Positions 1 through 64,000 of a stretch of 64,000 bases of DNA are shown here, in pieces. The translations under genes were made by a program, and so were the position numbers. Source of the stretch: a virus; IMG/VR virus record IMGVR_UViG_3300021961_008712, positions 64,001 to 128,000 of that record. One strand, given 5' to 3'. The notes beneath the pieces are model-generated. The model was not told the origin of the DNA and did no database searches. It worked only from the letters and a program-made list of their open reading frames with translations. Numbering within the stretch: position 1 is the stretch's first letter; every line of letters begins with the position of its first letter.

Positions 1-162
1 CAAGAAATTTTAGGCTATGAACACAAGACAGACTTACATACAGGTCTTTATAAAATGTGGGATTGGGCACAAAAACAACCTAAAAGAAGTAGATTCTTTT
101 GGAATGAATATGAATTAGATAAAGGAATATATAGCTTCTGGAAAAATGAACCTGGTATTTGA
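1..162 (+). CDS. C-terminal end of NAD-dependent epimerase/dehydratase (partial, runs off window start)
   Basis: Frame 1 is open from base 1 (QEILGYEHKTDLHTGLIKMWDWA...SFWKNEPGI*). The 'LGY..K..L..GL..MW.W' pattern resembles extended-SDR sugar epimerase C-termini, and the context is glycan genes. Confidence 0.6.
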   Translation, partial: QEILGYEHKTDLHTGLYKMWDWAQKQPKRSRFFWNEYELDKGIYSFWKNEPGI

Positions 163-1468
163 AGATTTAAAATTTCAACTAAACCTCTATAAGGAGGATG
201 ATAAAATACTAAGCGGTGAAGACCGTGTATGTGTATCTCCATATGCTAATAGAGTAAATATAATGAGAGATAGACAGCATTCTCTCCATCAATTAGATAA
301 TAAGCTAATATACGAAAATGACATATTTGAAGTTACTAAATACCACGCAGATGATATCCCAGATGGAATATCGTATATTATTCCGGTAGGCGTTCATGAA
401 TCGCCCCAAAGCTGGGCAGGATATAAAAACGTGAGTTCTATATTCGACCTTATAAGTCCTCTATATTTAAAGCATTTAAGAGAAGGAAGAGCATATATTA
501 TGTTTGATAGTTCCTTAGAAGGATATCATGATGATGCTTTTTTTGAATTTGCTCATTCTGAATGTAATAGACTTAAAATACCAATAAAGAATATAATTTG
601 GGTATCTGGAAATTCTATCATAGAAGATAGAGCTTTTGAGTGGAGTAACATGACTGGCAAAGAATGCATTAGAGTTATAGGATATAGTCACTTTCAATAC
701 GACATTACAGATAACATAGATTTCTTTAATGCAAAGAGACAGTACATACCTACTTGGCAAGACCAGTTTGACTATAAAACAAGAAATTACGAATTAATTA
801 AAGATTATAATTTTCTAAACCGTAAACCTAGGTCACATAGAATTGCATTTTTCAATATGCTTTTTCACAACGGACACCTAAGTAACGGACTAGTAAGTAT
901 GAATCCTTGGGAAGGAAATAAGGACTGCTATATAGACGGATGGTATGCTGATCCAATACAGCTTGAACATTCCCTAGAATATACTCCTTTGAGATGGAAC
1001 GGAGAAGATAATATTAGTAATGCTCAAGATAAAATTAATAGGTTAAACGAAACAGCAATGCTTAACTCCTGGTTCACAGTTGTTAGTGAAGCAAGATTTG
1101 ACGACTCAGAAGGGACTATATTTTTATCTGAAAAAACTTTTAAGCCTATAGCCTGTTGTCATCCTTTTGTTATATTAGGTAATAAAGGTAGCTTGAAGGA
1201 ATTGAGAAAATTAGGATTCTACACTTTTGATTTTCTTATTAATGAGACTTATGATGAATTAGATAATATCGAAAGACTAGAAGCAATAGAAAAAATAATC
1301 AATGACTTTAGACATATGGATAACCATTTAGAATGGTTCCAATGGATGAGACCTAGACTAGAATACAACAGACTGGTCTTAAAGTTTAACAGTACAATGA
1401 AACCACCCCCAGGTTTCCATATATTAAATGAATTATGTGGCACTATCATAGAGAAAAACTTAAGTTAA
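146..1468 (+). CDS. Glycosyltransferase-like protein (GT-B, GT10-like C-terminal motif)
   Basis: Motifs LNRKPRSHR and SEKTFKPIACCHPFVILG...GFYTF...ETYD, shared with five other ORFs in the window. Confidence 0.55.
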   Translation: MNLVFEDLKFQLNLYKEDDKILSGEDRVCVSPYANRVNIMRDRQHSLHQLDNKLIYENDIFEVTKYHADDIPDGISYIIPVGVHESPQSWAGYKNVSSIFDLISPLYLKHLREGRAYIMFDSSLEGYHDDAFFEFAHSECNRLKIPIKNIIWVSGNSIIEDRAFEWSNMTGKECIRVIGYSHFQYDITDNIDFFNAKRQYIPTWQDQFDYKTRNYELIKDYNFLNRKPRSHRIAFFNMLFHNGHLSNGLVSMNPWEGNKDCYIDGWYADPIQLEHSLEYTPLRWNGEDNISNAQDKINRLNETAMLNSWFTVVSEARFDDSEGTIFLSEKTFKPIACCHPFVILGNKGSLKELRKLGFYTFDFLINETYDELDNIERLEAIEKIINDFRHMDNHLEWFQWMRPRLEYNRLVLKFNSTMKPPPGFHILNELCGTIIEKNLS

Positions 1469-2376
1469 CTAAAAATTCCAAAGCCCTAATAGTGTTAGGA
1501 GATTCTTTTGTCGAAGGACAAGGAGCGTTGACTGACTATGTATGGGAAAAATACGGCTGGTCTGAAGAAAACTTTAACCGTATAGGATGTGTCAAAGATG
1601 GGACTTGGAATCCTGAGCATGAGTATATTAGAACTGAAGAAATGAATAATGCATTTCCAAGTGTTATATGTCGGAATTATCTGAAAGATTGGACACCGGT
1701 AAATTTAGGATTTAGGGGTAATGGAAACCGAGCTGGAGTAAAAGCACTAACCACATGCTACCCAGATCTCAATTTACATCTTCCTAAAGAAAAAATTGTA
1801 ATATTTCTTGTAGGTCAGTTATGTAGGTTTGATTTTGTTGCTAAAGATTATGATTCACATTCTATGTGGCATACTATTTGGCCTCATGCTGATCCCGTTA
1901 CTGATAATATTGGAATAAAACATTTGTGGAATGGTTACGCTACTGAAATACATAACGATTTAACAGAAATGTTAGAACTTATATTTTTAGTAAAGGAATT
2001 ACAAATGTGGTGTGCATTACATAATGCTAAGTTAGTATTAATTAATTCTTTTGAATACAATTTTGATAAAACTCATTTTCTAAAAGTAGCACAGAGCCAT
2101 AACTACCCTAAGTACGTAAAACTATTAGTTGATGAATTTCCTTGGGACCTAGTAATGAAACATCCTAACGGAAAACGAGCACTAATAGATGAATTATTAG
2201 ATGCAGAAGGAAGATTAGATCTAACTGATAGCCAGCATAAATTTTATTTTTGGGCTAAAGAATATAAAAAAGGTACCCCTAACGGATATTTTACACCATG
2301 TGCTCACCCAACTATTAAAGGGCATGAACTTTATGCAAAACTAATTTACCAACACTTAAAAGAAAACGTACTTTGA
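1435..2376 (+). CDS. SGNH/GDSL-hydrolase-like protein
   Basis: N-terminal LGDSFVEGQG, NLGFRGNGN, and C-terminal HPTIKGHEL. Confidence 0.55.
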   Translation: MWHYHREKLKLTKNSKALIVLGDSFVEGQGALTDYVWEKYGWSEENFNRIGCVKDGTWNPEHEYIRTEEMNNAFPSVICRNYLKDWTPVNLGFRGNGNRAGVKALTTCYPDLNLHLPKEKIVIFLVGQLCRFDFVAKDYDSHSMWHTIWPHADPVTDNIGIKHLWNGYATEIHNDLTEMLELIFLVKELQMWCALHNAKLVLINSFEYNFDKTHFLKVAQSHNYPKYVKLLVDEFPWDLVMKHPNGKRALIDELLDAEGRLDLTDSQHKFYFWAKEYKKGTPNGYFTPCAHPTIKGHELYAKLIYQHLKENVL

Positions 2377-3749
2377 TGGAAACATACCTACCGGTCGGTA
2401 AAGATACATTTAAATGGGAAGACTTTAGACTTACTTTAAGTATGGAAGGGTATGATTCTATTTATGGGGGTCCAAGACCTAATGGAACTTCCCGTACTTG
2501 GTACTATAAAGAGACAGGTAAAATTCAACCTCCATACACATTAGGTAGATGGAACTTTTTTGATGAAGAAGGTAAGTGGTTTCAAAACGATATGCTTCGG
2601 TTACAGCATCAACCGCATGTTATAGATCAACACCACTGTCATTATAAATTTAAAGAAGAATTAAAGGAAGGAGAAGAACACCTTTACATTATTACTGTTT
2701 TTAACCCTCACTATTTTAACATAAATAGAGAACTAGGATTTTCAGTAATTGATGAAAGATACAAAAAAGATGTAATTGAAGGTCGATGTGCTATTGTTAT
2801 ATTCTACCCCTGGGAAGGTTATTCCGGGATGGAAGGTAACAACGACTTTTTAATTGTTGAGGAATGGAGAAAAAAAGCTAAATTCCCTGAAGGATCTGTT
2901 CATTTTTTTACAGGTAATTTAACTGCAAAATATCATCCACATACTAAAGAGAGTGGAACAGTGTTTCATACTTTAAGTACTTTTGATAATTGGAACAGTG
3001 ATACAGCAGATTACCCTTTAATTGGGTTTGAACCAGAAGAGAATAAATACCTTTTTCTTTCCTATAATAGAAACCCACGTCAACCTAGAGTATACTTAGG
3101 GGCAAAATTACACGAAGAAGGTTTATTAGATAAAGGCAAAGTAAGTCTCGGAAAACCAGAGTGGTTAGATTCTAATGTAGGCAATACAATGAGACATGAT
3201 GGTATTCGAGATAAAGACTGGATTTGGCTATCTAAAAATCTTCCTATTGAATTAGGAAAAAATTTACATTTTAACTTAGCTTGTAACGTAACCCATGAAG
3301 ACTATATTAAAACGTTTTGTTCAATAGTAACAGAAACATTAGTCGAACCAGGAACTATTTTTATCTCAGAAAAAACTTGGAAGTGTTTTCAAGTTGGGCA
3401 TCCTTTCTTTTTAGTAGGTAATAGATTTACACTAAACCACCTTAGGAATGAAGGATATCAAACTTTTGGTGAATGGTTTGACGAATCATATGATAATATA
3501 GACGACTATAGATTACGAATTAATTCTATTATAAGTGAGATTAGGAGGTTAGAAAAGTACTCTATTGAAGATTTGAAAACTATTAGGAGTGAAATGAAAG
3601 ACATTTTAGAGTTTAACAAAAAACTACACTATAGACAGTTAGTAGATAAATGGGGCTTCCACCAGTCTAATAAGCCGGTATGGGTACTAAAAGAATTAGA
3701 TAAGATCTATCAAAAACTCGTTAATAGAAACAAAATTGTGTTACTATAA
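2373..3749 (+). CDS. Glycosyltransferase-like protein (paralog)
   Basis: FLSYNRNPRQPR; SEKTWKCFQVGHPF; GYQTFGEWFDESYD. Confidence 0.55.
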   Translation: MMETYLPVGKDTFKWEDFRLTLSMEGYDSIYGGPRPNGTSRTWYYKETGKIQPPYTLGRWNFFDEEGKWFQNDMLRLQHQPHVIDQHHCHYKFKEELKEGEEHLYIITVFNPHYFNINRELGFSVIDERYKKDVIEGRCAIVIFYPWEGYSGMEGNNDFLIVEEWRKKAKFPEGSVHFFTGNLTAKYHPHTKESGTVFHTLSTFDNWNSDTADYPLIGFEPEENKYLFLSYNRNPRQPRVYLGAKLHEEGLLDKGKVSLGKPEWLDSNVGNTMRHDGIRDKDWIWLSKNLPIELGKNLHFNLACNVTHEDYIKTFCSIVTETLVEPGTIFISEKTWKCFQVGHPFFLVGNRFTLNHLRNEGYQTFGEWFDESYDNIDDYRLRINSIISEIRRLEKYSIEDLKTIRSEMKDILEFNKKLHYRQLVDKWGFHQSNKPVWVLKELDKIYQKLVNRNKIVLL

Positions 3750-5044
3750 TGAAAAAGCAAAAAATACTTCTTAGTGTAGAACCATGGGATAGTATATTAG
3801 GAACTAATAGACCTAATGGTACATCTAGAACATGGAATTATCAAGAGACAGGTACTCCATCTATACTGTATACAATTACTGAGGACTTACTTAATAGCTC
3901 TCCTGATGAAATCTTTCATAATACCACCCTTTTTATGTCCTCAGATGATTTTCATAAAGTAGAAATACATGAAATTGAAAATCAGAAACACCTATATGTT
4001 ATTCGAGTACTTAATCACCAATTTTTTAAACTAAACCTTAATACTGGATTCAGTGTAATATCTCCCAAAGTACTAGTAGACGTAAAAGAAGGAAAAGCAA
4101 GAATAATAATAGAAATGACATCAGAAGGTTTATACTTTTCTCATGCGGGTACTGAATTTTCTGTTATTGAGAGATGGAGAGTTAAAGAAGGATTACCTCC
4201 TCATAGCGTAACTATACTTTCCGGAAATTTGCTTTGTCAAAAAATTGTACAGGAAGCAGATTTAAAATTGAATGCATATCCTATATCTTCTTTTGAAGGG
4301 TTTTTCCCATTGTCTGAAGAAGATAAAGATCCTAATAAAATAGTTGACTATATTCCTTGTAATGATGCAAATATTTTCTTATCTTATAATAGAGCACAAC
4401 GATTACATAGAGCTTATTTAGTAGCTAAATTAAATGAAAATAATTTACTAAATAGAGGATTAATAAGCTATCAGATATCCGAGGCAGATTTTAGTAGATT
4501 AACACCAAATCTATACGATAGAGAAAAATGGAGAAAATTAAAATTATTAGGACCTAAATTTATAGATTCTGATCAACTAGAAAATCTGGCACAAAATACA
4601 AACATATCTCACTACGAAAAAACATTCTTAAGCATAATTACAGAAACAACTATTAACCCAGGATGCATCTTTTTTTCGGAAAAAATATTTAAGCCAATGG
4701 CGTTTGGACATCCTTTTTTACTTTTAGGAAACCCCCACTCTTTGAGTAAGTTAAAAGAAATGGGGTATAAAACGTTTGATACATGGTTCGATGAATCTTA
4801 TGATAATGAAGTAGATGAATTTAAACGTACAGAATTGATTGTAAAAGAAATAATAAAGTTAAAAAATCTTACCCAAGAAAAATTAAGCTCCATTAGGGAG
4901 GAGATGAAAGATGTTTTACTTCATAATAAAAGACACTATCTAGAACAAGCAGCTCTAAAGTTTAAGCATAGATACTACCTTCCTATAGAAGGAGAAATCA
5001 AAAACGAATGGAAAACTCTCTGCGAGGACTCTAAACTAATATGA
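3749..5044 (+). CDS. Glycosyltransferase-like protein (tandem paralog of 2373..3749)
   Basis: Shares RPNGTSRTW.Y.ETG at the N-terminus, plus FLSYNR, SEKIFKP..FGHPF and GYKTFDTWFDESYD. Confidence 0.55.
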   Translation: MKKQKILLSVEPWDSILGTNRPNGTSRTWNYQETGTPSILYTITEDLLNSSPDEIFHNTTLFMSSDDFHKVEIHEIENQKHLYVIRVLNHQFFKLNLNTGFSVISPKVLVDVKEGKARIIIEMTSEGLYFSHAGTEFSVIERWRVKEGLPPHSVTILSGNLLCQKIVQEADLKLNAYPISSFEGFFPLSEEDKDPNKIVDYIPCNDANIFLSYNRAQRLHRAYLVAKLNENNLLNRGLISYQISEADFSRLTPNLYDREKWRKLKLLGPKFIDSDQLENLAQNTNISHYEKTFLSIITETTINPGCIFFSEKIFKPMAFGHPFLLLGNPHSLSKLKEMGYKTFDTWFDESYDNEVDEFKRTELIVKEIIKLKNLTQEKLSSIREEMKDVLLHNKRHYLEQAALKFKHRYYLPIEGEIKNEWKTLCEDSKLI

Positions 5045-6933
5045 AAAACTTATACCTTGTACAAGTAGCCGACAAATATGGTCCAAATAGCTTTCTGCCT
5101 GTAGCGATTAGCTATCAGTGGATGTTTGCTAGTACAAGTAAGTTAGTAAAAGAAAACTTTAGAGTAGCTGATGTACTTATTGAAAAAAAGAATCCACATA
5201 AATATGTTGACTCTATAGTAGACGAACCTCACGTTATAATGCTCAGTTCTTACGTATGGAATTGGGAATATAATAAAGTCTTAGCTAGACTAATTAAAGC
5301 TAAATTCCCAAACTGTCTTGTAGTTACAGGTGGACCTAATGTAGATAAAAGAGATAAAGACTTTTTTACTAACTATCCTATGTTTGATATAGCAGTCATG
5401 GGCGAAGGAGAACAAGCATCAAAAGAGATCTTAAAAAGATATCTCAAAAAAGAATCTTATAAAGGTATTCCTCATGTATTTCCAAAAGGAGGTGAGCTAT
5501 GCCCATTACCTCAAAGAGCTGAAGACTTAAACATAATACCCTCACCTATACTTACAGGCTTTTATGACTGGATAATAGAAAGAGTTGAAGCAGAGCACGG
5601 ACCTCAAATGTGGCAGGTAACTTATGAAACACTAAGAGGTTGTCCCTATAGGTGTTCTTTTTGCGATATCGGAGACTTATACTGGCAAAAGCTAAAACTT
5701 TTTGACCTACCTAGAGTAGAAAAAGAAATAGATTGGATGTCAGATAGAAAAATAGAATATGTAGCAGTTTGCGACTCCAATTGGGGATTAATGCCTAGAG
5801 ATGTTGATATAACAAAGTATGTAATTAAAAAGAAATTAGAAACTGGATTTCCTAAATTCTGGGATGTAACCTGGGCAAAAGCTAACTCAGACAGAATCTA
5901 TGAAATTGCAATGCTTGATAAAAAAGCCGGTACTCGTTTGTTTAAAGGAGTTACTTTTGCTATGCAATCCCTTCATCAAGAGACCTTAGATGCCTCTAGA
6001 AGGTTAAATTTAAAGTATGAGGATGCTTTTGAATACTTAATTAAGTACCGTGAAGCAGATATACCTACTTACTCAGAGTTAATCTGGCCTATGCCTGAAG
6101 AAACTTATGACTCTCTTAAAAGCGGGATACAGAAACTTATTGATATTGGTCAAAAAGATTTCTTAATGGTACACCCACTTGTTTTAACTTTTAATGCTGA
6201 AATGGGACAACCTGCATATAGAGAAAAATACGGGTTATTATTTAAAGAAGTTCCTTTAGATACTTTTTACCTTAGTGTAGAAGATTTAGAAGACTATATC
6301 GTTGAAAAGACATGGGGTGTAATTGGAACTAACACAGCATCCCCACAAGAGGTATATAGAGGTCATTTATTATCCCATCTATTAATAGTTATGTACTATT
6401 ACGGCTGGGGTCATTATCTTCTTGAATATCTTAAATCTAAATATAACATTGATCATGTAGATGTTATAGAAAAAATGTTAGAATACTTTATGGAAACTCC
6501 TAGTTTAATTGGATCTGAATTACAAGAGACTATTAATGGACTAACAGGAGTATTTAATGAACAAAAATTTTGGGGTAGACAGGTTTTAGGCGACGATGAT
6601 GTATTTTGGGAGTACAAAGGAGCGACTAGTATAGTATTTTTTCAAAACAGAGATAAACTAAGTTTAGAACTAAACAATTTCTGTAAAGAAGCCCTTAATA
6701 TAGATGCATCAGACGCTATTAGGCTCAACTTAGATATGTGTCACGATCCTAATCGTAATTATCCTCTTACTAACACATACGAGGAAGATACGGTACTTAA
6801 CTGTTTAAATAGTTATGATAAGACTATAACGATAGACCACTACGACAAAACAGAAATGACAGAAAAAGAGTTTTTTCATACGGCCTATCACTATCAACGT
6901 AAAAATAGATATTGGAGATGTCAAATTTTATAG
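5041..6933 (+). CDS. Cobalamin-binding radical SAM enzyme (class B methyltransferase-like)
   Basis: N-terminal B12-binding-like domain (SSYVWN, VVTGGP, GEGE) followed by RGCPYRCSFC (CxxxCxxC). Confidence 0.8.
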   Translation: MKNLYLVQVADKYGPNSFLPVAISYQWMFASTSKLVKENFRVADVLIEKKNPHKYVDSIVDEPHVIMLSSYVWNWEYNKVLARLIKAKFPNCLVVTGGPNVDKRDKDFFTNYPMFDIAVMGEGEQASKEILKRYLKKESYKGIPHVFPKGGELCPLPQRAEDLNIIPSPILTGFYDWIIERVEAEHGPQMWQVTYETLRGCPYRCSFCDIGDLYWQKLKLFDLPRVEKEIDWMSDRKIEYVAVCDSNWGLMPRDVDITKYVIKKKLETGFPKFWDVTWAKANSDRIYEIAMLDKKAGTRLFKGVTFAMQSLHQETLDASRRLNLKYEDAFEYLIKYREADIPTYSELIWPMPEETYDSLKSGIQKLIDIGQKDFLMVHPLVLTFNAEMGQPAYREKYGLLFKEVPLDTFYLSVEDLEDYIVEKTWGVIGTNTASPQEVYRGHLLSHLLIVMYYYGWGHYLLEYLKSKYNIDHVDVIEKMLEYFMETPSLIGSELQETINGLTGVFNEQKFWGRQVLGDDDVFWEYKGATSIVFFQNRDKLSLELNNFCKEALNIDASDAIRLNLDMCHDPNRNYPLTNTYEEDTVLNCLNSYDKTITIDHYDKTEMTEKEFFHTAYHYQRKNRYWRCQIL

Positions 6934-6942
6934 ATAAACAAA

Positions 6943-8007
6943 ATGATATACGACTCTAAAGATAGCTTTCTCTATGTAAACGTATGGGAATGGTTAACCC
7001 CAGACGATGTACTAAATTTTATTAATTTACATAAAGTAGATAACCTAGTTTTTGATTCTACTTCTGAACCGTTTTTATTTGACCCCAACAATCGCTTGGA
7101 TGAACTTTTTTTTGATGGATTAAATAATCTCAATTTAAGAAAGTGTAATATATTTACAGGTCATTTTATAGATAATGAAACTATAAACAAATTCCCTAAT
7201 TTAAAATTCAGTACTTTTCCATTCATTTTTCTAAGTAAAACAGCAGCATGCTCACATACTGGTTTTAATTTTCCTCTTTTAACTTTTGATAAAGAGAACA
7301 TAAAAACTTTATTTCATTCCCATATAGGTAGACCTAGAGAGCATAGATGTATGCTTATAGACTACTTAAGTAAGGAAGGTTTATTTGATTACTCTACTAT
7401 GAGCTATGTAATTAATATAAGTGAATATATTGGTTCAAATAACAAGGAACATATAGACGGTTATTTTAAATACAAATATTGGACAGAAACTAAACTTATT
7501 GATAGTAGTGATAAAGGAGTAGAGACTGCTTTTATTGACAATTATGCTAAACCTGGAGAACAGTACATTAATAGCTTATTTGATTTAGTTCAAGAAACCA
7601 GCCCTGATCATATATTCTGGACAGAAAAAACCTGGAAGCCTGTTTTATATGAAAAGCCTTTCATTATTTGGGGAGCACCAAAAATTAATAGTAGATTAAA
7701 AGAGTTTGGATTTAAATTATTTGATTCTGTAGTAGATTATAGTTTTGACGAAATAGAAGACACAGAGGAAAGAGCTAAAGCATTAGTTAGTGAGTTAAAA
7801 AGACTTTCATCCGGTAATTATCAACAAATGTACAGTGATATGAGAGATGTTTGTGAAACAAATAGAAAACAGGCTATAGAGATTATTTATAATGAAAAAT
7901 CTGAGAGACCTATTTTTTCTCAAATAAGCAAACTAACCTCCAGATTTAGTCAACTTATCTTTAATTTTGACGAATTAAATATATGTCAACACCAGATACA
8001 ATTATAA
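6943..8007 (+). CDS. Glycosyltransferase-like protein (paralog)
   Basis: GRPREHR; WTEKTWKPVLYEKPFIIWG; GFKLFDSVVDYSFD. Confidence 0.55.
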   Translation: MIYDSKDSFLYVNVWEWLTPDDVLNFINLHKVDNLVFDSTSEPFLFDPNNRLDELFFDGLNNLNLRKCNIFTGHFIDNETINKFPNLKFSTFPFIFLSKTAACSHTGFNFPLLTFDKENIKTLFHSHIGRPREHRCMLIDYLSKEGLFDYSTMSYVINISEYIGSNNKEHIDGYFKYKYWTETKLIDSSDKGVETAFIDNYAKPGEQYINSLFDLVQETSPDHIFWTEKTWKPVLYEKPFIIWGAPKINSRLKEFGFKLFDSVVDYSFDEIEDTEERAKALVSELKRLSSGNYQQMYSDMRDVCETNRKQAIEIIYNEKSERPIFSQISKLTSRFSQLIFNFDELNICQHQIQL

Positions 8008-8008
8008 G

Positions 8009-9091
8009 ATGTCACCTAAAGTAAGAATAATAAATCAGTGGAGTAATGAGTATAATGTCGCCGACTATCAATGGTGGTACAATGATTTATTAGAGCAAAA
8101 TTACGATGTTCTAATTTTTAACGGACTATGGGAATGGGAATTTTATCATCCTTGGGATCATAAAAACGAATGGAAATATAAATTTGAAAAATTAGTATAC
8201 GAAAGAGGAGTACAAATTTATATACTCCATGGTACAAACGGTCCTATACATAAAGGAAGAGTAAAAACTACTGTACCTGGAGATACTGTTTATATGCACT
8301 TTCCTTTATTTTGGCTATACTGTACAGGGTTTTATGGAAGAGGAGCCGTAGATGATCCTGAAGGACATATCTTAACATATGATCTTGAACATAATAAAAG
8401 ACATTCTCAACCCATCAACCCAGATACATTGTTTATTAGCCTAGTTAATAAAGCACACGACCATCGCTGTTATGGAATGGATCAACTTGCTAGGTATAAG
8501 ATACTTACAAACGGAGTAGCTAAAAATGGAATTATAAATTATAGCTGGCACGATCAGTTAGATCAGAGTAAAGACTACCCATTCGTGTATTGGAAGTACC
8601 AAAAGACCTCTTTATCTGATCCTTATTCTGTGAATTTAGATTCATATATGACTACCCCTGATGAACAATTTAGTTCTGCATTTAATATAGTTTTTGAATC
8701 TCATATGCACGAAACATTTTGGACCGAAAAAACATTTACTGCAATACTACTAGGTAAACCCTTTTTAATTTTAGGCGGGGAAGATATGAATATCGGTCTT
8801 AGTCCTTATGGATTTGAAAAATTTGATGAGGTTATCGATTACAGTATTGATTTAGATCCAAATTATCAATCTAGATACAGTAGATATGCTCAAAACCTAG
8901 CAAATATAAAACAAGAATATTTGGGTAAAGAAAAAGAACTTTATAATCTACTTAAACCAAAAGCAGAACACAATAAGCAACTAATGATTACAATTCTTAA
9001 AGAAAAAAAATTTATACCTCCTGCTATCAAAGAGCTTTTAGAAAGATACAATGTAGCAAATAAAGTGGGAGGATTTGATTTTTTACTTTAA
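8009..9091 (+). CDS. Glycosyltransferase-like protein (paralog)
   Basis: NKAHDHR; WTEKTFTAILLGKPFLILG; GFEKFDEVIDYSID. Confidence 0.55.
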   Translation: MSPKVRIINQWSNEYNVADYQWWYNDLLEQNYDVLIFNGLWEWEFYHPWDHKNEWKYKFEKLVYERGVQIYILHGTNGPIHKGRVKTTVPGDTVYMHFPLFWLYCTGFYGRGAVDDPEGHILTYDLEHNKRHSQPINPDTLFISLVNKAHDHRCYGMDQLARYKILTNGVAKNGIINYSWHDQLDQSKDYPFVYWKYQKTSLSDPYSVNLDSYMTTPDEQFSSAFNIVFESHMHETFWTEKTFTAILLGKPFLILGGEDMNIGLSPYGFEKFDEVIDYSIDLDPNYQSRYSRYAQNLANIKQEYLGKEKELYNLLKPKAEHNKQLMITILKEKKFIPPAIKELLERYNVANKVGGFDFLL

Positions 9092-9096
9092 AAAAG

Positions 9097-9126
9097 TTGT
9101 TTTTTTGATATTTATTTTATATATTG
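9097..9126 (+). promoter_or_regulatory. Bacteroidota-type promoter TTG-N20-TATATTG
   Basis: Same motif and spacing as more than ten other intergenic copies; directly upstream of ugd. Confidence 0.55.
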
Positions 9127-9149
9127 TTATTAACTAAAACACAGTTTTC

Positions 9150-10319
9150 ATGAAAATAGGATTTATAGGAGTCGGCAAATTAGGAAAAGACGCAGCCGAA
9201 GTAATGGCAGAAAAACACGACGTATTAGGATACGACGTTGCCGACGTCAAACCAGAAAATTTTCAAATGGTACCTACGATCAAGGATGTATGCCAAGATC
9301 GAGAAATGATTTTCATTGCCGTACCTACTCCACACCACCCAGACTACGATGGTAGATATCCTACTGCTCATTTACCTAACAAAGACTTTAACTATACGAT
9401 AGTAAAAGATGTATTAACAGAAGTAAATAAGCATGTAACTAAGGATCAACTTGTAGTTTTAATTTCAACAGTACTTCCCGGAACAATCCGTAGAGAGTTT
9501 ATTAACTTAATTCCTAACGGTAGATTTATTTATAACCCATACTTAATTGCTATGGGAACAGTAAAGTGGGATATGGTTAATCCTGAAATGGTTATTATTG
9601 GAACTGAGGACGGTTCTATGACCGGTGATGCACAGTTACTTTTAGATTTTTATAGAACATTTATTAAAGAAGGTACTAGATATGAAGTTGGTACTTGGGA
9701 TGAAGCAGAAGGAATTAAAATTTTCTATAATACATTTATCTCTACAAAAGTTGCACTAGTTAATATGATTCAAGACGTTGCTGAAAAATCAGGTAACATG
9801 AATGTAGACGTAGTAGCAGGAGCATTAGAGAGATCAACTTATAGAATCTTAGGACCAGCTTACATGAAAGCAGGAATGGGAGATGGTGGTGGTTGTCACC
9901 CAAGAGATAATATCGCTTTGCGCTATATGGCTGAAAGTCTAGATTTAGGTTATGACTTGTTTGATGCAATTATGAATGCTAGAGAAGTACAAGCTAAAAA
10001 TATGGCTCAAAAGTTAGTTGATATTGCTAACGACAGTAAACTACCTATCATTATTCTAGGCAAAGCATATAAACCAGACGTAGACTATATTGACGGTTCT
10101 TCTTCTATATTAGTCGGTCATTATTGTTCTGAATTGGGTATAGTACCTGAATTTGATCAACCTAATCCGTACAAAGCAGTTTACCTATTAGCACATATGG
10201 GTAAGGATCATGATTATGATTTCCCTGCTGGTTCCGTAGTTGTAGATCCATGGAGAGCGTTTATACCAAAGAACGACTCAATTGATGTAGTGCACTATGG
10301 CAACACCAGAATACAATAG
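9150..10319 (+). CDS. ugd: UDP-glucose/GDP-mannose 6-dehydrogenase family protein
   Basis: Rossmann GVGKLG, FIAVPTP, STVLPGT, catalytic GGGCHPRD, LGKAYKPD. Confidence 0.85.
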   Translation: MKIGFIGVGKLGKDAAEVMAEKHDVLGYDVADVKPENFQMVPTIKDVCQDREMIFIAVPTPHHPDYDGRYPTAHLPNKDFNYTIVKDVLTEVNKHVTKDQLVVLISTVLPGTIRREFINLIPNGRFIYNPYLIAMGTVKWDMVNPEMVIIGTEDGSMTGDAQLLLDFYRTFIKEGTRYEVGTWDEAEGIKIFYNTFISTKVALVNMIQDVAEKSGNMNVDVVAGALERSTYRILGPAYMKAGMGDGGGCHPRDNIALRYMAESLDLGYDLFDAIMNAREVQAKNMAQKLVDIANDSKLPIIILGKAYKPDVDYIDGSSSILVGHYCSELGIVPEFDQPNPYKAVYLLAHMGKDHDYDFPAGSVVVDPWRAFIPKNDSIDVVHYGNTRIQ

Positions 10320-11286
10320 GCTTTTTGCAGTAGGATGTAGTTATACTAATTACGCGACTCCTACCTACGCTGACATACTAGGGCTGAATTTCTACAAAAC
10401 AGTCAACATGGGTAAATCAGGCGGAGGTAATAGGTACATATTTAATACACTTTGTTATGTATTTAATGAACTTAAGCCTAAAAAAGGCGACGTAGTAATA
10501 GCCCAATGGTCAGGAATTGCTAGATATGATTCAATTATAGGACAAAGTGTAGATTGGTCTACCCCGGGAAACTTAAATTGGCAAGGTATCTATCCTCTAG
10601 ACGAATTTGTTAAGCCTTGGTTTAATATAGTGGAAAGAGCGTACGAATATGTTAGCTATATTACTGCCATCGCCGCACTCGCCAAACAATCAGAAGCCAC
10701 TTTTATTAATACTAATATGTTTGACCCGTGGCATGGTATGTTTTACGGAGAACCTTTTCAAACAGAAGTATTTAACTCCCAACTCAAGTACATTAATAGA
10801 TACTTTCCAAAAGAATTAATGCAAAGAACTTGTCAAGAGTTAAACTTTCCAACAAGTATCGAAGAATACCAGTGGCAAGTTGGTCCTTTCGCGCAGCCTT
10901 ATTTATTTAATAAGACAGGCCAAGGTATATACGATACTGATCTTCCTGATGGTACTCAAAGAGATACTCACCCTACCACTAAAGGACATCACGAGTACGC
11001 TAAGTATATAGATAAATTATATGAATTAGGATGTAACCATATATATTCTGATGCTGTTACAGCAGTAGTAGATAAAGTACATGCAGATCAAACAGACCCT
11101 ACATTCTCCTTTATAAAATCTAGAAAAGATAAAATGTACGAATCTTCGGCGAAATCAAACGTAAGTTATGACCCACAGTACTTTTACCATAAAGTAAAAG
11201 CCAAGGGTCATTATTTTCAACGCCACCATTCTTTAGATATACATGGATACTCTAATGACCCGGTAAAGAGATGGCTAAAGCAGTAA
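10297..11286 (+). CDS. SGNH-like protein
   Basis: AVGCSYT, NMGKSGGGN, QWSGIAR, DTHPTTKGH. Confidence 0.5.
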   Translation: MATPEYNRLFAVGCSYTNYATPTYADILGLNFYKTVNMGKSGGGNRYIFNTLCYVFNELKPKKGDVVIAQWSGIARYDSIIGQSVDWSTPGNLNWQGIYPLDEFVKPWFNIVERAYEYVSYITAIAALAKQSEATFINTNMFDPWHGMFYGEPFQTEVFNSQLKYINRYFPKELMQRTCQELNFPTSIEEYQWQVGPFAQPYLFNKTGQGIYDTDLPDGTQRDTHPTTKGHHEYAKYIDKLYELGCNHIYSDAVTAVVDKVHADQTDPTFSFIKSRKDKMYESSAKSNVSYDPQYFYHKVKAKGHYFQRHHSLDIHGYSNDPVKRWLKQ

Positions 11287-11927
11287 TTATTTCTGGACTT
11301 TTAGATAGTCTTTCTGAAAATATTATTCCTATAATCAAGAATAAGGATGTATACGTTCATACCTGGTATAACAAAGAAAATGAACGGTGGATAAACAAAC
11401 TCAATAGATTTAAAAAATACACAACCAATCTGTATATAACTGTTGATGAACCGAAGTATGAATCTAAACTCTTCTCTCATTTCTATTCTACTTGGAAAGC
11501 ATTTAATATTATTCAAGATGCTAGTAAATATAACCTGGTAGTTAAACTTAAACCTAATTTAGAGACAGAGAAGATAGAATACCAAGGTAATATAGAAGAT
11601 TACTTTTATAAAGCATACATATCTAATAGACCTTTATTAAATAACTATACATATAAAGACTGTATGTACGGCAGTATATACTATAAGACTATAGATGAAA
11701 GATTTTTTTCCGGACACCCGTTGGTATTTGAAAAAATATTTCGTATCTTAGAAGAAGAACTAGATATTAAAATGCAAAACATTAATCAGGAACTATCTAC
11801 CAAGTACGGTAACTACGAAGGAAGCCTGTTTTGGACGAAATGGTTTGATAATTTAAATATTCCTATTATTCAAGATACTGATTTAGTTCTACCTAATAAT
11901 ATACGTAGTAAATATGAAACTTACTAA
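11271..11927 (+). CDS. Hypothetical protein, possibly glycosyltransferase-related
   Basis: 218-aa ORF (AVIISGL, DVYVHTW) overlapping both neighbours. Confidence 0.4.
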   Translation: MAKAVIISGLLDSLSENIIPIIKNKDVYVHTWYNKENERWINKLNRFKKYTTNLYITVDEPKYESKLFSHFYSTWKAFNIIQDASKYNLVVKLKPNLETEKIEYQGNIEDYFYKAYISNRPLLNNYTYKDCMYGSIYYKTIDERFFSGHPLVFEKIFRILEEELDIKMQNINQELSTKYGNYEGSLFWTKWFDNLNIPIIQDTDLVLPNNIRSKYETY

Positions 11928-12408
11928 TGAAGAATGTATCCAACTAATACAACAAAGTGAATCTCATGATTGGCATAGAGTAGAAAGAATTTTAACTAAG
12001 TACTTTATTAACTACAACGTCACGTTACCAGAATCTATTATTAGTAAAGTAAAAGAGTACACAAGAAAAGAACTGAACATTGAACTTTTAAACCTCGACT
12101 TCAAAGACTCAGCATTTTTGAAATATACAAAAGGAGACGGTTTCGAAAGACATAATGATAACAGGTCAGATAATCCACAAAATGCAAATAGGGTATATAC
12201 ACTAAACATAAGATTAAATAATGAATACAAAGGTGGAATTTTCTACTTAGATGATAAACCGTACATTAAAGAGGTAGGAGAAATATATTCGTACCGTTCT
12301 ACTATGTTTCATCATGTAAGTGAGGTTTCCGAAGGAACTAGGTATTTACTTGCTCTATTTATTAGAGTAAAAGATTACGATTACGAAAAAGCAAAGCAAA
12401 TTATATAA
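11914..12408 (+). CDS. 2OG-Fe(II) oxygenase (prolyl-4-hydroxylase-like)
   Basis: HND...LNNEYKGG...HHVSEVSEGTRY: HxD...H triad plus 2OG-binding Arg. Confidence 0.8.
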   Translation: MKLTNEECIQLIQQSESHDWHRVERILTKYFINYNVTLPESIISKVKEYTRKELNIELLNLDFKDSAFLKYTKGDGFERHNDNRSDNPQNANRVYTLNIRLNNEYKGGIFYLDDKPYIKEVGEIYSYRSTMFHHVSEVSEGTRYLLALFIRVKDYDYEKAKQII

Positions 12409-12409
12409 A

Positions 12410-12664
12410 ATGGCAAACACTATTAAACTTACAGAACAAGAAATAAGTACACTAAGAAATATTTCCGACAAGTTTACTGCGATGAAAGCAGAATTTGGTA
12501 ATATTTATTTACAGGAAATTAACCTCAAAGAACGTAAAGAAAGAATAGAACTTTTCTATAAGGAATTACAACAAGCTGAGCAAAATATTGCTAAAGAGCT
12601 TCAAGATAAGTACGGTAAAGGAACAGTCAATACAGAAACTGGAGAATTTACTAGCTTAAGTTAA
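12410..12664 (+). CDS. Small coiled-coil hypothetical protein
   Basis: 84-aa ORF, heptad-rich, ending KYGKGTVNTETGEF. Confidence 0.6.
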   Translation: MANTIKLTEQEISTLRNISDKFTAMKAEFGNIYLQEINLKERKERIELFYKELQQAEQNIAKELQDKYGKGTVNTETGEFTSLS

Positions 12665-12689
12665 GAAATAAATTTATTTAGTTCTTTTA

Positions 12690-12718
12690 TAGGAAGAGGT
12701 TTCGGACCTCTTTCCCTA
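12690..12718 (+). terminator. Hairpin (probable terminator) between accessory and tail modules
   Basis: AAGAGGT-TTCGG-ACCTCTT, extendable by TAGG/CCTA. Confidence 0.55.
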
Positions 12719-12772
12719 TTTATAAATGTTGATAGAACAGTTACATAGAAAACGTTTTCGATTAACAGACGA

Positions 12773-12779
12773 TATTTAT
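12773..12779 (+). promoter_or_regulatory. Putative late promoter motif TATTTAT (also at 12717, 14566, 15813, 16107, 17140, 21455, 27357, 33019, 35798, 40521, 56496, 63735)
   Basis: Recurs in intergenic gaps, often about 20-40 nt before start codons and especially before virion genes. Confidence 0.55.
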
Positions 12780-12809
12780 TATAGAACGAATAATCTAATT
12801 TAAGATAAA

Positions 12810-14552
12810 ATGGCAGAATCTTTAATCTCCCCAGGGGTCTTATCAAGAGAGCAAGATAGATCTTTTATTGCACCAGCAGCACTAGAGGCAGGCGCAGCAT
12901 TTATTGGCCCAACAGTACTTGGACCAGTAGAAGAACCAACAGTAGTAACATCATACGGTGATTACCAAAGAAAGTTTGGTGTAACTTTTGCTTCTGGTTC
13001 TAACAAATATGAATTTTTAACTTCCCTAGCAGTTAAGTCTTACTTTGAGCAAGGCGGTAATACAGCATTGATCACCAGAGTAGTAAACGGCTCCTTCTCA
13101 GGTGCTAGTAACACTAACATTGCTGCTAATGACGGCGGAAGCGCTCCTTTTACTTTAAAAACTCTTAGCAAAGGATCACTTCTAAACAACTCTACTGGAG
13201 CTAGCGATCCTGGTTCTTTAAACAGTGACGGTTCATTAGTATCTGGTTCAGAAGACAACATTAGATGGGAGATTGCAAATGTTGACGCTAACGCAGGTAC
13301 TTTCTCTTTAATCGTAAGAAGAGGAGATGACAGTACTAAACAAAAAACTGTATTAGAATCGTTCAATGATTTGAGCCTAGATCCTAACAACGAAGGCTAC
13401 GTTGCCAGAGTAGTTGGAGATCAGTATAAAACTAAATCAACTGATGGAACTTCTACTTATATTTCTACTGTAGGTTCTTATGTTAATAGATCAAGATACA
13501 TCTATGTTAACTCAGTTGATAGACAGACAATTAACTACCTTGCAAACGATGGAGTAAACATAAGAGATAACGCTTATACTGGTTCCCTTCCAGTAGCTAG
13601 CTCAGGTTCGTTCCACGGAGCACAGGGTGATTTATATCAAGCTTCTGCACCTAATAAGCACTTTAGCGCTATTACAAACGGAAACACTCAAGGTCTTGAT
13701 GCAGCAGATTATGCAGATGCTATCTCGATCTTAACTAACCAAGATGAATATGTATTCAATATCGTATCTACTCCTGGTTTGATTTATAACTTTGGAGATC
13801 ACAAAACTCAATTAGATAGCGTAATTTCCTTAGCGTCTTCTAGAGGCGATTGTATCGCAGTAGTAGACCTTTCTCCTTACGGAAGCACAGTATCTAACGC
13901 AGCTGGACATGCTTCTACAGTAAACAGCTCTTATGCAGCTTCTTACTGGCCATGGTTACAAATGGCAAGCTCAACTGGTAAGTTAGAATTTGCTCCTGCT
14001 TCTGTAGTGATTCCTGGAGTATATGCATTTACTGATAGTGCAGCAGCACCTTGGTTTGCACCTGCTGGTTTAACAAGAGGAGGAATTCCTAACGTAATCC
14101 AAGCAGAAAGAAAACTTACAAGATCTCAAAGAGATACTCTATATGCAGCAAACGTTAACCCAATTGCTACATTCCCAGGAAGCGGTATTTCAGTATTTGG
14201 TCAGAAGACTTTACAGAAGAAGAAATCAGCTCTTGATAGAGTTAACGTAAGAAGATTATTAATTGACCTTAAGAAATTCTTAGGTGATCAAGCTAAGTCA
14301 TTAGTATTCGAACAAAATACTATTGCTACTAGAAATAGCTTCTTGGCAGCAGTTAATCCATACTTAGAATCAGTAGTACAGAGACAAGGTCTTTATGCTT
14401 ACAGAGTGGTAATGGACGATACTAATAACACAGCCGATGTAATCGATAGAAACCAATTGATAGGACAAGTATATATTCAGCCAGCTAAAACTGCAGAATT
14501 CATTACCCTTGACTTCGTAATTGAACCAACTGGAGCATCATTCGGCGCATAA
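12810..14552 (+). CDS. Contractile tail sheath protein
   Basis: SPGVLSREQD at the N-terminus; PWFAPAGLTRG, NPIATFPG, GQKTLQ, RVNVRRL, FEQN, PAKTAEFI. Confidence 0.95.
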   Translation: MAESLISPGVLSREQDRSFIAPAALEAGAAFIGPTVLGPVEEPTVVTSYGDYQRKFGVTFASGSNKYEFLTSLAVKSYFEQGGNTALITRVVNGSFSGASNTNIAANDGGSAPFTLKTLSKGSLLNNSTGASDPGSLNSDGSLVSGSEDNIRWEIANVDANAGTFSLIVRRGDDSTKQKTVLESFNDLSLDPNNEGYVARVVGDQYKTKSTDGTSTYISTVGSYVNRSRYIYVNSVDRQTINYLANDGVNIRDNAYTGSLPVASSGSFHGAQGDLYQASAPNKHFSAITNGNTQGLDAADYADAISILTNQDEYVFNIVSTPGLIYNFGDHKTQLDSVISLASSRGDCIAVVDLSPYGSTVSNAAGHASTVNSSYAASYWPWLQMASSTGKLEFAPASVVIPGVYAFTDSAAAPWFAPAGLTRGGIPNVIQAERKLTRSQRDTLYAANVNPIATFPGSGISVFGQKTLQKKKSALDRVNVRRLLIDLKKFLGDQAKSLVFEQNTIATRNSFLAAVNPYLESVVQRQGLYAYRVVMDDTNNTADVIDRNQLIGQVYIQPAKTAEFITLDFVIEPTGASFGA

Positions 14553-14589
14553 ATTTAAACTTGGATATTTATAAATAAACAACAAAGAA

Positions 14590-15075
14590 ATGGCAGTACT
14601 AGATCCTAACGAAATAATGTTTAAAGCCTTCGAACCGAAGGTACAGAACAGATTTGTCATGTATATCGATGCAATTCCATCGTTCATGATTAAAAACGTA
14701 AAAGCTCCTACTTTTACAGACAACGTAATTAAGCTTGATCATATGAACACGTATAGAAAAATACGTGGGAAGAGAGAATGGGCAGAGATGACCATGACTC
14801 TATACGATCCGATCACTCCTTCTGGAGCTCAGGCAGTAATGGAATGGGCTAGATTAGGATACGAATCAGTAACAGGTAGAGCTGGATATTCTGACTTCTA
14901 CAAAAAAGATTTAACTCTTAATATTTTAGGACCTGTAGGGGACGTTATTGGAGAGTGGATCATCAAAGGTGCATTCGTGACTAACGGTGATTTCGGTCAA
15001 TATGACTGGACATCTGATGCAGTAGTTGATTTAGCAATTACTATTAATATGGATTACTGCGTACTTAATTACTAG
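14590..15075 (+). CDS. Tail tube protein (T4 gp19-like)
   Basis: Follows the sheath gene; FEPKVQNRF, LYDPITPSGAQAVMEW, YKKD...LGPVGD..EW..KGAF. Confidence 0.9.
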   Translation: MAVLDPNEIMFKAFEPKVQNRFVMYIDAIPSFMIKNVKAPTFTDNVIKLDHMNTYRKIRGKREWAEMTMTLYDPITPSGAQAVMEWARLGYESVTGRAGYSDFYKKDLTLNILGPVGDVIGEWIIKGAFVTNGDFGQYDWTSDAVVDLAITINMDYCVLNY

Positions 15076-15101
15076 GATCAAAGTACTTAATTATAATAAA
15101 G

Positions 15102-15128
15102 AAAGCCCGCTTGTCGGGCTTTTTTTTT
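15102..15128 (+). terminator. Rho-independent terminator
   Basis: AAAGCCCG-CTTGT-CGGGCTTT followed by a long T run. Confidence 0.85.
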
Positions 15129-15131
15129 ACC

Positions 15132-15800
15132 ATGAAAATACTAATAGAAGGAGATAGCTGGGGTGTTGGCTGTTGGGCAGGTTATGATAATAAAATATAC
15201 CATCCTGGATTAACACAATACCTGAATGAAGAAGGCTACAGTGTAGATAATTGGAGCACTGGAGGGAAAAGAATCTATGAGTTACTAAATCAACCTATAA
15301 ACGAATACGACTACATTTTTGTATTTCTTCCAGACCCTTTAAGAGGTTTTGATGAAGAAGCTTTTAGATTAATTAACACGTATAGAGGAGTACTTAACAC
15401 AGTTATAGACATTCAAAAAAAATATTTTGATATTTGGAATAACTTGAATAAAAAAATTCATATCATAGGATGTGGATTTAAAGCAGAAAAAAGCATTATA
15501 CAGAATTATCAAAATTTAGAAATAGTAGTACCAAGTATGATTGAGTACTTATACCCTGACTTTATACATCCCCCACTTCAACCTGGACCGTGGGTTAACT
15601 GGATTGATAGTAGATTTAGCTTACACGATATTGATAAATTTATCTCAGGTAAAAATGAACATGAAAGAACTACTTCAAAGGAATTCAAAAAATATTTTGC
15701 TCCTGATGGGTACCATATGAACCATTTAGCACATAAACAGTTATTTGAGTATATCCAAAATAATATTTTCAATATTAAGAGAAGTTCAAGAGAAGTTTAA
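15132..15800 (+). CDS. SGNH-like protein inserted in the tail module
   Basis: Likely start is ATG 15132 (MKILIEGDSWG); C-terminal DGYHMNHLAH. Confidence 0.55.
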   Translation: MKILIEGDSWGVGCWAGYDNKIYHPGLTQYLNEEGYSVDNWSTGGKRIYELLNQPINEYDYIFVFLPDPLRGFDEEAFRLINTYRGVLNTVIDIQKKYFDIWNNLNKKIHIIGCGFKAEKSIIQNYQNLEIVVPSMIEYLYPDFIHPPLQPGPWVNWIDSRFSLHDIDKFISGKNEHERTTSKEFKKYFAPDGYHMNHLAHKQLFEYIQNNIFNIKRSSREV

Positions 15801-15837
15801 GGAAGTATTACCTATTTATTAATAGATAATATTCCAA

Positions 15838-16059
15838 ATGAAGAAAGCACTGACCACTCTGTTGCTGTTATTCGGAATGATAGCAGTAGCAAACACTACC
15901 GACCCGGTAGGAGAAAAAAACACTCGACACTGCCACTATAAAGCAGAGTATTATGCGATTAGAGCGCAATTACAAGATGGAGACATTACTATTAAAGAAG
16001 CTCAACGTAAATGGAAGAAAGCATTAAAACAACTTAAAAAAGAAGAAGAGGCTAAATAA
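15838..16059 (+). CDS. Small protein with signal-peptide-like N-terminus
   Basis: MKKALTTLLLLFGMIAVA; preceded by TATTTAT and followed by a terminator. Confidence 0.6.
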   Translation: MKKALTTLLLLFGMIAVANTTDPVGEKNTRHCHYKAEYYAIRAQLQDGDITIKEAQRKWKKALKQLKKEEEAK

Positions 16060-16072
16060 GCCTCTTTTTTTT
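16044..16072 (+). terminator. Rho-independent terminator
   Basis: AAGAGGCT-AAATA-AGCCTCTT followed by a T run. Confidence 0.8.
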
Positions 16073-16081
16073 AAAATATAG

Positions 16082-16111
16082 TTGCTTAAAAAAATAAAAG
16101 TTCATATATTT
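16082..16111 (+). promoter_or_regulatory. Promoter TTG-N20-TATATTT
   Basis: Conserved motif and spacing. Confidence 0.55.
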
Positions 16112-16141
16112 ATATATAAACTAGTTTACAATTAAATATTT

Positions 16142-16882
16142 ATGGAACCAAAATTTAAAATTCCTACTGAAACGGTAGATCTACCTTCCAAGGGAAAACT
16201 TTACCCTGAAGGACATCCCCTCAAGAGCGGTACTATCGAAATGAAGTACATGACAGCTAAAGAAGAGGATATTCTTACAAATCAAAACTTTATACAGAAA
16301 GGTATAGTTATTGATAAACTACTTCAATCACTTATTGTCACCAAATTTGATTATAATGATCTATTGATTGGTGATAAGAATGCTCTAATGGTCGCAGCAA
16401 GAATTCTTTCTTACGGAAAGGATTACGAATTTGAGTATAAAGGACAGAAGGTAGTAGCAGACTTATCTGAAATAAAAGATAAAGAACTAGATTTTTCTAC
16501 AATTAGTGAGGGACAGCAAGAATTTACTTTTAATTTACCTAAAAGCGGTAATGAAGTAACATTTAAGCTCCTTACTCATGGTGATGATAGAAAAATTGAT
16601 AGAGAAGTAGAAGGACTTAAAAAGATTAGCAGAGATAACGATACTTCCATGTCTACCAGACTTAAATATATTATTACTTCAGTAAATGGAGACAGAGAGC
16701 AATCTACTGTTAGACAGTTTGTCGACCAAGGACTCTTAGCACAAGACGCTAGAGCTCTTAGAGAGGAATATACCAGAGTACAGCCAGATGTTGAATTTAA
16801 AGTGTACCATGTAGACGAAAACGGTGTAGGGGAGGACATCGATGTGCCGGTCACAGTCAACTTTTTTTGGCCTGACGCCTAA
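16142..16882 (+). CDS. Tail assembly chaperone / T4 gp26-like baseplate hub assembly protein
   Basis: VDLPSKG..YP, MTAKEEDIL, C-terminal FFWPDA; located between the tube and tape measure genes. Confidence 0.7.
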   Translation: MEPKFKIPTETVDLPSKGKLYPEGHPLKSGTIEMKYMTAKEEDILTNQNFIQKGIVIDKLLQSLIVTKFDYNDLLIGDKNALMVAARILSYGKDYEFEYKGQKVVADLSEIKDKELDFSTISEGQQEFTFNLPKSGNEVTFKLLTHGDDRKIDREVEGLKKISRDNDTSMSTRLKYIITSVNGDREQSTVRQFVDQGLLAQDARALREEYTRVQPDVEFKVYHVDENGVGEDIDVPVTVNFFWPDA

Positions 16883-17126
16883 CGAGGCAGCTGAGTATAG
16901 AGCAGGGCTCTTCTCTCAGATACACGAAATTGTTTTTCATGGTAAAGGCGGCTATGATTTCGGAACCGTGTATAACATGCCAATATGGTTACGAAGATTA
17001 ACCTTTAAGAGAATAGCTGAATTCTATGAAGATCAGAACAAACAGAATAAAGCTCCTTCATCTTCCAATGAAATAGCAAGAGGACCAAATATATCTCCGT
17101 CCTATAGTACAAAGGCTTCTAAATAA
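16842..17126 (+). CDS. Overlapping second tail-chaperone ORF, probably reached by frameshift
   Basis: +1 frame relative to the upstream gene; the overlap contains a T7 run; YNMPIWLR motif typical of small pre-tape-measure ORFs. Confidence 0.6.
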   Translation: MCRSQSTFFGLTPNEAAEYRAGLFSQIHEIVFHGKGGYDFGTVYNMPIWLRRLTFKRIAEFYEDQNKQNKAPSSSNEIARGPNISPSYSTKASK

Positions 17127-17166
17127 TAGAGGCCTTTACTATTTATAAGAAATAAGACTACTTACC

Positions 17167-20100
17167 ATGGCTGACGAATTTGATATTCCTTCTGGTGACG
17201 CTGCAGGATCTAAAGCTAGAAAAAAGCAATTAGACGACCTGAGAAAGAGTGCGGTCGATGCTCAAGCAGAGATAAAAACTCTAGCCCAAGAATTTAAGGA
17301 ACTAGAAAAAAGCGCTAAAGAAATAGGAGTAAAGCAGTATGTAACTTCTGCGGAAGTAGGCAAGGTATCTAAATTACAAGATGCAATGTCTAAAATGACT
17401 GTTGATACGCTTAAATCTGCATCAGCCCGTAAATCCTTTATGAATGATATCGTTAAAGCAGAACAAGAAGAAGCTGCTTTAATGCAAAAAAGAAAAGCTA
17501 TAGGTCTTGAAATTTCTAAGCTTGAACAAGATGCAGCTAGAAAAGAACAGGAAGCTAGAAATATTATTAAAGAAGCTACTAAAGAGTATCAAGAGGCTTT
17601 AGAGAAAGGAAATAAAAAAGCGATAACATCAGCAGAACAAAAACTTAAAGCTGCTGAAGCACAGGCTAAATATGCTCAATTAGATATTGCAGATAGTAAA
17701 ACAGCAATATCAAACCTCAAAGGTCAAGCTCACTTAGTTGATGAAAGAGTTAAACATCAAAAGGAGAGTATAGAAAAAGCTAAGGAGTTTCACAAAGAAA
17801 TAGATAAAATAAATAAAGCTGGAGGTAAGACCCTACAGGCATTTGCTAAGTTAGGTGAAACGCTTTCGTCAACTTTACCTATACTTGGCGGTGCGTTCAA
17901 TACATTATTTGGTTCACTAGGTAAGGCAGCTGAAATGTATCAAACTGCAGCAGCACAAGGTACAAGTAAATTAGGAGCCGGACTTAAAGCTGCTACTGGA
18001 ATGGTAAAATTACTTTCAGTAGCAATGGCAACAGGCTTTATTAAATTACTATTTGATGGAGCAAAGCTTGCTAGTGAAATAGGGGTAGAGGTAAGAAAGG
18101 GACTAGGAGGTGGAATGATTGATGCCGGAAAATCAATTGCAGCGGTTGGTCAAGCAGCTGGTGCACTTAGTATTCCAATTCAACAAGCAGCTGCTTTCGT
18201 AGGTCAAATGAACGACGCCTTAGGAACCTCAGCTGGATTTTCAGGAAAGATTTTAACTACCTTTGGTACTCTTACTACCAAAATGGGGGTATCTGCCGAA
18301 GCAGCAGCTAATCTATACGGTATGGCTGCTAAGTCAAATCAAGAGTTTGGCGAAATGGTCGAACTTATTGGAGGTACTACTGAAAAATTAAATGCTTCTA
18401 ACAAAGCAGCAATCGCTCCCAAAGCAGTATTCGAAGAGATGGGCAAACTATCTCAAGAAATACTTTTTAACAACAGTAAAAACCCTAACGCGTTAATTAA
18501 AGCAGCATACGGTGCAAGATTAATGGGTATGGAATTAAATAGGGTTGCAGAAGCAGCTGAATCTACTTTAGATTTTGAAGGTTCACTTCAAAAAGAAATG
18601 GAAGCTGAGTTAATTCTAGGAAAACAGTTAAATTTAGATAGATACCGCGCAGCGGCCGCTACTGGAGATACTGTAACTGCTCAAAAAGAATTGTCTAAAG
18701 CTATTGCGGAAAATAAAGATAAATTAAAAGGAAACGTACAGGCACAGAAATTATTTGCTGAGGCTTACGGCGTTTCCAAAGAAGAAGTAGCCAAAGCTGT
18801 CAATATGACAGAAAAGCAACAAAAAATCGCTAAACAAGACGCAGCAAGAAAAGAAGCTAATGACAAGGCTGCTAAAATGAGAGCAGAAGATCTTGGAAAA
18901 GCCCAATTAAAAGTATACCAGACTGTAGCTAAGCTATCTGACAGAATCCAAGCATTTCAAGATGCGATGGCGTTAGGAGCTAAGGCATTTTTTGATGATT
19001 TAAAAGCTGCATTTGATCCTAAAAATATCGGAGCATCTATAGGGAGAATTAAAGACCTAATTGTTAAAACCTTTAGAGATGCATTTAAAGGAGCTAATAA
19101 AGGTATATTAGCTAATGGAGGTATATTAGGTAAACTTTTAGGTGCAGGAGCGATAGCAGGCGGAACGATTACTCTTGGAATTAAAGGACTTAGCGCTTTA
19201 GGCGGTATGTTCAGTAAGATGAGAGGTACTAGAATGATGCCTATGTGGGTTAAAAACGTAGGTGATAAAGCTGCTGGTATGCTCGGCGGCCTGTTTGGTA
19301 GAAAAAAACCACCTCCATTACCAGGAGCCGCCAAAACAACAGGTATGTTTGCTGGTGTTCTTGGGAAGTTTAGTAAAGTAGGAGATAAGTTTGGTAAAGT
19401 AGGAGATACTTTAAAAGATAAACTACTAGGAAAAAAGATAGGAGGACAGTTTATAAAAGGCGGCGGAAGAGCCGCTGCAGGCGCTCGAGCAGGATTTTTT
19501 GGAAAAGGAGGTTTAGGAGCAGGCGCCGCTGGTTTAGGTGCAGGTATAAAACAAAGGCTGGGAGATTCTGTTGGAGGATTGAAAGATAAGCTAAAGGGCG
19601 GCGTTGGTGGTCTATTCGGCGGTAAAAAGAAAGGAGATAAAACTCAAGAAGCAGCAGCAAGTGGAGGAGGAGACGGTAAGTCTGTTATGCCACCAGGAGT
19701 AGATGATAAGAGCGGTGGAATCCTTAAAGGCTTTGCTATGGGGTTAAAAGCATTCGGGTCGGGTGCTGCCCAAATTCTGATAGGTGCAGCTGTATTAGGC
19801 GGTGTTATCATAACATTAGCAGCAGCAATTGGAATTGGCGGATTAATATTAGCCTCCATGATGCCTAAAATCGTCAAAGGAATGAAACCTATTGAAGAAA
19901 TTGATGCTGCTAAAATGACTAAGGGAGGTTTATCCTTAGTTGCTGTTGGAGCTGGTTTTGCTGCTTTAGGAGTTGGTATGGCAGCAATGGCAGTTGGAGG
20001 TTTATTCGGCGCAATTGGAGGTTTATTCGGCGGCGGAGGAGGTCTTGATGAAGAGACCATGAGTAAAATTGAAGATTTTGAAAAGTATAATTTAGATGAT

Positions 20101-21447
20101 AATAAAATCAAGAAAAATGCAGCTGCTGTAGTAGCCTACTCAAAAGGTATGGCTGCATTAGGTGCAGCAGGAATAGCTAGCGCCGTCGGTTCGTTAGGTA
20201 GTATGTTTAGCTCTTTATTTGATGCAGCAGTTGGGAAATCACAGCTAGATAAAGTTAAAGAGTTCGGTTCAATAGAACTACCAGTTGAAGCTATCAAGAA
20301 TAACGCCAATGCTTTAGTAGCGTACATGAAAGGTATGGCTGCATTAGGTGTAGCAGGAGTAGCTAGTGCTCTCGGTTCGTTAGGTAGTATGTTTAGCTCT
20401 TTATTTGATTCAATGGCTGGTAAATCACAGCTAGATAAGGTCAAAGAATTCGGTTCAGTAATACTGCCAACTGAAGCTATCAAGAATAACGCTGAAGCTT
20501 CTGTAGAGTACGCAAAGGCTATGCTAGCACTAGCAGCTTCAGGTGGAGCAGGAATGTTAGGTTCTTTAGGTAACTTAGGAAGTACCTTATTAGACGGTAT
20601 CAATGGTTTCTTTGGTGGAGAAGATCCTCTAACCAAGAACATACGTAAAATGAAGGAGTTTGGTAAAATTCAACTTGACGCCGGTCCAATTAAAGCAAAC
20701 GCAGAAGCAGTGGCTGCTTATGCTACTGCAATGGCTGCCTTGGCAAAAGCTCAAGGAGCAGGAGCATTAGGTTCTTTAGCAGAGGTGGGCAGTGCAGTAT
20801 TTGACGGAATTAAGAGCTTTTTTGGAGGTGGAGATTCCGGTAATGATACTATACCGGTTGATAAAATGATTGAATTTGGTAAGTTGCCACTAGCTCAACA
20901 TGCTGATGCTATTAAGGCAAATGCCGAAACTATTTCTAAATTTGGAACTGCAATGTCGTCAATGGAGGATTTTGATGACTATGCAGATGATATGGAAGAT
21001 GGAATAGATGATGCGATATCTGCAGCTAAGAAGTTGAGTAAGATGAAGGAAATAGATCTTGCAGGGGTTGCTTCATTAAAAAGAGCAGTAACTAAATACT
21101 TAAAACCTTTAGCAGATATAGATTTAGATGGACTACCGGGTAATGCTCGAGCAGCTCAAAGATTTGCCCGTGCTATGGCAACAGGAACTATACAGGCACG
21201 ACTGGAAATAGACACCTTCTTTAAGACAGAAATTGATGTACTTAAAAAAGAAATAGTCGACACCAGCAATAATGAGGTTACCGAACTTAGAAATATGATG
21301 GTAGCGAATGATGATATGCATAAAAAAGAACTAAAGGAATTGAAAGCTCAGTCAATGCTACTTTACAAGTATATTGCACAACCGCAAAATACAACTATTA
21401 GGCTAGATACATTTGATGTGGGAATGGCACTCAGAAATGGCCTATAA
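17167..21447 (+). CDS. Tail tape measure protein
   Basis: 1426 aa, Ala/Gly/Lys-rich helical sequence with internal repeats, directly after the chaperone genes. Confidence 0.85.
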   Translation: MADEFDIPSGDAAGSKARKKQLDDLRKSAVDAQAEIKTLAQEFKELEKSAKEIGVKQYVTSAEVGKVSKLQDAMSKMTVDTLKSASARKSFMNDIVKAEQEEAALMQKRKAIGLEISKLEQDAARKEQEARNIIKEATKEYQEALEKGNKKAITSAEQKLKAAEAQAKYAQLDIADSKTAISNLKGQAHLVDERVKHQKESIEKAKEFHKEIDKINKAGGKTLQAFAKLGETLSSTLPILGGAFNTLFGSLGKAAEMYQTAAAQGTSKLGAGLKAATGMVKLLSVAMATGFIKLLFDGAKLASEIGVEVRKGLGGGMIDAGKSIAAVGQAAGALSIPIQQAAAFVGQMNDALGTSAGFSGKILTTFGTLTTKMGVSAEAAANLYGMAAKSNQEFGEMVELIGGTTEKLNASNKAAIAPKAVFEEMGKLSQEILFNNSKNPNALIKAAYGARLMGMELNRVAEAAESTLDFEGSLQKEMEAELILGKQLNLDRYRAAAATGDTVTAQKELSKAIAENKDKLKGNVQAQKLFAEAYGVSKEEVAKAVNMTEKQQKIAKQDAARKEANDKAAKMRAEDLGKAQLKVYQTVAKLSDRIQAFQDAMALGAKAFFDDLKAAFDPKNIGASIGRIKDLIVKTFRDAFKGANKGILANGGILGKLLGAGAIAGGTITLGIKGLSALGGMFSKMRGTRMMPMWVKNVGDKAAGMLGGLFGRKKPPPLPGAAKTTGMFAGVLGKFSKVGDKFGKVGDTLKDKLLGKKIGGQFIKGGGRAAAGARAGFFGKGGLGAGAAGLGAGIKQRLGDSVGGLKDKLKGGVGGLFGGKKKGDKTQEAAASGGGDGKSVMPPGVDDKSGGILKGFAMGLKAFGSGAAQILIGAAVLGGVIITLAAAIGIGGLILASMMPKIVKGMKPIEEIDAAKMTKGGLSLVAVGAGFAALGVGMAAMAVGGLFGAIGGLFGGGGGLDEETMSKIEDFEKYNLDDNKIKKNAAAVVAYSKGMAALGAAGIASAVGSLGSMFSSLFDAAVGKSQLDKVKEFGSIELPVEAIKNNANALVAYMKGMAALGVAGVASALGSLGSMFSSLFDSMAGKSQLDKVKEFGSVILPTEAIKNNAEASVEYAKAMLALAASGGAGMLGSLGNLGSTLLDGINGFFGGEDPLTKNIRKMKEFGKIQLDAGPIKANAEAVAAYATAMAALAKAQGAGALGSLAEVGSAVFDGIKSFFGGGDSGNDTIPVDKMIEFGKLPLAQHADAIKANAETISKFGTAMSSMEDFDDYADDMEDGIDDAISAAKKLSKMKEIDLAGVASLKRAVTKYLKPLADIDLDGLPGNARAAQRFARAMATGTIQARLEIDTFFKTEIDVLKKEIVDTSNNEVTELRNMMVANDDMHKKELKELKAQSMLLYKYIAQPQNTTIRLDTFDVGMALRNGL
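20149..20495 (+). repeat. 186-bp (62-aa) tandem duplication within the tape measure gene
   Basis: ATGGCTGCATTAGGTG...GGTTCGTTAGGTAGTATGTTTAGCTCTTTATTTGAT...AAATCACAGCTAGATAA starts at both 20149 and 20335; more diverged copies flank it. Confidence 0.85.
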
Positions 21448-21492
21448 AACAGACTATTTATAACAAACATTAACCTTAAAACTAAAACAATT

Positions 21493-21717
21493 ATGCCACT
21501 TAAAGACTTAGTAACTCAAAGCACATTATCGTTAAAAGGTGAAACTCCTGCAGTAAGACCTGGAGCAGAAGCTATAAATGATTTACACTTTGTTGGAGGA
21601 AATCACGTACATTCAGATGCTAATAAGCCAATGACTCAGTTAGGAACTGCAGCAGGTACTTTACAAGGATCTAAATTTAATCAGACTACTCCTTACGCAA
21701 ACCCAGAAGTACAATAA
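21493..21717 (+). CDS. Small hypothetical (probable virion) protein
   Basis: 74-aa ORF after a TATTTAT motif in the tail module. Confidence 0.55.
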   Translation: MPLKDLVTQSTLSLKGETPAVRPGAEAINDLHFVGGNHVHSDANKPMTQLGTAAGTLQGSKFNQTTPYANPEVQ

Positions 21718-21720
21718 AAA

Positions 21721-23004
21721 ATGGCATTAGTAGACCTTAAAACAGATCTTAAATCTTTAAAGTTCGAATCAGGTTTAAATAATAAACCATTCGTTGTTAA
21801 AGATATAGATGAAGAAGGCGGCGCTAACTCAATGTTAGCCGTACAAGGCATTCTCGCTAGTAAGCGATTGGATGACACTATACGTATGGCTAAATTAGTT
21901 ATAGCAAAACCGGGTCTATCTCATGTCGCAAAACAAGCAATAAACGCTTTTATCAATTCTGCTGATACAAAAGCACAGTACGAAGGTGGAAACTTCAAGT
22001 TAGGAAAAGAACTAATAGATAAAGCTTTAGACTTACTTACTACTGCTGTAACTAATATTGGACAGACTCCTTTAAATGGACTAGGACTACATTTACATAA
22101 AGGTAACTTAGAATTTAAAGGAGATGCATATAGAGATTATACTAAAAGAGAATTTGGAGGAAAAACCTTTGACCACAAAGGTAGGATGATAACACAAGGG
22201 CATTCTACTAATATTGCTGCAGGTGTTAAAAAGACTAAAAAAATACCTTTAAACGAGGTCGGTGATGCAGCAAATCAAGGTAAAATAAACTACAAGCATA
22301 AATCAGCAGATTTTAACACACTTGATGGACTTGGCTCAGAAGGATATGTTCGCAAAACAGTTCCCGGTGGAGATAGTGATAAAATCAAAGATCTAGTTGA
22401 TTTTAAAATATACGTATATGATCAAGGAAATACAGAAGAAGCAGCATTAATACAGTTTAGAGCTTTATTAGATAGCTTTAGTGATAACTTTACTGCTAAC
22501 TGGAACTCAAGTCAGCTTATAGGTAGACCAGAATCTTTTGTTAACTATACTGGATTTGGTAGAAACGTAAGTATTGGATTTAAAATAGCAGCTTTTAGTA
22601 GAGCTGAATTAATGCCTTTATATGCTAAACTTAACTATCTAGTATCCACAACCGCTCCAACTTTCTCAGATGATGGACTCTTCATGAGAGGTACTTTAGT
22701 TAGGATAACTTTAGGAGATTACCTAGATAAAGCATGGGCTAATATAGGTACTATAGGGCTTAACTGGCAAACAAACTATCCTTGGGAAATCAGACTAGAC
22801 GATGGAAAAGAAAAAGACATAATGGTTCTACCCCATGTTCTCGATGTTACTTTATCGGCCGATATTCATCATGATTTTATTCCTCAAACCGGGTATATGC
22901 CGTATATAGGATTAAATAATCAAAAGTTTTTACCTTATGATGGTAAAGGTCCAACTAAAAAAGCAGGAGAATCAATGTCTTCCTTTGACAACATTACAGG
23001 CTAA
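21721..23004 (+). CDS. Baseplate/tail-tube-initiator-like structural protein
   Basis: C-terminal FRALLDSFSDNFTANW...GRPE...YTGFGRNVSIGFKI tube-like fold, plus module position. Confidence 0.55.
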   Translation: MALVDLKTDLKSLKFESGLNNKPFVVKDIDEEGGANSMLAVQGILASKRLDDTIRMAKLVIAKPGLSHVAKQAINAFINSADTKAQYEGGNFKLGKELIDKALDLLTTAVTNIGQTPLNGLGLHLHKGNLEFKGDAYRDYTKREFGGKTFDHKGRMITQGHSTNIAAGVKKTKKIPLNEVGDAANQGKINYKHKSADFNTLDGLGSEGYVRKTVPGGDSDKIKDLVDFKIYVYDQGNTEEAALIQFRALLDSFSDNFTANWNSSQLIGRPESFVNYTGFGRNVSIGFKIAAFSRAELMPLYAKLNYLVSTTAPTFSDDGLFMRGTLVRITLGDYLDKAWANIGTIGLNWQTNYPWEIRLDDGKEKDIMVLPHVLDVTLSADIHHDFIPQTGYMPYIGLNNQKFLPYDGKGPTKKAGESMSSFDNITG

Positions 23005-23309
23005 TGAACAGATATCAAACAATATTGAAAAATAAAACCGAAGAGGGTAAAAGATATATACAAAATGCTATATATCCGGATATACCTGAATCTGTTGAGG
23101 ATATATATGTTATTACCACTGTAGGAGATAGATACGATACTTTAGCTCAACAGTTCTACAGAGATTCATCTCTCTGGTGGATTATTGCAAGTGCTAATCC
23201 TAGCAACAAAAGCGATAGCCTGGTACCTACCCCAGGATTACAATTAAGAATTCCTGGAAACCATACTAGCATACTTAGAGATTATGAGATTATAAACAAT
23301 AAAAGGTAG
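23004..23309 (+). CDS. LysM-like baseplate/tail protein
   Basis: GDRYDTLAQQFYRDSSLWWIIASAN...GLQLRIP. Confidence 0.8.
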   Translation: MNRYQTILKNKTEEGKRYIQNAIYPDIPESVEDIYVITTVGDRYDTLAQQFYRDSSLWWIIASANPSNKSDSLVPTPGLQLRIPGNHTSILRDYEIINNKR

Positions 23310-23312
23310 GTT

Positions 23313-25442
23313 ATGTCAAATATATTTTTACAACCCTCTTTACCCTCCATTTCTACAATCAATAAAGAGGTAATTCAGCAGTTAAATTATAGAAGCAAAC
23401 TTTATTCTAAGCAGTTTGACCAACCCCATTTTACTCAGCAATTTTTAAATTCTAATAATGCGTGGGTAAGGGTAGTATCTGGAGTTGATCTTGATCAAGA
23501 ACCTGATGCGTGGAAAAAATTTATTCTCCAAGGAGGTACATTAGATCAAGAAGGTGCCAAATTAAGAGCAGGGTTTGATACAACTCGACCTTATGACATT
23601 AGCCCTTCTACATTTTATAATTTTGAAGAAAATGAAGGATTAGTTCCTTCACCAGGTATTACTAGCTTTCAAGTAGTCAATAAAGGCTCTGGAGGATGGT
23701 CTAGAAAAGTTTCTCTTACCATAAAATGCTATTCTAGAGAACAGTTAGCATTTATGGAACAGCTATACATGAGACCAGGGTTTCCTGTTTTTGTTGAATG
23801 GGGACATTCAGTATACCTAGACATTGATGGAAAACCGGTATTTAATCCGGCATTGAGTACTAAAGTACTAGAAGCTAAACCAAAACCATCTGAATTAAAA
23901 GAAGAGGCAGGATCACTAGTTAGTAAGAGTGGGTATAATTATGATTATTTAAGTGGAGTAGTATTTAATTACAATTGGAAGTATGAACCCGGATACTATG
24001 AGCTAGCTGTTGATATTATGGGCGAAGGAGATGCATCTGCGTTAGTTAAGTCTGTGTATGGAACGGGAGGAAAAAAACCAAGTGAAAACCAAGAAGGAGT
24101 CGGAATTGAATTTGATGAAAAATTAATAGCAACTAATCCCCTAAGTGGTATTTTTAAAGCTATCAGTAATTGTGTTAAGCCTAAATTAGATCAAGGATTT
24201 AAACCGTATTTAATTAAAGAAGATAGTTTAAATAAAGCAATAAGGCCTTTTAAGTCTGATATAGATAAAATAGTAGAACAGATCGGTAATGGTTTTAAAC
24301 TTGAAGCGTACTGCTTACCAGTTACTTCAAAAGCATTAGAAGTAGAGTTTGTATATGTAAAATTAAAGTTTTTAATAGGGCTTATAAACTACTACTTTAT
24401 TCCTAAGTTGAACGGAGATTCAGCACCTACTGGTAAATTTACCACAGATGCAGATAGATGTTACTATGTTACATACCCGGATCATTTTAGTGCTGATATT
24501 TCAACTTGTCTTCTACCTCAACAGACCGGAACAGTAGGAATAGACACAAAAGATCTCCCAGGTAAAAGAGAAAAGCTAGCAGGTGATATTTTAGACATTT
24601 ATGTAAATGTAAGTACAGTACACTCCCTGTACAATGAAATGAAATCACAGTCTAACGACACAGAAAAATTTACAATTGATGCATTTTTATCAAATCTTTT
24701 ATCGAAAATTCAAGTATCACTTGGCAATGTTAATAATTTTCAACTATATAATGATTATTACCTAAAAAATGAATTAGGTCCAAGTTCAATTGTAGACATG
24801 GAAGCCGTGCCCGCACCAGAAGGTAATGATCCAGAGAACTACACCTTACCGGTAGCAGGAAAAAATTCTATGGTTTCTAGTTTTAGTATTAACAGTCAGC
24901 TTAGTAAAAATATGATTGATTATATAGCTGCTCAAGCAATAATAACTGGACAGTCTGCAGCAAGAGGCGTTGGGGATTCAATGAGTAGATTCAACTCAGG
25001 AGTGAAAAAAAGATTTATAGAATCTACTGATGATACTAAATCTGGTGATGATGTTACAGCAGAAAAAACATATAGTGAAACTTTAGCTGATTATAAGAAA
25101 ATATGGACAGATATGATGGCTAAGGGCTCTATTGATGAAGATACCTTTACAGCCATGACCGAAGAAGCTAGTTATTACATACAGTATGAATTAGCAAAAG
25201 CAATATCAGAGGAAGGAGAAGACGGAAAAAAGAAAGGACATATCGGAGCAAATCTTTCAATAGAATTACTTGGTATTGGTGGACTTAAAGTTCTTGAATT
25301 TTTTAACATACCTGCTGAACTGTTACCTTATAGTTATAAAGAAGCAGGAGTAGCATTCCAAATTATAAACATATCTCATGATATACAAAATGGTAAATGG
25401 TTAACTAAGATAGAAGCTAGAGCAATAATTTTAGGAAAGTAA
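23313..25442 (+). CDS. Baseplate hub-like structural protein
   Basis: PSPGITSF, LYMRPGFPVFVEWG, and C-terminal LGIGGLK..FQIINISHDIQNGKWLTKIE; follows the LysM gene. Confidence 0.55.
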   Translation: MSNIFLQPSLPSISTINKEVIQQLNYRSKLYSKQFDQPHFTQQFLNSNNAWVRVVSGVDLDQEPDAWKKFILQGGTLDQEGAKLRAGFDTTRPYDISPSTFYNFEENEGLVPSPGITSFQVVNKGSGGWSRKVSLTIKCYSREQLAFMEQLYMRPGFPVFVEWGHSVYLDIDGKPVFNPALSTKVLEAKPKPSELKEEAGSLVSKSGYNYDYLSGVVFNYNWKYEPGYYELAVDIMGEGDASALVKSVYGTGGKKPSENQEGVGIEFDEKLIATNPLSGIFKAISNCVKPKLDQGFKPYLIKEDSLNKAIRPFKSDIDKIVEQIGNGFKLEAYCLPVTSKALEVEFVYVKLKFLIGLINYYFIPKLNGDSAPTGKFTTDADRCYYVTYPDHFSADISTCLLPQQTGTVGIDTKDLPGKREKLAGDILDIYVNVSTVHSLYNEMKSQSNDTEKFTIDAFLSNLLSKIQVSLGNVNNFQLYNDYYLKNELGPSSIVDMEAVPAPEGNDPENYTLPVAGKNSMVSSFSINSQLSKNMIDYIAAQAIITGQSAARGVGDSMSRFNSGVKKRFIESTDDTKSGDDVTAEKTYSETLADYKKIWTDMMAKGSIDEDTFTAMTEEASYYIQYELAKAISEEGEDGKKKGHIGANLSIELLGIGGLKVLEFFNIPAELLPYSYKEAGVAFQIINISHDIQNGKWLTKIEARAIILGK

Positions 25443-25443
25443 T

Positions 25444-25977
25444 ATGTTTTTACCTAAATCTAAATATAAAGGACCCTTTACCGCCACTGGTGGTGATAAT
25501 GAACTATTGGTTAAAGATACTCTACAGCCATATAGAGGAAAGTATATTGTTACTTACAAAAACCAATACTTTGAAGGCGAAACACCTCAAGAAGCTAAGA
25601 AAGAATTAATCTTTAAAAAAGATTATGAACAATCTCTAAAGCAAGACAATAACCTTAGACCATTAGTAGCCTTCAATGAAGGACCATCAGAAAGCGATTA
25701 TAAAAATAAAAAATATACAAGATATTTTGTAAAAGACTTGCGTAAGGGTAAGATACTGGAGGTTAACCTTAAAGAATTCAACACTGCCAAAGAATACCCA
25801 GCATATTCTGTACTTCAGTTAGTTTGGGATCTATCTAAACCTGCAGATGATACAATGTACAGAGGATATCTATACATCGGTTCTGCTACCAAAAATCAGA
25901 ATACTATAAACGAATCAGAAAAAGTAATGAAAGGTATAAAAAATTACCTAAAAGACCCAAAAGAGTTTGTCCTTTAA
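25444..25977 (+). CDS. Hypothetical (probable virion) protein
   Basis: 177-aa ORF closing the tail module. Confidence 0.55.
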   Translation: MFLPKSKYKGPFTATGGDNELLVKDTLQPYRGKYIVTYKNQYFEGETPQEAKKELIFKKDYEQSLKQDNNLRPLVAFNEGPSESDYKNKKYTRYFVKDLRKGKILEVNLKEFNTAKEYPAYSVLQLVWDLSKPADDTMYRGYLYIGSATKNQNTINESEKVMKGIKNYLKDPKEFVL

Positions 25978-26020
25978 CTTTTTGTGCGTATATTAGTATA
26001 AAGTAAAAGGTTTTACAAAA

Positions 26021-27346
26021 GTGTTTTATATAGTTGAACAAGAAGATAAGTTAGAAAGATTAGAAAGGCTAGTTAGGCTTGGATGTTATGTTGATATAAT
26101 AAAGTCAAATAACAACTACCACTCAAAGCTTTCCTCTTTAGTTGCCGTATATATCAGATTGATAGGTTCAAAGAACGGCTACATCATTCCAATAAATCAT
26201 AGTGAAGGCTTAAACGTAGAAAAAGAACGTGTCTTAGCACTTCTAAGTAAGGCTACTAAACTATATACATTAGATAAGAAAGACTTACTCTACTACTTTA
26301 ATCTACAGGGAGCAACAGATTTATCCTTACTTTATAGCATGGTTAAGTATGACCGGCTAGAATATGTTCGTGAATCTAATAAGATTAATCACTTTTACAA
26401 TAAACATAGGAATTTTTCTGAAGTAAATAAGATTATTCCTATTAGTATTCTATACGGTAATTGTGAAAACATTTACAGTCAGGTAGAAAAAGTAATTGAG
26501 TACGAAGTTCCAAAAGGATTTGAATTTTATAATACAACTGCAACGAATGTTTTTTACCTTTTAGAACAAGATGGATTAGGGGTGTACTATGACGCATTTG
26601 TAAATCTTTTTACTCCTAAAGATCCTTTAAATAATATTAAAGATAATACAGTATATACCTCTTATAATTTATACAATGCTACATCTCGCCCTACTAACGC
26701 TTTCAATTCTGTTAATTTTGCTGCTATTCCAAAAACAGCAGAACACAGAAAATGTTTCCGACCGCAAGGAGATTACTTTGTGGAGTTTGATTTTGATGGC
26801 TATCATCTTAGGCTCTTATCTGAACAGATAGGTTACCCGCTAACTAACGAATCTGCTCATAAACAGTTAGCTAAACTCTATTTTGAAAAAGAAGAGATTA
26901 CTGATGAAGAATATAATCAAGCAAAACAGATTAACTTTCACGCAATTTATGGTAAAATACCCGAAAAGTTTGCTTTTTTAGAAATATTTGAAAAAATTCA
27001 AGGGTATATCGATAGCATATGGAGTGCTTATACTAATGATGGGGTGGTTTACAACCCTATCTCTAATAAGCCTTTTACAAAAGAACTAAAAGACATGCAT
27101 CCGCAGAAATTAATGAACTATATGATGCAATCTTTAGAAACATCACGAAATATTAACATACTAAAAGATGTTCTTAGATATTTAAAAGATAAAAAATCTA
27201 AAGTAGTACTTTATACTTACGATGCATTACTTTTTGACTTTTATAAAGAGGATGGTAAAGACACATTAGACGATATTGAACGAATACTAAGCGAAAACGG
27301 GAAATACCCAGTTAGATTTAAGTATTCACAAAACTTAGTTTTATAG
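26021..27346 (+). CDS. Short, divergent family-A DNA polymerase-like protein
   Basis: TSRPTN; motif A DFDGYHLRLL; motif B KQINFHAIYG; NYMMQSLE; motif C YTYDALLFD. Confidence 0.75.
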   Translation: MFYIVEQEDKLERLERLVRLGCYVDIIKSNNNYHSKLSSLVAVYIRLIGSKNGYIIPINHSEGLNVEKERVLALLSKATKLYTLDKKDLLYYFNLQGATDLSLLYSMVKYDRLEYVRESNKINHFYNKHRNFSEVNKIIPISILYGNCENIYSQVEKVIEYEVPKGFEFYNTTATNVFYLLEQDGLGVYYDAFVNLFTPKDPLNNIKDNTVYTSYNLYNATSRPTNAFNSVNFAAIPKTAEHRKCFRPQGDYFVEFDFDGYHLRLLSEQIGYPLTNESAHKQLAKLYFEKEEITDEEYNQAKQINFHAIYGKIPEKFAFLEIFEKIQGYIDSIWSAYTNDGVVYNPISNKPFTKELKDMHPQKLMNYMMQSLETSRNINILKDVLRYLKDKKSKVVLYTYDALLFDFYKEDGKDTLDDIERILSENGKYPVRFKYSQNLVL

Positions 27347-27369
27347 ATTAATAATATATTTATATGTAA

Positions 27370-27828
27370 ATGAAAACAGTTATAGAAAGTAACCGATTCG
27401 ACTATGATTTCGGGGTAACAAGTTTAAACGAAGATATGAGCAATAAACTATTCTGTACATTCTCTACTACTGATGAGTTAGAGAATACTTTAAATGAGAT
27501 ACAGGAGAGATATAGAATTATTTACAACAAAATATTTGTTTTGTACTCAAAAAGTCAAGACGAATATATCTGCACGTATAATGTAGATTATGTTAATGTT
27601 TCTAATTTTCTAGAAAATACTATATTAGTACACAGAAAAAAAGAGTCCAACACACTTTATACAATCAACGCACTTAATACACTAGTTAAGGAACTTAACA
27701 ACGGCGTCCTTGATAAGGACTTTAAGATTGACTGGAATGACTACAGAAACTGCATACTACTCACAAAAGGACCAGAACTAAAACGAATTAATACAAAACT
27801 TTTTCGTATAGTAGAGTTGGAATCCTGA
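27370..27828 (+). CDS. Hypothetical phage protein
   Basis: 152-aa ORF with NKLFCTF and HRKKESNTLYTINALN in the replication module. Confidence 0.6.
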   Translation: MKTVIESNRFDYDFGVTSLNEDMSNKLFCTFSTTDELENTLNEIQERYRIIYNKIFVLYSKSQDEYICTYNVDYVNVSNFLENTILVHRKKESNTLYTINALNTLVKELNNGVLDKDFKIDWNDYRNCILLTKGPELKRINTKLFRIVELES

Positions 27829-27846
27829 AATAATGTTCTTATATTA
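27817..27846 (+). promoter_or_regulatory. Promoter TTG-N20-TATATTA
   Basis: Conserved motif upstream of the SSB gene. Confidence 0.6.
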
Positions 27847-27884
27847 TAGAATAGACATTAACGTTATAATTTAAAATTAGTTAT

Positions 27885-28691
27885 ATGAATTTAGAAGCGA
27901 TCAAGGCTAAGCTAGACGCCTTAAACAACAACGGTCAGCAAAGAGAGAAGACTGACTATTCCGAAATCTTTTGGAAACCCGAACTGGGCAAGCAGACGAT
28001 TAGAATCGTACCATCTGCTTTTGACCCTACTTTTCCTTTCAAAGAGTTAAAATTTCACTACGGTATAGGTAAATACCCTATGGTAGCTTTATCGAATTTC
28101 GGTAAGCAAGATCCTATTGAAGAGTTTGTTAAGGAATTAAGAAAGACCAACGATAAAGACAACTGGTCTCTATCTGGTAAAATTAGTCCTAAGACTAGAA
28201 TCTTTGCTCCTGTAGTAGTTAGAGGAGAAGAAGATAAAGGTGTTAGACTGTGGGGATTCGGTATTACTATCTACAAAGCTCTTCTTGCTTTAGCTGAAGA
28301 CGAAGACGTAGGAGACTACACAGATGTTATCAATGGATGGGACCTAGTAGTTGAAATGACTCAAGGTAGCCCGTACCCTACTACTACAGTACGAATTAAA
28401 CCTAAGCAAACCCCTCTTTCAGATAATAATAACGAAGTTGATAAGTGGTTAAAAGAACAACCTAATCCTGTAGAAGCTTTTACTCAGTATGATTACGAGT
28501 TTATTAAAAAGCAATTACAAAATTATCTATCACCAGGATCTCAAGAAGATGATGCACCTGCTGCAATTCCTGGAGGTATTGATAACGAAAGTAATTCAGC
28601 ACCTGCTCCTGTTTCTAACTTTACTATGGAGACTGCTACTGCTGGGAAAAAGGACACTGTTTCACAATTTGACGACTTATTCAACGAATAA
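27885..28691 (+). CDS. Single-stranded DNA-binding protein (T4 gp32-like)
   Basis: FWKP..GKQTIRIVP, VRLWGFG, acidic tail ending FDDLFNE; lies before recA. Confidence 0.75.
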   Translation: MNLEAIKAKLDALNNNGQQREKTDYSEIFWKPELGKQTIRIVPSAFDPTFPFKELKFHYGIGKYPMVALSNFGKQDPIEEFVKELRKTNDKDNWSLSGKISPKTRIFAPVVVRGEEDKGVRLWGFGITIYKALLALAEDEDVGDYTDVINGWDLVVEMTQGSPYPTTTVRIKPKQTPLSDNNNEVDKWLKEQPNPVEAFTQYDYEFIKKQLQNYLSPGSQEDDAPAAIPGGIDNESNSAPAPVSNFTMETATAGKKDTVSQFDDLFNE

Positions 28692-29764
28692 TGGCTAAGA
28701 AAAAAGAAGAAGTAATAGAGAAGGCAACCGCTGAGGTAAGAAAGTCTTTCAATTTAGGTAATTTTAAGAAGAAAAAAGGATATTCCAATGCTTCTGTAAA
28801 ATTTAAAGAACAAGGATGGATACCTCTCTCTACTGCTTTTCAAGACATAACATCTCTTCCCGGTATTCCCACCGGACACATCACTCTCCTTCGCGGACAT
28901 AGTGATACAGGCAAGACCACTGCCTTGTTAGAAGCTGCGGTGAATGCTCAAAAAATGGGCATTCTCCCAGTCTTCATTATTACTGAGATGAAATGGTCTT
29001 GGGAACATGCTAAAGAGATGGGATTAGAGTTCAACGAAGTAACAGATACTAACGGAACTGTTACTGACTACGAAGGACATTTTCTATATGCTGATAGAGG
29101 TACTTTAAATACTATTGAAGATGTAGCAGTCTATATTGCTGATCTACTAGATGAACAAGCTAAAGGTAACCTACCTTTTGATATGTGTTTCTTCTGGGAT
29201 AGTATTGGATCAGTCCCTTGCGAGCTCTCTGTTAGATCAAATAAGAATAATAATGAGTGGAATGCTGGTGCAATGTCTACTCAATTTGGTAATAACCTAA
29301 ATCAAAAGATTTTATTATCTAGAAAGGAAAATTCTCCCTATACTAATACTATGGTTGCTATCAATAAGGTTTGGACTATGAAGCCTGAATCACCTATGGG
29401 ACAGCCTAAATTACAGAATAAAGGAGGTATGTCGATGTGGTATGATGCTACATTAGTTGTCACCTTCGGTAATATCACTAACCCAGGTACATCTAAGATT
29501 AAGGCTATCAAGAACGGTATGCAAGTAGAATTTGCTAAGCGTACTAACGTTCAAATTGAAAAGAACCATATCGGTGGAGTACAGTCACGAGGAAGAATTG
29601 TAATGACTTCTCATGGCTTTATTGCCGACGATAAACGTGCTATCGATAGATATAAAGATGAGCATAAAGACCACTGGTTGAAGTTAGTTGGAAGTCTTGA
29701 TTTTGATTTAATAGAAGAGGGAGATTTAGAAGAAGATATCATCACTCCAAATCTTCTAGACTAG
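28691..29764 (+). CDS. RecA/UvsX-like recombinase
   Basis: GIPTGHITLLRGHSDTGKTT Walker A; FFWDSIGS; INKVW; KGG; EKNH. Confidence 0.85.
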   Translation: MAKKKEEVIEKATAEVRKSFNLGNFKKKKGYSNASVKFKEQGWIPLSTAFQDITSLPGIPTGHITLLRGHSDTGKTTALLEAAVNAQKMGILPVFIITEMKWSWEHAKEMGLEFNEVTDTNGTVTDYEGHFLYADRGTLNTIEDVAVYIADLLDEQAKGNLPFDMCFFWDSIGSVPCELSVRSNKNNNEWNAGAMSTQFGNNLNQKILLSRKENSPYTNTMVAINKVWTMKPESPMGQPKLQNKGGMSMWYDATLVVTFGNITNPGTSKIKAIKNGMQVEFAKRTNVQIEKNHIGGVQSRGRIVMTSHGFIADDKRAIDRYKDEHKDHWLKLVGSLDFDLIEEGDLEEDIITPNLLD

Positions 29765-30789
29765 TGGACTATAAAAATATACTTAACAATCTTAAAGAAA
29801 CCCCACCGAGAGCATTAAATGACCATATACTGGTAGTAGATGGAATGAACACCTTGATTAGGTCGTTTTCACTGCTCAAAGCGATGAATCCCACAGGTAC
29901 GCATATCGGAGGCCTCGTGGGGTTCCTTCGCTCTTTAGGGTATATGACACGTATTTTTGATCCAACAAGAGTACTTATAATTTGGGACGGAAAAGGAGGC
30001 TCTGGAAACAGACAGAATATAAATCCCGAATATAAAGCTCAAAGGGCAAATGCACGTATTACTCACTGGGGATTATACGATACCAAGGAAGAAGAAACCG
30101 AAGCACTTATCGGTCAGTTATTTAGAGTACAGGATTATCTAGAATGCCTTCCAGTACAGCAGATAGTGATGGATAAGCTTGAAGCAGATGATATAATTGC
30201 CTATATAGCTTTGAGAGCATCAAAAGCCGGCAAAAAGATAACCATAGCTTCTTCAGATAAAGACTTCTTACAATTAGTAGATGAGAATATTCAAGTATAT
30301 GCACCTGTCAAGAAACACGTATATACAAATGCCAACGTAGTTAGTGAGATAGGAGTACATCCTAAAAATTATAATATAGTCAAAGCACTCCTCGGTGATA
30401 GTTCAGACAATTTACCTGGTGTAAAAGGACTAGGAATAAAAACCATATTATCGGAATGGAGCAGTTTTATATACGATCCTAATGCATCACTACAAGACAT
30501 CTGGGACCACTGTGAGACACAGCTAGACACAGAGAAACCCAAGAAAATCTTTGCTAAGATACTACACGATTGGGATAAAATAACAACTAATTTTAAAATG
30601 ATGGATTTACATGATTCTGTTCTTGACGAAGGTGAAATTCAACTTATAGAAGAAGTACTAAGACACCCAGTACCTGCATTACAGACTGGAGCTTTTCTAC
30701 ATTTATTGGATCAAGATAAAATAGAAGGTGTTACTAAAAATACAGATGGCTGGTTAGAAAATTTTAGAGGGTTAACAACAGTGGTATGA
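29764..30789 (+). CDS. 5'-3' exonuclease / RNase H-like flap endonuclease
   Basis: VVDGMN, WDGKGG, EYKAQR, EADDII, SSDKDFLQL, GDSSDNLPGVKGLGIKT. Confidence 0.9.
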   Translation: MDYKNILNNLKETPPRALNDHILVVDGMNTLIRSFSLLKAMNPTGTHIGGLVGFLRSLGYMTRIFDPTRVLIIWDGKGGSGNRQNINPEYKAQRANARITHWGLYDTKEEETEALIGQLFRVQDYLECLPVQQIVMDKLEADDIIAYIALRASKAGKKITIASSDKDFLQLVDENIQVYAPVKKHVYTNANVVSEIGVHPKNYNIVKALLGDSSDNLPGVKGLGIKTILSEWSSFIYDPNASLQDIWDHCETQLDTEKPKKIFAKILHDWDKITTNFKMMDLHDSVLDEGEIQLIEEVLRHPVPALQTGAFLHLLDQDKIEGVTKNTDGWLENFRGLTTVV

Positions 30790-31202
30790 TTAAAGGAGTT
30801 ATAGCAGGAAATTTTGACGTAATACACCCAGGATATATTGACATGTTTAAACAGATGAAGAATAAATGTTCCTGTTTAATAGTTTTACTGCATACCGATC
30901 CTTCAATTGAACGGCCTCATAAGTTAAAACCTATTCTTTCAGTACAAGAAAGAAAAGATATTCTACTATCATTAAAGTATGTAGACGATGTACTGTGTTA
31001 CACTTATGAAGAGCAGTTGTACGATTTACTTAAAGTAGGAGATTTTGATATAAGGTTTTTAGGAGATGACTATATTAATAAACCATTCACTGGTGATGAT
31101 TTACGACTACCTATTCACTACTTGGATAGAAGTCATGGATGGTCAACAACTAAGTATAAAAAATTAATTGCAGAAAGTTATGAAAAAATTAGTAATAGTT
31201 AG
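30786..31202 (+). CDS. Cytidylyltransferase-like (TagD-like) nucleotidyltransferase
   Basis: GNFDVIHPGY, GDDY, RSHGWSTT. Confidence 0.75.
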   Translation: MIKGVIAGNFDVIHPGYIDMFKQMKNKCSCLIVLLHTDPSIERPHKLKPILSVQERKDILLSLKYVDDVLCYTYEEQLYDLLKVGDFDIRFLGDDYINKPFTGDDLRLPIHYLDRSHGWSTTKYKKLIAESYEKISNS

Positions 31203-31602
31203 CGGGTACTTCAACCCTCTTCATAAAGGTCATTTAGATTTATTTGAAAAAGCTAAAGAACATGGAGACTTACTATGTGTGATTGTAAATAACGATCATC
31301 AAAGAGAGTTAAAGGGTTCAAAGTTTTTTCAAGATGAAAATGAACGAATACGAATTATTAGAGCACTTAAAGACGTAGATATGGCTTGGATATCTGTCGA
31401 TGAAGATAGAACACAGAATAAAACCTTAAAAGTGTTAGCTGGTAAATTTTACGACACCTTAAAGCTTGCCTTTGCCAACGGCGGAGATCAGAACAACGAC
31501 ACTATCCCGGAAAGTGAAATCTGTAAGCAGTTTGGTATAGAACTAATTGACGGATTAGGAGAAAAAATACAATCAAGCAGTTGGTTATTAGGGGAAAAAT
31601 AG
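31180..31602 (+). CDS. Cytidylyl/adenylyltransferase-like protein (HxGH family)
   Basis: Likely start is ATG 31180; SGYFNPLHKGH, FANGGD, KIQSSS. Confidence 0.75.
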   Translation: MKKLVIVSGYFNPLHKGHLDLFEKAKEHGDLLCVIVNNDHQRELKGSKFFQDENERIRIIRALKDVDMAWISVDEDRTQNKTLKVLAGKFYDTLKLAFANGGDQNNDTIPESEICKQFGIELIDGLGEKIQSSSWLLGEK

Positions 31603-31610
31603 CTATATTA
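31581..31610 (+). promoter_or_regulatory. Promoter TTG-N20-TATATTA
   Basis: Conserved motif upstream of the helicase gene. Confidence 0.55.
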
Positions 31611-31641
31611 AACATAAGATAAGATACACTAAAAGGTTATT

Positions 31642-32985
31642 ATGACATTAAAAAGTTTGCAGCAATACGGTAAAGGATTCCAACTAAAGGTACTTGGTTC
31701 TTTACTTACAGATAAAAAGTTTTTACTTAATGTTAGAGACGTACTTTATGACCATTACTTCGACGCAGATTCACATAAGTGGATTGTAGGACAGATTATA
31801 AACTACTTTGATAAATACCATACTAATATTACTATGGATGTTCTTAAAGTAGAACTTCAAAAAGTAGAAAATGAAGTATTAGTAGTCGCACTAAAAGAAG
31901 AACTTAGAAACTCTTATCAAGCATCACAAGACGACCTAGAATATGTACAAGAGGAATTTCTAGGCTTCTGTAAAAATCAAGAAATGAAACAAGCTATTCT
32001 TGCTTCAGCGGACCTACTAAAAGAAGGAGACTTTGATGGTATTCGTAATATGGTAGAAAAAGCCATGAAGGCCGGAATGGATAAAAATATTGGACATGAA
32101 TATAATAAAGATATTGAAACTCGCTACAGAGTTGATTACCGTCCTACTATTCCTTCCCCTTGGCCTATTCTTAATGACGGTATTCAGGGAGGTTTCGGAC
32201 CTGGTGACCTGGCTATTGTTTTTGGGAACCCTGGTGGCGGTAAATCGTGGACTTGTGTTGCTATTGCTGCTCATGCTGTTGCTCTCGGGTATAAAGTTAA
32301 TTACTATACGCTCGAGCTCGGAGAGGACTATGTGGGTAAGAGATTTGACTGCTACTTTACAGGGCACTCTATTGATGAAGTTAATAAACATCGCGGTCAA
32401 GTCCAAACGTACATCGAAGGATTAAAGGGTAAACTCATTGTTAAAGAGTACGCTCCTAAGAATGCTACAGTTGGAACTATCAGATCCCACATACAGAAGT
32501 GTATAGATATGGATCATAAGCCAGATATAGTTATTATAGATTACGTAGATTACTTAAGAGCACCTTCGAAAAGTAAATATGCAGAACGAAAAGATGAAAT
32601 AGATGACGTTTTTATTGCCACTAAAGGTCTTGCTAAAGAACTTAAGATACCTATTATTACACCTTCTCAAGTTAACCGTATGGGGGCTAAAGATAATGTT
32701 ATTGAAGGTGATAAGGCTGCTGGTTCTTACGATAAAATGATGGTTGCAGATATCTGTCTATCATTATCTCGTCAGAAAGAAGATAAGGTACTAGGTACCG
32801 GTAGAATTCACGTTATGAAAAATAGATATGGTCAAGATGGCATGACATATAATATTAAGATGGATACTAATAACGGACATATAGAGTTCATAGATAGAGC
32901 ATCTGGTGCAGAATTAGAAAACAGGTCAGATAATAATTTTACCTTTGACAGACAGACAGTTAACAAAATTTTTGAAAAAATCTAA
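31642..32985 (+). CDS. dnaB: Replicative DnaB-like helicase
   Basis: GNPGGGKS, YTLEL, IIDYVD, PSQVNR, KNRYG. Confidence 0.9.
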   Translation: MTLKSLQQYGKGFQLKVLGSLLTDKKFLLNVRDVLYDHYFDADSHKWIVGQIINYFDKYHTNITMDVLKVELQKVENEVLVVALKEELRNSYQASQDDLEYVQEEFLGFCKNQEMKQAILASADLLKEGDFDGIRNMVEKAMKAGMDKNIGHEYNKDIETRYRVDYRPTIPSPWPILNDGIQGGFGPGDLAIVFGNPGGGKSWTCVAIAAHAVALGYKVNYYTLELGEDYVGKRFDCYFTGHSIDEVNKHRGQVQTYIEGLKGKLIVKEYAPKNATVGTIRSHIQKCIDMDHKPDIVIIDYVDYLRAPSKSKYAERKDEIDDVFIATKGLAKELKIPIITPSQVNRMGAKDNVIEGDKAAGSYDKMMVADICLSLSRQKEDKVLGTGRIHVMKNRYGQDGMTYNIKMDTNNGHIEFIDRASGAELENRSDNNFTFDRQTVNKIFEKI

Positions 32986-33031
32986 GTAAAAATCGGGACG
33001 AAACTAGAATATATATTATATTTATATTCAC

Positions 33032-33062
33032 GTCCCCGAGGTCACACCAAGGGGACATTTTT
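33032..33062 (+). promoter_or_regulatory. GC-rich hairpin plus T tract in the nrdB leader
   Basis: GTCCCC...GGGGAC stem with inner GGT/ACC, followed by ATTTTTG. Confidence 0.45.
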
Positions 33063-33093
33063 GTCTTATCAACCACCAAATATATAAAGATAT

Positions 33094-34071
33094 ATGAGTT
33101 TATTAGAAGAACGGATTGTTTATAAGCCCTTTGAATACCCTAAAGCATACGATTACTGGTTGAAACAACAACAAGCGCATTGGCTTCACACAGAAGTACC
33201 TATGGCTCAAGATGTTACTGATTGGAAGGGTAATTTAAAAGATCACGAAAAAAATGTAGTGGGAGGAATCTTAAAAGGATTTGCTCAAACAGAAACTATC
33301 GTTAACGATTACTGGTCTACCCTTGTAACTAAGTGGTTTAGAAAACCAGAAATTATTATGATGGGAACTACTTTAGGTTCTTCTGAAACAATTCATGCCG
33401 AAGCGTATTCTTTACTTAATGAGCAGTTAGGTTTAGACAACTTTGCTGAGTTCTTAGAAGATGAGACTACAATGGCAAAGATTGAATCGTTGATGAATGT
33501 TAGAGACGGACATGACGGCACTCCTAACTGGCATGATAGAGCTAAATCTCTTGCAATTTTTTCTGCGTTTACAGAAGGAGTAAATTTATTCTCTTCTTTT
33601 GCAGTTCTTTTATCATTTAAGATGAGAAACATGCTAAAAGGAGTTGGCCAGATTGTAGAATGGTCTGTAAGAGACGAATCTTTACATTCAGAGGCCGGTT
33701 GTTGGTTATTTAGAACCTTAATGCAAGAACATCCTGAGTTTAAAACACCAGAATTAATTGCAGATATTGAAGAAGCAGCTAAAAATGCTTTACAGCTTGA
33801 ATTTGACTTTATTGATAAAGTATTTGAAATGGGTGATCTAGAAAACTTAAGTAAGGATGAGCTCAAAAACTTTATTAAACATAGAGTCAACACTAAGATG
33901 AGTGATTTAGGTTTAAAACCTATTATCCCAGCATCTGAAATCGATAAAGGTGCGTTAAAAACTATGAAATGGTTTGATGCAGTGATTGCAGGTAAACAGC
34001 AAACAGATTTCTTTGCAAACAGAGTGACTAACTATGCAAAAGGTCATATGGACTGGTCTAAGGCGTTTTAA
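33094..34071 (+). CDS. nrdB: Ribonucleotide reductase class I beta subunit
   Basis: YKPFEYP, ETIHAEAYS, EGVNLFSSF, RDESLH, DFFANRVTNY. Confidence 0.95.
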   Translation: MSLLEERIVYKPFEYPKAYDYWLKQQQAHWLHTEVPMAQDVTDWKGNLKDHEKNVVGGILKGFAQTETIVNDYWSTLVTKWFRKPEIIMMGTTLGSSETIHAEAYSLLNEQLGLDNFAEFLEDETTMAKIESLMNVRDGHDGTPNWHDRAKSLAIFSAFTEGVNLFSSFAVLLSFKMRNMLKGVGQIVEWSVRDESLHSEAGCWLFRTLMQEHPEFKTPELIADIEEAAKNALQLEFDFIDKVFEMGDLENLSKDELKNFIKHRVNTKMSDLGLKPIIPASEIDKGALKTMKWFDAVIAGKQQTDFFANRVTNYAKGHMDWSKAF

Positions 34072-34080
34072 TTTTAATTT

Positions 34081-35796
34081 ATGACATTAATGGTAGATAC
34101 CTCAACTTGGGAGGCAGGAAAAGATTATCCAGAATGGATGAACGAAGTTTCATTAGCAACTATCTCTAAAGGATATTTGTTACCTGGAGAAACTCCCCGT
34201 ACAGCATACAGACGTGTAGCAGAAACAGTAGCAAAAAGACTTGATCGACCTGACCTAGCTAATAAATTTTGGCGTTATATGTGGAAGGGTTGGTTGAACT
34301 TAGCCTCACCCGTTTTATCAAACACCGGTACAGATAAAGGATTACCTATCTCTTGTTTCGGTATTGATACTCCTGATTCTATTAGAGGAATTGGCCTTAC
34401 TAACGCTGAGTTAATGAGGCTAACTTCCTTAGGAGGTGGTGTAGGTATTGGACTTTCCAAAATTAGAGGAAGAGGGCAGAAAATTGGCAATGGAGATATT
34501 GGTCAATCTGAAGGAGTAATTCCTTGGGCTAAGATATACGACTCTACTATTATTGCAACTAACCAAGGCGCAGTTCGTAGAGGAGCAGCATCTGTTAACC
34601 TTGATATAGAACACCCAGATATTGAGGAATTCTTACAAATCAGAAGACCTAAAGGAGATCCTAACAGACAGTGTCTCAATCTACACCAATGTGTTACAAT
34701 TGGAGATGACTTTATGCGTAGGTTAGAAATGAGAGACCCTGATGCAATGCAGTTATGGGTAGAAATACTTAAATCTAGAGTAGAGACAGGTGAACCGTAT
34801 ATTATGTATAAGGACACTGTTAATAACGCTAATCCACCTGCATATAAAAGAAATAACCTAGAAGTATCTATGACAAATATCTGTTCTGAGATTACCCTCT
34901 TTACAGATGAAGAACACTCATTTATTTGCTGCTTATCCTCAGTCAACTTAACGAAATGGCATGAATGGAAAAATACAGATCTCATTGAGACAGCGATTTA
35001 TTTTCTTGACGGAGTATTAGAAGAATTTTTAGCTAAAACATCCGGTAGAGATTCGCTAATTAGAGCTCATAGATCTGCTAAAAAAGGAAGAGCGATTGGA
35101 TTAGGTGTTTTAGGATGGCATACATTCCTGCAGAATGAAAGAATACCTTTTACTTCTATTGCTGCTACTTCCTATACTCATCAGATATTTTCTGACATTA
35201 AAAATAAAGCAGAAGCTGCTTCTAGAAAATTAGCAGAAGAATACGGAGAACCAGTATGGTGCAAAGGAACTGGTATGAGAAACTCACATTTGATTGCAGT
35301 TGCTCCTACCGTTACTAACAGTACGATTGCCGGAGGAGTATCAGCTGGTATAGAACCGCTACCCGCAAACGTCTGGACGTTTAATTCCGCTAAAGGTACG
35401 TTTATTCGTAAGAATGAAGCATTAGTTAATTACCTAGAAGAAAGAGGAGCAAATACTGAAGAGGTATGGGATCAGATTATGAAGGATAGAGGATCTATTG
35501 CTAATTTACCCGAAGATGTTATGCCAGCAGAAGATAAACCCATCTTTTTAACATTTGCAGAAATTAATCAACTAGAATTAGTAAAGCAAGCTGGTATTAG
35601 ACAGCAGTATATTGATCAAACTCAATCATTAAACTTGGCTTTTGATCCAACAGATAGTCCTAAGTTTATTAACGAGGTACATCAAGCAGCTTGGAGAGAA
35701 GGAGTAAAGACTCTATATTATTTAAGAACAGATTCTGTAATTAATGGAGATATAGGTAGTAGAACATCTACTGATTGCTTAAGTTGTGATGGATAA
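34081..35796 (+). CDS. nrdA: Ribonucleotide reductase class I alpha subunit (short, no ATP cone)
   Basis: PISCF, TNICSEI, CCLSS, APT, DQTQSLN, KTLYY, C-terminal CLSC. Confidence 0.95.
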   Translation: MTLMVDTSTWEAGKDYPEWMNEVSLATISKGYLLPGETPRTAYRRVAETVAKRLDRPDLANKFWRYMWKGWLNLASPVLSNTGTDKGLPISCFGIDTPDSIRGIGLTNAELMRLTSLGGGVGIGLSKIRGRGQKIGNGDIGQSEGVIPWAKIYDSTIIATNQGAVRRGAASVNLDIEHPDIEEFLQIRRPKGDPNRQCLNLHQCVTIGDDFMRRLEMRDPDAMQLWVEILKSRVETGEPYIMYKDTVNNANPPAYKRNNLEVSMTNICSEITLFTDEEHSFICCLSSVNLTKWHEWKNTDLIETAIYFLDGVLEEFLAKTSGRDSLIRAHRSAKKGRAIGLGVLGWHTFLQNERIPFTSIAATSYTHQIFSDIKNKAEAASRKLAEEYGEPVWCKGTGMRNSHLIAVAPTVTNSTIAGGVSAGIEPLPANVWTFNSAKGTFIRKNEALVNYLEERGANTEEVWDQIMKDRGSIANLPEDVMPAEDKPIFLTFAEINQLELVKQAGIRQQYIDQTQSLNLAFDPTDSPKFINEVHQAAWREGVKTLYYLRTDSVINGDIGSRTSTDCLSCDG

Positions 35797-35809
35797 CTAT
35801 TTATTATAA

Positions 35810-36331
35810 ATGAAAACAGTTAGAATTAAAAATACCGTCAATTCAGCAGACATGGTTACTCTGCAGATATACCATAGTAGCATTACAGGTAGTAATCTAC
35901 TAACTAGTAGTGTGTCTCAAAGCGGGGTATTTACTGGACAGGATTTATTTAATGGACTGGAGTTTCAAGTAGAAGACAGTATTGATCAATTTTTTGTTAA
36001 GAATCTAACCAGATGTACTAATGTTGGTTCAGGATCACTTTCTGAAAATAGTAATTATGTAGCATATTACACTGTAGACCCAGGTTCTAACGCATCAGTA
36101 CAAATTACAGGAGAAGATTCTAGAACTAGGTCAAGTATTTCTACTACCAGACATAATTTTAGCCTTTATCCTACTCTTACTTTAGAAAGTTTACCAACCT
36201 ACCCGTATGAGTTCGCCGGTTGGTATAATAATTCTAGCTACACTGGAACAAGATTATCCAATTCTAACCCAGTTTCTATCACTTCAGGAAGTTTTAGCGG
36301 GGAAACAAACTGGTATGCAAAAATAGAATAA
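35810..36331 (+). CDS. Hypothetical Ser/Thr-rich beta-strand protein (possible virion decoration)
   Basis: After a TATTTAT motif; YEFAGWYN resembles an InlB B-repeat-type segment. Confidence 0.45.
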   Translation: MKTVRIKNTVNSADMVTLQIYHSSITGSNLLTSSVSQSGVFTGQDLFNGLEFQVEDSIDQFFVKNLTRCTNVGSGSLSENSNYVAYYTVDPGSNASVQITGEDSRTRSSISTTRHNFSLYPTLTLESLPTYPYEFAGWYNNSSYTGTRLSNSNPVSITSGSFSGETNWYAKIE

Positions 36332-36334
36332 TAG

Positions 36335-36364
36335 TTGCTATTCAGTAAATAAATTCGTATATTA
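36335..36364 (+). promoter_or_regulatory. Promoter TTG-N20-TATATTA
   Basis: Conserved motif; would drive the small ORF-trx-hypothetical-queC run. Confidence 0.6.
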
Positions 36365-36384
36365 TTAATTAATAATACAGTTAT

Positions 36385-36552
36385 ATGTCAAAAAATTCAG
36401 CTAAACAAAATGTAGAGCAATTAAAAGACTGGTTAGCATGGAGAAAAGCTACCACCAATACTAGCTCTAAATCTACTACTAATTCTGTTAGATTTTCTAA
36501 GGCAGATCATTACAACAAAACAAGAGAAAGATATGGCAACAAAAGCAATTAA
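36385..36552 (+). CDS. Small hypothetical protein (55 aa, below the ORF-track cutoff)
   Basis: MSKNSAKQNVEQLKDWLAWRK...YGNKSN*, directly after a promoter and overlapping the trx start. Confidence 0.5.
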   Translation: MSKNSAKQNVEQLKDWLAWRKATTNTSSKSTTNSVRFSKADHYNKTRERYGNKSN

Positions 36553-36799
36553 GTTTTATGCAGAATGGTGTCAACCATGTAGAAACTACGCTCCTATGTG
36601 GAATAGAGTTACTGAAGAGCTTGCAGATAAAGATATTCGATTTTTAAATGTAGATATCGATAAAGATCATGCTGGATTGGCAGCTAAATATAAAGTGATG
36701 AGCATACCTACTACTATTGTAGTAAAAGAAGATGGAACTGAAAAAAGAAAAACAGGATCACTATCAGAACTAGAACTTAAAGAATTAATCTTATTTTAA
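36533..36799 (+). CDS. Thioredoxin
   Basis: FYAEWCQPC and SIPT motifs. Confidence 0.9.
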   Translation: MATKAIKFYAEWCQPCRNYAPMWNRVTEELADKDIRFLNVDIDKDHAGLAAKYKVMSIPTTIVVKEDGTEKRKTGSLSELELKELILF

Positions 36800-36800
36800 T

Positions 36801-37112
36801 ATGTTACGAAAACCAAACTCAATTCCTGCAAAGGATGTTATTATTAAAGATCCGGCAATGGAACCGTTTTTTATCTCTAGATCTCAAACCGGAGGTTATA
36901 CTGTATTTGAAAATGTTATTAAAGGAGAAAATAATACTGAATATATTAAAACAGTATGTTATCCTTCTAACTTTTCTAATGCATTGAAAGCTGTAGCAAG
37001 AGAGCTACTCAACTACAGTACAGGAAAAGAACAGACAGAGTATACTTTAAAAGAGTATGCAACTAGATGGGAAGAGGTAAATAACTCTATAGCATCTATT
37101 TTTGAACAATAG
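36801..37112 (+). CDS. Hypothetical protein
   Basis: 103-aa ORF tightly packed in the operon. Confidence 0.6.
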   Translation: MLRKPNSIPAKDVIIKDPAMEPFFISRSQTGGYTVFENVIKGENNTEYIKTVCYPSNFSNALKAVARELLNYSTGKEQTEYTLKEYATRWEEVNNSIASIFEQ

Positions 37113-37145
37113 CGTCAGCCTATACGCTTAATAATACCTGGCAAA
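37111..37145 (+). ncRNA. Candidate cis-regulatory H-type pseudoknot in the queC leader
   Basis: AGCGT-CAGCCTAT-ACGCT stem-loop, A-rich linker, then GGC able to pair with the loop GCC. Confidence 0.4.
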
Positions 37146-37163
37146 TATTTAAATTATAAAATT

Positions 37164-37973
37164 ATGGCAAAAAATGTTGTTGTAAGTCTTTCTGGAGGGA
37201 TGGACTCCTCTACTTTACTACTTAGATGTTTATCTGAGTACGACAATGTAACAGCTTTATCTTTTGATTACGGTCAAAAGCATAGAGTAGAACTTGAAAG
37301 AGCTCAATCTTTAGTAGATTATCTAAATGATAATGTCTATTTTAGAAACGGTGATCAGATTAAGTATCAGGTTATTAAATTAGACGGGTTAGTAAATCTT
37401 CTTAACTCTGCTTTAGTAACCGGAGGTGCTGATGTACCAGAAGGACATTATGAGCAAGATAATATGAAAGCTACAGTAGTACCTAACAGAAACAAAATAT
37501 TTGCTTCTTTAGTTCAAGCAGTTGCTTTATCAGCAGCTAATGCTAATGGAAACAATACAGATATTGCATTAGGTATTCATGCTGGTGATCATGCTATCTA
37601 CCCTGACTGCCGTCAAGAGTTTAGAGATGCAGATGATGCTGCTTTTAGAATAGGTAACTGGGATGCTGAAAAGGTAGGTTACTTTACACCTTATTTAGAA
37701 ACTGATAAGTTTGGTATTCTACAAGATGGTGAAAAATTATGTAAGGATTTACAAATAGAATTCGATGAAGTTTACAAACGTACGAATACTTCTTACAAAC
37801 CTTACCCTTCAGGTAACTCGGATTATAAATCTGCTTCTTCCGTAGAACGTATTGAAGCGTTCATTAAGTTAGGTAGAAAAGATCCAGTTCAGTATGAAGA
37901 TGAGACAGGACCTGTGTCTTGGGAAGTAGCTAAGGCTGCAGTTGAAAAGGTATTAACCGATTACGTAGCTTAA
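37164..37973 (+). CDS. queC: 7-cyano-7-deazaguanine (preQ0) synthase
   Basis: SLSGGMDS PP-loop, FDYGQKH..E, VVPNRN, YPDCR. Confidence 0.92.
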   Translation: MAKNVVVSLSGGMDSSTLLLRCLSEYDNVTALSFDYGQKHRVELERAQSLVDYLNDNVYFRNGDQIKYQVIKLDGLVNLLNSALVTGGADVPEGHYEQDNMKATVVPNRNKIFASLVQAVALSAANANGNNTDIALGIHAGDHAIYPDCRQEFRDADDAAFRIGNWDAEKVGYFTPYLETDKFGILQDGEKLCKDLQIEFDEVYKRTNTSYKPYPSGNSDYKSASSVERIEAFIKLGRKDPVQYEDETGPVSWEVAKAAVEKVLTDYVA

Positions 37974-37979
37974 ATTATA

Positions 37980-38049
37980 GATCCAATTAGGTTGTGCATG
38001 CAATTAGCTCCTCAACCTCTTGCACTTGCAGATGTAAAGTGATTGGATC
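37980..38049 (+). ncRNA. Candidate structured RNA (three-way junction) immediately upstream of the tRNA
   Basis: Closing stem GATCCAATT/GATTGGATC, with inner stems GGTTG/CAACC and TTGCA/TGTAA. Confidence 0.4.
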
Positions 38050-38053
38050 AAAC

Positions 38054-38127
38054 GCCTCCGTAGCTCAGTTGGCTAGAGCAGCTGATTTGTAATCAGCAGG
38101 TCGTGGGTTCGAATCCCTCTGGAGGCT
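38054..38127 (+). tRNA. tRNA-Thr(UGU)
   Basis: Acceptor GCCTCCG/TGGAGGC, D-arm GCTC..GAGC, anticodon arm GCTGA-TTTGTAA-TCAGC, T loop GTTCGAATC; CCA not encoded. Confidence 0.95.
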
Positions 38128-38142
38128 CAAAGAGTAAAATAT

Positions 38143-38736
38143 ATGGGAGTCTATATTGTTGCATTACCGAGAACAGGGTCCACCATGCTCACCAAAGCTT
38201 TTGGTGCACAGCACGGGTGGAAGATTTACGCTGAACCTTGGAATCCATCATCTTTTGAATCCTATAATACTTTTAGCTTAAAAGAGGTACATAAAGACAG
38301 TCCTATTGTAGTGAAAACAATGATTGATGCTGTACCAGAATCTCATAAAGGTCCTGCTTATACCTTTCATGTTGAGATGGCTAAATACTTTGATAAGGTA
38401 ATACTTCTAGATAGATTTAATACACAACTACAAATAGAGAGTCTGCTATATGCTAAAAAGACAGATGAATGGCATAAAAAATATACTGTTAAAACCCAAT
38501 CTGTAGAAGAACTGCAAGGACTGAGAAGTTATGTTGAAAAACAAAAAGCACAACTAGAATGTTTATCTGTTGAATTAAATAATAATATTATATACTACGA
38601 GGATTTGTACTCTGGAGACTCTAGTACTAAAGACTCAATATTAGAAAGTTGGGGTCTGGTTAGTCAGAAAGCAAGACCATTTTTTGACCCTAAGTATAAA
38701 TATAGACAACGTAATACCGAGCAGATACTGTTATGA
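38143..38736 (+). CDS. Sulfotransferase-like P-loop protein
   Basis: ALPRTGSTML PAPS-binding-like motif, EP, IYYEDL. Confidence 0.65.
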   Translation: MGVYIVALPRTGSTMLTKAFGAQHGWKIYAEPWNPSSFESYNTFSLKEVHKDSPIVVKTMIDAVPESHKGPAYTFHVEMAKYFDKVILLDRFNTQLQIESLLYAKKTDEWHKKYTVKTQSVEELQGLRSYVEKQKAQLECLSVELNNNIIYYEDLYSGDSSTKDSILESWGLVSQKARPFFDPKYKYRQRNTEQILL

Positions 38737-40391
38737 TACAATTAGGAATTTCAGCTTTTTACCATGATGCCGCAGCATGTATTGTTATAGACGGAAAGGT
38801 AGTAGCAGCAGCCGAAGAAGAAAGATTTACAGAAATAAAACACGACTTATCTTTTCCAATAAATGCAATTAATTATTGCTTGAAAGAAGCGGGAATATCT
38901 ATCAATGATGTACGTCAAGTATGTTGGTATGAAATCCCAGCAGTAAAAAAACATAGAGTTTTAAGTATATTTAAAAAAAGATGGATAAGGACTCTCTTTA
39001 CTAAAAGAAAATTTCTTAAAGAATTCGAAAACAATAATCCAGAAAAACTTCTAAAAGAAATAGGGTACGAAGGAGAAATATCGTATATTGCTCACCATTT
39101 AAGCCACGCTGCATTTTCTTATTTTACCAGCCCTTACTCAGAATCAGATATTCTAGTAATTGACGGAGTAGGAGAATGGGATACAGTAAGTCTCTGGAAA
39201 GGTAAAGATAAGAAAGTAGACCTAATAGAAAGCTTCCAGTTTCCCTATTCTTTGGGTATGTTTTACTCTACGATGACTGCTTTCCTAGGATTTAAACCTA
39301 ATGAAGGTGAGTATAAAGTAATGGGATTAGCTCCTTATGGTAAACCTGCAAAGTACTACGACAAATTAAAAAGCATCTTTAATGATTCCGGTACAGAAAT
39401 CAACCAAAAATACTTTACATGGGAGTATAGCGATAAGGGAATGTTTACAGAAAAGCTAATGATGCTTTTAGAGATTGTTCCAAGAGATCCAGGAACTGAA
39501 GTAACACAAGATCATAAAGACCTAGCAGCAGCAACTCAAGCTATTTACGAATTTTACTTTTTAAAGTTTGTAGAGATGATCAAATCTGCTAGCGGTTCAG
39601 ATAATTTATGCCTAGGAGGTGGATGTGCATATAATGGAGTAGCCAACAATAAGGCTTACAAATTTTATCAAAATATTTATATCCCCTATGCTCCATCTGA
39701 TGCAGGATCTGCTATTGGTGCATGTCTCGTAAATTACCAGGGACCTAGACGTAATAATACATCTCCATACTTAGGAGAAAAAATTAATAACGATGATTTA
39801 CCTATTTTACTAGAATCTTACAAAGATAGAGTAAACTACTTAGAATTTGCAGAAGATCAACTCTGTAACAGAGTAGCAAAACTAATACTAAACGGTAAAA
39901 TAGTTGCCTGGGTACAAGATAGAATGGAATTTGGAGCTAGAGCTTTAGGTAATAGGTCAATTTTAGCATCACCTCATGATCCTAAAATGAGAGAAAAATT
40001 AAACTATGTTATTAAGAAAAGAGAAGGGTTTAGACCTTTTGCACCTTCCGTAATAGCTACCGATGTAAACAATTACTTCATTGCCAAGGATAATGTACCT
40101 TATATGAACCAAGTAGTAAAGGTTAAAAGAAATGCACAAAGTTTATTTCCTGCTGCTACACACGTAGATAATACTGCTAGAATACAATCAGTAAATATAA
40201 AAGACAATCCAAAGTACTATTTATTATTAACTGAGCTAAGAAAGCTAACTGGTCATGGAGTTGTACTAAATACCTCATACAACTTAAAAGATCAGACTAT
40301 CACTAGAACAGCTACTCAAGCAATAGAGAGGTATTTAGATAGCGATATCGATTATTTGATTTTAAACAACTATATTATTATTAAAAAATGA
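38733..40391 (+). CDS. Carbamoyltransferase (NodU/CmcH family)
   Basis: YHDAAA, EEERF, HHLSHA, DGVGE, EYKVMGLAPYG, FGARALGNRSI, REGFRPFAP, HVDNTAR. Confidence 0.93.
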   Translation: MIQLGISAFYHDAAACIVIDGKVVAAAEEERFTEIKHDLSFPINAINYCLKEAGISINDVRQVCWYEIPAVKKHRVLSIFKKRWIRTLFTKRKFLKEFENNNPEKLLKEIGYEGEISYIAHHLSHAAFSYFTSPYSESDILVIDGVGEWDTVSLWKGKDKKVDLIESFQFPYSLGMFYSTMTAFLGFKPNEGEYKVMGLAPYGKPAKYYDKLKSIFNDSGTEINQKYFTWEYSDKGMFTEKLMMLLEIVPRDPGTEVTQDHKDLAAATQAIYEFYFLKFVEMIKSASGSDNLCLGGGCAYNGVANNKAYKFYQNIYIPYAPSDAGSAIGACLVNYQGPRRNNTSPYLGEKINNDDLPILLESYKDRVNYLEFAEDQLCNRVAKLILNGKIVAWVQDRMEFGARALGNRSILASPHDPKMREKLNYVIKKREGFRPFAPSVIATDVNNYFIAKDNVPYMNQVVKVKRNAQSLFPAATHVDNTARIQSVNIKDNPKYYLLLTELRKLTGHGVVLNTSYNLKDQTITRTATQAIERYLDSDIDYLILNNYIIIKK

Positions 40392-40504
40392 AATTAATTA
40401 AATTTATCAAAAATCTTATATTTAAGTGGAAGCAAAACAGAAAATATAAGAAAAAGCTTAAAGAATTGAAAAAAAGAGATCCTTTTATTTACAAAAACTT
40501 CTAG
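40388..40504 (+). CDS. Small basic peptide (38 aa) ending KRDPFIYKNF
   Basis: ATGA overlap with the carbamoyltransferase stop codon; Lys-rich; PFIY motif. Confidence 0.5.
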   Translation: MKLIKFIKNLIFKWKQNRKYKKKLKELKKRDPFIYKNF

Positions 40505-40544
40505 CTAGTTATACCTACCCTATTTATATAATATCAGTAGCAAC

Positions 40545-42266
40545 ATGGCGAATTTCACTAACACAAAAATTAATCAGACTTTTCAAAGAGTCGTTCAAGT
40601 TAACGGCAATGCCGAACTACAGGACGGTCTAGGTAGACAATTGTCTGGTTCTATGGGTGATCTAACTGTTAACGGTACATTAGGTATCACTGGATATTCT
40701 GATGTATCTGCATCTTTAGCTCAACTTCATACTTTTAGTTCGTCATTAGACAATACCTTCGCTACAGATAATGAACTAGCAGCAGTTTCTAGCTCTCTTG
40801 CTTTAGAGACAGCACAACTATTAAATTTTAGTGCTTCTTTAGATGCAACTTTTGCTACTGATGCAGAATTAAGTAGCTTATCAAGCTCGATTTCTGCTAC
40901 ATACCTTTCTAATGATGAATGGATTTTCCACTCTGCTTCTATCAGAAACGACATTTTTGCAGACAGTGTTAGAATTGCCTTCTTTGAAAATAAAACTTTA
41001 GTTTCTGGTTCTAGTCAAATTGATTTAACTCAAACAACCAACTATAGTGCGATTTCTAGTTCTATAGCAGATCTACAAAATTTTAGTGCTTCTTTAGATG
41101 CAACTTTTGCTACTGATGCTGAATTGTCCGCACTTTCTAGTTCTGTTGCTTCTACATACCTTTCTAATGATGAATGGACTTTCCACTCAGCATCTATAAG
41201 AAATGATATCTTTGCAGATAGTGTCAGAATAGCTTTCTTTGAAAATAAAACTTTAGTTTCTGGTTCTAGTCAAATAAATCTTAGCCAAGCTACAGGAATC
41301 GCAGCACAAGCTATTACCGCATCCTATGCAATTTCTGCATCTCATGAAATTACTTATGAGCTATCATCTTCATATGCTAATTTTGCAACTACTGCTTCAC
41401 ATGCATTAAATGTACCTGATATTAGTGCTGTAAATGCTTATACAAGTTCTATAGATGCTAGAGTAATAAGCTTAGAGACGTTAAGTTCTTCTTTAGACAC
41501 ACTATTTCTATCAGAAGAAGAATGGACTTTCCATTCAGCCTCTATTAGAAATGATATTGCTTTTGATAGTAGTAGAATAGCAGTTTTAGAAAATAAAACT
41601 TTAGTAAGTAGTTCAGCCCAAATTACTGATTTTGGCTTTATTTAATCGTCACATACTGATATTGCAGCATTAAATTTATTTACAGGTTCGATACAAGCAG
41701 AAGTTAATAGTTTAAATGCAGCAACAAGTTCTTTCTTAACAAGTTTAACAGCCAACACATTAGATGAACTTGCTGATGTAAATGATTACAATGCATCTAC
41801 TATTACTGACGGTTACAGGTTAGCATGGGATAGTGGTAGTCAAGAATGGGCACCAGCACCTAGTAGTACGTTTAAAGGTACAACTCGATTATTTATTTCA
41901 ACTACCAGAAGTAATAGTTCAACATTTTTCTTCAATTCAATTACCCGTACAGCAACCGATTCTCCATCACCAGTTGCAGATAGTGCTTTCTTACTTACAT
42001 CAGCTTTACTTAGTAAAGTTACTATTTACTTAAGAAATGATGCCGCATCAGCAAATGCATGTACAGTGGAGGTATTCAAGAATGCAGATGGAGCAGGTTT
42101 TGCATCTGCTTCATCAATTGCTACTGATTCAGGTACGTTAAATACCGATGTAATAACTACATTTAGTTTTACTGGATTATCTTTAGCACAATTTGATTCT
42201 ATACACATCAAAGTTACGCCTACTATAGCAGGTGGACAATACTACGGTATAGTAATTATTGAGTAA
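40545..42266 (+). pseudogene. Ser-rich repeat (fibre/adhesin-like) gene interrupted by a single in-frame TAA at 41643-41645
   Basis: The frame stays open after the TAA through to 42266 (the track ORF 42066..42266 is in the same frame) with the same composition; preceded by TATTTATA. Confidence 0.65.
40824..41275 (+). repeat. 255-bp-period (85-aa) internal repeat
   Basis: NFSASLDATFATDAELS...EW.FHSASIRNDIFADSVRIAFFENKTLVSGSSQI begins at 40824 and 41079; a partial third copy lies near 41510-41620. Confidence 0.85.
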
Positions 42267-42270
42267 AAAG

Positions 42271-42300
42271 TTGCATATGAAATAAAAAGTTCTTATATTA
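42271..42300 (+). promoter_or_regulatory. Promoter TTG-N20-TATATTA
   Basis: Conserved motif heading the queD/queE operon. Confidence 0.6.
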
Positions 42301-42317
42301 TTATAATAGAAGACAAC

Positions 42318-42348
42318 AGTGTCGTAGCACCACTTTAAAAACACATTT
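42318..42348 (+). ncRNA. Candidate preQ1-I-like riboswitch aptamer (copy 1)
   Basis: AGTG-TCGTAGCAC-CACT-TTAAAAACAC, lying between the promoter and the first ATG of the queD/queE operon. Confidence 0.55.
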
Positions 42349-42600
42349 ATGAAAACAGAAGAACAAAGGTTATTAGACGAACTCTACGATGTAGAGACAA
42401 GAAGAGTATCTAAAATTAAAGATCTCTCCACCTCACCCACACTTGAAGATTATCCCGACGCAAAAAAACATCAAATTGTGTCGTTTATTAAATCAGGAAT
42501 TCGTATATTAGGATATATACTTATTCCTTTTGATTTATTTTGGGCAGCAGGAATATTAGTATTATCAGAAGTTGTTGGAATATTAGAAGAGTTGGTATGA
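42349..42600 (+). CDS. Small protein with C-terminal hydrophobic segment(s)
   Basis: 83 aa; IRILGYILIPFDLFWAAGILVLSEVVGILEELV. Confidence 0.6.
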   Translation: MKTEEQRLLDELYDVETRRVSKIKDLSTSPTLEDYPDAKKHQIVSFIKSGIRILGYILIPFDLFWAAGILVLSEVVGILEELV

Positions 42601-42761
42601 TAGAGGTAGTTAAGCACACTTTAGGAATTTGCGGAGAGCATTGGCATCCTAGTGCACTTACAGTATTAGCTAGCAGTCCATTATTTGTAGCTACAGTTAA
42701 CTACATTAAATGTAAATGCGGCGGATTGTTTAATCATAAAAAAAGTTGTAATAATGAGTAA
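42597..42761 (+). CDS. Small His/Cys-rich hypothetical protein
   Basis: Likely start is ATG 42597 (ATGA overlap): MIEVVKHTLGICGEHWHPS...CKCG...HKKSC. Confidence 0.5.
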   Translation: MIEVVKHTLGICGEHWHPSALTVLASSPLFVATVNYIKCKCGGLFNHKKSCNNE

Positions 42762-43224
42762 ATTTCAATCAACAAAAGTATTTGATGGATTTAGTACCTG
42801 CTTTAGACAATGGAAAGCAGAAGATACTCATTGTAGGTTTCTACATGGGTATGGAGTTTCAATTAAAATTTGGTTCGAAGGTGAATTAGATGAAAGAAAC
42901 TGGGTATGGGACTTTGGCGGTATGAAAAGAGCTAAAGGTAAAATAGACGGTTTATCTCCTAAAGAATGGTTTGAGTATATGTTTGACCATACTGTTATTG
43001 TAGCAGAAGATGATCCGCAATTAGGAAATTATTTCAGAAAAATGGACCGTAACGGTACAATCCAACTGCGTGAAGTACCTGCTACTGGAGCAGAGAAGTT
43101 TGCCGAATTTGTGTACTCAAAAGTTAATCCTTTTATTGAGGAAGAAACTAACGGTAGAGTAACTATTACTAAAGTAGAATTCAGAGAACACGATAAAAAT
43201 TCAGCTATTTATGTCCCTAGGTAG
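42754..43224 (+). CDS. queD: 6-carboxytetrahydropterin synthase (QueD/PTPS family)
   Basis: HCRFLHGY, WVWDFG, FDHT, TGAEKFA, EFREHDKNSA. Confidence 0.85.
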   Translation: MSKFQSTKVFDGFSTCFRQWKAEDTHCRFLHGYGVSIKIWFEGELDERNWVWDFGGMKRAKGKIDGLSPKEWFEYMFDHTVIVAEDDPQLGNYFRKMDRNGTIQLREVPATGAEKFAEFVYSKVNPFIEEETNGRVTITKVEFREHDKNSAIYVPR

Positions 43225-43987
43225 AATAGAAGATTATAATAAAGTACTACCCATCGTTGAACTTTATACTGCAGTACAATCTGAAGGTTCTAGACAAGGT
43301 TATCCGACTATTGTCATAAGAACAACAGGATGTACTCATAGATGCTACTTTGGAGAAGGTGGCTGGTGTGATAGCTGGTATACTTCTATTCACCCAGAAA
43401 AAGGTAGATATACCTTTAATGATATCATAGATATGTACGATAAAAATCCTCATATCTCAGAAATGATGTTAACCGGTGGTTCTCCTTCAATGCACGGCAA
43501 ATTAGTAAACGAATTAACACACCTAGCACATGAAAGAGGTATTTTTATCACTATGGAGAACGAAGGTAGTCATTACCTTGAGACCGATTATCCTATTGAT
43601 CTCCTGTCTATTAGCCCTAAGTTCTCTAATAGTGTTCCTATTATTGGCGTATCCACACCTCAAGGTGGTATAGTAGATGATAGAATGGTTAAACAGCATA
43701 ATAAGTATAGATTAAATTTAGACGCTATTAGAAAGTCAATTGCGTATCATAAGGACTACCATATTAAACCGGTATTAGATAAAGACTTAACTATATACAG
43801 CGAGGTTAGGCAGTTTTTAGATAGCCTAAATATTCCTAATGAAAAAGTCTGGATGATGCCAGCTGGAGATACAAGAGTTGCATTATTTGAAACTTATCCT
43901 GTAGTTATGGATTTTTGTAGAGATGAAGGTTACAGATTTACAGGAAGAGCACACATAATGGCATTTGATACACAACGAGAAGTATGA
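43211..43987 (+). CDS. queE: 7-carboxy-7-deazaguanine synthase (radical SAM)
   Basis: VQSEG, RTTGCTHRC...WCDS, LTGGSP, ENEG, SISPK, W.MP.G; adjacent to queD. Confidence 0.88.
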   Translation: MSLGRIEDYNKVLPIVELYTAVQSEGSRQGYPTIVIRTTGCTHRCYFGEGGWCDSWYTSIHPEKGRYTFNDIIDMYDKNPHISEMMLTGGSPSMHGKLVNELTHLAHERGIFITMENEGSHYLETDYPIDLLSISPKFSNSVPIIGVSTPQGGIVDDRMVKQHNKYRLNLDAIRKSIAYHKDYHIKPVLDKDLTIYSEVRQFLDSLNIPNEKVWMMPAGDTRVALFETYPVVMDFCRDEGYRFTGRAHIMAFDTQREV

Positions 43988-44238
43988 GTTTTATTATAGG
44001 ATCAAAATGTATTGGTACTAAAGATGGAGCCTGTATTGCAGTCTGTCCAGTAGACTGTATTGCAGAAGGAGAAGAATCTATGTACATTAATCCTGAAGTA
44101 TGCATTGACTGTGGTGCATGTGTCCCGGAATGCCCTGTAGAAGCTATATTTGATACAGAAGAACAAGCAATCGCAGCCGGAGAATTAGAAGCAGTAAAAA
44201 AGAATTATCAATTTTATGGTTTAACATACAAACAATGA
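43984..44238 (+). CDS. Ferredoxin (dicluster, 7Fe-type)
   Basis: CIGTKDGACIAVCPVDCI and CIDCGACVPECPVEAI. Confidence 0.9.
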   Translation: MSFIIGSKCIGTKDGACIAVCPVDCIAEGEESMYINPEVCIDCGACVPECPVEAIFDTEEQAIAAGELEAVKKNYQFYGLTYKQ

Positions 44239-44426
44239 CAGCAGAAGAATTTGTTATTTGGTTTAGAGGTTTTGTCAACGGTGCTCACCACTTTAATATT
44301 ACTCCACAGCAATGGGAGTACTTAAAGGAAAAACTAGATGAAGTAGAAAGTAAAAATACTCTAGCAGATTACACTGCCGGTAATTGGTTTATTAATAACA
44401 CATGGGAGAAAACAAAATCTACTTAA
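44235..44426 (+). CDS. Small hypothetical protein
   Basis: MTAEEFVIWFRGF...TPQQWEYLKEKL; overlaps both neighbours. Confidence 0.55.
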   Translation: MTAEEFVIWFRGFVNGAHHFNITPQQWEYLKEKLDEVESKNTLADYTAGNWFINNTWEKTKST

Positions 44427-44806
44427 CTTGGGAGGATGTCTATGAGCTATTAGACAAAATTCATGAACAAACAAAAGGAGAAATCAAATATGTAACCGGT
44501 ATTCCTAGAGGAGGAATTCTTTTAGCAGTACTTTATTCACATAGATTTAATGTACAGTACTTTGAATTTAAAAGTAATCATTATCATGATTTGTTAATTA
44601 TAGACGATATAGCTGATACAGGAGATACTTTTTTAAACTTAAAAGAAGACATAAAACTACCAAAAACAGCAGCACTTCATTATAAATCCACTTCTAAATT
44701 TAAACCTGATTTCTTCGGTAAGGAAGTACCAGGAGATTTCGGTTGGATAGTCTACCCTTGGGAAAAAAAAGATTCAAAACCAATTCAAGACTATTTGGAT
44801 AATTGA
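44402..44806 (+). CDS. Type I phosphoribosyltransferase (xanthine-guanine PRTase-like)
   Basis: GIPRGG, PRPP-binding LLIIDDIADTGDT, C-terminal WIVYPWE. Confidence 0.85.
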   Translation: MGENKIYLTWEDVYELLDKIHEQTKGEIKYVTGIPRGGILLAVLYSHRFNVQYFEFKSNHYHDLLIIDDIADTGDTFLNLKEDIKLPKTAALHYKSTSKFKPDFFGKEVPGDFGWIVYPWEKKDSKPIQDYLDN

Positions 44807-44824
44807 GCAAAAATTCGTATATTA
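44795..44824 (+). promoter_or_regulatory. Promoter TTG-N20-TATATTA
   Basis: Conserved motif upstream of folE. Confidence 0.6.
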
Positions 44825-44834
44825 AGATATAGAT

Positions 44835-44870
44835 AATGTGTCGCAGTACCACTTTAAAAACAAAAAATTA
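44835..44870 (+). ncRNA. Candidate preQ1-I-like riboswitch aptamer (copy 2)
   Basis: GTG-TCGCAGTAC-CAC-TTTAAAAACAAAAAA between the promoter and the folE ATG (44871). Confidence 0.55.
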
Positions 44871-45542
44871 ATGAATAACATTGAATTAGAATTAGTAAAA
44901 GAAGGATTTGCAAATGGTGTAGCCCCTGGGTTTCCTCTTACAGAAGTACAGAAAAGTGAAATGATTGAAGAAGCAGCATATGCTTATGGAAAGTTTCTAG
45001 ATGCTTTAGGATGTGACTGGAGAAATGACCCTAACTCAGCTGATACTCCTCGTAGAGTAGCTAAAGCATATGTAAGAGATTTATGGAGAGGACGTTATGA
45101 TGCAATGACTGAAATTACAGCATTCCCTTCTGATGGGTACAACGGTATCGTACAGGAGTCAAATATACCGGTGACGTCAATGTGTAGCCACCACCACCAA
45201 ACAATAGGTGGTCGTGTGAGTATTGCCTATGTACCGTCTGAGAATGGTAAAGTAGTAGGTCTGTCTAAACTCAACCGTATCGTCGAACACTTTGGACGAA
45301 GAGGTGCTATACAAGAGCAACTTACTGTAGCCATTCATAATGCAATCGATAAGATTTGTGAAGGTAACCTTGGAGTAGCTGTAATGATTGATGCAACTCA
45401 TAACTGTGTAAGTTGTAGAGGAGTTAAGCACCAAGGAGCTTCAATGCAGACAGCTAAACTATCAGGTTGCTTTCTTAACGAAGATTCTGCAAGAGCTGAG
45501 TTTTATAAAAACATAGAATTAGCAGGTAAATGTAGATATTAG
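44871..45542 (+). CDS. folE: GTP cyclohydrolase I
   Basis: DTPRRVAK, SMCSHH, GLSKLNR, IQEQLT, HNCVSCRGV; likely start is ATG 44871. Confidence 0.95.
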   Translation: MNNIELELVKEGFANGVAPGFPLTEVQKSEMIEEAAYAYGKFLDALGCDWRNDPNSADTPRRVAKAYVRDLWRGRYDAMTEITAFPSDGYNGIVQESNIPVTSMCSHHHQTIGGRVSIAYVPSENGKVVGLSKLNRIVEHFGRRGAIQEQLTVAIHNAIDKICEGNLGVAVMIDATHNCVSCRGVKHQGASMQTAKLSGCFLNEDSARAEFYKNIELAGKCRY

Positions 45543-45551
45543 GAGTATATT

Positions 45552-46277
45552 ATGTTTGAATGGATAAAAGAAAAATATGCGCACCTTGATAAAGACACTG
45601 TTCGCTTTAGAGCCGGAAGCCCAAACCCTATTATAAGGTTTGAAAATTTTCTTCCGGAAACAGAAGCATACAAACTCTATTATGAAAGCCAAAGTATACC
45701 AAATGTATACTGGAAAACTTTTGATAGAAATGGAAGTCATATGAAGGAGTTAAATAAAGTTGAACTTATGCCTATAGCATTCAATATTATTAACTACCTG
45801 AATAGCGGACCATTTTTAACTTACTTAGAGACATTAACAGGTATCGAAAGACTTATCCCAGATCCCCATTTAATAGGAGCAGGATACAGTAAGAGCTTTA
45901 ATGGTGATACCTTAAAGATACATACAGATTTTAACTGGAATAACGAATTAAGCCTTCATCGAGCATTAAGTTTAATAATCTATATTACACCAGAATGGAA
46001 GGCTGAATATGGAGGAGCATTGAGCTTTCTCGACAGAGATAGACAGCAAGAAATTTTTAAAGCTGATTGTTTATTTAATACAGCGTTAATTTGGAGACAT
46101 GGTAAATATGCTTTTCATGGATACCCAGATCCAATTCAATGTCCATCTCATTTGTCGAGAAATACTTTGAGACTGTTTTATTTTGTAAGTACCTCAGAAC
46201 ACAACCCAGATGATCCACCACACCGTAGTTTATACTGGTATGATGAAAAATTAAATGAACCTATAGATTTAAAATAA
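45552..46277 (+). CDS. 2OG-Fe(II) oxygenase
   Basis: LKIHTDFN, YGGAL, FHGYPDP, R.TLRLFY. Confidence 0.8.
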   Translation: MFEWIKEKYAHLDKDTVRFRAGSPNPIIRFENFLPETEAYKLYYESQSIPNVYWKTFDRNGSHMKELNKVELMPIAFNIINYLNSGPFLTYLETLTGIERLIPDPHLIGAGYSKSFNGDTLKIHTDFNWNNELSLHRALSLIIYITPEWKAEYGGALSFLDRDRQQEIFKADCLFNTALIWRHGKYAFHGYPDPIQCPSHLSRNTLRLFYFVSTSEHNPDDPPHRSLYWYDEKLNEPIDLK

Positions 46278-46278
46278 A

Positions 46279-47448
46279 ATGATTTACGTAAATTTTGGAA
46301 AGAACTCGAGTGAAGACCATAAATGGTATTGGGCAGATAAAGGAGCTAAAGAATATACAGAATGGACCTCTGCTGACAAAAACCCTATTTTCTATTATGA
46401 TAGACATGATTTAGCTATGAGAAATCTCGAGTTTAGAGACTTTGTTACAGAAGAAATGTGGGAACATTTTAGAACTAACGAAGAAGCTCTAATAGTAATT
46501 AATTTTGCTGATGATTATATTAACTCAGCAGACTTAGATAGATTTGCCTCTGATATCAAGCTTAGAAATGTAGATAGTTCTAGAGTTATTTTTGTATTGA
46601 TGGATCAAAATTTCATTGAGTTTGTAGTTAATGGACTAGCAGCTAGAGGAATAAATAATATTTCAGCTGATTACATTAATATTCTCATGAAAAGGGTACC
46701 TCCTAGGTATAATGATGAAGCAATAAAGACTCATAAATTCTCAATATTTAGTAGAAATTATTGGGATTGGAGGTTTGATATTTATTTAGAACTTCTTAAA
46801 AGAGGAGTATTAGCAAATACTAATTTCTCTTTTCATAATTACAATCCTTATACAAATGAATTATACGATGAGGAAAGACTAAAAGCTGATGCGATTAAAA
46901 AGGGACACGTAATAACCCAAGAAGTAGAAGAATTTATTAAAGGTGTACCCTACGATTTGGGGAGCAGAAGTAACAAATTCTCTGATGTTATTTACGAAGC
47001 ATTAAACACATCAGACTACCATATAGTTGTTGAATCTCATTTTGATCCTTTTTTAGGAATAAATTATGAGTTTGCTAAAAAAGACTATAATGAATTAACA
47101 ATCTCTCCTGGATTTATCACAGAAAAAGTATGGAAACCTATTGCGTGTAAAAGACCGTTTTTTATTGCAGCAACTCCATTTATTTTGAGAGATTTGAAAA
47201 AGTTAGGATATAAAACTTTCGGAGAATTTATTGATGAATCCTATGATGAAATCGTAGATGATAAACAAAGATTACTTGCTCTAACTTCTGAAATTGAACG
47301 CATAAATAATCTTCCAACCGAAGAGTATAATCAGCTTCTAGCTTCTTTGCAAAATATAGTAGAGTATAACCATAGTGTATATATTAACCAGTGGGAAAAT
47401 GTAAATTTTACTAAGTACCCTTTTCTACATGGAATAGTTGTACTTTAA
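46279..47448 (+). CDS. Glycosyltransferase-like protein (paralog)
   Basis: ITEKVWKPIACKRPFF; LGYKTFGEFIDESYD. Confidence 0.55.
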   Translation: MIYVNFGKNSSEDHKWYWADKGAKEYTEWTSADKNPIFYYDRHDLAMRNLEFRDFVTEEMWEHFRTNEEALIVINFADDYINSADLDRFASDIKLRNVDSSRVIFVLMDQNFIEFVVNGLAARGINNISADYINILMKRVPPRYNDEAIKTHKFSIFSRNYWDWRFDIYLELLKRGVLANTNFSFHNYNPYTNELYDEERLKADAIKKGHVITQEVEEFIKGVPYDLGSRSNKFSDVIYEALNTSDYHIVVESHFDPFLGINYEFAKKDYNELTISPGFITEKVWKPIACKRPFFIAATPFILRDLKKLGYKTFGEFIDESYDEIVDDKQRLLALTSEIERINNLPTEEYNQLLASLQNIVEYNHSVYINQWENVNFTKYPFLHGIVVL

Positions 47449-47467
47449 AATTATTTTTATTATATTA
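47438..47467 (+). promoter_or_regulatory. Promoter TTG-N20-TATATTA
   Basis: Conserved motif and spacing. Confidence 0.55.
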
Positions 47468-47472
47468 TAGAT

Positions 47473-47871
47473 ATGGAAATAGATATTAGACCTTGGGGTA
47501 GATATGAAGTGTTGCTAGATGCTGAATATACTAAAGTAAAGTTGATTACTGTAGAACCTCAAAAAAAACTATCGTACCAATCTCATGAAAAGAGACAGGA
47601 ATATTGGACTGTTGTTCAAGGTACCTTAACTGTAATTCTTGACGATAAAACTATTTCTGTACCTACCGGTGATTCTATTCACATTCCTTTAGGCTCTAAA
47701 CATAGAGCTTGGAATAAGACAGAAACTCCTGTTCAATTTGTAGAAGTACAAACAGGAACTTATTTTGGAGAAGATGATATCGTAAGATATGAAGATGATT
47801 TTGGAAGAGCCGAGTTAGAACATTTAAGAGATGGAAATTATATTGGCGGATTAACAATGCCTAAAAGATAA
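47473..47871 (+). CDS. Cupin, mannose-6-phosphate isomerase type II C-terminal domain
   Basis: RPWGRYEVL, LSYQSHEKRQEYW, EVQTGTYFGEDDIVRYEDD. Confidence 0.88.
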   Translation: MEIDIRPWGRYEVLLDAEYTKVKLITVEPQKKLSYQSHEKRQEYWTVVQGTLTVILDDKTISVPTGDSIHIPLGSKHRAWNKTETPVQFVEVQTGTYFGEDDIVRYEDDFGRAELEHLRDGNYIGGLTMPKR

Positions 47872-47875
47872 AAAA

Positions 47876-48409
47876 ATGGGTAAACAACTAACATTATTTA
47901 CAGAAGAAGAAATGGGACCTTGTAGCAAGCATGATAACGAGTATGTACCCTTTGTTTCAGAAGTAGAAGAATTCAATGCCATATTTGGCAAACCTAATAA
48001 CTATGAACCAACAATCCCAGCAAAAGCCGAGTGGGAGTTCGTATATAACTTTATACTCGAAGAATTGGAAGAATATAGACAAGCTTGCGAAGACGGAAAC
48101 ATCGTGGAAGTTTTGGATGCTTTGTGTGATATTACTTATGTTTCCCTTGGGAACGGTGTTATGTTACACGGCCTTAAGGATAAGATATGGCCAGCGTATC
48201 AAGAGGTTCAAGCGAGTAATCTTAGTAAAGCTTGCTCTACTGAAGAAGAAGCCGCACAGACTGTCACCGTACGAGCTAAAGAACAGGGTGAGCCTTGTCA
48301 TTATGAAAAAGTTAATGGGAAGTTCATTGTCTACAGAACAAGAGATAGAAAAGTAATGAAATCAGTTAATTACTTTAGACCAGATTTAACTAAGTACTTT
48401 AATGGTTAA
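47876..48409 (+). CDS. MazG-like all-alpha NTP pyrophosphohydrolase
   Basis: EELEEY...EVLDALCDITYV, EVQASNLSK, DRKVMKS..YFRPDL. Confidence 0.8.
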   Translation: MGKQLTLFTEEEMGPCSKHDNEYVPFVSEVEEFNAIFGKPNNYEPTIPAKAEWEFVYNFILEELEEYRQACEDGNIVEVLDALCDITYVSLGNGVMLHGLKDKIWPAYQEVQASNLSKACSTEEEAAQTVTVRAKEQGEPCHYEKVNGKFIVYRTRDRKVMKSVNYFRPDLTKYFNG

Positions 48410-48602
48410 TTTAGAAGATCATATAGTAGTAATTGAAGGTAAAAAGTACGTACCTTATGAACTTGCTGTAGAAGCTTATACTCAAAAGCATGAGTATGAA
48501 GAAAATCAAGCTAAATTTGATGCAGCAATGAAATTAATAGAGACCTCAGTTCAAGATCTTTCACAAGCTTTAAACATCAGTAAACTAACAGGTGAAGAAT
48601 AA
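48402..48602 (+). CDS. Small hypothetical protein
   Basis: 66-aa ORF overlapping its neighbours. Confidence 0.55.
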   Translation: MVNLEDHIVVIEGKKYVPYELAVEAYTQKHEYEENQAKFDAAMKLIETSVQDLSQALNISKLTGEE

Positions 48603-49143
48603 ACCTATATTAATTTTTGGAGATAGTTTTAGTTCCAACTGGGGCAAAGATTCAAGAAGAAGTTGGGTAGATATTATTTCGAAGAAATTTGATGTTGTTA
48701 ATGTCGCGGAAGCAGGAGTAGGAGAATATAAAATTTTTTCTCAAATAAAGTCGTTAGATCTGAATAATTTTTCGTATATTATAGGTAATCATACGTCACA
48801 TTCTCGTGTGCATTCTAGACAGTCAATTCACAATACCGTAATACATGGTAATTGTGATTTACTTTATCTAGACAGTATGCACTTAAAAGAAGCAAGATGG
48901 TTTTTTGAAAATGTGTATGATGATGATTATTTTAAATTTACTTATGAACTAATAAGGGATAAGATTAATAGTAAATTACAAGGTTATAGAAGGTTTATTT
49001 TTGACCCTTTTTATTCAGAATATAAAGACTCAGTAAGTTTTGTAAATAAGTGGAAATTTGATTCTAATAATAAAAATCACTTTGATGCAAAAACGAATAT
49101 TGAGATAGCAGAATTAATAAAAAATAAAATAGTTTATGGTTAG
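48592..49143 (+). CDS. SGNH-like protein
   Basis: IFGDSFS, NVAEAGVG, C-terminal NHF...N...AE. Confidence 0.55.
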   Translation: MKNKPILIFGDSFSSNWGKDSRRSWVDIISKKFDVVNVAEAGVGEYKIFSQIKSLDLNNFSYIIGNHTSHSRVHSRQSIHNTVIHGNCDLLYLDSMHLKEARWFFENVYDDDYFKFTYELIRDKINSKLQGYRRFIFDPFYSEYKDSVSFVNKWKFDSNNKNHFDAKTNIEIAELIKNKIVYG

Positions 49144-49957
49144 AATAGCTCACGAGAGTCCTAAAAGCATCTTTGATACTGTACAGAAGTTTACAGATTA
49201 CGATTATGCATTAGTTCATCTATTTGAAGAAGATGAAGAGTACTTAAATATGTTTAAAAAAGCTGTAAGTAGAGGGAGAGAAGTAATTCTCGATAACTCT
49301 ATTTTTGAGTTAGAAGAAGCTTTTGATGCAGATAGATTTGCATACTGGATTAAAGAATTGAGACCTACTTGGTATATTGTTCCGGATGCATTAGAGGATT
49401 CTAAGCGAACTATGAATCAAATGGCTGAATGGAATATGAAATACTCAAACGTTCCAGGTAAGAAAATTGGAGTTGTTCAGGGTAAGACATATGAGCAAAT
49501 TAAAGCTTGCTACATCTTTATGGATGAAATCGCAAAGGTAGACATGATTGCTATCTCTTTTGACTATTCGTATTATACTGAATCTGTCCCTCATCCTAAC
49601 AAATACGTAAGTTGGATGCTTGGGAGAGTTAAACTACTCGGAGACTTAATGAGAGACGGTGTGATAAACGAGAAGAAGCCTCATCACCTATTAGGATGTG
49701 GATTACCTCAAGAATTCCAATACTATAAACACTCAGACTATAATTGGCTGTATTCCTTAGATACCTCTAATCCGGTAGTACACGGTATTAAGGGTATAGA
49801 GTATAAAGACCAAGGACTTTGGAGTAAAGAATCGCAGAAACTATTTGAGATGATTAATAGTGAAGTAAGTATGGATCAACTTCATCTCATTAAGTATAAT
49901 ATTCAAAAATTTAGATGGTTTACAAATGGGCAGACGGACGTGGATAGCATTTTTTAG
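49136..49957 (+). CDS. dpdA: TGT-fold 7-deazaguanine insertion enzyme (DpdA family, probably DpdA3-like)
   Basis: ILDNSIFE, IVPDAL, GVVQG, HHLLG and SLDTS match the TGT/DpdA barrel pattern; embedded among que genes. Confidence 0.7.
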   Translation: MVRIAHESPKSIFDTVQKFTDYDYALVHLFEEDEEYLNMFKKAVSRGREVILDNSIFELEEAFDADRFAYWIKELRPTWYIVPDALEDSKRTMNQMAEWNMKYSNVPGKKIGVVQGKTYEQIKACYIFMDEIAKVDMIAISFDYSYYTESVPHPNKYVSWMLGRVKLLGDLMRDGVINEKKPHHLLGCGLPQEFQYYKHSDYNWLYSLDTSNPVVHGIKGIEYKDQGLWSKESQKLFEMINSEVSMDQLHLIKYNIQKFRWFTNGQTDVDSIF

Positions 49958-50468
49958 TCAGACAGGCGGAGAAATTGCTGACCTATCAGAAAAGCTTGGA
50001 TTTTGGCCTGATAGAATTATTACAAATGAAAGACCAGATCATCTCAGAACTGTAGATCCTAGAATTGAGAAAAGAGGGTACTTTACTTTTAGTAATAAAC
50101 CAGACCTAGAAGAATATGAAGATCTTCTGGTTTACTTTCCTGGAGCATTAATAACTCTTCACGGTTGGTTGAGAATTATGCCTTCTGAAATCTGTGAGAA
50201 ATTTAGCGTGTTTAATGGGCATCCTGGCTTAATAACATTATATCCAGAACTTAAAGGTAAGGATCCTCAAATTAGAGCGTATGAAGGAAAGTATGAAAAA
50301 ATAGGAGCTGTTTTACATAAAGTTACAGCAGGTGTAGATGAAGGTCCTATAATTGCGGAAGATTATTTTCTTAACGAAGGGTTGGAGCTTAACGATATTT
50401 TTCGTAAATTAAAAGATATCAGTTTATTTATGTGGTTTGTATACTTAACAACGGTTTTAAATGATTAA
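49926..50468 (+). CDS. PurN-like formyltransferase (candidate preQ1 formyltransferase, DpdN-like)
   Basis: FFSQTG, LHGWLRI, NGHPG, LHKVTAGVDEGPII; overlaps dpdA. Confidence 0.8.
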   Translation: MGRRTWIAFFSQTGGEIADLSEKLGFWPDRIITNERPDHLRTVDPRIEKRGYFTFSNKPDLEEYEDLLVYFPGALITLHGWLRIMPSEICEKFSVFNGHPGLITLYPELKGKDPQIRAYEGKYEKIGAVLHKVTAGVDEGPIIAEDYFLNEGLELNDIFRKLKDISLFMWFVYLTTVLND

Positions 50469-50643
50469 ATGTATGGATAAAGAATTTTATTTAGTAAGAA
50501 AAAACGAAAGCAATGCATTTCAAAGATTAATGACGTTCTTTTTAGAACAAAATAAAAAATATGGTGCTGATTTCGGAGTAGCAGGAATGTACAATACTTT
50601 AAATAGGTTTTATGATAAAAAGAATAGCATTAGTAGGGGCTAG
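50461..50643 (+). CDS. Small hypothetical protein
   Basis: 60-aa ORF filling the gap between formyltransferase and kinase. Confidence 0.45.
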   Translation: MIKCMDKEFYLVRKNESNAFQRLMTFFLEQNKKYGADFGVAGMYNTLNRFYDKKNSISRG

Positions 50644-51133
50644 TAGTACAGGTAAGACTACTGTCTATGAACTACTTAAAAATAAATTACCTAAATATGA
50701 ATTCGTAAACGAATCTACTAGAACTGTAGGTAGTTACGGATTTCCTATTAATGAAGAAGGTACTGATGCTACTCAACTGGCTATAAGTAGTTTTCATTTA
50801 GAAGCTTTACTGCAACCTTATAATCTAGTATTGGATAGGTGTTATATGGATTTACTCGTATATTCTAAGTTTATGGATAAATTATCTGTAAAGACATATA
50901 ACTATATTGAAGATATTTGGAATAGAGTTAAAGGTGAATATACTCACTATATCTACTTTCCTATTGAGTTCGAATCAGTAGATGACGGAGTAAGAAGTGT
51001 TAACGAAGAATGGAGAACTAAAATTGATGATGAATTTAAAGCTGTACTAGAAGGAGTTAGACAGCCTTACTTAACCGTTACTGGTTCTCCTATGCAAAGA
51101 GTTGAACAAATATTAAAATTTATAAATGTATAG
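50612..51133 (+). CDS. P-loop nucleoside/nucleotide kinase-like protein (AAA_28/NadR-like)
   Basis: GASSTGKTT, ESTR, VLDRCYMD, DDGVR. Confidence 0.75.
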   Translation: MIKRIALVGASSTGKTTVYELLKNKLPKYEFVNESTRTVGSYGFPINEEGTDATQLAISSFHLEALLQPYNLVLDRCYMDLLVYSKFMDKLSVKTYNYIEDIWNRVKGEYTHYIYFPIEFESVDDGVRSVNEEWRTKIDDEFKAVLEGVRQPYLTVTGSPMQRVEQILKFINV

Positions 51134-51491
51134 ATACGAAGCAAAACTAGTCAGAGTAGTAGATGGAGATACTGCCGACGTAATGATCGATCTTGGCTTT
51201 GACGTTTGGACTAAAGCTAGATTAAGATTTAATGGAGTAGATACTTGGGAAAGTAGAACCCGAAATTTAGAAGAAAAAGAAAAAGGTTTACTTGCTAAAG
51301 AATTTACTGAATCCTACCTAACACGTAATGATGGAAAATTTCAGATTCAATCATTTGGAGTAGGTAAGTACGGTAGAGTGTTAGCAGATATATACATTAA
51401 GGGTGAGGAAAAATCTCTAAATCAACTACTAATAGAAAATGGTCATGCGTATTTTTACGATGGCGGTACAAAACAAATTTTTAAAGGTTAA
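51126..51491 (+). CDS. Thermonuclease (SNase) family nuclease
   Basis: RVVDGDT, R..GVDTWE, GKYGRVLA, N..LIENGHA. Confidence 0.88.
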   Translation: MYRYEAKLVRVVDGDTADVMIDLGFDVWTKARLRFNGVDTWESRTRNLEEKEKGLLAKEFTESYLTRNDGKFQIQSFGVGKYGRVLADIYIKGEEKSLNQLLIENGHAYFYDGGTKQIFKG

Positions 51492-51493
51492 TT

Positions 51494-52402
51494 ATGGAAG
51501 AAGTAAAGAATTATCAAGACGTTGTAGCAATTGCATCTAAACACTTAGGTAAGGTAGGCGGTGATGGGTATAAGGATACTTATGATCCTTCACTACTAGT
51601 TAAAATTCCTCGTATCTTAAATAGAGAAGGATATGGTCTTTCCGGAAAAGAATTTGTAGGAGTTGATGTATGGAATGCTTACGAAGTATCAGCTATTACT
51701 ACTAAAGGTCAACCTGTTGCTGGTATGCTTAAAATCGTATGTCCCGCGAATTCGGAATTTCACGTAGAATCTAAGTCTATAAAATTGTATTTAAACTCTT
51801 TTAATATGACGCAGATTGGTAGTACTGCTGCTGACTGTATTACCGGTATTGAAGCTAGAGTAGAGAGAGACTTAAGAGAACTTTTAGAAGCAGACGTTAC
51901 AGCAAGATTCTTTACCTCAGAAATGGAATTTGAAAGTCTAACTTTCCAGGGATACGATCCTTTAGATCAAATAACTAACTTAGATGCTATAGACTTTACA
52001 GCCTTTAAATCTGATGCTTCTCAACTAGATGTTGAAGAGCATTCATCTAGTACCGAAATAAAGTACTCCTCTAATTTACTTAGATCAAATTGTAGAGTTA
52101 CTAATCAACCGGATTGGGGTGATGTGTTTATTCGAATGGAGGGTAAAAATATTCCCACACCAGAATCAGTAGCTAAGTATATTGTTTCTCATAGAACAGT
52201 TAGTCACTTCCATGAGGAGATATGTGAAATGATTTTTAAACATTTGATGGATGCTTGTAACCCTGATCAGTTAATGGTGGCTTGTTTATATACTCGAAGA
52301 GGAGGTATTGATATTAATCCTATTAGAGCTACACACTCATTATATATACCGGACTTCTTTACTGAGCCTCTATTTACTATTAAGAAGACCCTTAGACAAT
52401 AA
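51494..52402 (+). CDS. queF: NADPH-dependent preQ0 reductase (bimodular type)
   Basis: DVWNAYEVS, VESKSIKLYLNSFN, LLRSNCRVTNQPDWG, FHEEICE, YTRRGGIDINP. Confidence 0.93.
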   Translation: MEEVKNYQDVVAIASKHLGKVGGDGYKDTYDPSLLVKIPRILNREGYGLSGKEFVGVDVWNAYEVSAITTKGQPVAGMLKIVCPANSEFHVESKSIKLYLNSFNMTQIGSTAADCITGIEARVERDLRELLEADVTARFFTSEMEFESLTFQGYDPLDQITNLDAIDFTAFKSDASQLDVEEHSSSTEIKYSSNLLRSNCRVTNQPDWGDVFIRMEGKNIPTPESVAKYIVSHRTVSHFHEEICEMIFKHLMDACNPDQLMVACLYTRRGGIDINPIRATHSLYIPDFFTEPLFTIKKTLRQ

Positions 52403-52412
52403 ATTTAACAGT

Positions 52413-52673
52413 ATGCCAGAAGTACTTATAGAAGAAGAAAAGCAACTAATTGCAACTAGAGTACCACCCGGTGATAACTGGGAATTAGTAATCGATCCAG
52501 GAACTACTATTGAGGGTTTGGTTATGGCTTTAACTATGTACATGCGTAAAACTAAGTTTAAAGGTCATTATAGATTAGAACCCTTAGAAGGTAAACTCTA
52601 CATAATCAAACAAGAAGAAATCATAGTAGAAGAACCAGAACCAATGCTATTCGACTTATATGGTGAATTCTAA
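52413..52673 (+). CDS. Hypothetical protein
   Basis: Likely start is ATG 52413 (MPEVLIEEEKQLIATRVPPGDNW...). Confidence 0.55.
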   Translation: MPEVLIEEEKQLIATRVPPGDNWELVIDPGTTIEGLVMALTMYMRKTKFKGHYRLEPLEGKLYIIKQEEIIVEEPEPMLFDLYGEF

Positions 52674-53242
52674 TGTCCAGACTTTTAAAAAAATATTCTC
52701 TCAAGTATCAGTATCTCAAATTAGAGCATGAGGATACAAAAGAATACTTTTCTACATTAGAAGTTAAGTGGAAAGAAATCTTTGGAAAATATTTTAGTCA
52801 AATAAAAACTGAGATCTGGATTAATGAAGAAACAGGTGAAATAAGAGATACCCCTCCAGGAGAGGAAGAACCAAAAGTAGCTAAACCAGATAAACTGAAA
52901 AAACTATATAGAAAAGCATCTACAAAAGCACACCCAGATAAAGGAGGAACAGAAGAGGAATTTGACCGTATAAAATCTTGTTACGAAAATAATGACTTTT
53001 TAGGATTACTTTCCTATGCTTCTGAAAAAAATATCAATGTAGAAGTAGATGATGAAGATGAAGAGCTTCTCAAAGCCAGTGTATTTGGATTAGAAAAAAG
53101 AATACAGACAATTGAAGCATCGCTCATTTGGAATTTTTTTAAAGGTAATAACCGTATGAAGGTTAGAGTTATTAGACAGCTCGAACACCAGCACAATATA
53201 AAAATAGACGAAAAAGAAATACTAAATCAGTTGGAATCTTGA
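52673..53242 (+). CDS. J-domain (DnaJ-like) protein
   Basis: LKKLYRKASTKAHPDKGGTEEEFDRI with the HPD motif. Confidence 0.75.
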   Translation: MSRLLKKYSLKYQYLKLEHEDTKEYFSTLEVKWKEIFGKYFSQIKTEIWINEETGEIRDTPPGEEEPKVAKPDKLKKLYRKASTKAHPDKGGTEEEFDRIKSCYENNDFLGLLSYASEKNINVEVDDEDEELLKASVFGLEKRIQTIEASLIWNFFKGNNRMKVRVIRQLEHQHNIKIDEKEILNQLES

Positions 53243-53260
53243 ATAAAAGTTCGTATATTT
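53231..53260 (+). promoter_or_regulatory. Promoter TTG-N20-TATATTT
   Basis: Conserved motif upstream of HNH-polA. Confidence 0.6.
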
Positions 53261-53280
53261 AAGTATTAATTAGAAAGGTT

Positions 53281-53649
53281 ATGTGTAAAGTTACATGGTG
53301 TAACACCCCTATAGAAGAAGAAGCTCATTTTGCCACCAAATACTGTAAAGTTCATAGACAGTATCAAACTTACGGTAAAAATGCTCCAGTCCGTCCTTGG
53401 TTATTTTATAAAACGGAAAAAATAGTGGCAGGTAACTTAAAATGTGAGTGTTGCGGTTACGATCCAACTCAATTTTACGATAGAGATTTAAAAGAATTAA
53501 GTGGCTTATTTGATGTAGATCACATAAATTCTAATATTAAACATACTGATGAAGGAGAACAACCTTCTAACTATCAGCTTGTTTGTAAACATTGTCATAT
53601 ACTCAAATCATATGACGAAGGAGATTTTATAAGAAAAGATTTTAGATAA
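53281..53649 (+). CDS. HNH endonuclease
   Basis: CECCG...DVDHI...NYQLVCKHCH. Confidence 0.8.
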   Translation: MCKVTWCNTPIEEEAHFATKYCKVHRQYQTYGKNAPVRPWLFYKTEKIVAGNLKCECCGYDPTQFYDRDLKELSGLFDVDHINSNIKHTDEGEQPSNYQLVCKHCHILKSYDEGDFIRKDFR

Positions 53650-55974
53650 ATGCAATTAGAAAAAAAGTACTACACAGTCCAAGATAGCGAAACTTTAAAG
53701 CTACTATTCCAGCATATTCAAGATTCAGATGTTATAGCAGTCGATACGGAGACTACCGGACTTAATCCTAGGAAAGATAAAATTGTAGGTTGGTCTGTAT
53801 CTGGAGAAGAAGGTATAGGTTTCTATCTTCCTACCTTAGTCTGGAACTTTCAGAAAGATGAATTAGAACTGCAGACTATTGATGATACTTCTACTGAAGT
53901 AATTTCTAAAAATTTACTAAAAGCACTGATTGGAAAAAAGCTAGTATTTCACAACGCTTCTTTCGACGTTCAGTTTATTAATAACTATTTTGGTATTAAC
54001 TTACTACCTAGTGTTTGGGTTGATACTGGATTACTTGTTCATACAGTCTATGAAGAAGGAGCCTTCGGGTTTGGTAGTCCTTTCGGACTAAAATCTATTG
54101 CTATCATGAATCAGGAAGCTCTTGGCCTGAATGTGCAAGAAGCAGCTAACCAAGAGCAGTTGGAACTGAAAGAAAGTATTAAGAAAAATGGTGGTTCTGT
54201 CACTAAAGAAAGTTTTGAAATTTATAAAGCTGATCTGGATATTCTTAGCAAGTATGCTTCAGCTGATACTGATCTTACCCTTCGTATTTGTAATCTTTAT
54301 TTGGGTAAGCTTAGAGACGAAGGTTTGGAAGAATTCTTCTTCAACGAGGAAGTAATGCCAATCTACCGTGAGGTAACTGTACCTATGGAAGCTTACGGTG
54401 TAGATCTTGATATGGAGTTATTAGCTAAAACTTATGCTGAGATTACCGAGGATCAAGAAAAGAATAAAGAGATTGTAATGAAGTCTCTATTAGCTCTTCC
54501 GGAAGTTAAACAGTGGGTAGTAGATACTGCTATGACTAACTACCCTGTATCCCATAAAGGTAATTGGGCTCAAAAATTAGTTGAGAGATACTCTCTACCT
54601 TTACCTAAATCAGAGAAAACAGGCAAGTATACCCTTACTCAAAAAGCTATAGAAGAGTTAGAAGACTCTCCTCAAAAACAGTTTCTTCTTACCGGTGAAA
54701 ACCATTATATTAGTGAAGTAGAGCAAGCTAGAATTTCTATGAGTCTATGGAAAGAGCAAAATGATGGAGAATATCTCAATATTCAATCTAAAGCTCACTT
54801 AGGTGAAATAGTATTTAAATACATGGGTATTAAACCTAAAGTATCTGGTGCTAATACCAAGTCTGGTAGAGATAAGTTTGATATGGATATGGTAGAAGAG
54901 CTAGCTAAAGAGTATCCTTGGGCAGAAAATCTTCGTATCTACAATAAGCTCTTAAAAATAAAGTCTACTTATATTGAACGTTTTGTTAACGGTAATGAGG
55001 ACGGTAAATACTACTTCTACTTTAAGCAGAACGGTACTGTATCAGGTCGATATGGATCAGATGCACAACAGCTTCCTAAACCACTTGAACCAGGTGAAGA
55101 TGCTCCTGTAATAGAGAAGTATGTTAATATTGTTAGAGCATTCCTGATTGCAGGTAAGGGTAGAAAAGTAATTGATTGTGATTATGAATCTCTAGAACCT
55201 CACTGCTTTGCCTCAGTATCCGGTGATGAAAAACTACAAGAGATTTTTAACAATAATTACGACTTCTATTCGTATGTAGCAATACAGACTGAAAAACTTG
55301 AAGGTGTCTCTGCTGATAAATCTGCTCCTAACTACTTAAAGAAGCTAGACCCAGTTAAAAGAAATAAAGCTAAAGCTTATTCGTTAGGGGTTGCATACGG
55401 TATGGAAGCTTATGCTCTCAAAATGACGTTAGATGTTGATCAGAAAACTGCTGAAGGATTAATTAAAGGTTACTTGGATGGGTTTCCTGGTCTTGCTAAA
55501 TGGAGAGAAAATTCTAGACGCCAAGTTAAGGATGAAGGATATATTAAAAACTATGTAGGACGCGTTCGACACTTACCTAGAGTGAAGCAAATTTACTCTA
55601 AGTTTGGTGATAGAATGATGGACTGGAGATTTAGAAAAGAACTAGAGCTACAATACGGTAAAGATCAAGTAATGCAAGCATATCGAGACTATCGAAACGG
55701 ACTTAATAACTGCTTAAACTTTCAGTTGCAGTCTCTTGCCGCTGCGGTTGTTAACCGTGCTGCTCTTGCTATAAACAGAAAAGCAAAAGAACTAGGAGTA
55801 GATGCTTGTGTACAAGCTCAGGTACATGACCAGTTGGTTATTAACGTTAGAGAAGATCAAGCAGAAATGTTTGCTCCTTATGTTAAAGATCTAATGGAAA
55901 GTACCACACAGCTTCCTGGAGTTACTTTGAAAGCACCACCTGAAATTTCAATTAACTGGAGAGATGGACACTAA
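53650..55974 (+). CDS. polA: Family-A DNA polymerase with 3'-5' exonuclease domain
   Basis: DTETTG, FHNASFD, YASAD; TVSGR; DYESLEPH; KAKAYSLGVAYG; QVHDQL. Confidence 0.93.
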   Translation: MQLEKKYYTVQDSETLKLLFQHIQDSDVIAVDTETTGLNPRKDKIVGWSVSGEEGIGFYLPTLVWNFQKDELELQTIDDTSTEVISKNLLKALIGKKLVFHNASFDVQFINNYFGINLLPSVWVDTGLLVHTVYEEGAFGFGSPFGLKSIAIMNQEALGLNVQEAANQEQLELKESIKKNGGSVTKESFEIYKADLDILSKYASADTDLTLRICNLYLGKLRDEGLEEFFFNEEVMPIYREVTVPMEAYGVDLDMELLAKTYAEITEDQEKNKEIVMKSLLALPEVKQWVVDTAMTNYPVSHKGNWAQKLVERYSLPLPKSEKTGKYTLTQKAIEELEDSPQKQFLLTGENHYISEVEQARISMSLWKEQNDGEYLNIQSKAHLGEIVFKYMGIKPKVSGANTKSGRDKFDMDMVEELAKEYPWAENLRIYNKLLKIKSTYIERFVNGNEDGKYYFYFKQNGTVSGRYGSDAQQLPKPLEPGEDAPVIEKYVNIVRAFLIAGKGRKVIDCDYESLEPHCFASVSGDEKLQEIFNNNYDFYSYVAIQTEKLEGVSADKSAPNYLKKLDPVKRNKAKAYSLGVAYGMEAYALKMTLDVDQKTAEGLIKGYLDGFPGLAKWRENSRRQVKDEGYIKNYVGRVRHLPRVKQIYSKFGDRMMDWRFRKELELQYGKDQVMQAYRDYRNGLNNCLNFQLQSLAAAVVNRAALAINRKAKELGVDACVQAQVHDQLVINVREDQAEMFAPYVKDLMESTTQLPGVTLKAPPEISINWRDGH

Positions 55975-56470
55975 TAAAATATTGATCATAGCAAATATAA
56001 GATGTGGAGGAACTACTCTCTTAAGATCACTTGCTTCAAATTATAAATGTCCTGCAATTTTTGAACCTACTAAGTTAGAAGATTTTGGTAATCATGTAGT
56101 AGTTAAAGCAAACGCAGCACAGCATAAAGTCGAAGACCTACTAACCTATTCAGAGAAGTTTGATAGTGTAATTCTTCTTGATCGAAAAAATAAAGAAGAA
56201 CAAATTCAATCTGCTACTTGGATGTTTCATCATAATACTTCTAATGTTAAATGGAAGTGGAATAAGAAATTAGAAGGAACTCCTGCTAATGAAAAAGCAA
56301 TTTATGAAGTAGGAGTACATACAGAAAATTTAGGAATCATTAGCGAGAAGCTAGGTATTGAAATTACATATTATGAGGACATCTATTTTGGAGAAGTATT
56401 AGTTAATGGATTTATTCCTCAAATAAGTAAGAAATTGAGACAAGAAGATACAAAAAAAATAATAATATAG
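55964..56470 (+). CDS. Sulfotransferase-like P-loop protein (paralog of 38143..38736)
   Basis: ANIRCGGTTL, FEP, VILLDR...EQIQS, TYYEDIY, KKLRQ. Confidence 0.6.
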   Translation: MDTNKILIIANIRCGGTTLLRSLASNYKCPAIFEPTKLEDFGNHVVVKANAAQHKVEDLLTYSEKFDSVILLDRKNKEEQIQSATWMFHHNTSNVKWKWNKKLEGTPANEKAIYEVGVHTENLGIISEKLGIEITYYEDIYFGEVLVNGFIPQISKKLRQEDTKKIII

Positions 56471-56500
56471 TTGGATAAAATAGTTAAAAACCCTATATTT
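56471..56500 (+). promoter_or_regulatory. Promoter TTG-N20-TATATTT overlapping a TATTTAT motif
   Basis: Conserved motif upstream of hsp20. Confidence 0.55.
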
Positions 56501-56507
56501 ATTAATA

Positions 56508-57017
56508 TAGAAATCGACCCCAGAGCGCTTTCTTATGTTTAACCCGACGATCTTAGGACGTCACAAATTTTAAATGATATGAGTACATTATTTTATGAAC
56601 GTAATCCGTTCGACATTTTAGTTAGGAATTTTTTCCAAGAAGCCGGGGCTTACAGACCTCTGGCAGAATCCAAATTACCCCACCCAGTAGATATTTACGA
56701 GAGAGACAACGGTCTAGGACTAGATATAGCTTGTACAGGGATCTCAAAAGAAGATATCGAAATTCTAATTGAGGGTAATATAATCAGAGTAAATTACGAT
56801 AAACCGAAAGACGAAGATCAAGGCGAATTTATACATAAAGGTATCGCTAAAAGATCTTTTAATTTAGGTTGGAAGATTGATAGTAGGTTTGACTTAAATA
56901 AAGCAACAGCTGAGTTTAAGAATGGCTTACTTCAAATTATTATTCCTTTTGCTAAAGGATCAGAGCCAAAAACTTTGAAAATTAGCTAAATTTTATTGCT
57001 CTGGGGTTTGATTTCTA
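56508..57017. repeat. 19/20-nt imperfect inverted repeat bracketing hsp20
   Basis: TAGAAATCGACCCCAGAGC (56508-56526) pairs with GCTCTGGGGTTTGATTTCTA (56998-57017). Confidence 0.8.
56579..56989 (+). CDS. Small heat-shock protein (Hsp20/alpha-crystallin)
   Basis: PVDIYE, G.SKEDI, HKGIAKRSF, AEFKNGLLQI.IP. Confidence 0.92.
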   Translation: MSTLFYERNPFDILVRNFFQEAGAYRPLAESKLPHPVDIYERDNGLGLDIACTGISKEDIEILIEGNIIRVNYDKPKDEDQGEFIHKGIAKRSFNLGWKIDSRFDLNKATAEFKNGLLQIIIPFAKGSEPKTLKIS

Positions 57018-57054
57018 AATTAAAGTTCTTATATTAATATAAATAAAAAGTTTT

Positions 57055-57363
57055 ATGGATAAAAAGTTATTACCGTCAAATGACAGATTGTTAATTCGCC
57101 CTATAGATGAAGGCGAAAAAACGTACGGAAATATTGTAATTCCCGATATGGGAAAAGAAAAGCCGGAGATGGGAGAGGTCCTCGCCACAGGCAAAGGCAG
57201 ACTATCAGAGTTTGGCCATTTTATTCCAGTTAATCATAAAGTAGGTGATATTGTACTAATACCTAAAATTGGTACTCTAAGAATCGATTTTGAGGGAGAG
57301 GAATACTTTATAGCACAAGATAGAGAAATTTTAGCAGTTGTAAGAACCACAGAAGATGAATAA
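57055..57363 (+). CDS. groES: Co-chaperonin GroES
   Basis: PSNDRLLI, G.IVIPD..KEKP..GEVLATG.G, VGDIVL, EILAVV. Confidence 0.93.
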   Translation: MDKKLLPSNDRLLIRPIDEGEKTYGNIVIPDMGKEKPEMGEVLATGKGRLSEFGHFIPVNHKVGDIVLIPKIGTLRIDFEGEEYFIAQDREILAVVRTTEDE

Positions 57364-59011
57364 AGAATTAGTTTTTAATCACGAAGCAAGACAGCAACTC
57401 TCACAAGGAGTAGAAAAATTAGCAAAGACTGTCGTTTGCACACTTGGACCTGCCGGTAGAAATGTAATTATTGAGCAGGAAGCAGGTAACCCTACTTCTA
57501 CTAAAGACGGTGTTACTGTAGCTAAATCTATTAACTTAAAACATCCAGTAGAAGATATCGGAGCTCAGTTAGTAAAGCAGGCATCTATTAAGACAGGTGA
57601 TCAAGCTGGAGACGGTACTACTACCTCTACCTTACTAGCAAGAGAAATTTTTCAAAAAGGTTTAGGTACCATTGGAAATAATAATGCAGTAGAAGTAAAA
57701 AAAGGAATTGAATTTGCTACTAAAACAGCAGTAGAATATTTACAAAAGACATCTAAAGATATAACGGACGAAGAGCAGCTAAAACAAGTCGCTACTATTT
57801 CAGCTAATAACGATAATGAAGTTGGTGAGTTAATTTCCGCTGCCATGGATAAAGTAGGGCAAGATGGAGTCGTTACTATTGAGGAATCAAAAACAGGAGA
57901 GACCTACCTTGAAACGGTAGAAGGAATGCAATTTAGCAGAGGTTATAAGTCTCCTTATTTTGTTACTGACAATGGCTCTATGACAGCTGTTCTTCGTGAT
58001 CCGTTAATCTTAATTACAGATAAAAGATTAAACGCAGTAAAAGAATTACTTCCTATCCTAGAAGCAGTCTCTCAACAGAACAAGTCACTATTAGTTATTG
58101 CAGATGATATTGATGGAGAGGCATTATCTACTATGGTAGTTAATAAGATGAGAGGTATTTTACCTGTAGTAGCAGTAAAAGCTCCTGACTTTGGAGATAG
58201 AAAAAAAGCTTCTTTAGAAGATATTGCAATCTTGACCGGAGGAACAGTAGTATCGGATCAAAAAGGTATGAGACTAGATAAGTTTCAACCCGAATGGTTA
58301 GGTAAAGCCGGTAAGGTTACTGTAACTAAAGATAAGACTACTATTATTGATGCTAAAGGAAAAGATGTTGATATTGAAGAAAGAATTATTGATATCAAAA
58401 ATCAAATCGATGATTCTAATTCCCCTTTTGAAAAAGAAAATTTACAAGATAGATTAGGCAAGCTTGTAGGTGGTGTGGCCGTAGTACATGTCGGTGGTTA
58501 TACAGAAGTAGAGTTAAAAGAGAAAAAAGATAGAGTAGATGATGCTCTCCACGCCACCAGAGCTGCTTTAGAAGAAGGTATTCTTCCTGGAGGAGGAGTA
58601 GCGTTACTAAATGCAAGTACCTACCTACTTAATTTAAAAAAGAAAGGTGAATTCAAAACAAAGACAGCTAGTGAGCAAGTAGGTATTCAAATACTTACAG
58701 AGGCTATTCAAGCTCCCTTTACTCAGATTTTGTACAATGCCGGTAAACAGAGAGAAGAAGTAGAAGATATTCAGAAACTAATTAACTCTAAAACAAAAGA
58801 TGATTGGTACGGTTATAATTCGAGAAAAGAAGAGTATGCTGATATGTTTAAAGAAGGTATTATAGACCCAACTAAGGTTACGCGTCTAGCTTTGGAGAAT
58901 GCAGTTTCTGTTGCTGGTACAATGTTAATTACTGAAGCAGTAGTATCAGTTGAGAGAGATGAAGAAAATACTAAGAAACAACCAGACGCACAACAAATGC
59001 TATTAGGATAA
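57356..59011 (+). CDS. groEL: Chaperonin GroEL
   Basis: TLGPAGRNV, TKDGVTVAK, GDGTTT, GILPGGG, GIIDPTKV. Confidence 0.97.
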   Translation: MNKELVFNHEARQQLSQGVEKLAKTVVCTLGPAGRNVIIEQEAGNPTSTKDGVTVAKSINLKHPVEDIGAQLVKQASIKTGDQAGDGTTTSTLLAREIFQKGLGTIGNNNAVEVKKGIEFATKTAVEYLQKTSKDITDEEQLKQVATISANNDNEVGELISAAMDKVGQDGVVTIEESKTGETYLETVEGMQFSRGYKSPYFVTDNGSMTAVLRDPLILITDKRLNAVKELLPILEAVSQQNKSLLVIADDIDGEALSTMVVNKMRGILPVVAVKAPDFGDRKKASLEDIAILTGGTVVSDQKGMRLDKFQPEWLGKAGKVTVTKDKTTIIDAKGKDVDIEERIIDIKNQIDDSNSPFEKENLQDRLGKLVGGVAVVHVGGYTEVELKEKKDRVDDALHATRAALEEGILPGGGVALLNASTYLLNLKKKGEFKTKTASEQVGIQILTEAIQAPFTQILYNAGKQREEVEDIQKLINSKTKDDWYGYNSRKEEYADMFKEGIIDPTKVTRLALENAVSVAGTMLITEAVVSVERDEENTKKQPDAQQMLLG

Positions 59012-59763
59012 TGAAATACAGTTTTATAGTAGATTGGCTTAAGGAGTATAGTACTTCTAATAATGATAGAAACTTTGTAGTAGGTGTATCGGGCGGTATT
59101 GACTCCGCCCTTACTTCTACCCTCTGCGCTGAAACCGGTATTACAACTTATGTTGTTTCAATGCCAATTAAACAAGGACATAGAGAAGTTCAACTAGCGG
59201 AGGACCATATTGAATGGTTAGTAAACAAATATCCAAATGTTATTCCGTTAAAATACGAATTAGACAAAGTGTATGAGCAATTTACATCTCTATTCGAAAA
59301 CGTAAATGATTTAGCAAACGCTAATTCTAGATCAAGAATTCGAATGACCACACTTTACCATATTGCTCAAGTTACCCATTCACTAGTAGTAGGAACTGGT
59401 AATAAAGTAGAAGACTTTGGAATTGGATTTTTTACCAAATATGGCGATGGCGGCGTAGATATCTCACCCATAGCTGATCTAATGAAATCAGAAGTTAAAG
59501 AAGCAGCTTGTGAGTATCAATTACTATTAGATATTATAGATGCTAAGCCTACTGATGGTTTATGGGATGATAGCCGAACCGATGAAGATCAAATTGGTGC
59601 TACTTATGATGAATTAGAATGGGCTATGACATTTGGAGGTAAAAAAACAGGACTAAAAAAAAGACAAAAAGAAGTACTTAATATCTTCTACGGACTCCAG
59701 ATTCAAAATAAACATAAAATGAATCCTATTCCTATCTGTCTAAAACCACAAGATGTTAAGTAA
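59011..59763 (+). CDS. nadE: NH3-dependent NAD+ synthetase
   Basis: GVSGGIDS, N.RSRIRM, GTGNKVE, FFTKYGDG, PTDGLW..RTDE. Confidence 0.92.
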   Translation: MKYSFIVDWLKEYSTSNNDRNFVVGVSGGIDSALTSTLCAETGITTYVVSMPIKQGHREVQLAEDHIEWLVNKYPNVIPLKYELDKVYEQFTSLFENVNDLANANSRSRIRMTTLYHIAQVTHSLVVGTGNKVEDFGIGFFTKYGDGGVDISPIADLMKSEVKEAACEYQLLLDIIDAKPTDGLWDDSRTDEDQIGATYDELEWAMTFGGKKTGLKKRQKEVLNIFYGLQIQNKHKMNPIPICLKPQDVK

Positions 59764-60244
59764 GAGAGAATTAATACTTATTCTTTTTGTTGCAGTAGCA
59801 GTCTTAGTTAGACTACTACCCCATCCGCCTAATTTTACACCCGTTACTGCACTTGCTATTTTTGGTGCAACAACGTTTAATAATAAAGCTTTAGGAACTA
59901 TATTACCATTAATAGCATTAGGTATATCCGATATATTTCTAGGGTTTAGTACAATTACATTTTGGGTCTACGGATCTTTTATTCTTATTAGTTTGCTATC
60001 TATATACTGGAAAGAGGTTAAATTACAATATGTTTTACTAAGTTCCTCAGTATTTTTTATAGTAACAAATTTTGGAGTATGGATTTTAGGTTACCCTAAA
60101 TCATTAGAAGGATTGGTCTTATGTTATACATTAGCAATACCATTTTTTCTAAATTCGGTACTAGGAGATTTATTTTTCACCTACGTACTTAAATACAGTT
60201 TCAAAACAGTAGAATCTAAATTAAAATTAAAATTATGTCATTAA
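59753..60244 (+). CDS. Multi-pass membrane protein (DUF6580 / ECF S-component-like)
   Basis: RLLPHPPNFTP, FFIVTNFGVW, CY..AIPFF.NS..GD; hydrophobic throughout. Confidence 0.7.
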   Translation: MLSKRELILILFVAVAVLVRLLPHPPNFTPVTALAIFGATTFNNKALGTILPLIALGISDIFLGFSTITFWVYGSFILISLLSIYWKEVKLQYVLLSSSVFFIVTNFGVWILGYPKSLEGLVLCYTLAIPFFLNSVLGDLFFTYVLKYSFKTVESKLKLKLCH

Positions 60245-60408
60245 AACAAGAATTATTTGAACAAATTGCAACACAGTTTGCAATCCTAGAGGAAAACAAC
60301 AACGGTAGTACTAAAGCTTCTCAAGCAAGAGCTAGAAAAGCAGCAGGCGAACTTAAAAAATTAATTACTCCTTACAAAAAAGCCAATATGGACGAAGCCA
60401 AAGGCTAA
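60235..60408 (+). CDS. Small basic helical protein (Hc1/histone-like), 57 aa, not in the ORF track
   Basis: MSLKQELFEQI...TKASQARARKAAGELKKLITPYKKA...*. Confidence 0.65.
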   Translation: MSLKQELFEQIATQFAILEENNNGSTKASQARARKAAGELKKLITPYKKANMDEAKG

Positions 60409-60410
60409 GA

Positions 60411-61373
60411 ATGAAAACCGTATTATTACATAAGATGTGTGCCGGCCTTGGAGAAGTTTTCCATAGTTGGTACACTCTTATTAATATAGCAAGAGTCCAA
60501 AAGCAAAAAGGACACCATATTGAATTAATTATAGATTACTCACACCAGCTTGATAGATACTTTCCTCCCGGAACGTTAGATCTATTCTTTGATCTTGATA
60601 AACTTCAGAGAGATTACTTTGATGAAATTATAATTTCCGAAACACCAGTTGAGTTAGATAACCCTACTATGAATTGGGGGAATAATTGGATGTTAAAAAC
60701 AGAAGATGAAACAGGTCTATCAGAATTTTATTTACTTAGTGCTGAAGCTTTAGTTAGAGAAGGTAGACGTACAGCTGTATTTCCTGAAATTACTACTGAG
60801 TTTGCTAGGAACTATGTAGATAATATCATTAAGGTACATAATTTAGAAATTAACCAAGCTCACCATATTAGATTAATAGACGGATATGAAAGAGAACAAG
60901 AAGTTTCTAAAATCGTAGACTTAGTTCTTCCTAACCTAGAAGATAACGACATAGTATTAAGTAATAGCTCTATAGTTAAAAAAGCTGTTAAAGAAAGAAG
61001 CGATAAAAAATTACTCTCTATACACAACCCTGTAGAAGGAATACTCAGTAATCATTTTACAATACTCCCTAGAGAAGTGCCTAAAGACCTTCAATTTGTT
61101 AAAACTCTTTATACCTACTTGGATATGATAGTTCTTACAAAAGGAAAACATTTTCATAAGTATACAATTTATGATGACAATTTCTGGTCTTCATTCTTAT
61201 TTTATACAGCATTAAAACAACCTAACTATACAGAACACCAAATCTCTAAGGATCTCATACAAGGTACTTGGATTAATAGTCATCTTGCAGATAGTAGTTA
61301 TTTAGGTGCTTTAGAGAAAGAGCTGCAGGGGCGCTTTTCTCTCTCTCGACGAAGTCGCCACGCGCGAATTTAA
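60411..61373 (+). CDS. Putative GT-B glycosyltransferase (O-fucosyltransferase/NodZ-like)
   Basis: N-terminal AGLGE, HIRLID, DMIVLT...SSF pattern. Confidence 0.4.
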   Translation: MKTVLLHKMCAGLGEVFHSWYTLINIARVQKQKGHHIELIIDYSHQLDRYFPPGTLDLFFDLDKLQRDYFDEIIISETPVELDNPTMNWGNNWMLKTEDETGLSEFYLLSAEALVREGRRTAVFPEITTEFARNYVDNIIKVHNLEINQAHHIRLIDGYEREQEVSKIVDLVLPNLEDNDIVLSNSSIVKKAVKERSDKKLLSIHNPVEGILSNHFTILPREVPKDLQFVKTLYTYLDMIVLTKGKHFHKYTIYDDNFWSSFLFYTALKQPNYTEHQISKDLIQGTWINSHLADSSYLGALEKELQGRFSLSRRSRHARI

Positions 61374-61381
61374 TAAAAGTT

Positions 61382-61963
61382 ATGAATAGATTACTTACTT
61401 TTGGATGTAGTTTAACAGAGGGTATTGGACTTGCCAATAAAGACACTCAGGTATGGGGTCGATTAGTTAGTGATCAACTTAATCTTGATCACGAAAATCA
61501 AGGTGAAGGTGGTAGTAGTAACAAGTATATTGCACATAAGATTCTAAACTTTAATTTTGATCCTAGCGATACTGTCATAGTGTTATGGTCATACCTCCAT
61601 AGATATTGCGTAATTCAAGATGATTTAACAACAGTTGATTTTCTACCAGTAAATAAAGATGCTCGGTCAAAGAGGTTTTACAGAGAGTACTTCAGTGAAT
61701 ATGATTCGACCTTTATGAATATGGTATTCATCAACTACACATACAATTACTTGAATAGCAAGAACATTAACTTTTACTTTGGATTTACCACTACACCATT
61801 AATTAGTCTAGTAGAAAATAGTAAGAGAGTCTTCCCGTTTGTTTACGATGCATATTACAACAAGTACCCAAAAGGACTTGATAACTTACACATGGGGGAA
61901 GAAGGCAATAAAGCATTCGCCAATAAAGTCACAACTTACCTCTTACCAAAACAAATTATTTAA
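61382..61963 (+). CDS. SGNH-like protein
   Basis: TFGCSLTEGIG, N.GEGGSSN, VLWSYLHR, DNLHMGEEGN. Confidence 0.6.
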   Translation: MNRLLTFGCSLTEGIGLANKDTQVWGRLVSDQLNLDHENQGEGGSSNKYIAHKILNFNFDPSDTVIVLWSYLHRYCVIQDDLTTVDFLPVNKDARSKRFYREYFSEYDSTFMNMVFINYTYNYLNSKNINFYFGFTTTPLISLVENSKRVFPFVYDAYYNKYPKGLDNLHMGEEGNKAFANKVTTYLLPKQII

Positions 61964-61968
61964 AATAG

Positions 61969-61998
61969 TTGTTTATGAACAGAATATTTCGTATATTG
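61969..61998 (+). promoter_or_regulatory. Promoter TTG-N20-TATATTG
   Basis: Conserved motif and spacing. Confidence 0.6.
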
Positions 61999-62065
61999 AA
62001 ATAATAAATGGATAACCTCAAAAAAATCAAGTTCATATTTTTCGAAGAAAGTTGGAATCACGACA

Positions 62066-62254
62066 ATGGGAAAGAGCAAGAAGAACAAGCGAGACCTAAT
62101 CGGAGACGAGAAGTACACAATGGGGGAGCTAAGCCAATTAGCCCGCCGCAAGATGATGCAAAAGAATCACGGAGATGATTCAAAATATAACCGTAAACAA
62201 ACTAAACGTAATGTTTGGAAAACCTACGACGACGAGGAGGACGATGACTATTAG
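62066..62254 (+). CDS. Small basic protein with an acidic tail
   Basis: 62 aa; KNHGDDSKYNRK; follows a promoter. Confidence 0.55.
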   Translation: MGKSKKNKRDLIGDEKYTMGELSQLARRKMMQKNHGDDSKYNRKQTKRNVWKTYDDEEDDDY

Positions 62255-62337
62255 ATGAAAGCTTTTGAGAGAGATACAAGGTTAGTACATGCACATAACC
62301 CTACAGGAATATTAGTTAAACTTTTAACAAAACAATT

Positions 62338-62538
62338 ATGTCAGACACAGTCAAAAAATGGCACGAAATGCAGGAGGACTTACAAGAAAATGCTAGTGCG
62401 TTTGCGTACCAATTGCAGAAGAGCCAACCTACTAAAGAGGAAGTAGTTAGAAAAAAAGCGTTTACCCTTCTTTGTAACTACGATGAAGAGGTAATAAGAC
62501 TTGCCGTTAAAATTCTAGACGGTATAGGAGCAGAGTAA
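62338..62538 (+). CDS. Small hypothetical protein
   Basis: MSDTVKKWHEMQE...; A-rich leader; abuts the next gene. Confidence 0.55.
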   Translation: MSDTVKKWHEMQEDLQENASAFAYQLQKSQPTKEEVVRKKAFTLLCNYDEEVIRLAVKILDGIGAE

Positions 62539-62539
62539 T

Positions 62540-63061
62540 ATGAATAAAGAGGAAGTCGTACAATTAAGACTACTTGCGGAAGAGCATAGGAGGCTTCCTA
62601 GGAAGGACCACTACGATATGAAGTGGGTGACCGAAGAAAACTTTCCGGAATATCGCGAGGATCTTGAGACAGTCATACAACTGTTACACGCACAATTAGA
62701 CTGGGATGGAATCCCGGACTGGGAAGATTTAACGCAAAGGTTTGCCGCAAAGTCATTCTGTCTTCTTTTCTACTATAATAATAAATGTATAGGATGGAAT
62801 TGGATTAATGAAAGCCTAACATATGATTGGAAGACTACCGTTCAACCTTTAGAAGAAGGAGCATTTTACGGCGGTGGTTTCTTTGTATCAAATCTTGTAG
62901 ACAGACCTGCTGATGCTGGACTAAGTAACTATAATATGGTCTTTGCAGAATTATTTGACGCAGGGTACAAAGTAGCTTACGGATACTGTGATGCTTGGAA
63001 CCGTGTTGCATTAAAAGTAAATTATGCAAACGGAGTCAAAAAATTTGACTTTATAAAATAG
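62540..63061 (+). CDS. GNAT-fold acetyltransferase-like protein
   Basis: CIGWNW, GFFVS, GYCDAWNRVALK...G pattern. Confidence 0.45.
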   Translation: MNKEEVVQLRLLAEEHRRLPRKDHYDMKWVTEENFPEYREDLETVIQLLHAQLDWDGIPDWEDLTQRFAAKSFCLLFYYNNKCIGWNWINESLTYDWKTTVQPLEEGAFYGGGFFVSNLVDRPADAGLSNYNMVFAELFDAGYKVAYGYCDAWNRVALKVNYANGVKKFDFIK

Positions 63062-63712
63062 ATGATATACTGTACATTGATCTACGGAAAACAATGGCAT
63101 GAAAAATTTGCGTCAAATATAGTTAGAGAGGCACAAACTCACGATATTTATATTTTGACAGACCATCCAGAATATTTTTCCGAATGTTCAAATGTCACAG
63201 AATACACAAGACCTGTTTTTAGTTATTATGAGAAGTTAAACTGGGTTTTAGCTTTAACTAAACAACTAAAACAGAGAGTTACATACGTAGATGCTAATTG
63301 GATTTTCAACTTAACAGATTCTATTAATATAGAGGAAGACCTAATTTATACACATAGATTCTCAGAGATATCTAGACTCAGGATTACACCTAAAGATAGA
63401 GATAAATTAAGAGACCTTTTTGTAGAAGCAGAGTATCCTTGGCAAGATAATGAGTATATATCAGAAAAGGTAATATCTATTCCTTATCTTCCTAAATTAA
63501 TAGACAAAATAATTGAGGATATAAAATATCTTCAACCTTCTTTTGAAAATGTCTTTGATGACAAATCAAACGTTGGTAAAAAAATTAAAAGATATACTGA
63601 ATTCGGTATTGGGTTTTTGGAAGGAGCAGCATTAACTGCGGTTGCAAATCGATACAATATAAAGTACAATTGCAAAAAAAATTTAATTAGAAGAAAGGAC
63701 CTACTAATGTAG
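63062..63712 (+). CDS. Putative GT-A glycosyltransferase-like protein
   Basis: IYILTDHPEYF, FSYYEKL, YVDAN. Confidence 0.4.
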   Translation: MIYCTLIYGKQWHEKFASNIVREAQTHDIYILTDHPEYFSECSNVTEYTRPVFSYYEKLNWVLALTKQLKQRVTYVDANWIFNLTDSINIEEDLIYTHRFSEISRLRITPKDRDKLRDLFVEAEYPWQDNEYISEKVISIPYLPKLIDKIIEDIKYLQPSFENVFDDKSNVGKKIKRYTEFGIGFLEGAALTAVANRYNIKYNCKKNLIRRKDLLM

Positions 63713-63770
63713 GGCCGTAAAGGATAAACGTAGATATTTATTAACATAAGACAATTTAATAAACTTAATT

Positions 63771-64000
63771 ATGAAAGGAACACTAATATCTTTCGATTTT
63801 GTAAAGGACTCAAACGGGGATTTAAAGTTCCTGGAAATGAATACTGACACAACCATTTCCCAGCCGGACTTGGATAATCACATTTCCTGGACTTCTCTAA
63901 TAGACGTTATGTCCAGTTCTAACAGCACGACATTAGATATAATTTACAAACCCGAGATTCACAACCATATTGTGGCAAGTTTAGAAGCAGCTGTTCAAGC
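63771..64000 (+). CDS. N-terminus of a protein with an ATP-grasp-like motif (partial)
   Basis: MKGTLISFDFVKDSNGDLKFLEMNTDT...; open to the window end; preceded by TATTTAT. Confidence 0.5.
   Translation, partial: MKGTLISFDFVKDSNGDLKFLEMNTDTTISQPDLDNHISWTSLIDVMSSSNSTTLDIIYKPEIHNHIVASLEAAVQ

What the first reader, a model, noticed from the sequence alone, without database searches (positions are those of the whole stretch)
42318..44870. Twin preQ1-I-riboswitch-like leaders in front of the phage's queD/queE operon and folE
Seen: two near-identical non-coding elements, GTG-TCGTAGCAC-CAC-TTTAAAAAC (42319-42342) and GTG-TCGCAGTAC-CAC-TTTAAAAAC (44838-44861). Each lies just downstream of a TTG-N20-TATATT promoter and ends 6-9 nt before an ATG. 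One heads the operon containing queD-queE-ferredoxin-PRTase; the other heads folE. I saw no copy after any other promoter in the window. Established: class I preQ1 aptamers are a short P1 stem, a loop running from U to the ligand-pairing C, and an A-rich tail ending AAAAC. The T. tengcongensis aptamer, as I recall it, reads CUGGG-UCGCAGUAAC-CCCAG-UUAACAAAAC, and copy 2's loop differs from that by one deleted A. Inference: the phage uses ligand-sensing RNA (preQ1, preQ0 or a derivative) to feedback-regulate the first steps of a pathway that makes a DNA base rather than tRNA queuosine. With no SD sequence, control would probably work by sequestering the A-rich Bacteroidota initiation region. Caveat: P1 is only 3-4 bp, shorter than canonical.
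Basis: partly seen in the sequence, partly recalled or inferred. Interest (0 to 1): 0.88.

Follow-up and report, generated by a model that had tools for sequence, protein, structure and literature searches.

The report
Mini preQ1-like riboswitch pair in phage
Two 28-base RNA leaders in this Flavobacterium-type phage look like a miniature preQ1 riboswitch. They sit only in front of the genes for the first three steps towards the modified guanine that the phage puts in its DNA, so the phage probably throttles that pathway with a metabolite-sensing RNA; ligand binding is untested.

Summary
The two near-identical elements (42318-42345 and 44837-44864, + strand) are the only copies in the 169.75-kb phage genome.

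Uncultured relatives show the anatomy:
- A 4-bp stem in which two pairs change in a compensating way.
- An almost invariant loop, U-C-G-N-A-G-N-A-C.
- A 7-10-nt A-rich tail ending in C.
- A covarying pseudoknot pair between loop position 4 and the third base after that C.

This is the layout of a type II preQ1-I aptamer (T. tengcongensis). The positions matching every ligand-contacting base are invariant.

Every copy found precedes FolE, the non-homologous FolE2, QueD, QueE, or a small-ORF-QueD-QueE operon. The exact motif occurs in no bacterial chromosome of 185,579 species. Nearly all motif-bearing phage records encode QueF, so they can make preQ1.

Against membership:
- Rfam's preQ1 model (RF00522) does not detect either copy.
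- The stem is short and weak.
- There is no Shine-Dalgarno sequence.
- No ligand or transcript-start data exist.

Verdict: most likely a phage-only miniature variant of the preQ1-I riboswitch that shuts off translation (about 0.7). This scan noted the same motif earlier on other phage genomes. I found no paper describing it.

The parts
42271..42299 (+). Promoter-like boxes TTG (42271-42273) - N20 - TATATT (42294-42299) of transcription unit 1
   Evidence: Read. The same GTTG-N19/20-TTCGTATATT arrangement recurs about 20 times on the + strand of the genome. The transcript start is not mapped.
42318..42345 (+). Aptamer 1 (28 nt). P1 is 42318-42321 paired with 42331-42334 (AGUG/CACU). The loop UCGUAGCAC is 42322-42330, with U 42322 and the putative specificity C 42330. 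The A-rich tail is 42335-42342. Proposed P2 pairs are G42327-C42342 and U42325-A42345.
   Evidence: 57.7 bits. Covariation of P1 and of the second P2 pair in relatives is shown.
42349..42600 (+). First controlled gene: an 83-aa small protein with a hydrophobic C-terminus and no family match
   Evidence: no Pfam or PHROG match. More than 1000 homologous clusters occur in metagenomes. It is the first gene after the element in 52 of 92 instances.
42597..42761 (+). 54-aa Cys-rich ORF, coupled by an ATGA overlap to the 83-aa ORF and overlapping the queD start
   Evidence: Read directly from the sequence. No family match for the longer TTG-started form.
42754..43224 (+). QueD (6-carboxytetrahydropterin synthase, PTPS family)
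   Evidence: Pfam PF01242, E 6.6e-14. 71% identical to immuto QueD.
43211..43987 (+). QueE (7-carboxy-7-deazaguanine synthase, radical SAM)
   Evidence: Weak Pfam radical-SAM match. 72% identical to immuto QueE.
43984..44238 (+). 4Fe-4S ferredoxin
   Evidence: Pfam PF00037, E 5.9e-11.
44235..44426 (+). 63-aa ORF of unknown function
   Evidence: PHROG 28500 (unknown function), E 2.7e-5.
44402..44806 (+). Small phosphoribosyltransferase-domain protein, last gene of unit 1
   Evidence: Pfam PF00156 and PHROG 8995. 47% identical to immuto gp211.
44795..44823 (+). Promoter-like boxes TTG (44795-44797) - N20 - TATATT (44818-44823) of transcription unit 2
44837..44864 (+). Aptamer 2 (28 nt), a divergent copy. 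P1 is 44837-44840 paired with 44850-44853 (UGUG/CACU, outer U.U mismatch). The loop UCGCAGUAC is 44841-44849. The tail is 44854-44861. The P2 pair G44846-C44861 is present; C44844 and A44864 do not pair.
   Evidence: 40.9 bits. This loop and stem combination is unique among 94 distinct leaders.
44871..45542 (+). FolE (GTP cyclohydrolase I), the entry enzyme of the pathway
   Evidence: Pfam PF01227, E 9.8e-44. 72% identical to immuto FolE.
37176..37868 (+). QueC (same pathway, no aptamer in front)
   Evidence: PF06508, 133 bits, at genome coordinates 101176-101868. No covariance-model hit there.
49136..50468 (+). DpdA3-like DNA transglycosylase (49136-49957) and DpdN-like formyltransferase (49926-50468), not aptamer-controlled
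   Evidence: tblastn with immuto proteins gives 76% and 52% identity. ORFs listed.
51509..52399 (+). QueF (preQ0 to preQ1 reductase), not aptamer-controlled
   Evidence: 65% identical to immuto QueF.

Best explanation
Each element is a 28-nt ligand-sensing RNA of the preQ1-I kind, closest to type II. It sits in the 5' leader of a phage mRNA.

Proposed fold (inferred):
- When a free 7-deazaguanine base accumulates (most likely preQ1, possibly preQ0), the loop C just before the 3' strand of P1 pairs with it.
- The first loop U and the last tail A read the ligand's other edge.
- The G-C pair that closes P1 forms the floor of the pocket.
- The A-rich tail docks along the 4-bp P1.
- The tail's C and the third base after it pair with loop positions 6 and 4, giving an H-type pseudoknot.

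Proposed effect (inferred): the knot ends 3-6 nt before the start codon, inside the A-rich, Shine-Dalgarno-less initiation region used in Bacteroidota. It would therefore block 30S loading and lower translation of FolE and of the small-ORF-QueD-QueE operon. This is feedback on the three entry steps of the pathway that supplies the base replacing G in the phage DNA (predicted formyl-preQ1, as in phage immuto).

Shown here: conservation, covariation of P1 and of one P2 pair, exclusive gene association, restriction to phages, and co-occurrence with QueF.

Inferred only: ligand identity, ligand-dependent folding, the OFF direction, and that the element lies within the transcript.
For: 1. Unbiased pattern scan of IMG/VR. 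The stem positions were left free. About 90 hits in a leader context all have 3-4 complementary stem bases, while chance hits have 0-1.

2. P1 covaries. Pair 1 is AU 40 / UA 13 / GC 11 and pair 3 is UA 49 / AU 18. Overall 98.9% of cells pair, and 0 of 500 shuffles reach this (repeated).

3. A pseudoknot pair covaries. Loop position 4 pairs with the third base after the final C: UA 23, CG 6, UG 5, AU 3, GC 3, GU 2, unpaired 14. Only 1 of 20,000 shuffles reaches this, and neighbouring columns are not significant. Of 17 rows with a non-U at position 4, 14 pair. The variant scans selected on position 4 only.

4. Pocket positions are invariant in the 56 distinct eight-nucleotide-tail leaders of alignment A2. 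These are the P1-closing G-C, U at loop position 1, A-C before the P1 3' strand, G at loop position 6, and the tail A-A-A-A-A-C. They correspond to G5-C16, U6, C15, G11-C30 and A29 of the T. tengcongensis aptamer and to the defining contacts listed in PMC11625349. Two rarer leaders with other tail lengths carry U instead of C at loop position 2.

5. Gene association. The first gene is the small ORF heading QueD-QueE in 52 instances, FolE in 32, QueD in 3 and QueE in 3. All 161 scored instances show these architectures. The single apparent exception precedes FolE2 (PF02649), a non-homologous isozyme.

6. The element is optional and modular. Relatives with 80-89% identical FolE have the same promoter followed by a 20-nt plain leader.

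7. It is phage-only. The exact pattern in 185,579 species' genomes finds only a 5.9-kb phage-like contig and an unrelated Lysobacter sequence.

8. QueF co-occurs. 25 of 27 motif-bearing records encode QueF, and the 2 that lack it are 28-30% fragments. Phages without QueF lack the motif.

9. The final C lies 5-12 nt from the ATG in nearly all of 94 distinct leaders.
Against: - Rfam RF00522 gives no hit on either copy at the gathering score, or at E<=10 on 151-nt slices, or in a whole-genome search.
- P1 has only 3-4 bp. Predicted energies are -0.1 to -2.4 kcal/mol, the z-scores are not significant, and in copy 1 the minimum-energy fold is a competing small hairpin.
- P2 is reduced to one invariant pair plus one covarying pair. 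That second pair is absent in 25% of leaders, including copy 2 of this window.
- There is no Shine-Dalgarno sequence to sequester, so the expression platform differs from every characterised preQ1-I switch.
- The leaders come from a few related phage lineages, so cell counts overstate the number of independent events.
- The P1 rows in alignments A1 and A2 were pre-filtered for inner stem pairs. Only one search is unbiased for P1.
- There are no binding, transcript-start or expression data.
Confidence: 0.7

Rival explanations
1. The hairpin and tail form a translational operator bound by a protein, either phage- or host-encoded. One candidate is a PyrR-like use of the small PRTase encoded in the same operon. 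No small molecule would bind the RNA directly.
For: - The hairpin is small, with a conserved loop and a covarying stem, as in coat-protein or RegA-type operators.
- P1 is too weak to fold alone.
- A PRTase-domain protein is conserved in the operon.
- No ligand data exist.
Against: - Every conserved base coincides with a ligand-contacting or pocket-forming base of preQ1-I. That would be a coincidence for a protein site.
- The covarying loop-to-tail pair indicates a pseudoknot, not a simple hairpin.
- The PRTase is present in relatives that lack the element at one or both leaders.
Confidence: 0.15
2. It is a structured leader with no sensor role, for example an mRNA-stabilising 5' hairpin, a translation enhancer or a thermometer that happens to be shared by the two units.
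For: The tail is A-rich like ordinary Bacteroidota leaders. The element is dispensable in close relatives.
Against: - A generic stabiliser would not be restricted to FolE/FolE2, QueD and QueE among about 20 similar promoters per genome.
- It would not keep nine loop and tail bases invariant.
- It would not keep a covarying pseudoknot pair.
Confidence: 0.08
3. It is a DNA operator for a transcription factor, or a promoter-proximal DNA element, rather than an RNA.
For: It lies 13-18 nt downstream of the TATATT box, and the transcript start is unmapped. GTG...CAC is an inverted repeat.
Against: - The repeat arms change sequence while keeping complementarity: AGTG, GGAG, TGAG, TGTG and GGTG. The asymmetric loop and tail stay fixed, which is the reverse of a dimer-binding operator.
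- The element is always on the sense strand, at a fixed short distance from the ATG.
- The pairing between loop position 4 and a base 20 nt downstream makes no sense for duplex DNA.
Confidence: 0.03

Closest known systems
preQ1-I riboswitch, type II (Thermoanaerobacter tengcongensis and Bacillus subtilis queC aptamers; Rfam RF00522)
   Same: - H-type pseudoknot plan: P1, L1 (U-C), the 5' strand of P2 inside the loop, L2, and a specificity C preceded by A.
- A G-C pocket floor.
- An A-rich L3 tail ending in the C that pairs with a loop G.
- A second P2 pair after a two-base skip, like C9-G33 of T. tengcongensis.
- It controls genes for preQ1 synthesis.
- Copy 2's loop differs from the T. tengcongensis loop by one A.
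   Different: - P1 has 4 bp instead of 5, and L2 has 2 nt instead of 3-6.
- The tail is 7-10 nt including its final C (8 in most), and the whole aptamer is 28 nt against 33-34.
- P2 is cut down to two pairs.
- There is no Shine-Dalgarno sequence and no terminator.
- It is not detected by the RF00522 model.
- It is found only in phages.
- It regulates folE, which feeds a DNA modification rather than tRNA queuosine.
preQ1-I riboswitch, type III (E. coli; the smallest and most stringent class I consensus, PMC11625349, PMC10622847)
   Same: A very compact class I pseudoknot that controls translation, with A-C at the specificity position.
   Different: Type III has U-U after the P1 5' strand, a pyrimidine-rich loop and full burial of an AAGG Shine-Dalgarno sequence. 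The phage element has U-C, a purine-containing loop and no Shine-Dalgarno sequence.
Phage-encoded glutamine (glnA RNA) riboswitches of cyanophages and pelagiphage- or Melnitz-like phages (PMC9004378)
   Same: A metabolite-sensing RNA carried by a lytic phage to control the phage's own genes. Riboswitches in phages are described there as rare.
   Different: The fold and ligand differ. Those are recognisable members of a bacterial family, whereas this one escapes the family model and controls a DNA hypermodification pathway.
DUF805 RNA motif (Rfam RF03081, orphan Bacteroidota leader motif)
   Same: It has a short hairpin followed by UUAAAAAAC. It was the only cis-regulatory bacterial family that touched copy 2 in the permissive scan.
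   Different: It scores 11.7 bits against a gathering score of 51.1. The second hairpin of that motif is absent and the gene context is different. It is not a member.

Membership tests
preQ1-I riboswitch (Rfam RF00522) | Scores at or above the curated gathering score (39 bits) of the family covariance model | tested here: not met
   No RF00522 match at either copy at the gathering score, at E<=10 on 151-nt slices, or in the whole genome, where the best hits were 10.7-12.5 bits at unrelated places. A longer-tailed relative (L170) is also not hit.
preQ1-I riboswitch (Rfam RF00522) | P1 helix supported by covariation | tested here: met
   A 4-bp P1 in which 2 of 4 pairs show compensatory changes. 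98.9-99.1% of cells pair, and 0 of 500 shuffles reach this. It is one pair shorter than the 5 bp of the B. subtilis and T. tengcongensis aptamers (PMC10639078).
preQ1-I riboswitch (Rfam RF00522) | H-type pseudoknot: P2 between loop bases and the 3' tail | tested here: met
   The pair between G at loop position 6 and the tail C is invariant. Loop position 4 pairs with the third base after that C using six pair types; 42 of 56 rows pair and 1 of 20,000 shuffles reaches this. There are only two pairs, and the second is missing in 25% of leaders, including copy 2 here.
preQ1-I riboswitch (Rfam RF00522) | Cytosine specificity base immediately 5' of the P1 3' strand (preceded by A in types II and III; PMC11625349) | tested here: met
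   A-C is invariant in 56 of 56 distinct rows. In the window this is C42330 and C44849.
preQ1-I riboswitch (Rfam RF00522) | L1 uridine after the P1 5' strand, a G-C closing pair as pocket floor, and an adenine of the A-rich L3 next to the P2 cytosine (ligand contacts U6, G5-C, A29/A30; PMC11625349) | tested here: met
   All are invariant columns in alignment A2. This shows sequence correspondence only; no structure was determined.
preQ1-I riboswitch (Rfam RF00522) | Located upstream of preQ1 or queuosine synthesis or transport genes | tested here: met
   All instances precede FolE, FolE2, QueD, QueE or the small-ORF-QueD-QueE operon.
preQ1-I riboswitch (Rfam RF00522) | Expression platform: Shine-Dalgarno sequestration in P2 or a terminator/antiterminator | tested here: not met
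   The bases after the tail C are A-C-A or A-A-A, with no purine-rich Shine-Dalgarno-like run. No terminator lies between the element and the ATG. Control is inferred to act on the Shine-Dalgarno-less initiation region.
preQ1-I riboswitch (Rfam RF00522) | Selective binding of preQ1 (then preQ0, then guanine) | not testable with these tools
   This needs in-line probing, ITC or reporter assays.
DUF805 RNA (Rfam RF03081) | Scores at or above the gathering score (51.1 bits) and has two hairpins | tested here: not met
   11.7 bits, E 9.1, on copy 2 only. The second hairpin is deleted in the alignment.

The most novel reading that the evidence does not exclude
This would be a distinct, phage-only fourth type of class I preQ1 riboswitch and, at 28 nt, the smallest natural riboswitch aptamer. 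It would work without any Shine-Dalgarno sequence by knotting the A-rich initiation region of Bacteroidota mRNAs. It may also have shifted its specificity from preQ1 to the phage's own pathway product or intermediate, such as 7-formamidomethyl-7-deazaguanine or preQ0. That would make it the first riboswitch dedicated to DNA hypermodification.
Probability: 0.2. Interest if true: 0.9.

Novelty: new variant of a known kind. Interest (0 to 1): 0.78.

Why it matters
If ligand binding is confirmed:
- It would be the first riboswitch shown to govern a phage DNA-hypermodification pathway. In phage immuto, G is completely replaced by a 7-deazaguanine derivative (bioRxiv 10.1101/2023.04.13.536721).
- It would set a new lower size limit for natural aptamers, about 28 nt with a 4-bp P1.
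- It would give a natural example of riboswitch control of translation in a host group that does not use Shine-Dalgarno pairing.
- It would show that curated covariance models miss compact viral variants of known classes.
- In practice, it offers a tiny preQ1-responsive part for Bacteroidota genetics, and a marker for phages that make preQ1-derived DNA.

Tried and rejected
- **Rfam, all 4227 families.** The gathering-score scan found only a tRNA. Permissive scans of both leaders gave noise hits only: a microRNA, coronavirus UTR pieces, and DUF805 RNA at 11.7 bits. RF00522 across the genome hit only unrelated places at 10.7-12.5 bits.
- **Thermodynamic folding.** It was uninformative for so small a motif. 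The z-scores ran from +0.7 to -1.4, and P1 is not the minimum-energy fold in copy 1.
- **Sigma-70 promoter and terminator scan.** It found fewer promoter-like sites than the shuffles and no terminator after either element. The phage's own GTTG-N19/20-TTCGTATATT boxes were found by regular expression instead.
- **Megablast of the region against GenBank phages.** No match. Relatives were reached through the FolE protein.
- **Coding explanation for copy 2.** A GTG at 44838 is in frame with folE. I rejected this because the spacing to the ATG varies by non-multiples of three among relatives, and in immuto my own frame count on the sequence puts the tail's TAA in frame with the folE ATG.
- **Other pseudoknot partners.** Loop positions 2 and 3 against downstream bases, and position 4 against neighbouring columns, gave no signal.
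- **Host genomes by taxonomy.** This was not possible for a virus record. The only bacterial test was the exact-pattern scan, so diverged host versions are not excluded.
- **Literature.** I found no paper in the held library linking a preQ1 riboswitch to phage 7-deazaguanine clusters. The paper on immuto's modification does not mention riboswitches, and the 2024 preQ1 review does not mention phages.
Full report
**Observation**

A degenerate 24-mer allowing 3 mismatches finds only these two sites in the window, against 0 expected from shuffles. It also finds only these two in the whole 169,750-bp virus record that holds the window.

Each element follows TTG-N20-TATATT. Their final C lies 6 nt and 9 nt before the ATGs at 42349 and 44871. 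The genome has about 20 promoters of the same GTTG-N19/20-TTCGTATATT type on the + strand. The others are followed by short plain leaders.

**Gene context**

Pfam and comparison with Flavobacterium phage vB_FspM_immuto identify the genes:
- After copy 1: an 83-aa small ORF, a 54-aa ORF, QueD, QueE, a ferredoxin, a 63-aa ORF and a small PRTase.
- After copy 2: FolE, then a 2OG-Fe(II) oxygenase and a 389-aa protein of unknown function.

The rest of the immuto pathway is present but has no copy of the element in front:
- QueC (37176-37868).
- DpdA3 (49136-49957), DpdN (49926-50468) and QueF (51509-52399).

In immuto, G is completely replaced by 7-(formylamino)methyl-7-deazaguanine (bioRxiv 10.1101/2023.04.13.536721). 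The same modification is the likely product here; this is an inference from gene content.

**Family models**

No Rfam family reaches its threshold on either element. The preQ1-I model RF00522 gives nothing at the gathering score, nothing at E<=10 on 151-nt slices, and only unrelated hits of 10.7-12.5 bits across the genome. A weak DUF805 RNA hit (11.7 bits against a cut-off of 51.1) touches copy 2. By the curated model, the element is not a member of the family.

**Comparative evidence for P1**

Immuto has GGAG-UCGUAGAAC-CUCC-AUAAAAAC in front of folE. The loop is the same and the stem has changed in a compensating way.

An IMG/VR pattern scan fixed only the loop and tail. It returned two clearly separate groups:
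- About 90 hits in A/T-rich leaders behind a TATATT box and 5-15 nt before an ATG. All have 3-4 complementary bases on the 5' side.
- About 35 hits in unrelated contexts, with 0-1 complementary bases.

The stems seen are AGUG/CACU, GGAG/CUCC, UGAG/CUCA, UGUG/CACA and GGUG/CACC. On 67 distinct leaders, 98.9% of stem cells pair. Pair 1 is AU 40, UA 13, GC 11, and pair 3 is UA 49, AU 18. No shuffle out of 500 reaches this. Those rows were chosen for having inner stem pairs, so one search is the unbiased evidence for P1.

**Comparative evidence for the pseudoknot**

Three further scans selected only on a non-U base at loop position 4 or a changed position 3. Loop position 4 covaries with the third base after the tail's final C.

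On 56 distinct rows the pair types are UA 23, CG 6, UG 5, AU 3, GC 3, GU 2, and unpaired 14. That is 42 of 56 paired, reached by 1 of 20,000 shuffles. The four neighbouring columns show nothing. Of 17 rows with a non-U at position 4, 14 pair, and they occur in several different stem backgrounds.

Together with the invariant pair between G at loop position 6 and the tail C, this gives a two-pair P2. An A lies opposite two skipped bases. This is the arrangement of G11-C30 and C9-G33 in the T. tengcongensis aptamer.

Copy 1 of the window has both pairs (G42327-C42342 and U42325-A42345). Copy 2 has only the first.

**Match to the preQ1-I pocket**

The published aptamer sequences (PMC10639078) and the class I recognition rules come from the literature. 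The rules are a specificity C preceded by A in type II, an L1 uridine, an L3 adenine and a G-C floor (PMC11625349).

These map one-to-one onto columns that are invariant in the eight-nucleotide-tail leaders of the phage alignment. Two rarer leaders with other tail lengths carry U instead of C at loop position 2.

The differences are:
- P1 has 4 bp instead of 5.
- L2 has 2 nt instead of 3-6.
- The tail is 7-10 nt including its final C (8 in most).
- There is no Shine-Dalgarno sequence.
- The total length is 28 nt.

**Gene association**

Among 92 instances, the first downstream ORF is:
- the small ORF that heads QueD-QueE: 52;
- FolE: 32;
- QueD: 3;
- QueE: 3;
- cut by a contig end: 1;
- unassigned: 1.

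The unassigned one is FolE2 (PF02649), a non-homologous GTP cyclohydrolase I. It sits in the same place, after the PRTase. The element therefore follows enzyme function rather than sequence ancestry. All 161 scored instances show these same architectures. No copy was found before any other kind of gene.

**Distribution**

- Complete or large relatives carry 0, 1 or 2 copies.
- Contigs with 80-89% identical FolE have the same promoter but a plain leader of about 20 nt. One of them (L127) lacks the element at both units. The element is thus a modular, optional insert between promoter and start codon.
- The exact pattern in one genome each of 185,579 bacterial and archaeal species gives only two kinds of hit. 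One is a 5.9-kb, 34% GC contig with both copies, evidently phage DNA binned into a MAG. The other is an unrelated GC-rich Lysobacter sequence.
- 25 of 27 motif-bearing records encode QueF, and the two exceptions are 28-30% fragments. Phages without QueF (phiST, MA9V-3 and two others) lack the motif. Some QueF-positive phages also lack it.
- This fits preQ1 as the sensed base, but does not prove it.

**Mechanism (inferred)**

The pseudoknot's 3' edge is 3 nt (copy 1) or 6 nt (copy 2) from the ATG. Across 94 distinct leaders the final C is 5-12 nt from the ATG in nearly all. There is no terminator and no Shine-Dalgarno sequence.

The most economical model is an OFF switch. Ligand binding locks the A-rich initiation region into the knot and lowers translation of FolE, QueD and QueE. 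P1 alone is predicted to be marginal, at -0.1 to -2.4 kcal/mol. That is what one expects of a fold that needs its ligand, but it is also a weakness of the evidence.

Copy 2 of this window is the most divergent leader seen. It has an outer U.U mismatch, no second P2 pair and a unique loop. It may be a weaker or decaying sensor.

**Rivals**

- A protein-bound operator cannot be excluded without biochemistry. It does not explain the exact coincidence with the preQ1-I pocket, nor the pseudoknot pair.
- A DNA operator is unlikely. The arms vary while the asymmetric loop is fixed, and a base 20 nt downstream covaries with the loop.

**Novelty**

I found no paper in the held library that reports a preQ1-type riboswitch in phage 7-deazaguanine clusters. 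The 2024 review of the preQ1 family does not mention phages, and the paper describing immuto's modification does not mention riboswitches. Phage riboswitches are known but rare; the glutamine class is one example (PMC9004378).

This scan's own earlier notes describe the same motif on other phage genomes. I reached the same reading independently and tested it here. Those notes are not independent evidence.

I rate it a new variant of a known kind.

Noticed in passing
L089:8327-8942 (IMG/VR contig): In one relative, the gene behind the folE-type aptamer is FolE2 (PF02649) instead of FolE. This is a non-orthologous replacement that keeps the RNA element.
   Followed up: yes
L127:960-1045 and L127:3940-4000: A contig whose FolE is 89% identical to this phage's lacks the aptamer at both leaders. 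The same TATATT box is followed by a plain leader of about 20 nt, so this is a natural 'deletion' control.
   Followed up: partly
window 42597-42761 (+): A 54-aa Cys/His-rich ORF lies between the 83-aa ORF and queD. It is coupled to the 83-aa ORF by an ATGA overlap and has no family match.
   Followed up: no
window 44402-44806 (+): A small PRTase-domain protein is conserved inside the QueD-QueE unit of this phage group, including immuto gp211. Its role in 7-deazaguanine DNA modification is unknown. It could make a nucleotide from the base, or it could be regulatory like PyrR.
   Followed up: partly
window 42312-42323 (+): In copy 1 and many small-ORF leaders, a conserved GAC(A/U) 5' of P1 can pair with the invariant (U)GUC of P1 and L1. 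This is the minimum-energy hairpin and could be a ligand-free alternative fold. Covariation cannot be tested because one side is invariant.
   Followed up: partly
L170:3925-3990: A folE leader variant has the loop UCGUAGUUC (U-C rather than A-C before the P1 3' strand), a tail of about 20 nt and an AAAGG run before the ATG. It may link the phage motif to longer, Shine-Dalgarno-using forms. RF00522 does not hit it.
   Followed up: partly
L209 (NYWG01000135.1, 5.9 kb, 'Verrucomicrobiales' MAG): A 34% GC contig carries both aptamers and the same gene order. It is almost certainly phage DNA mis-binned into a bacterial MAG.
   Followed up: partly
L207, L208, L210 (three Lysobacter genomes): An identical 24-mer, GCGTCGCAGAACCCCTATAAAAAC, and its flanks are conserved in three Lysobacter species with 69% GC. 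The flanking bases do not form the P1 stem, so it is unrelated to the phage motif. Its function is unknown.
   Followed up: no
window 38054-38127 (+): A phage-encoded tRNA (Rfam 67.8 bits) lies just after queC. By my reading of the anticodon loop it is tRNA-Thr(UGU).
   Followed up: no
window 45552-47871 (+): Behind folE lie a 2OG-Fe(II) oxygenase, a 389-aa protein with no family match and a cupin resembling the C-terminal part of mannose-6-phosphate isomerase. This differs from immuto at the same position, and the genes are presumably co-transcribed under aptamer 2.
   Followed up: no

Follow-up and report, generated by a model that had tools for sequence, protein, structure and literature searches.

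Complete replacements of a base in phage DNA by hmC and dZ proceed via the dNTP pool, and the locus described here raises the question of whether guanine is replaced by a 7-deazaguanine in the same way, on free nucleotides before replication, or is exchanged in DNA that has already been copied. In phages immuto, phiST, and CP220, 100% of G is replaced (Cui 2023, PMC10516641); complete fdPreQ1 replacement, in which every G becomes formyl-preQ1, has been shown for immuto only (PMC10516641). In the study that delineated DpdA3, insertion is argued to be post-replicative, and the PRTase and kinase genes are nowhere discussed (Cui 2023, PMC10516641). A modified dGTP was proposed earlier for Campylobacter phages (PMC6884629).

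Gene content of the locus

The window, the whole 64,000-nucleotide stretch analysed, was taken from a complete phage record of 169.75 kb, that of a relative of Flavobacterium phage immuto. ORF calling and Pfam, PHROGs, and NCBIfam searches located all of the genes named in an earlier note on this DNA, all on the + strand. The order is QueD, QueE, ferredoxin, 6-oxopurine PRTase, FolE, MazG-like NTP pyrophosphatase, DpdA3, DpdN, AAA_28 kinase, QueF, and PolA, with QueC and RNR upstream of this series.

34351-35724 (match coordinates, not ORF), + strand: RNR large subunit; PF02867 at G000:C1:98351-99724
37176-37868 (match coordinates), + strand: QueC, preQ0 synthase; PF06508, 133 bits, G000:C1:101176-101868
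42754-43224, + strand: QueD, CPH4 synthase; PF01242, 52 bits; 71% identity to immuto QueD
43211-43987, + strand: QueE, CDG synthase, radical SAM; 72% identity to immuto QueE; Radical_SAM match under the Pfam cut-off
43984-44238, + strand: 2x[4Fe-4S] ferredoxin; Fer4 families
44402-44806, + strand: short Gpt-like 6-oxopurine PRTase, 134 aa; PF00156, 30.4 bits (cut-off 26.3)
44838-45542, + strand: FolE, GTP cyclohydrolase I; PF01227, 149 bits
47876-48409, + strand: MazG-like all-alpha NTP pyrophosphohydrolase; PRA-PH, 37.3 bits (cut-off 21.3); phrog_671
49136-49957, + strand: DpdA3; 76% identity to immuto DpdA3
49926-50468, + strand: DpdN, PurN-like formyltransferase; PF00551, 34.7 bits; 52% identity to immuto DpdN
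50612-51133, + strand: AAA_28 P-loop kinase; AAA_28, 65 bits
51126-51491, + strand: SNase-like gene, between the AAA_28 kinase and QueF
51494-52402, + strand: QueF, preQ0 to preQ1; QueF_N, 102 bits; QueF, 67 bits
53650-55974, + strand: family A DNA polymerase (PolA), 774-aa ORF; 68% identity to immuto gp72, annotated 'DNA polymerase family A'

The arrangement is as the earlier note had described it. The PRTase lies between queE and folE, with QueE, the ferredoxin, and a 63-aa ORF on one side and FolE on the other; the MazG-like gene is three genes before DpdA3, with 66-aa and 183-aa ORFs between them; the P-loop kinase follows DpdN and precedes the SNase-like gene and QueF; and the phage encodes its own RNR and polymerase. 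The ferredoxin is possibly the reductant for QueE. The true start of FolE is probably the ATG at 44871, ahead of which the second of two similar leader elements of ~28 nt (about 42315-42345 and 44836-44866) stops, having overlapped the GTG at 44838. Part of the loop resembles the preQ1 class I aptamer. In 66-nt searches with Rfam covariance models, preQ1 classes I-III included, neither element gave a match even at E <= 10, and the 'riboswitch-like' label previously given to them thus lacks Rfam support.

The preQ1 pathway is complete in this phage (FolE, QueD, QueE, QueC, plus QueF) and is joined by DpdN; based on homology, the cluster is assigned as an immuto-type formyl-preQ1 system. The shared gene order with immuto is QueD, QueE, PRTase, FolE, NTP pyrophosphatase, DpdA3, DpdN, 'thymidylate kinase', QueF, PolA, with protein identities from 47% to 78% and nucleotide identity detectable at dpdA only (77%). 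Additional to the immuto set are a 2OG oxygenase, a 389-aa protein, a cupin, the 183-aa protein, the ferredoxin, and the SNase-like gene.

Predicted functions of the cluster enzymes

DpdA3 from this phage has 76% identity to that of immuto, 42% to that of CP220, and 25% to that of phiST. Its AlphaFold model (pLDDT 96.7) has a TGT as the top Foldseek match (E 6e-8, TM 0.63), and in an alignment with bacterial DpdA (7ui4) the motif HLLG...S-x-D-T-S-N-P falls at the nucleophile region. It is therefore predicted to be a minimal TGT-fold transglycosylase that exchanges guanine for a 7-deazaguanine base, with the TGT/DpdA catalytic motifs kept. All characterised members of the TGT/DpdA family use polynucleotides, either RNA or DNA. 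DNA-acting phage DpdA2 is equally short (240 aa), and isoelectric point fails to separate the DpdA subfamilies; structure gives no argument for excluding DNA as the DpdA3 substrate. DpdN is assigned by homology as a PurN-like formyltransferase for the preQ1 aminomethyl group; the N-terminal loop SQTG[ST]E is present in 118 of 141 homologues, as SQTGGE in this phage, and DpdA3-DpdN fusions exist.

In the MazG-like enzyme the EExxE...ExxD...D residues (E62, E63, E66, E78, D81, and D85) are invariant and the acidic metal-binding set is intact. Its N-terminal tail contains QLTLF, and QLxLF, a clamp-binding-like motif, is within the first 20 residues of 48 out of 104 homologues. For the AAA_28 kinase, present as a single copy in the genome, a profile search of the PDB found NadR RNK (6gye) first (3.5e-6), then dNK and TMPK; Foldseek with the model (pLDDT 93) retrieved deoxynucleoside kinases, and NadR at TM 0.80. 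The modelled fold thus resembles small-molecule nucleoside and nucleotide kinases of the dNK, NadR-RNK (ribosylnicotinamide kinase), and TMPK types, and a modified deoxynucleoside or deoxynucleotide is proposed as its substrate.

The closest solved relatives of the PRTase are 6-oxopurine PRTases (4trb, 4z1o, 1vdm, and E. coli XGPRT), although it has 134 aa versus 152 aa in XGPRT and, at 35.6 bits, does not reach the cut-off (138) of the xanthine/guanine PRTase equivalog NF006613. The PRPP-binding motif, with the catalytic Asp before T/S-G, is DDIADTG; the motif LLIIDDIADTGDT contains the Asp equivalent to D137 of human HGPRT. Among PRTases beside DpdA3, which derive from two canonical 6-oxopurine PRTase types, [DE]DxxD[TS]G and the purine N7-contacting Asp are each kept in 103 out of 103. 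The PRTase adjoins FolE in seven of the eight lineages that have one, and CP220, in which replacement is 100%, lacks one throughout its complete genome. Given this absence, the adjacency to FolE, and the canonical types with their N7 Asp, the PRTase most likely converts released guanine to GMP for FolE, rather than installing the 7-deaza base, one of two options in the earlier note.

Kinases and hydrolases beside DpdA3

DpdA3 genes from 186 loci were grouped into 23 lineages at 60% identity, 22 of which have flanks that could be scored. In 13 of these 22 lineages an AAA_28 kinase is no more than three genes away from DpdA3, a different kinase (AAA_18-type) is equally close in three more (L105, L108, and phiST CGPG_00066), and in six or seven no kinase was seen within the flanking DNA retrieved. 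In an unbiased Pfam tally of DpdA3 neighbours, AAA_28 was the commonest family (13 out of 118 ORFs), above any que gene. In contrast, kinase, PRTase, MazG, HD, and NUDIX genes are all absent from the clusters of nine DpdA1/2 control lineages, which sometimes carry ParB/DpdB-like partners. The difference is supported by Fisher tests (p = 0.0036 for AAA_28 and p = 0.00025 for any kinase), for lineages that are related and in which gene order is partly inherited. Co-occurrence with DpdA3 is thus seen for the kinase, in 13-16 of 22 lineages; DpdA3, not the PRTase, is the universal gene, and many lineages with DpdA3 and a kinase have no PRTase nearby.

The position upstream of DpdA3 is held by unrelated hydrolase folds: MazG in this phage, phiST, and L135, HD in CP220 (gp055), and NUDIX in contig P0210, where the order is NUDIX-DpdA3-AAA_28. 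The MazG-like gene is found at 98 of the 104 loci of this phage's own DpdA3 lineage, and 218 phage records of diverse types include a homologue of MazG. Genes for dUTPase/DCD-like enzymes are also near DpdA in Dp-1-type controls, so hydrolases of this kind are weak evidence. Kinase domains are fused in DpdL::AAA_18, in HD::AAA_33, and in AAA_28::FolE2, which is directly after a DpdA3. The last of these fusions is equally compatible with a role in GTP supply.

Such linkage of kinases and hydrolases, swapping of hydrolase folds, and kinase fusions are predicted by a nucleotide-pool route and are a poor fit to exchange in DNA only. Likewise, since the kinase occurs where the PRTase is missing, from the whole genome in CP220, pure guanine recycling does not explain it.

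Replacement of guanine before or after replication

Comparative genomics therefore suggests, without proving, that the cluster acts before DNA is copied, its substrates being free (deoxy)nucleotides or nucleosides, for which the chances are judged to be even. Of the route considered in the earlier note, the association of a kinase and an NTP hydrolase with DpdA3, and not with DpdA1/2, is supported; the PRTase as base installer is not. In the proposed sequence, the MazG-like pyrophosphatase would convert dGTP to dGMP and PPi, both removing the canonical triphosphate and supplying the acceptor, on which DpdA3 would exchange guanine for preQ1 (on dG in lineages with the HD hydrolase). DpdN would then formylate the aminomethyl group, the AAA_28 kinase would rephosphorylate the product, host NDP kinase would complete the triphosphate, and the phage PolA would polymerise it. 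The released guanine would return through the PRTase to GMP, then to GTP for FolE. It is as likely as not that DpdA3 is the first TGT-fold transglycosylase to act on free deoxynucleotides or deoxynucleosides; with the hydrolase and kinase it would then constitute a widespread pathway, represented by no fewer than 1,500 protein clusters (50% identity), for making a 7-deazaguanine dNTP and excluding dGTP, so that G replacement would be pre-replicative.

The same logic is seen in cyanophage S-2L and Vibrio phage PhiVC8, whose genomes contain dZ (2-aminoadenine), with PurZ, MazZ, and DatZ. There a MazG-type enzyme yields the dNMP from the triphosphate, the monomer is converted by an enzyme of its own, DatZ (an HD enzyme) destroys the canonical dNTP, kinases restore the triphosphate, and replacement reaches 100% once the phage polymerase has incorporated it. 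The converting enzyme is a PurA homologue, whereas here a TGT-fold enzyme would do the conversion by base exchange; comparisons with MazZ and DatZ showed no sequence relationship. For DpdA3 phages, cells infected with CP220 were seen to contain the ADG nucleoside in their cytoplasm (Cui 2023, PMC10516641).

The published post-replicative model (Cui 2023, PMC10516641) is possible, although it is considered less likely than the nucleotide-level route. DNA would be copied with dGTP, DpdA3 would swap every duplex G for preQ1, and DpdN would formylate in DNA, successive steps that the DpdA3-DpdN fusions fit. The PRTase, perhaps with the kinase as a GMP kinase, would recycle guanine to GTP for FolE, in keeping with its position beside FolE, its canonical 6-oxopurine residues, and the AAA_28::FolE2 fusion; MazG would serve pool sanitation, as its breadth among phages would allow. 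Bacterial DpdA/DpdB and phage DpdA1/DpdA2 share with DpdA3 the TIM-barrel transglycosylase fold, catalytic Asp motif, and preQ0-pathway bases, and they act on dsDNA (PMC10164549, PMC6884629). They are, however, sequence-selective, replacing no more than ~30% of G, a limit also measured for DpdA4 systems (PMC10516641), and the bacterial DpdA enzyme contains insertions that bind DNA and is partnered by a ParB-like ATPase. The post-replicative model for DpdA3 was drawn from homology alone, and the enzyme failed the sole heterologous test, DpdA3 with DpdL producing no dDG in E. coli DNA (Cui 2023, PMC10516641). It also leaves unexplained the dedicated kinase beside DpdA3, including in phages without a PRTase, the exchange of MazG, HD, and NUDIX upstream, and the lack of these genes from the classical DNA-acting DpdA1/2 clusters.

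It is very improbable that the PRTase instead joins a 7-deazaguanine base to PRPP, with the kinase forming the diphosphate, the phage's own RNR reducing it, the dNTP being polymerised, and DpdA3 secondary (for example, polishing residual G), since CP220 (100% dADG) and many DpdA3-kinase lineages do without a PRTase, the N7-contacting Asp would be useless to a 7-deaza base, and the gene adjoins FolE, not late pathway genes. Its precedent is tubercidin/toyocamycin synthesis, in which FolE/QueD/QueE products become free nucleotides through a PRTase (TubE/ToyH), a nucleotide-acting decarboxylase (TubF), and a Nudix hydrolase (TubG), the purine-type TubE joining CDG to PRPP before decarboxylation (PMC6112128). 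Some loci are in agreement, with PRTase, DCD-like enzyme, and DpdL::kinase consecutive in phiST-like loci and the PRTase grouped with dNMP kinase and RNR in phiST and Brevundimonas phages. Those antibiotics are, however, ribonucleosides made without DpdA or DNA incorporation, and the PRTases of the phages resemble ordinary Gpt/Hpt enzymes.

The conserved hydrolase-DpdA3-kinase module provides concrete enzymes and substrates for tests of the nucleotide-level route. If this route fails, the module would still be a guanine-recycling loop supporting a very costly modification. If it is correct, G replacement would be pre-replicative like that of hmC and dZ, against the published model, and this would account for the 100% replacement in DpdA3 phages as compared with DpdA1/2 phages. 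Monomers would join the substrates of the TGT superfamily, with a possible enzymatic route to the 7-substituted 7-deaza-dGTPs used in sequencing and synthetic biology, and the mechanism now accepted for an entire class of DNA modifications in phages would change.

Gene order of the que/dpd cluster

The source record is a complete virus of 169,750 bp, of which the window forms bases 64001-128000. Gene order was assigned by Pfam, PHROGs and NCBIfam, and the gene list and positions in the earlier note were right for every gene. ORF calls place all genes from 42.7 to 56 kb on the + strand.

Genes of the que/dpd cluster, with the RNR and QueC matches
34351-35724, RNR large subunit match
37176-37868, QueC match
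42754-43224, +, QueD
43211-43987, +, QueE
43984-44238, +, 2x[4Fe-4S] ferredoxin
44235-44426, +, 63-aa ORF
44402-44806, +, PRTase, 134 aa
44838-45542, +, FolE
45552-46277, +, 2OG-Fe(II) oxygenase, 241 aa
46279-47448, +, 389-aa protein without family assignment
47473-47871, +, cupin, ManC C-terminal type
47876-48409, +, MazG-like pyrophosphatase
48402-48602, +, 66-aa ORF
48592-49143, +, 183-aa ORF
49136-49957, +, DpdA3 (transglycosylase)
49926-50468, +, DpdN, PurN-like formyltransferase
50461-50643, +, 60-aa ORF
50612-51133, +, AAA_28 P-loop kinase
51126-51491, +, SNase-like nuclease
51494-52402, +, QueF
53650-55974, +, family A polymerase

Its closest relative, the Flavobacterium phage immuto, has the same order (QueD, QueE, PRTase, FolE, NTP pyrophosphohydrolase, DpdA, formyltransferase, 'thymidylate kinase', QueF, PolA), although DNA similarity to the window is detectable at dpdA only (77 %). 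Inserted in the cluster of the window are the oxygenase, 389-aa protein and cupin (45552-47871) and the 183-aa protein (48592-49143); neither immuto nor any of the 80 close IMG/VR loci has the oxygenase, 389-aa or 183-aa gene. The Atlas model of the 389-aa protein is like those viral proteins that carry a fused epimerase/GDP-mannose dehydratase or methyltransferase domain, and the inserted genes may constitute a sugar-type or further modification module. The staphylococcal-nuclease-like gene (51126-51491), which separates the kinase from QueF, is seen in only a subset of related loci.

Two near-identical elements of about 28 nt, GTGTCG[T/C]AG[C/T]ACCACTTTAAAAACA, are present at 42315-42345 and 44836-44866, directly upstream of ATG 42349 and ATG 44871, respectively. 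Both are real, yet the label 'riboswitch-like' previously given to them is not supported, an Rfam search of the two having matched no family, preQ1 riboswitches included. A divergent aptamer is one possibility, a leader or promoter-proximal phage motif another. The listed GTG start of FolE (44838) overlaps the second element and the Pfam match starts only at residue 50; translation more likely begins at ATG 44871.

Genes associated with DpdA3

The DpdA3 family contains 1,522 clusters (50 % identity, E ≤ 1e-3), with at least 593 loci in IMG/VR. Approximately 190 loci were sampled, their proteins forming 23 lineages at 60 % identity, and neighbours were classified by iterated HMMs and Pfam. In 13 lineages an AAA_28 kinase is no more than three genes away from DpdA3, a dNMP kinase (DNMK) is present in three, and in two phiST-like lineages an AAA_18 kinase is fused to the decarboxylase DpdL (order FolE, PRTase, DCD-like, DpdL::kinase, DpdA3). 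One further contig has the order NUDIX, DpdA3, AAA_28, and another has QueD, QueE, DpdA3 (hhalign 99.85 %) followed by an AAA_28::FolE2 fusion. Of the 104 loci in the lineage to which the window belongs, 98 have MazG, 96 the kinase, and 89 a PRTase.

Every ORF of 80 aa or more lying no further than three genes from DpdA3 was scanned with Pfam (118 ORFs from 22 lineage representatives); AAA_28 ranked first among the neighbour families (13), followed by Formyl_trans_N (11), QueF (9), and FolE (7). The control scan covered 73 ORFs within five genes of DpdA1/2, the classical DNA-acting enzymes, in nine lineages (9g, Iggy, RHEph04, Nadezda, phi38:2, Dp-1, Flasso, and two IMG/VR contigs); it revealed two ParB_N proteins and no kinase, PRTase, MazG, HD, or NUDIX. 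Fisher's exact test of DpdA3 against the controls gave p = 0.0036 for AAA_28 and p = 0.00025 for any kinase, values that overstate independence because the lineages share ancestry. The co-occurrence with DpdA3 that the earlier note had set as a check is supported for the kinase and NTP hydrolases, which are linked to it across lineages.

Custom HMMs run on the control loci (148 kb) matched solely a Dp-1-type dUTPase, and DCD/dUTPase evidence therefore counts for little. Such genes were seen in 10 DpdA3 lineages, in most cases at the distal end of the operon (QueC, Gat-like, DCD), yet as Dp-1-type controls have one too they were rejected as specific partners. Likewise rejected was a 205-aa family considered as a hidden kinase, which has no P-loop and begins MC[AS]I.GS, like an N-terminal-cysteine amidotransferase. 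In a phiST-like lineage (L107:8503-9627 / L108), the DpdL::kinase fusion and DpdA3 are separated by a gene for an ATP-dependent DNA ligase.

Isolated-phage searches covered 50,697 phage records.

Matches among isolated phages (query; records; phages)
DpdA3; 23; immuto 4, CP220-like Campylobacter 14, phiST-like Cellulophaga 5
PRTase; 13; 9 are DpdA3 phages, plus 2 Brevundimonas phages
Kinase; 116; immuto 4, Campylobacter 17, Streptomyces 89, Bacteroides 5, Rhodococcus 1
MazG; 218; many kinds of phage
Classical DpdA1/2; 185; ten commonest genera include Escherichia, Pseudomonas, Vibrio, Rhizobium, Mycobacterium

The ten commonest DpdA1/2 genera are all missing from the kinase matches and, judged by phage type, from the PRTase matches as well; the phi38:2 DpdA2, used as a query against viral contigs, found no relatives. 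In CP220, DpdA3 (gp056) lies between gp055, in which an HD phosphohydrolase is joined to an AAA_33 kinase domain, and gp057, which is homologous to the kinase of the window. The order in phiST is FolE, MazG-like, DpdL, CGPG_00066, DpdA3, where CGPG_00066 contains the P-loop-like sequence GEICSGKD and shares homology with the kinase half in the DpdL::kinase fusions; the phiST PRTase is grouped with dNMP kinase and RNR. The Streptomyces kinase homologues (Jay2Jay, L003, and 88 further records; about 30 % identity) are in a replication/recombination module, with MazG nearby in Jay2Jay and no que genes within 14.6 kb.

Predicted activities of the cluster enzymes

The DpdA3 model (pLDDT 96.7) is a bare TIM barrel with TGTs as the top structural matches (E 6e-8, TM 0.63), and the motif HLLG...S-x-D-T-S-N-P lines up with the region around the nucleophile in bacterial DpdA; the enzyme is predicted to be a competent transglycosylase. 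Two proxies for its substrate were rejected: pI or net charge, taken as a sign of DNA binding, does not discriminate (median pI 5.47 for DpdA3 versus 5.5-6.6 for DpdA1/2 controls), and short length or missing insertions do not argue against DNA, the DNA-acting phi38:2 DpdA2 having only 240 aa. Neither the top 150 representatives nor the 'longer' matches contained a DpdA3-kinase fusion, the extra part of long forms being DpdN, NUMOD3, a domain that by eye is GNAT-like, or a part without identity. Representatives P0169, P0216, P0197, and P0122 include a DpdA3::DpdN fusion (447 aa), a fusion to a 317-aa N-terminal domain without identity, and, in P0197, a C-terminal domain that is GNAT-like by eye (RKRGLAT motif), hinting at N-acetyl-preQ1.

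The profile of the kinase family matches the NadR ribosylnicotinamide kinase domain first in the PDB (3.5e-6), then deoxynucleoside and thymidylate kinases, and among the structural matches of its model (pLDDT 93) are the kinases of deoxyadenosine, deoxyguanosine, and deoxycytidine, as well as NadR (TM 0.80). On this basis the protein, from the sole AAA_28 gene of the genome, is predicted to be a small-molecule nucleoside or nucleotide kinase. Single-sequence PDB searches returned no matches for it or the MazG-like protein, and the MazG profile reached E ~1 only, to DR2231 and a MazG-related protein, with no link to MazZ. The acidic metal-binding residues of the MazG-like protein are intact. 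It begins MGKQLTLF (motif at 47882-47899), and of 104 homologues 48 have QLxLF, which resembles a clamp-binding motif, among their first 20 residues, on a variable N-terminal tail that the immuto protein lacks. DpdN keeps an N-terminal SQTG[ST]E loop, which we take, as a lead only, to resemble the phosphate-binding SGxGSN loop of PurN.

The PRTase is nearest to archaeal and bacterial 6-oxopurine PRTases, and two types, Gpt-like and Hpt-like, were recruited in separate DpdA3 lineages. All 103 copies keep [DE]DxxD[TS]G, the Asp of which contacts purine N7 in HGPRT, an atom that a 7-deaza base lacks. The gene adjoins FolE in seven of eight lineages and is absent from the CP220 genome, where replacement is 100 %. 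These features count against the base-installing role earlier proposed for the PRTase, which is instead read as recycling the guanine released by each exchange.

Route of guanine replacement

In immuto DNA, formyl-preQ1 is in place of every G (Cui, Hutinet et al., 2023; PMC10516641). The same paper defined DpdA3 and DpdN, did not obtain DpdA3 activity in E. coli, leaves PRTase and kinase unmentioned, and proposed that all 7-deazaguanine modifications are post-replicative; it also notes ADG nucleoside in the cytoplasm of CP220-infected cells. Modified dGTP was left open as a possibility for Campylobacter phages (Hutinet, 2019). None of the papers searched gives roles to the accessory genes of the cluster.

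There is an even chance that DpdA3 replaces G at the monomer level, before replication. This would account for the DpdA3-side kinase, the interchangeable hydrolases, the lack of both in classical clusters, and 100 % replacement, although it demands a TGT-fold activity without precedent. The published exchange on DNA, combined with guanine salvage, is a tentative alternative that explains the TGT homology and, through recycling, the PRTase; however, it gives no reason for a dedicated DpdA3-adjacent kinase even in phages without the PRTase, for unrelated NTP hydrolases substituting for each other just upstream of DpdA3, or for classical clusters without either. A PRTase-first route is improbable, and stays a minor rival because TubE, a purine-type PRTase, can accept CDG (PMC6112128); other or mixed mechanisms make up the remainder.

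The two Brevundimonas phages have an unannotated DpdA3-like gene (MAINES_00850, hhalign 95 %), which in vB_BpoS-MaInes (L110:10337-11137) encodes 266 aa between QueE and DNA polymerase, and RNR, dNMP kinase, FolE, and PRTase are in a row in this phage. Based on these genes, the Brevundimonas phages probably carry a 7-deazaguanine genome.
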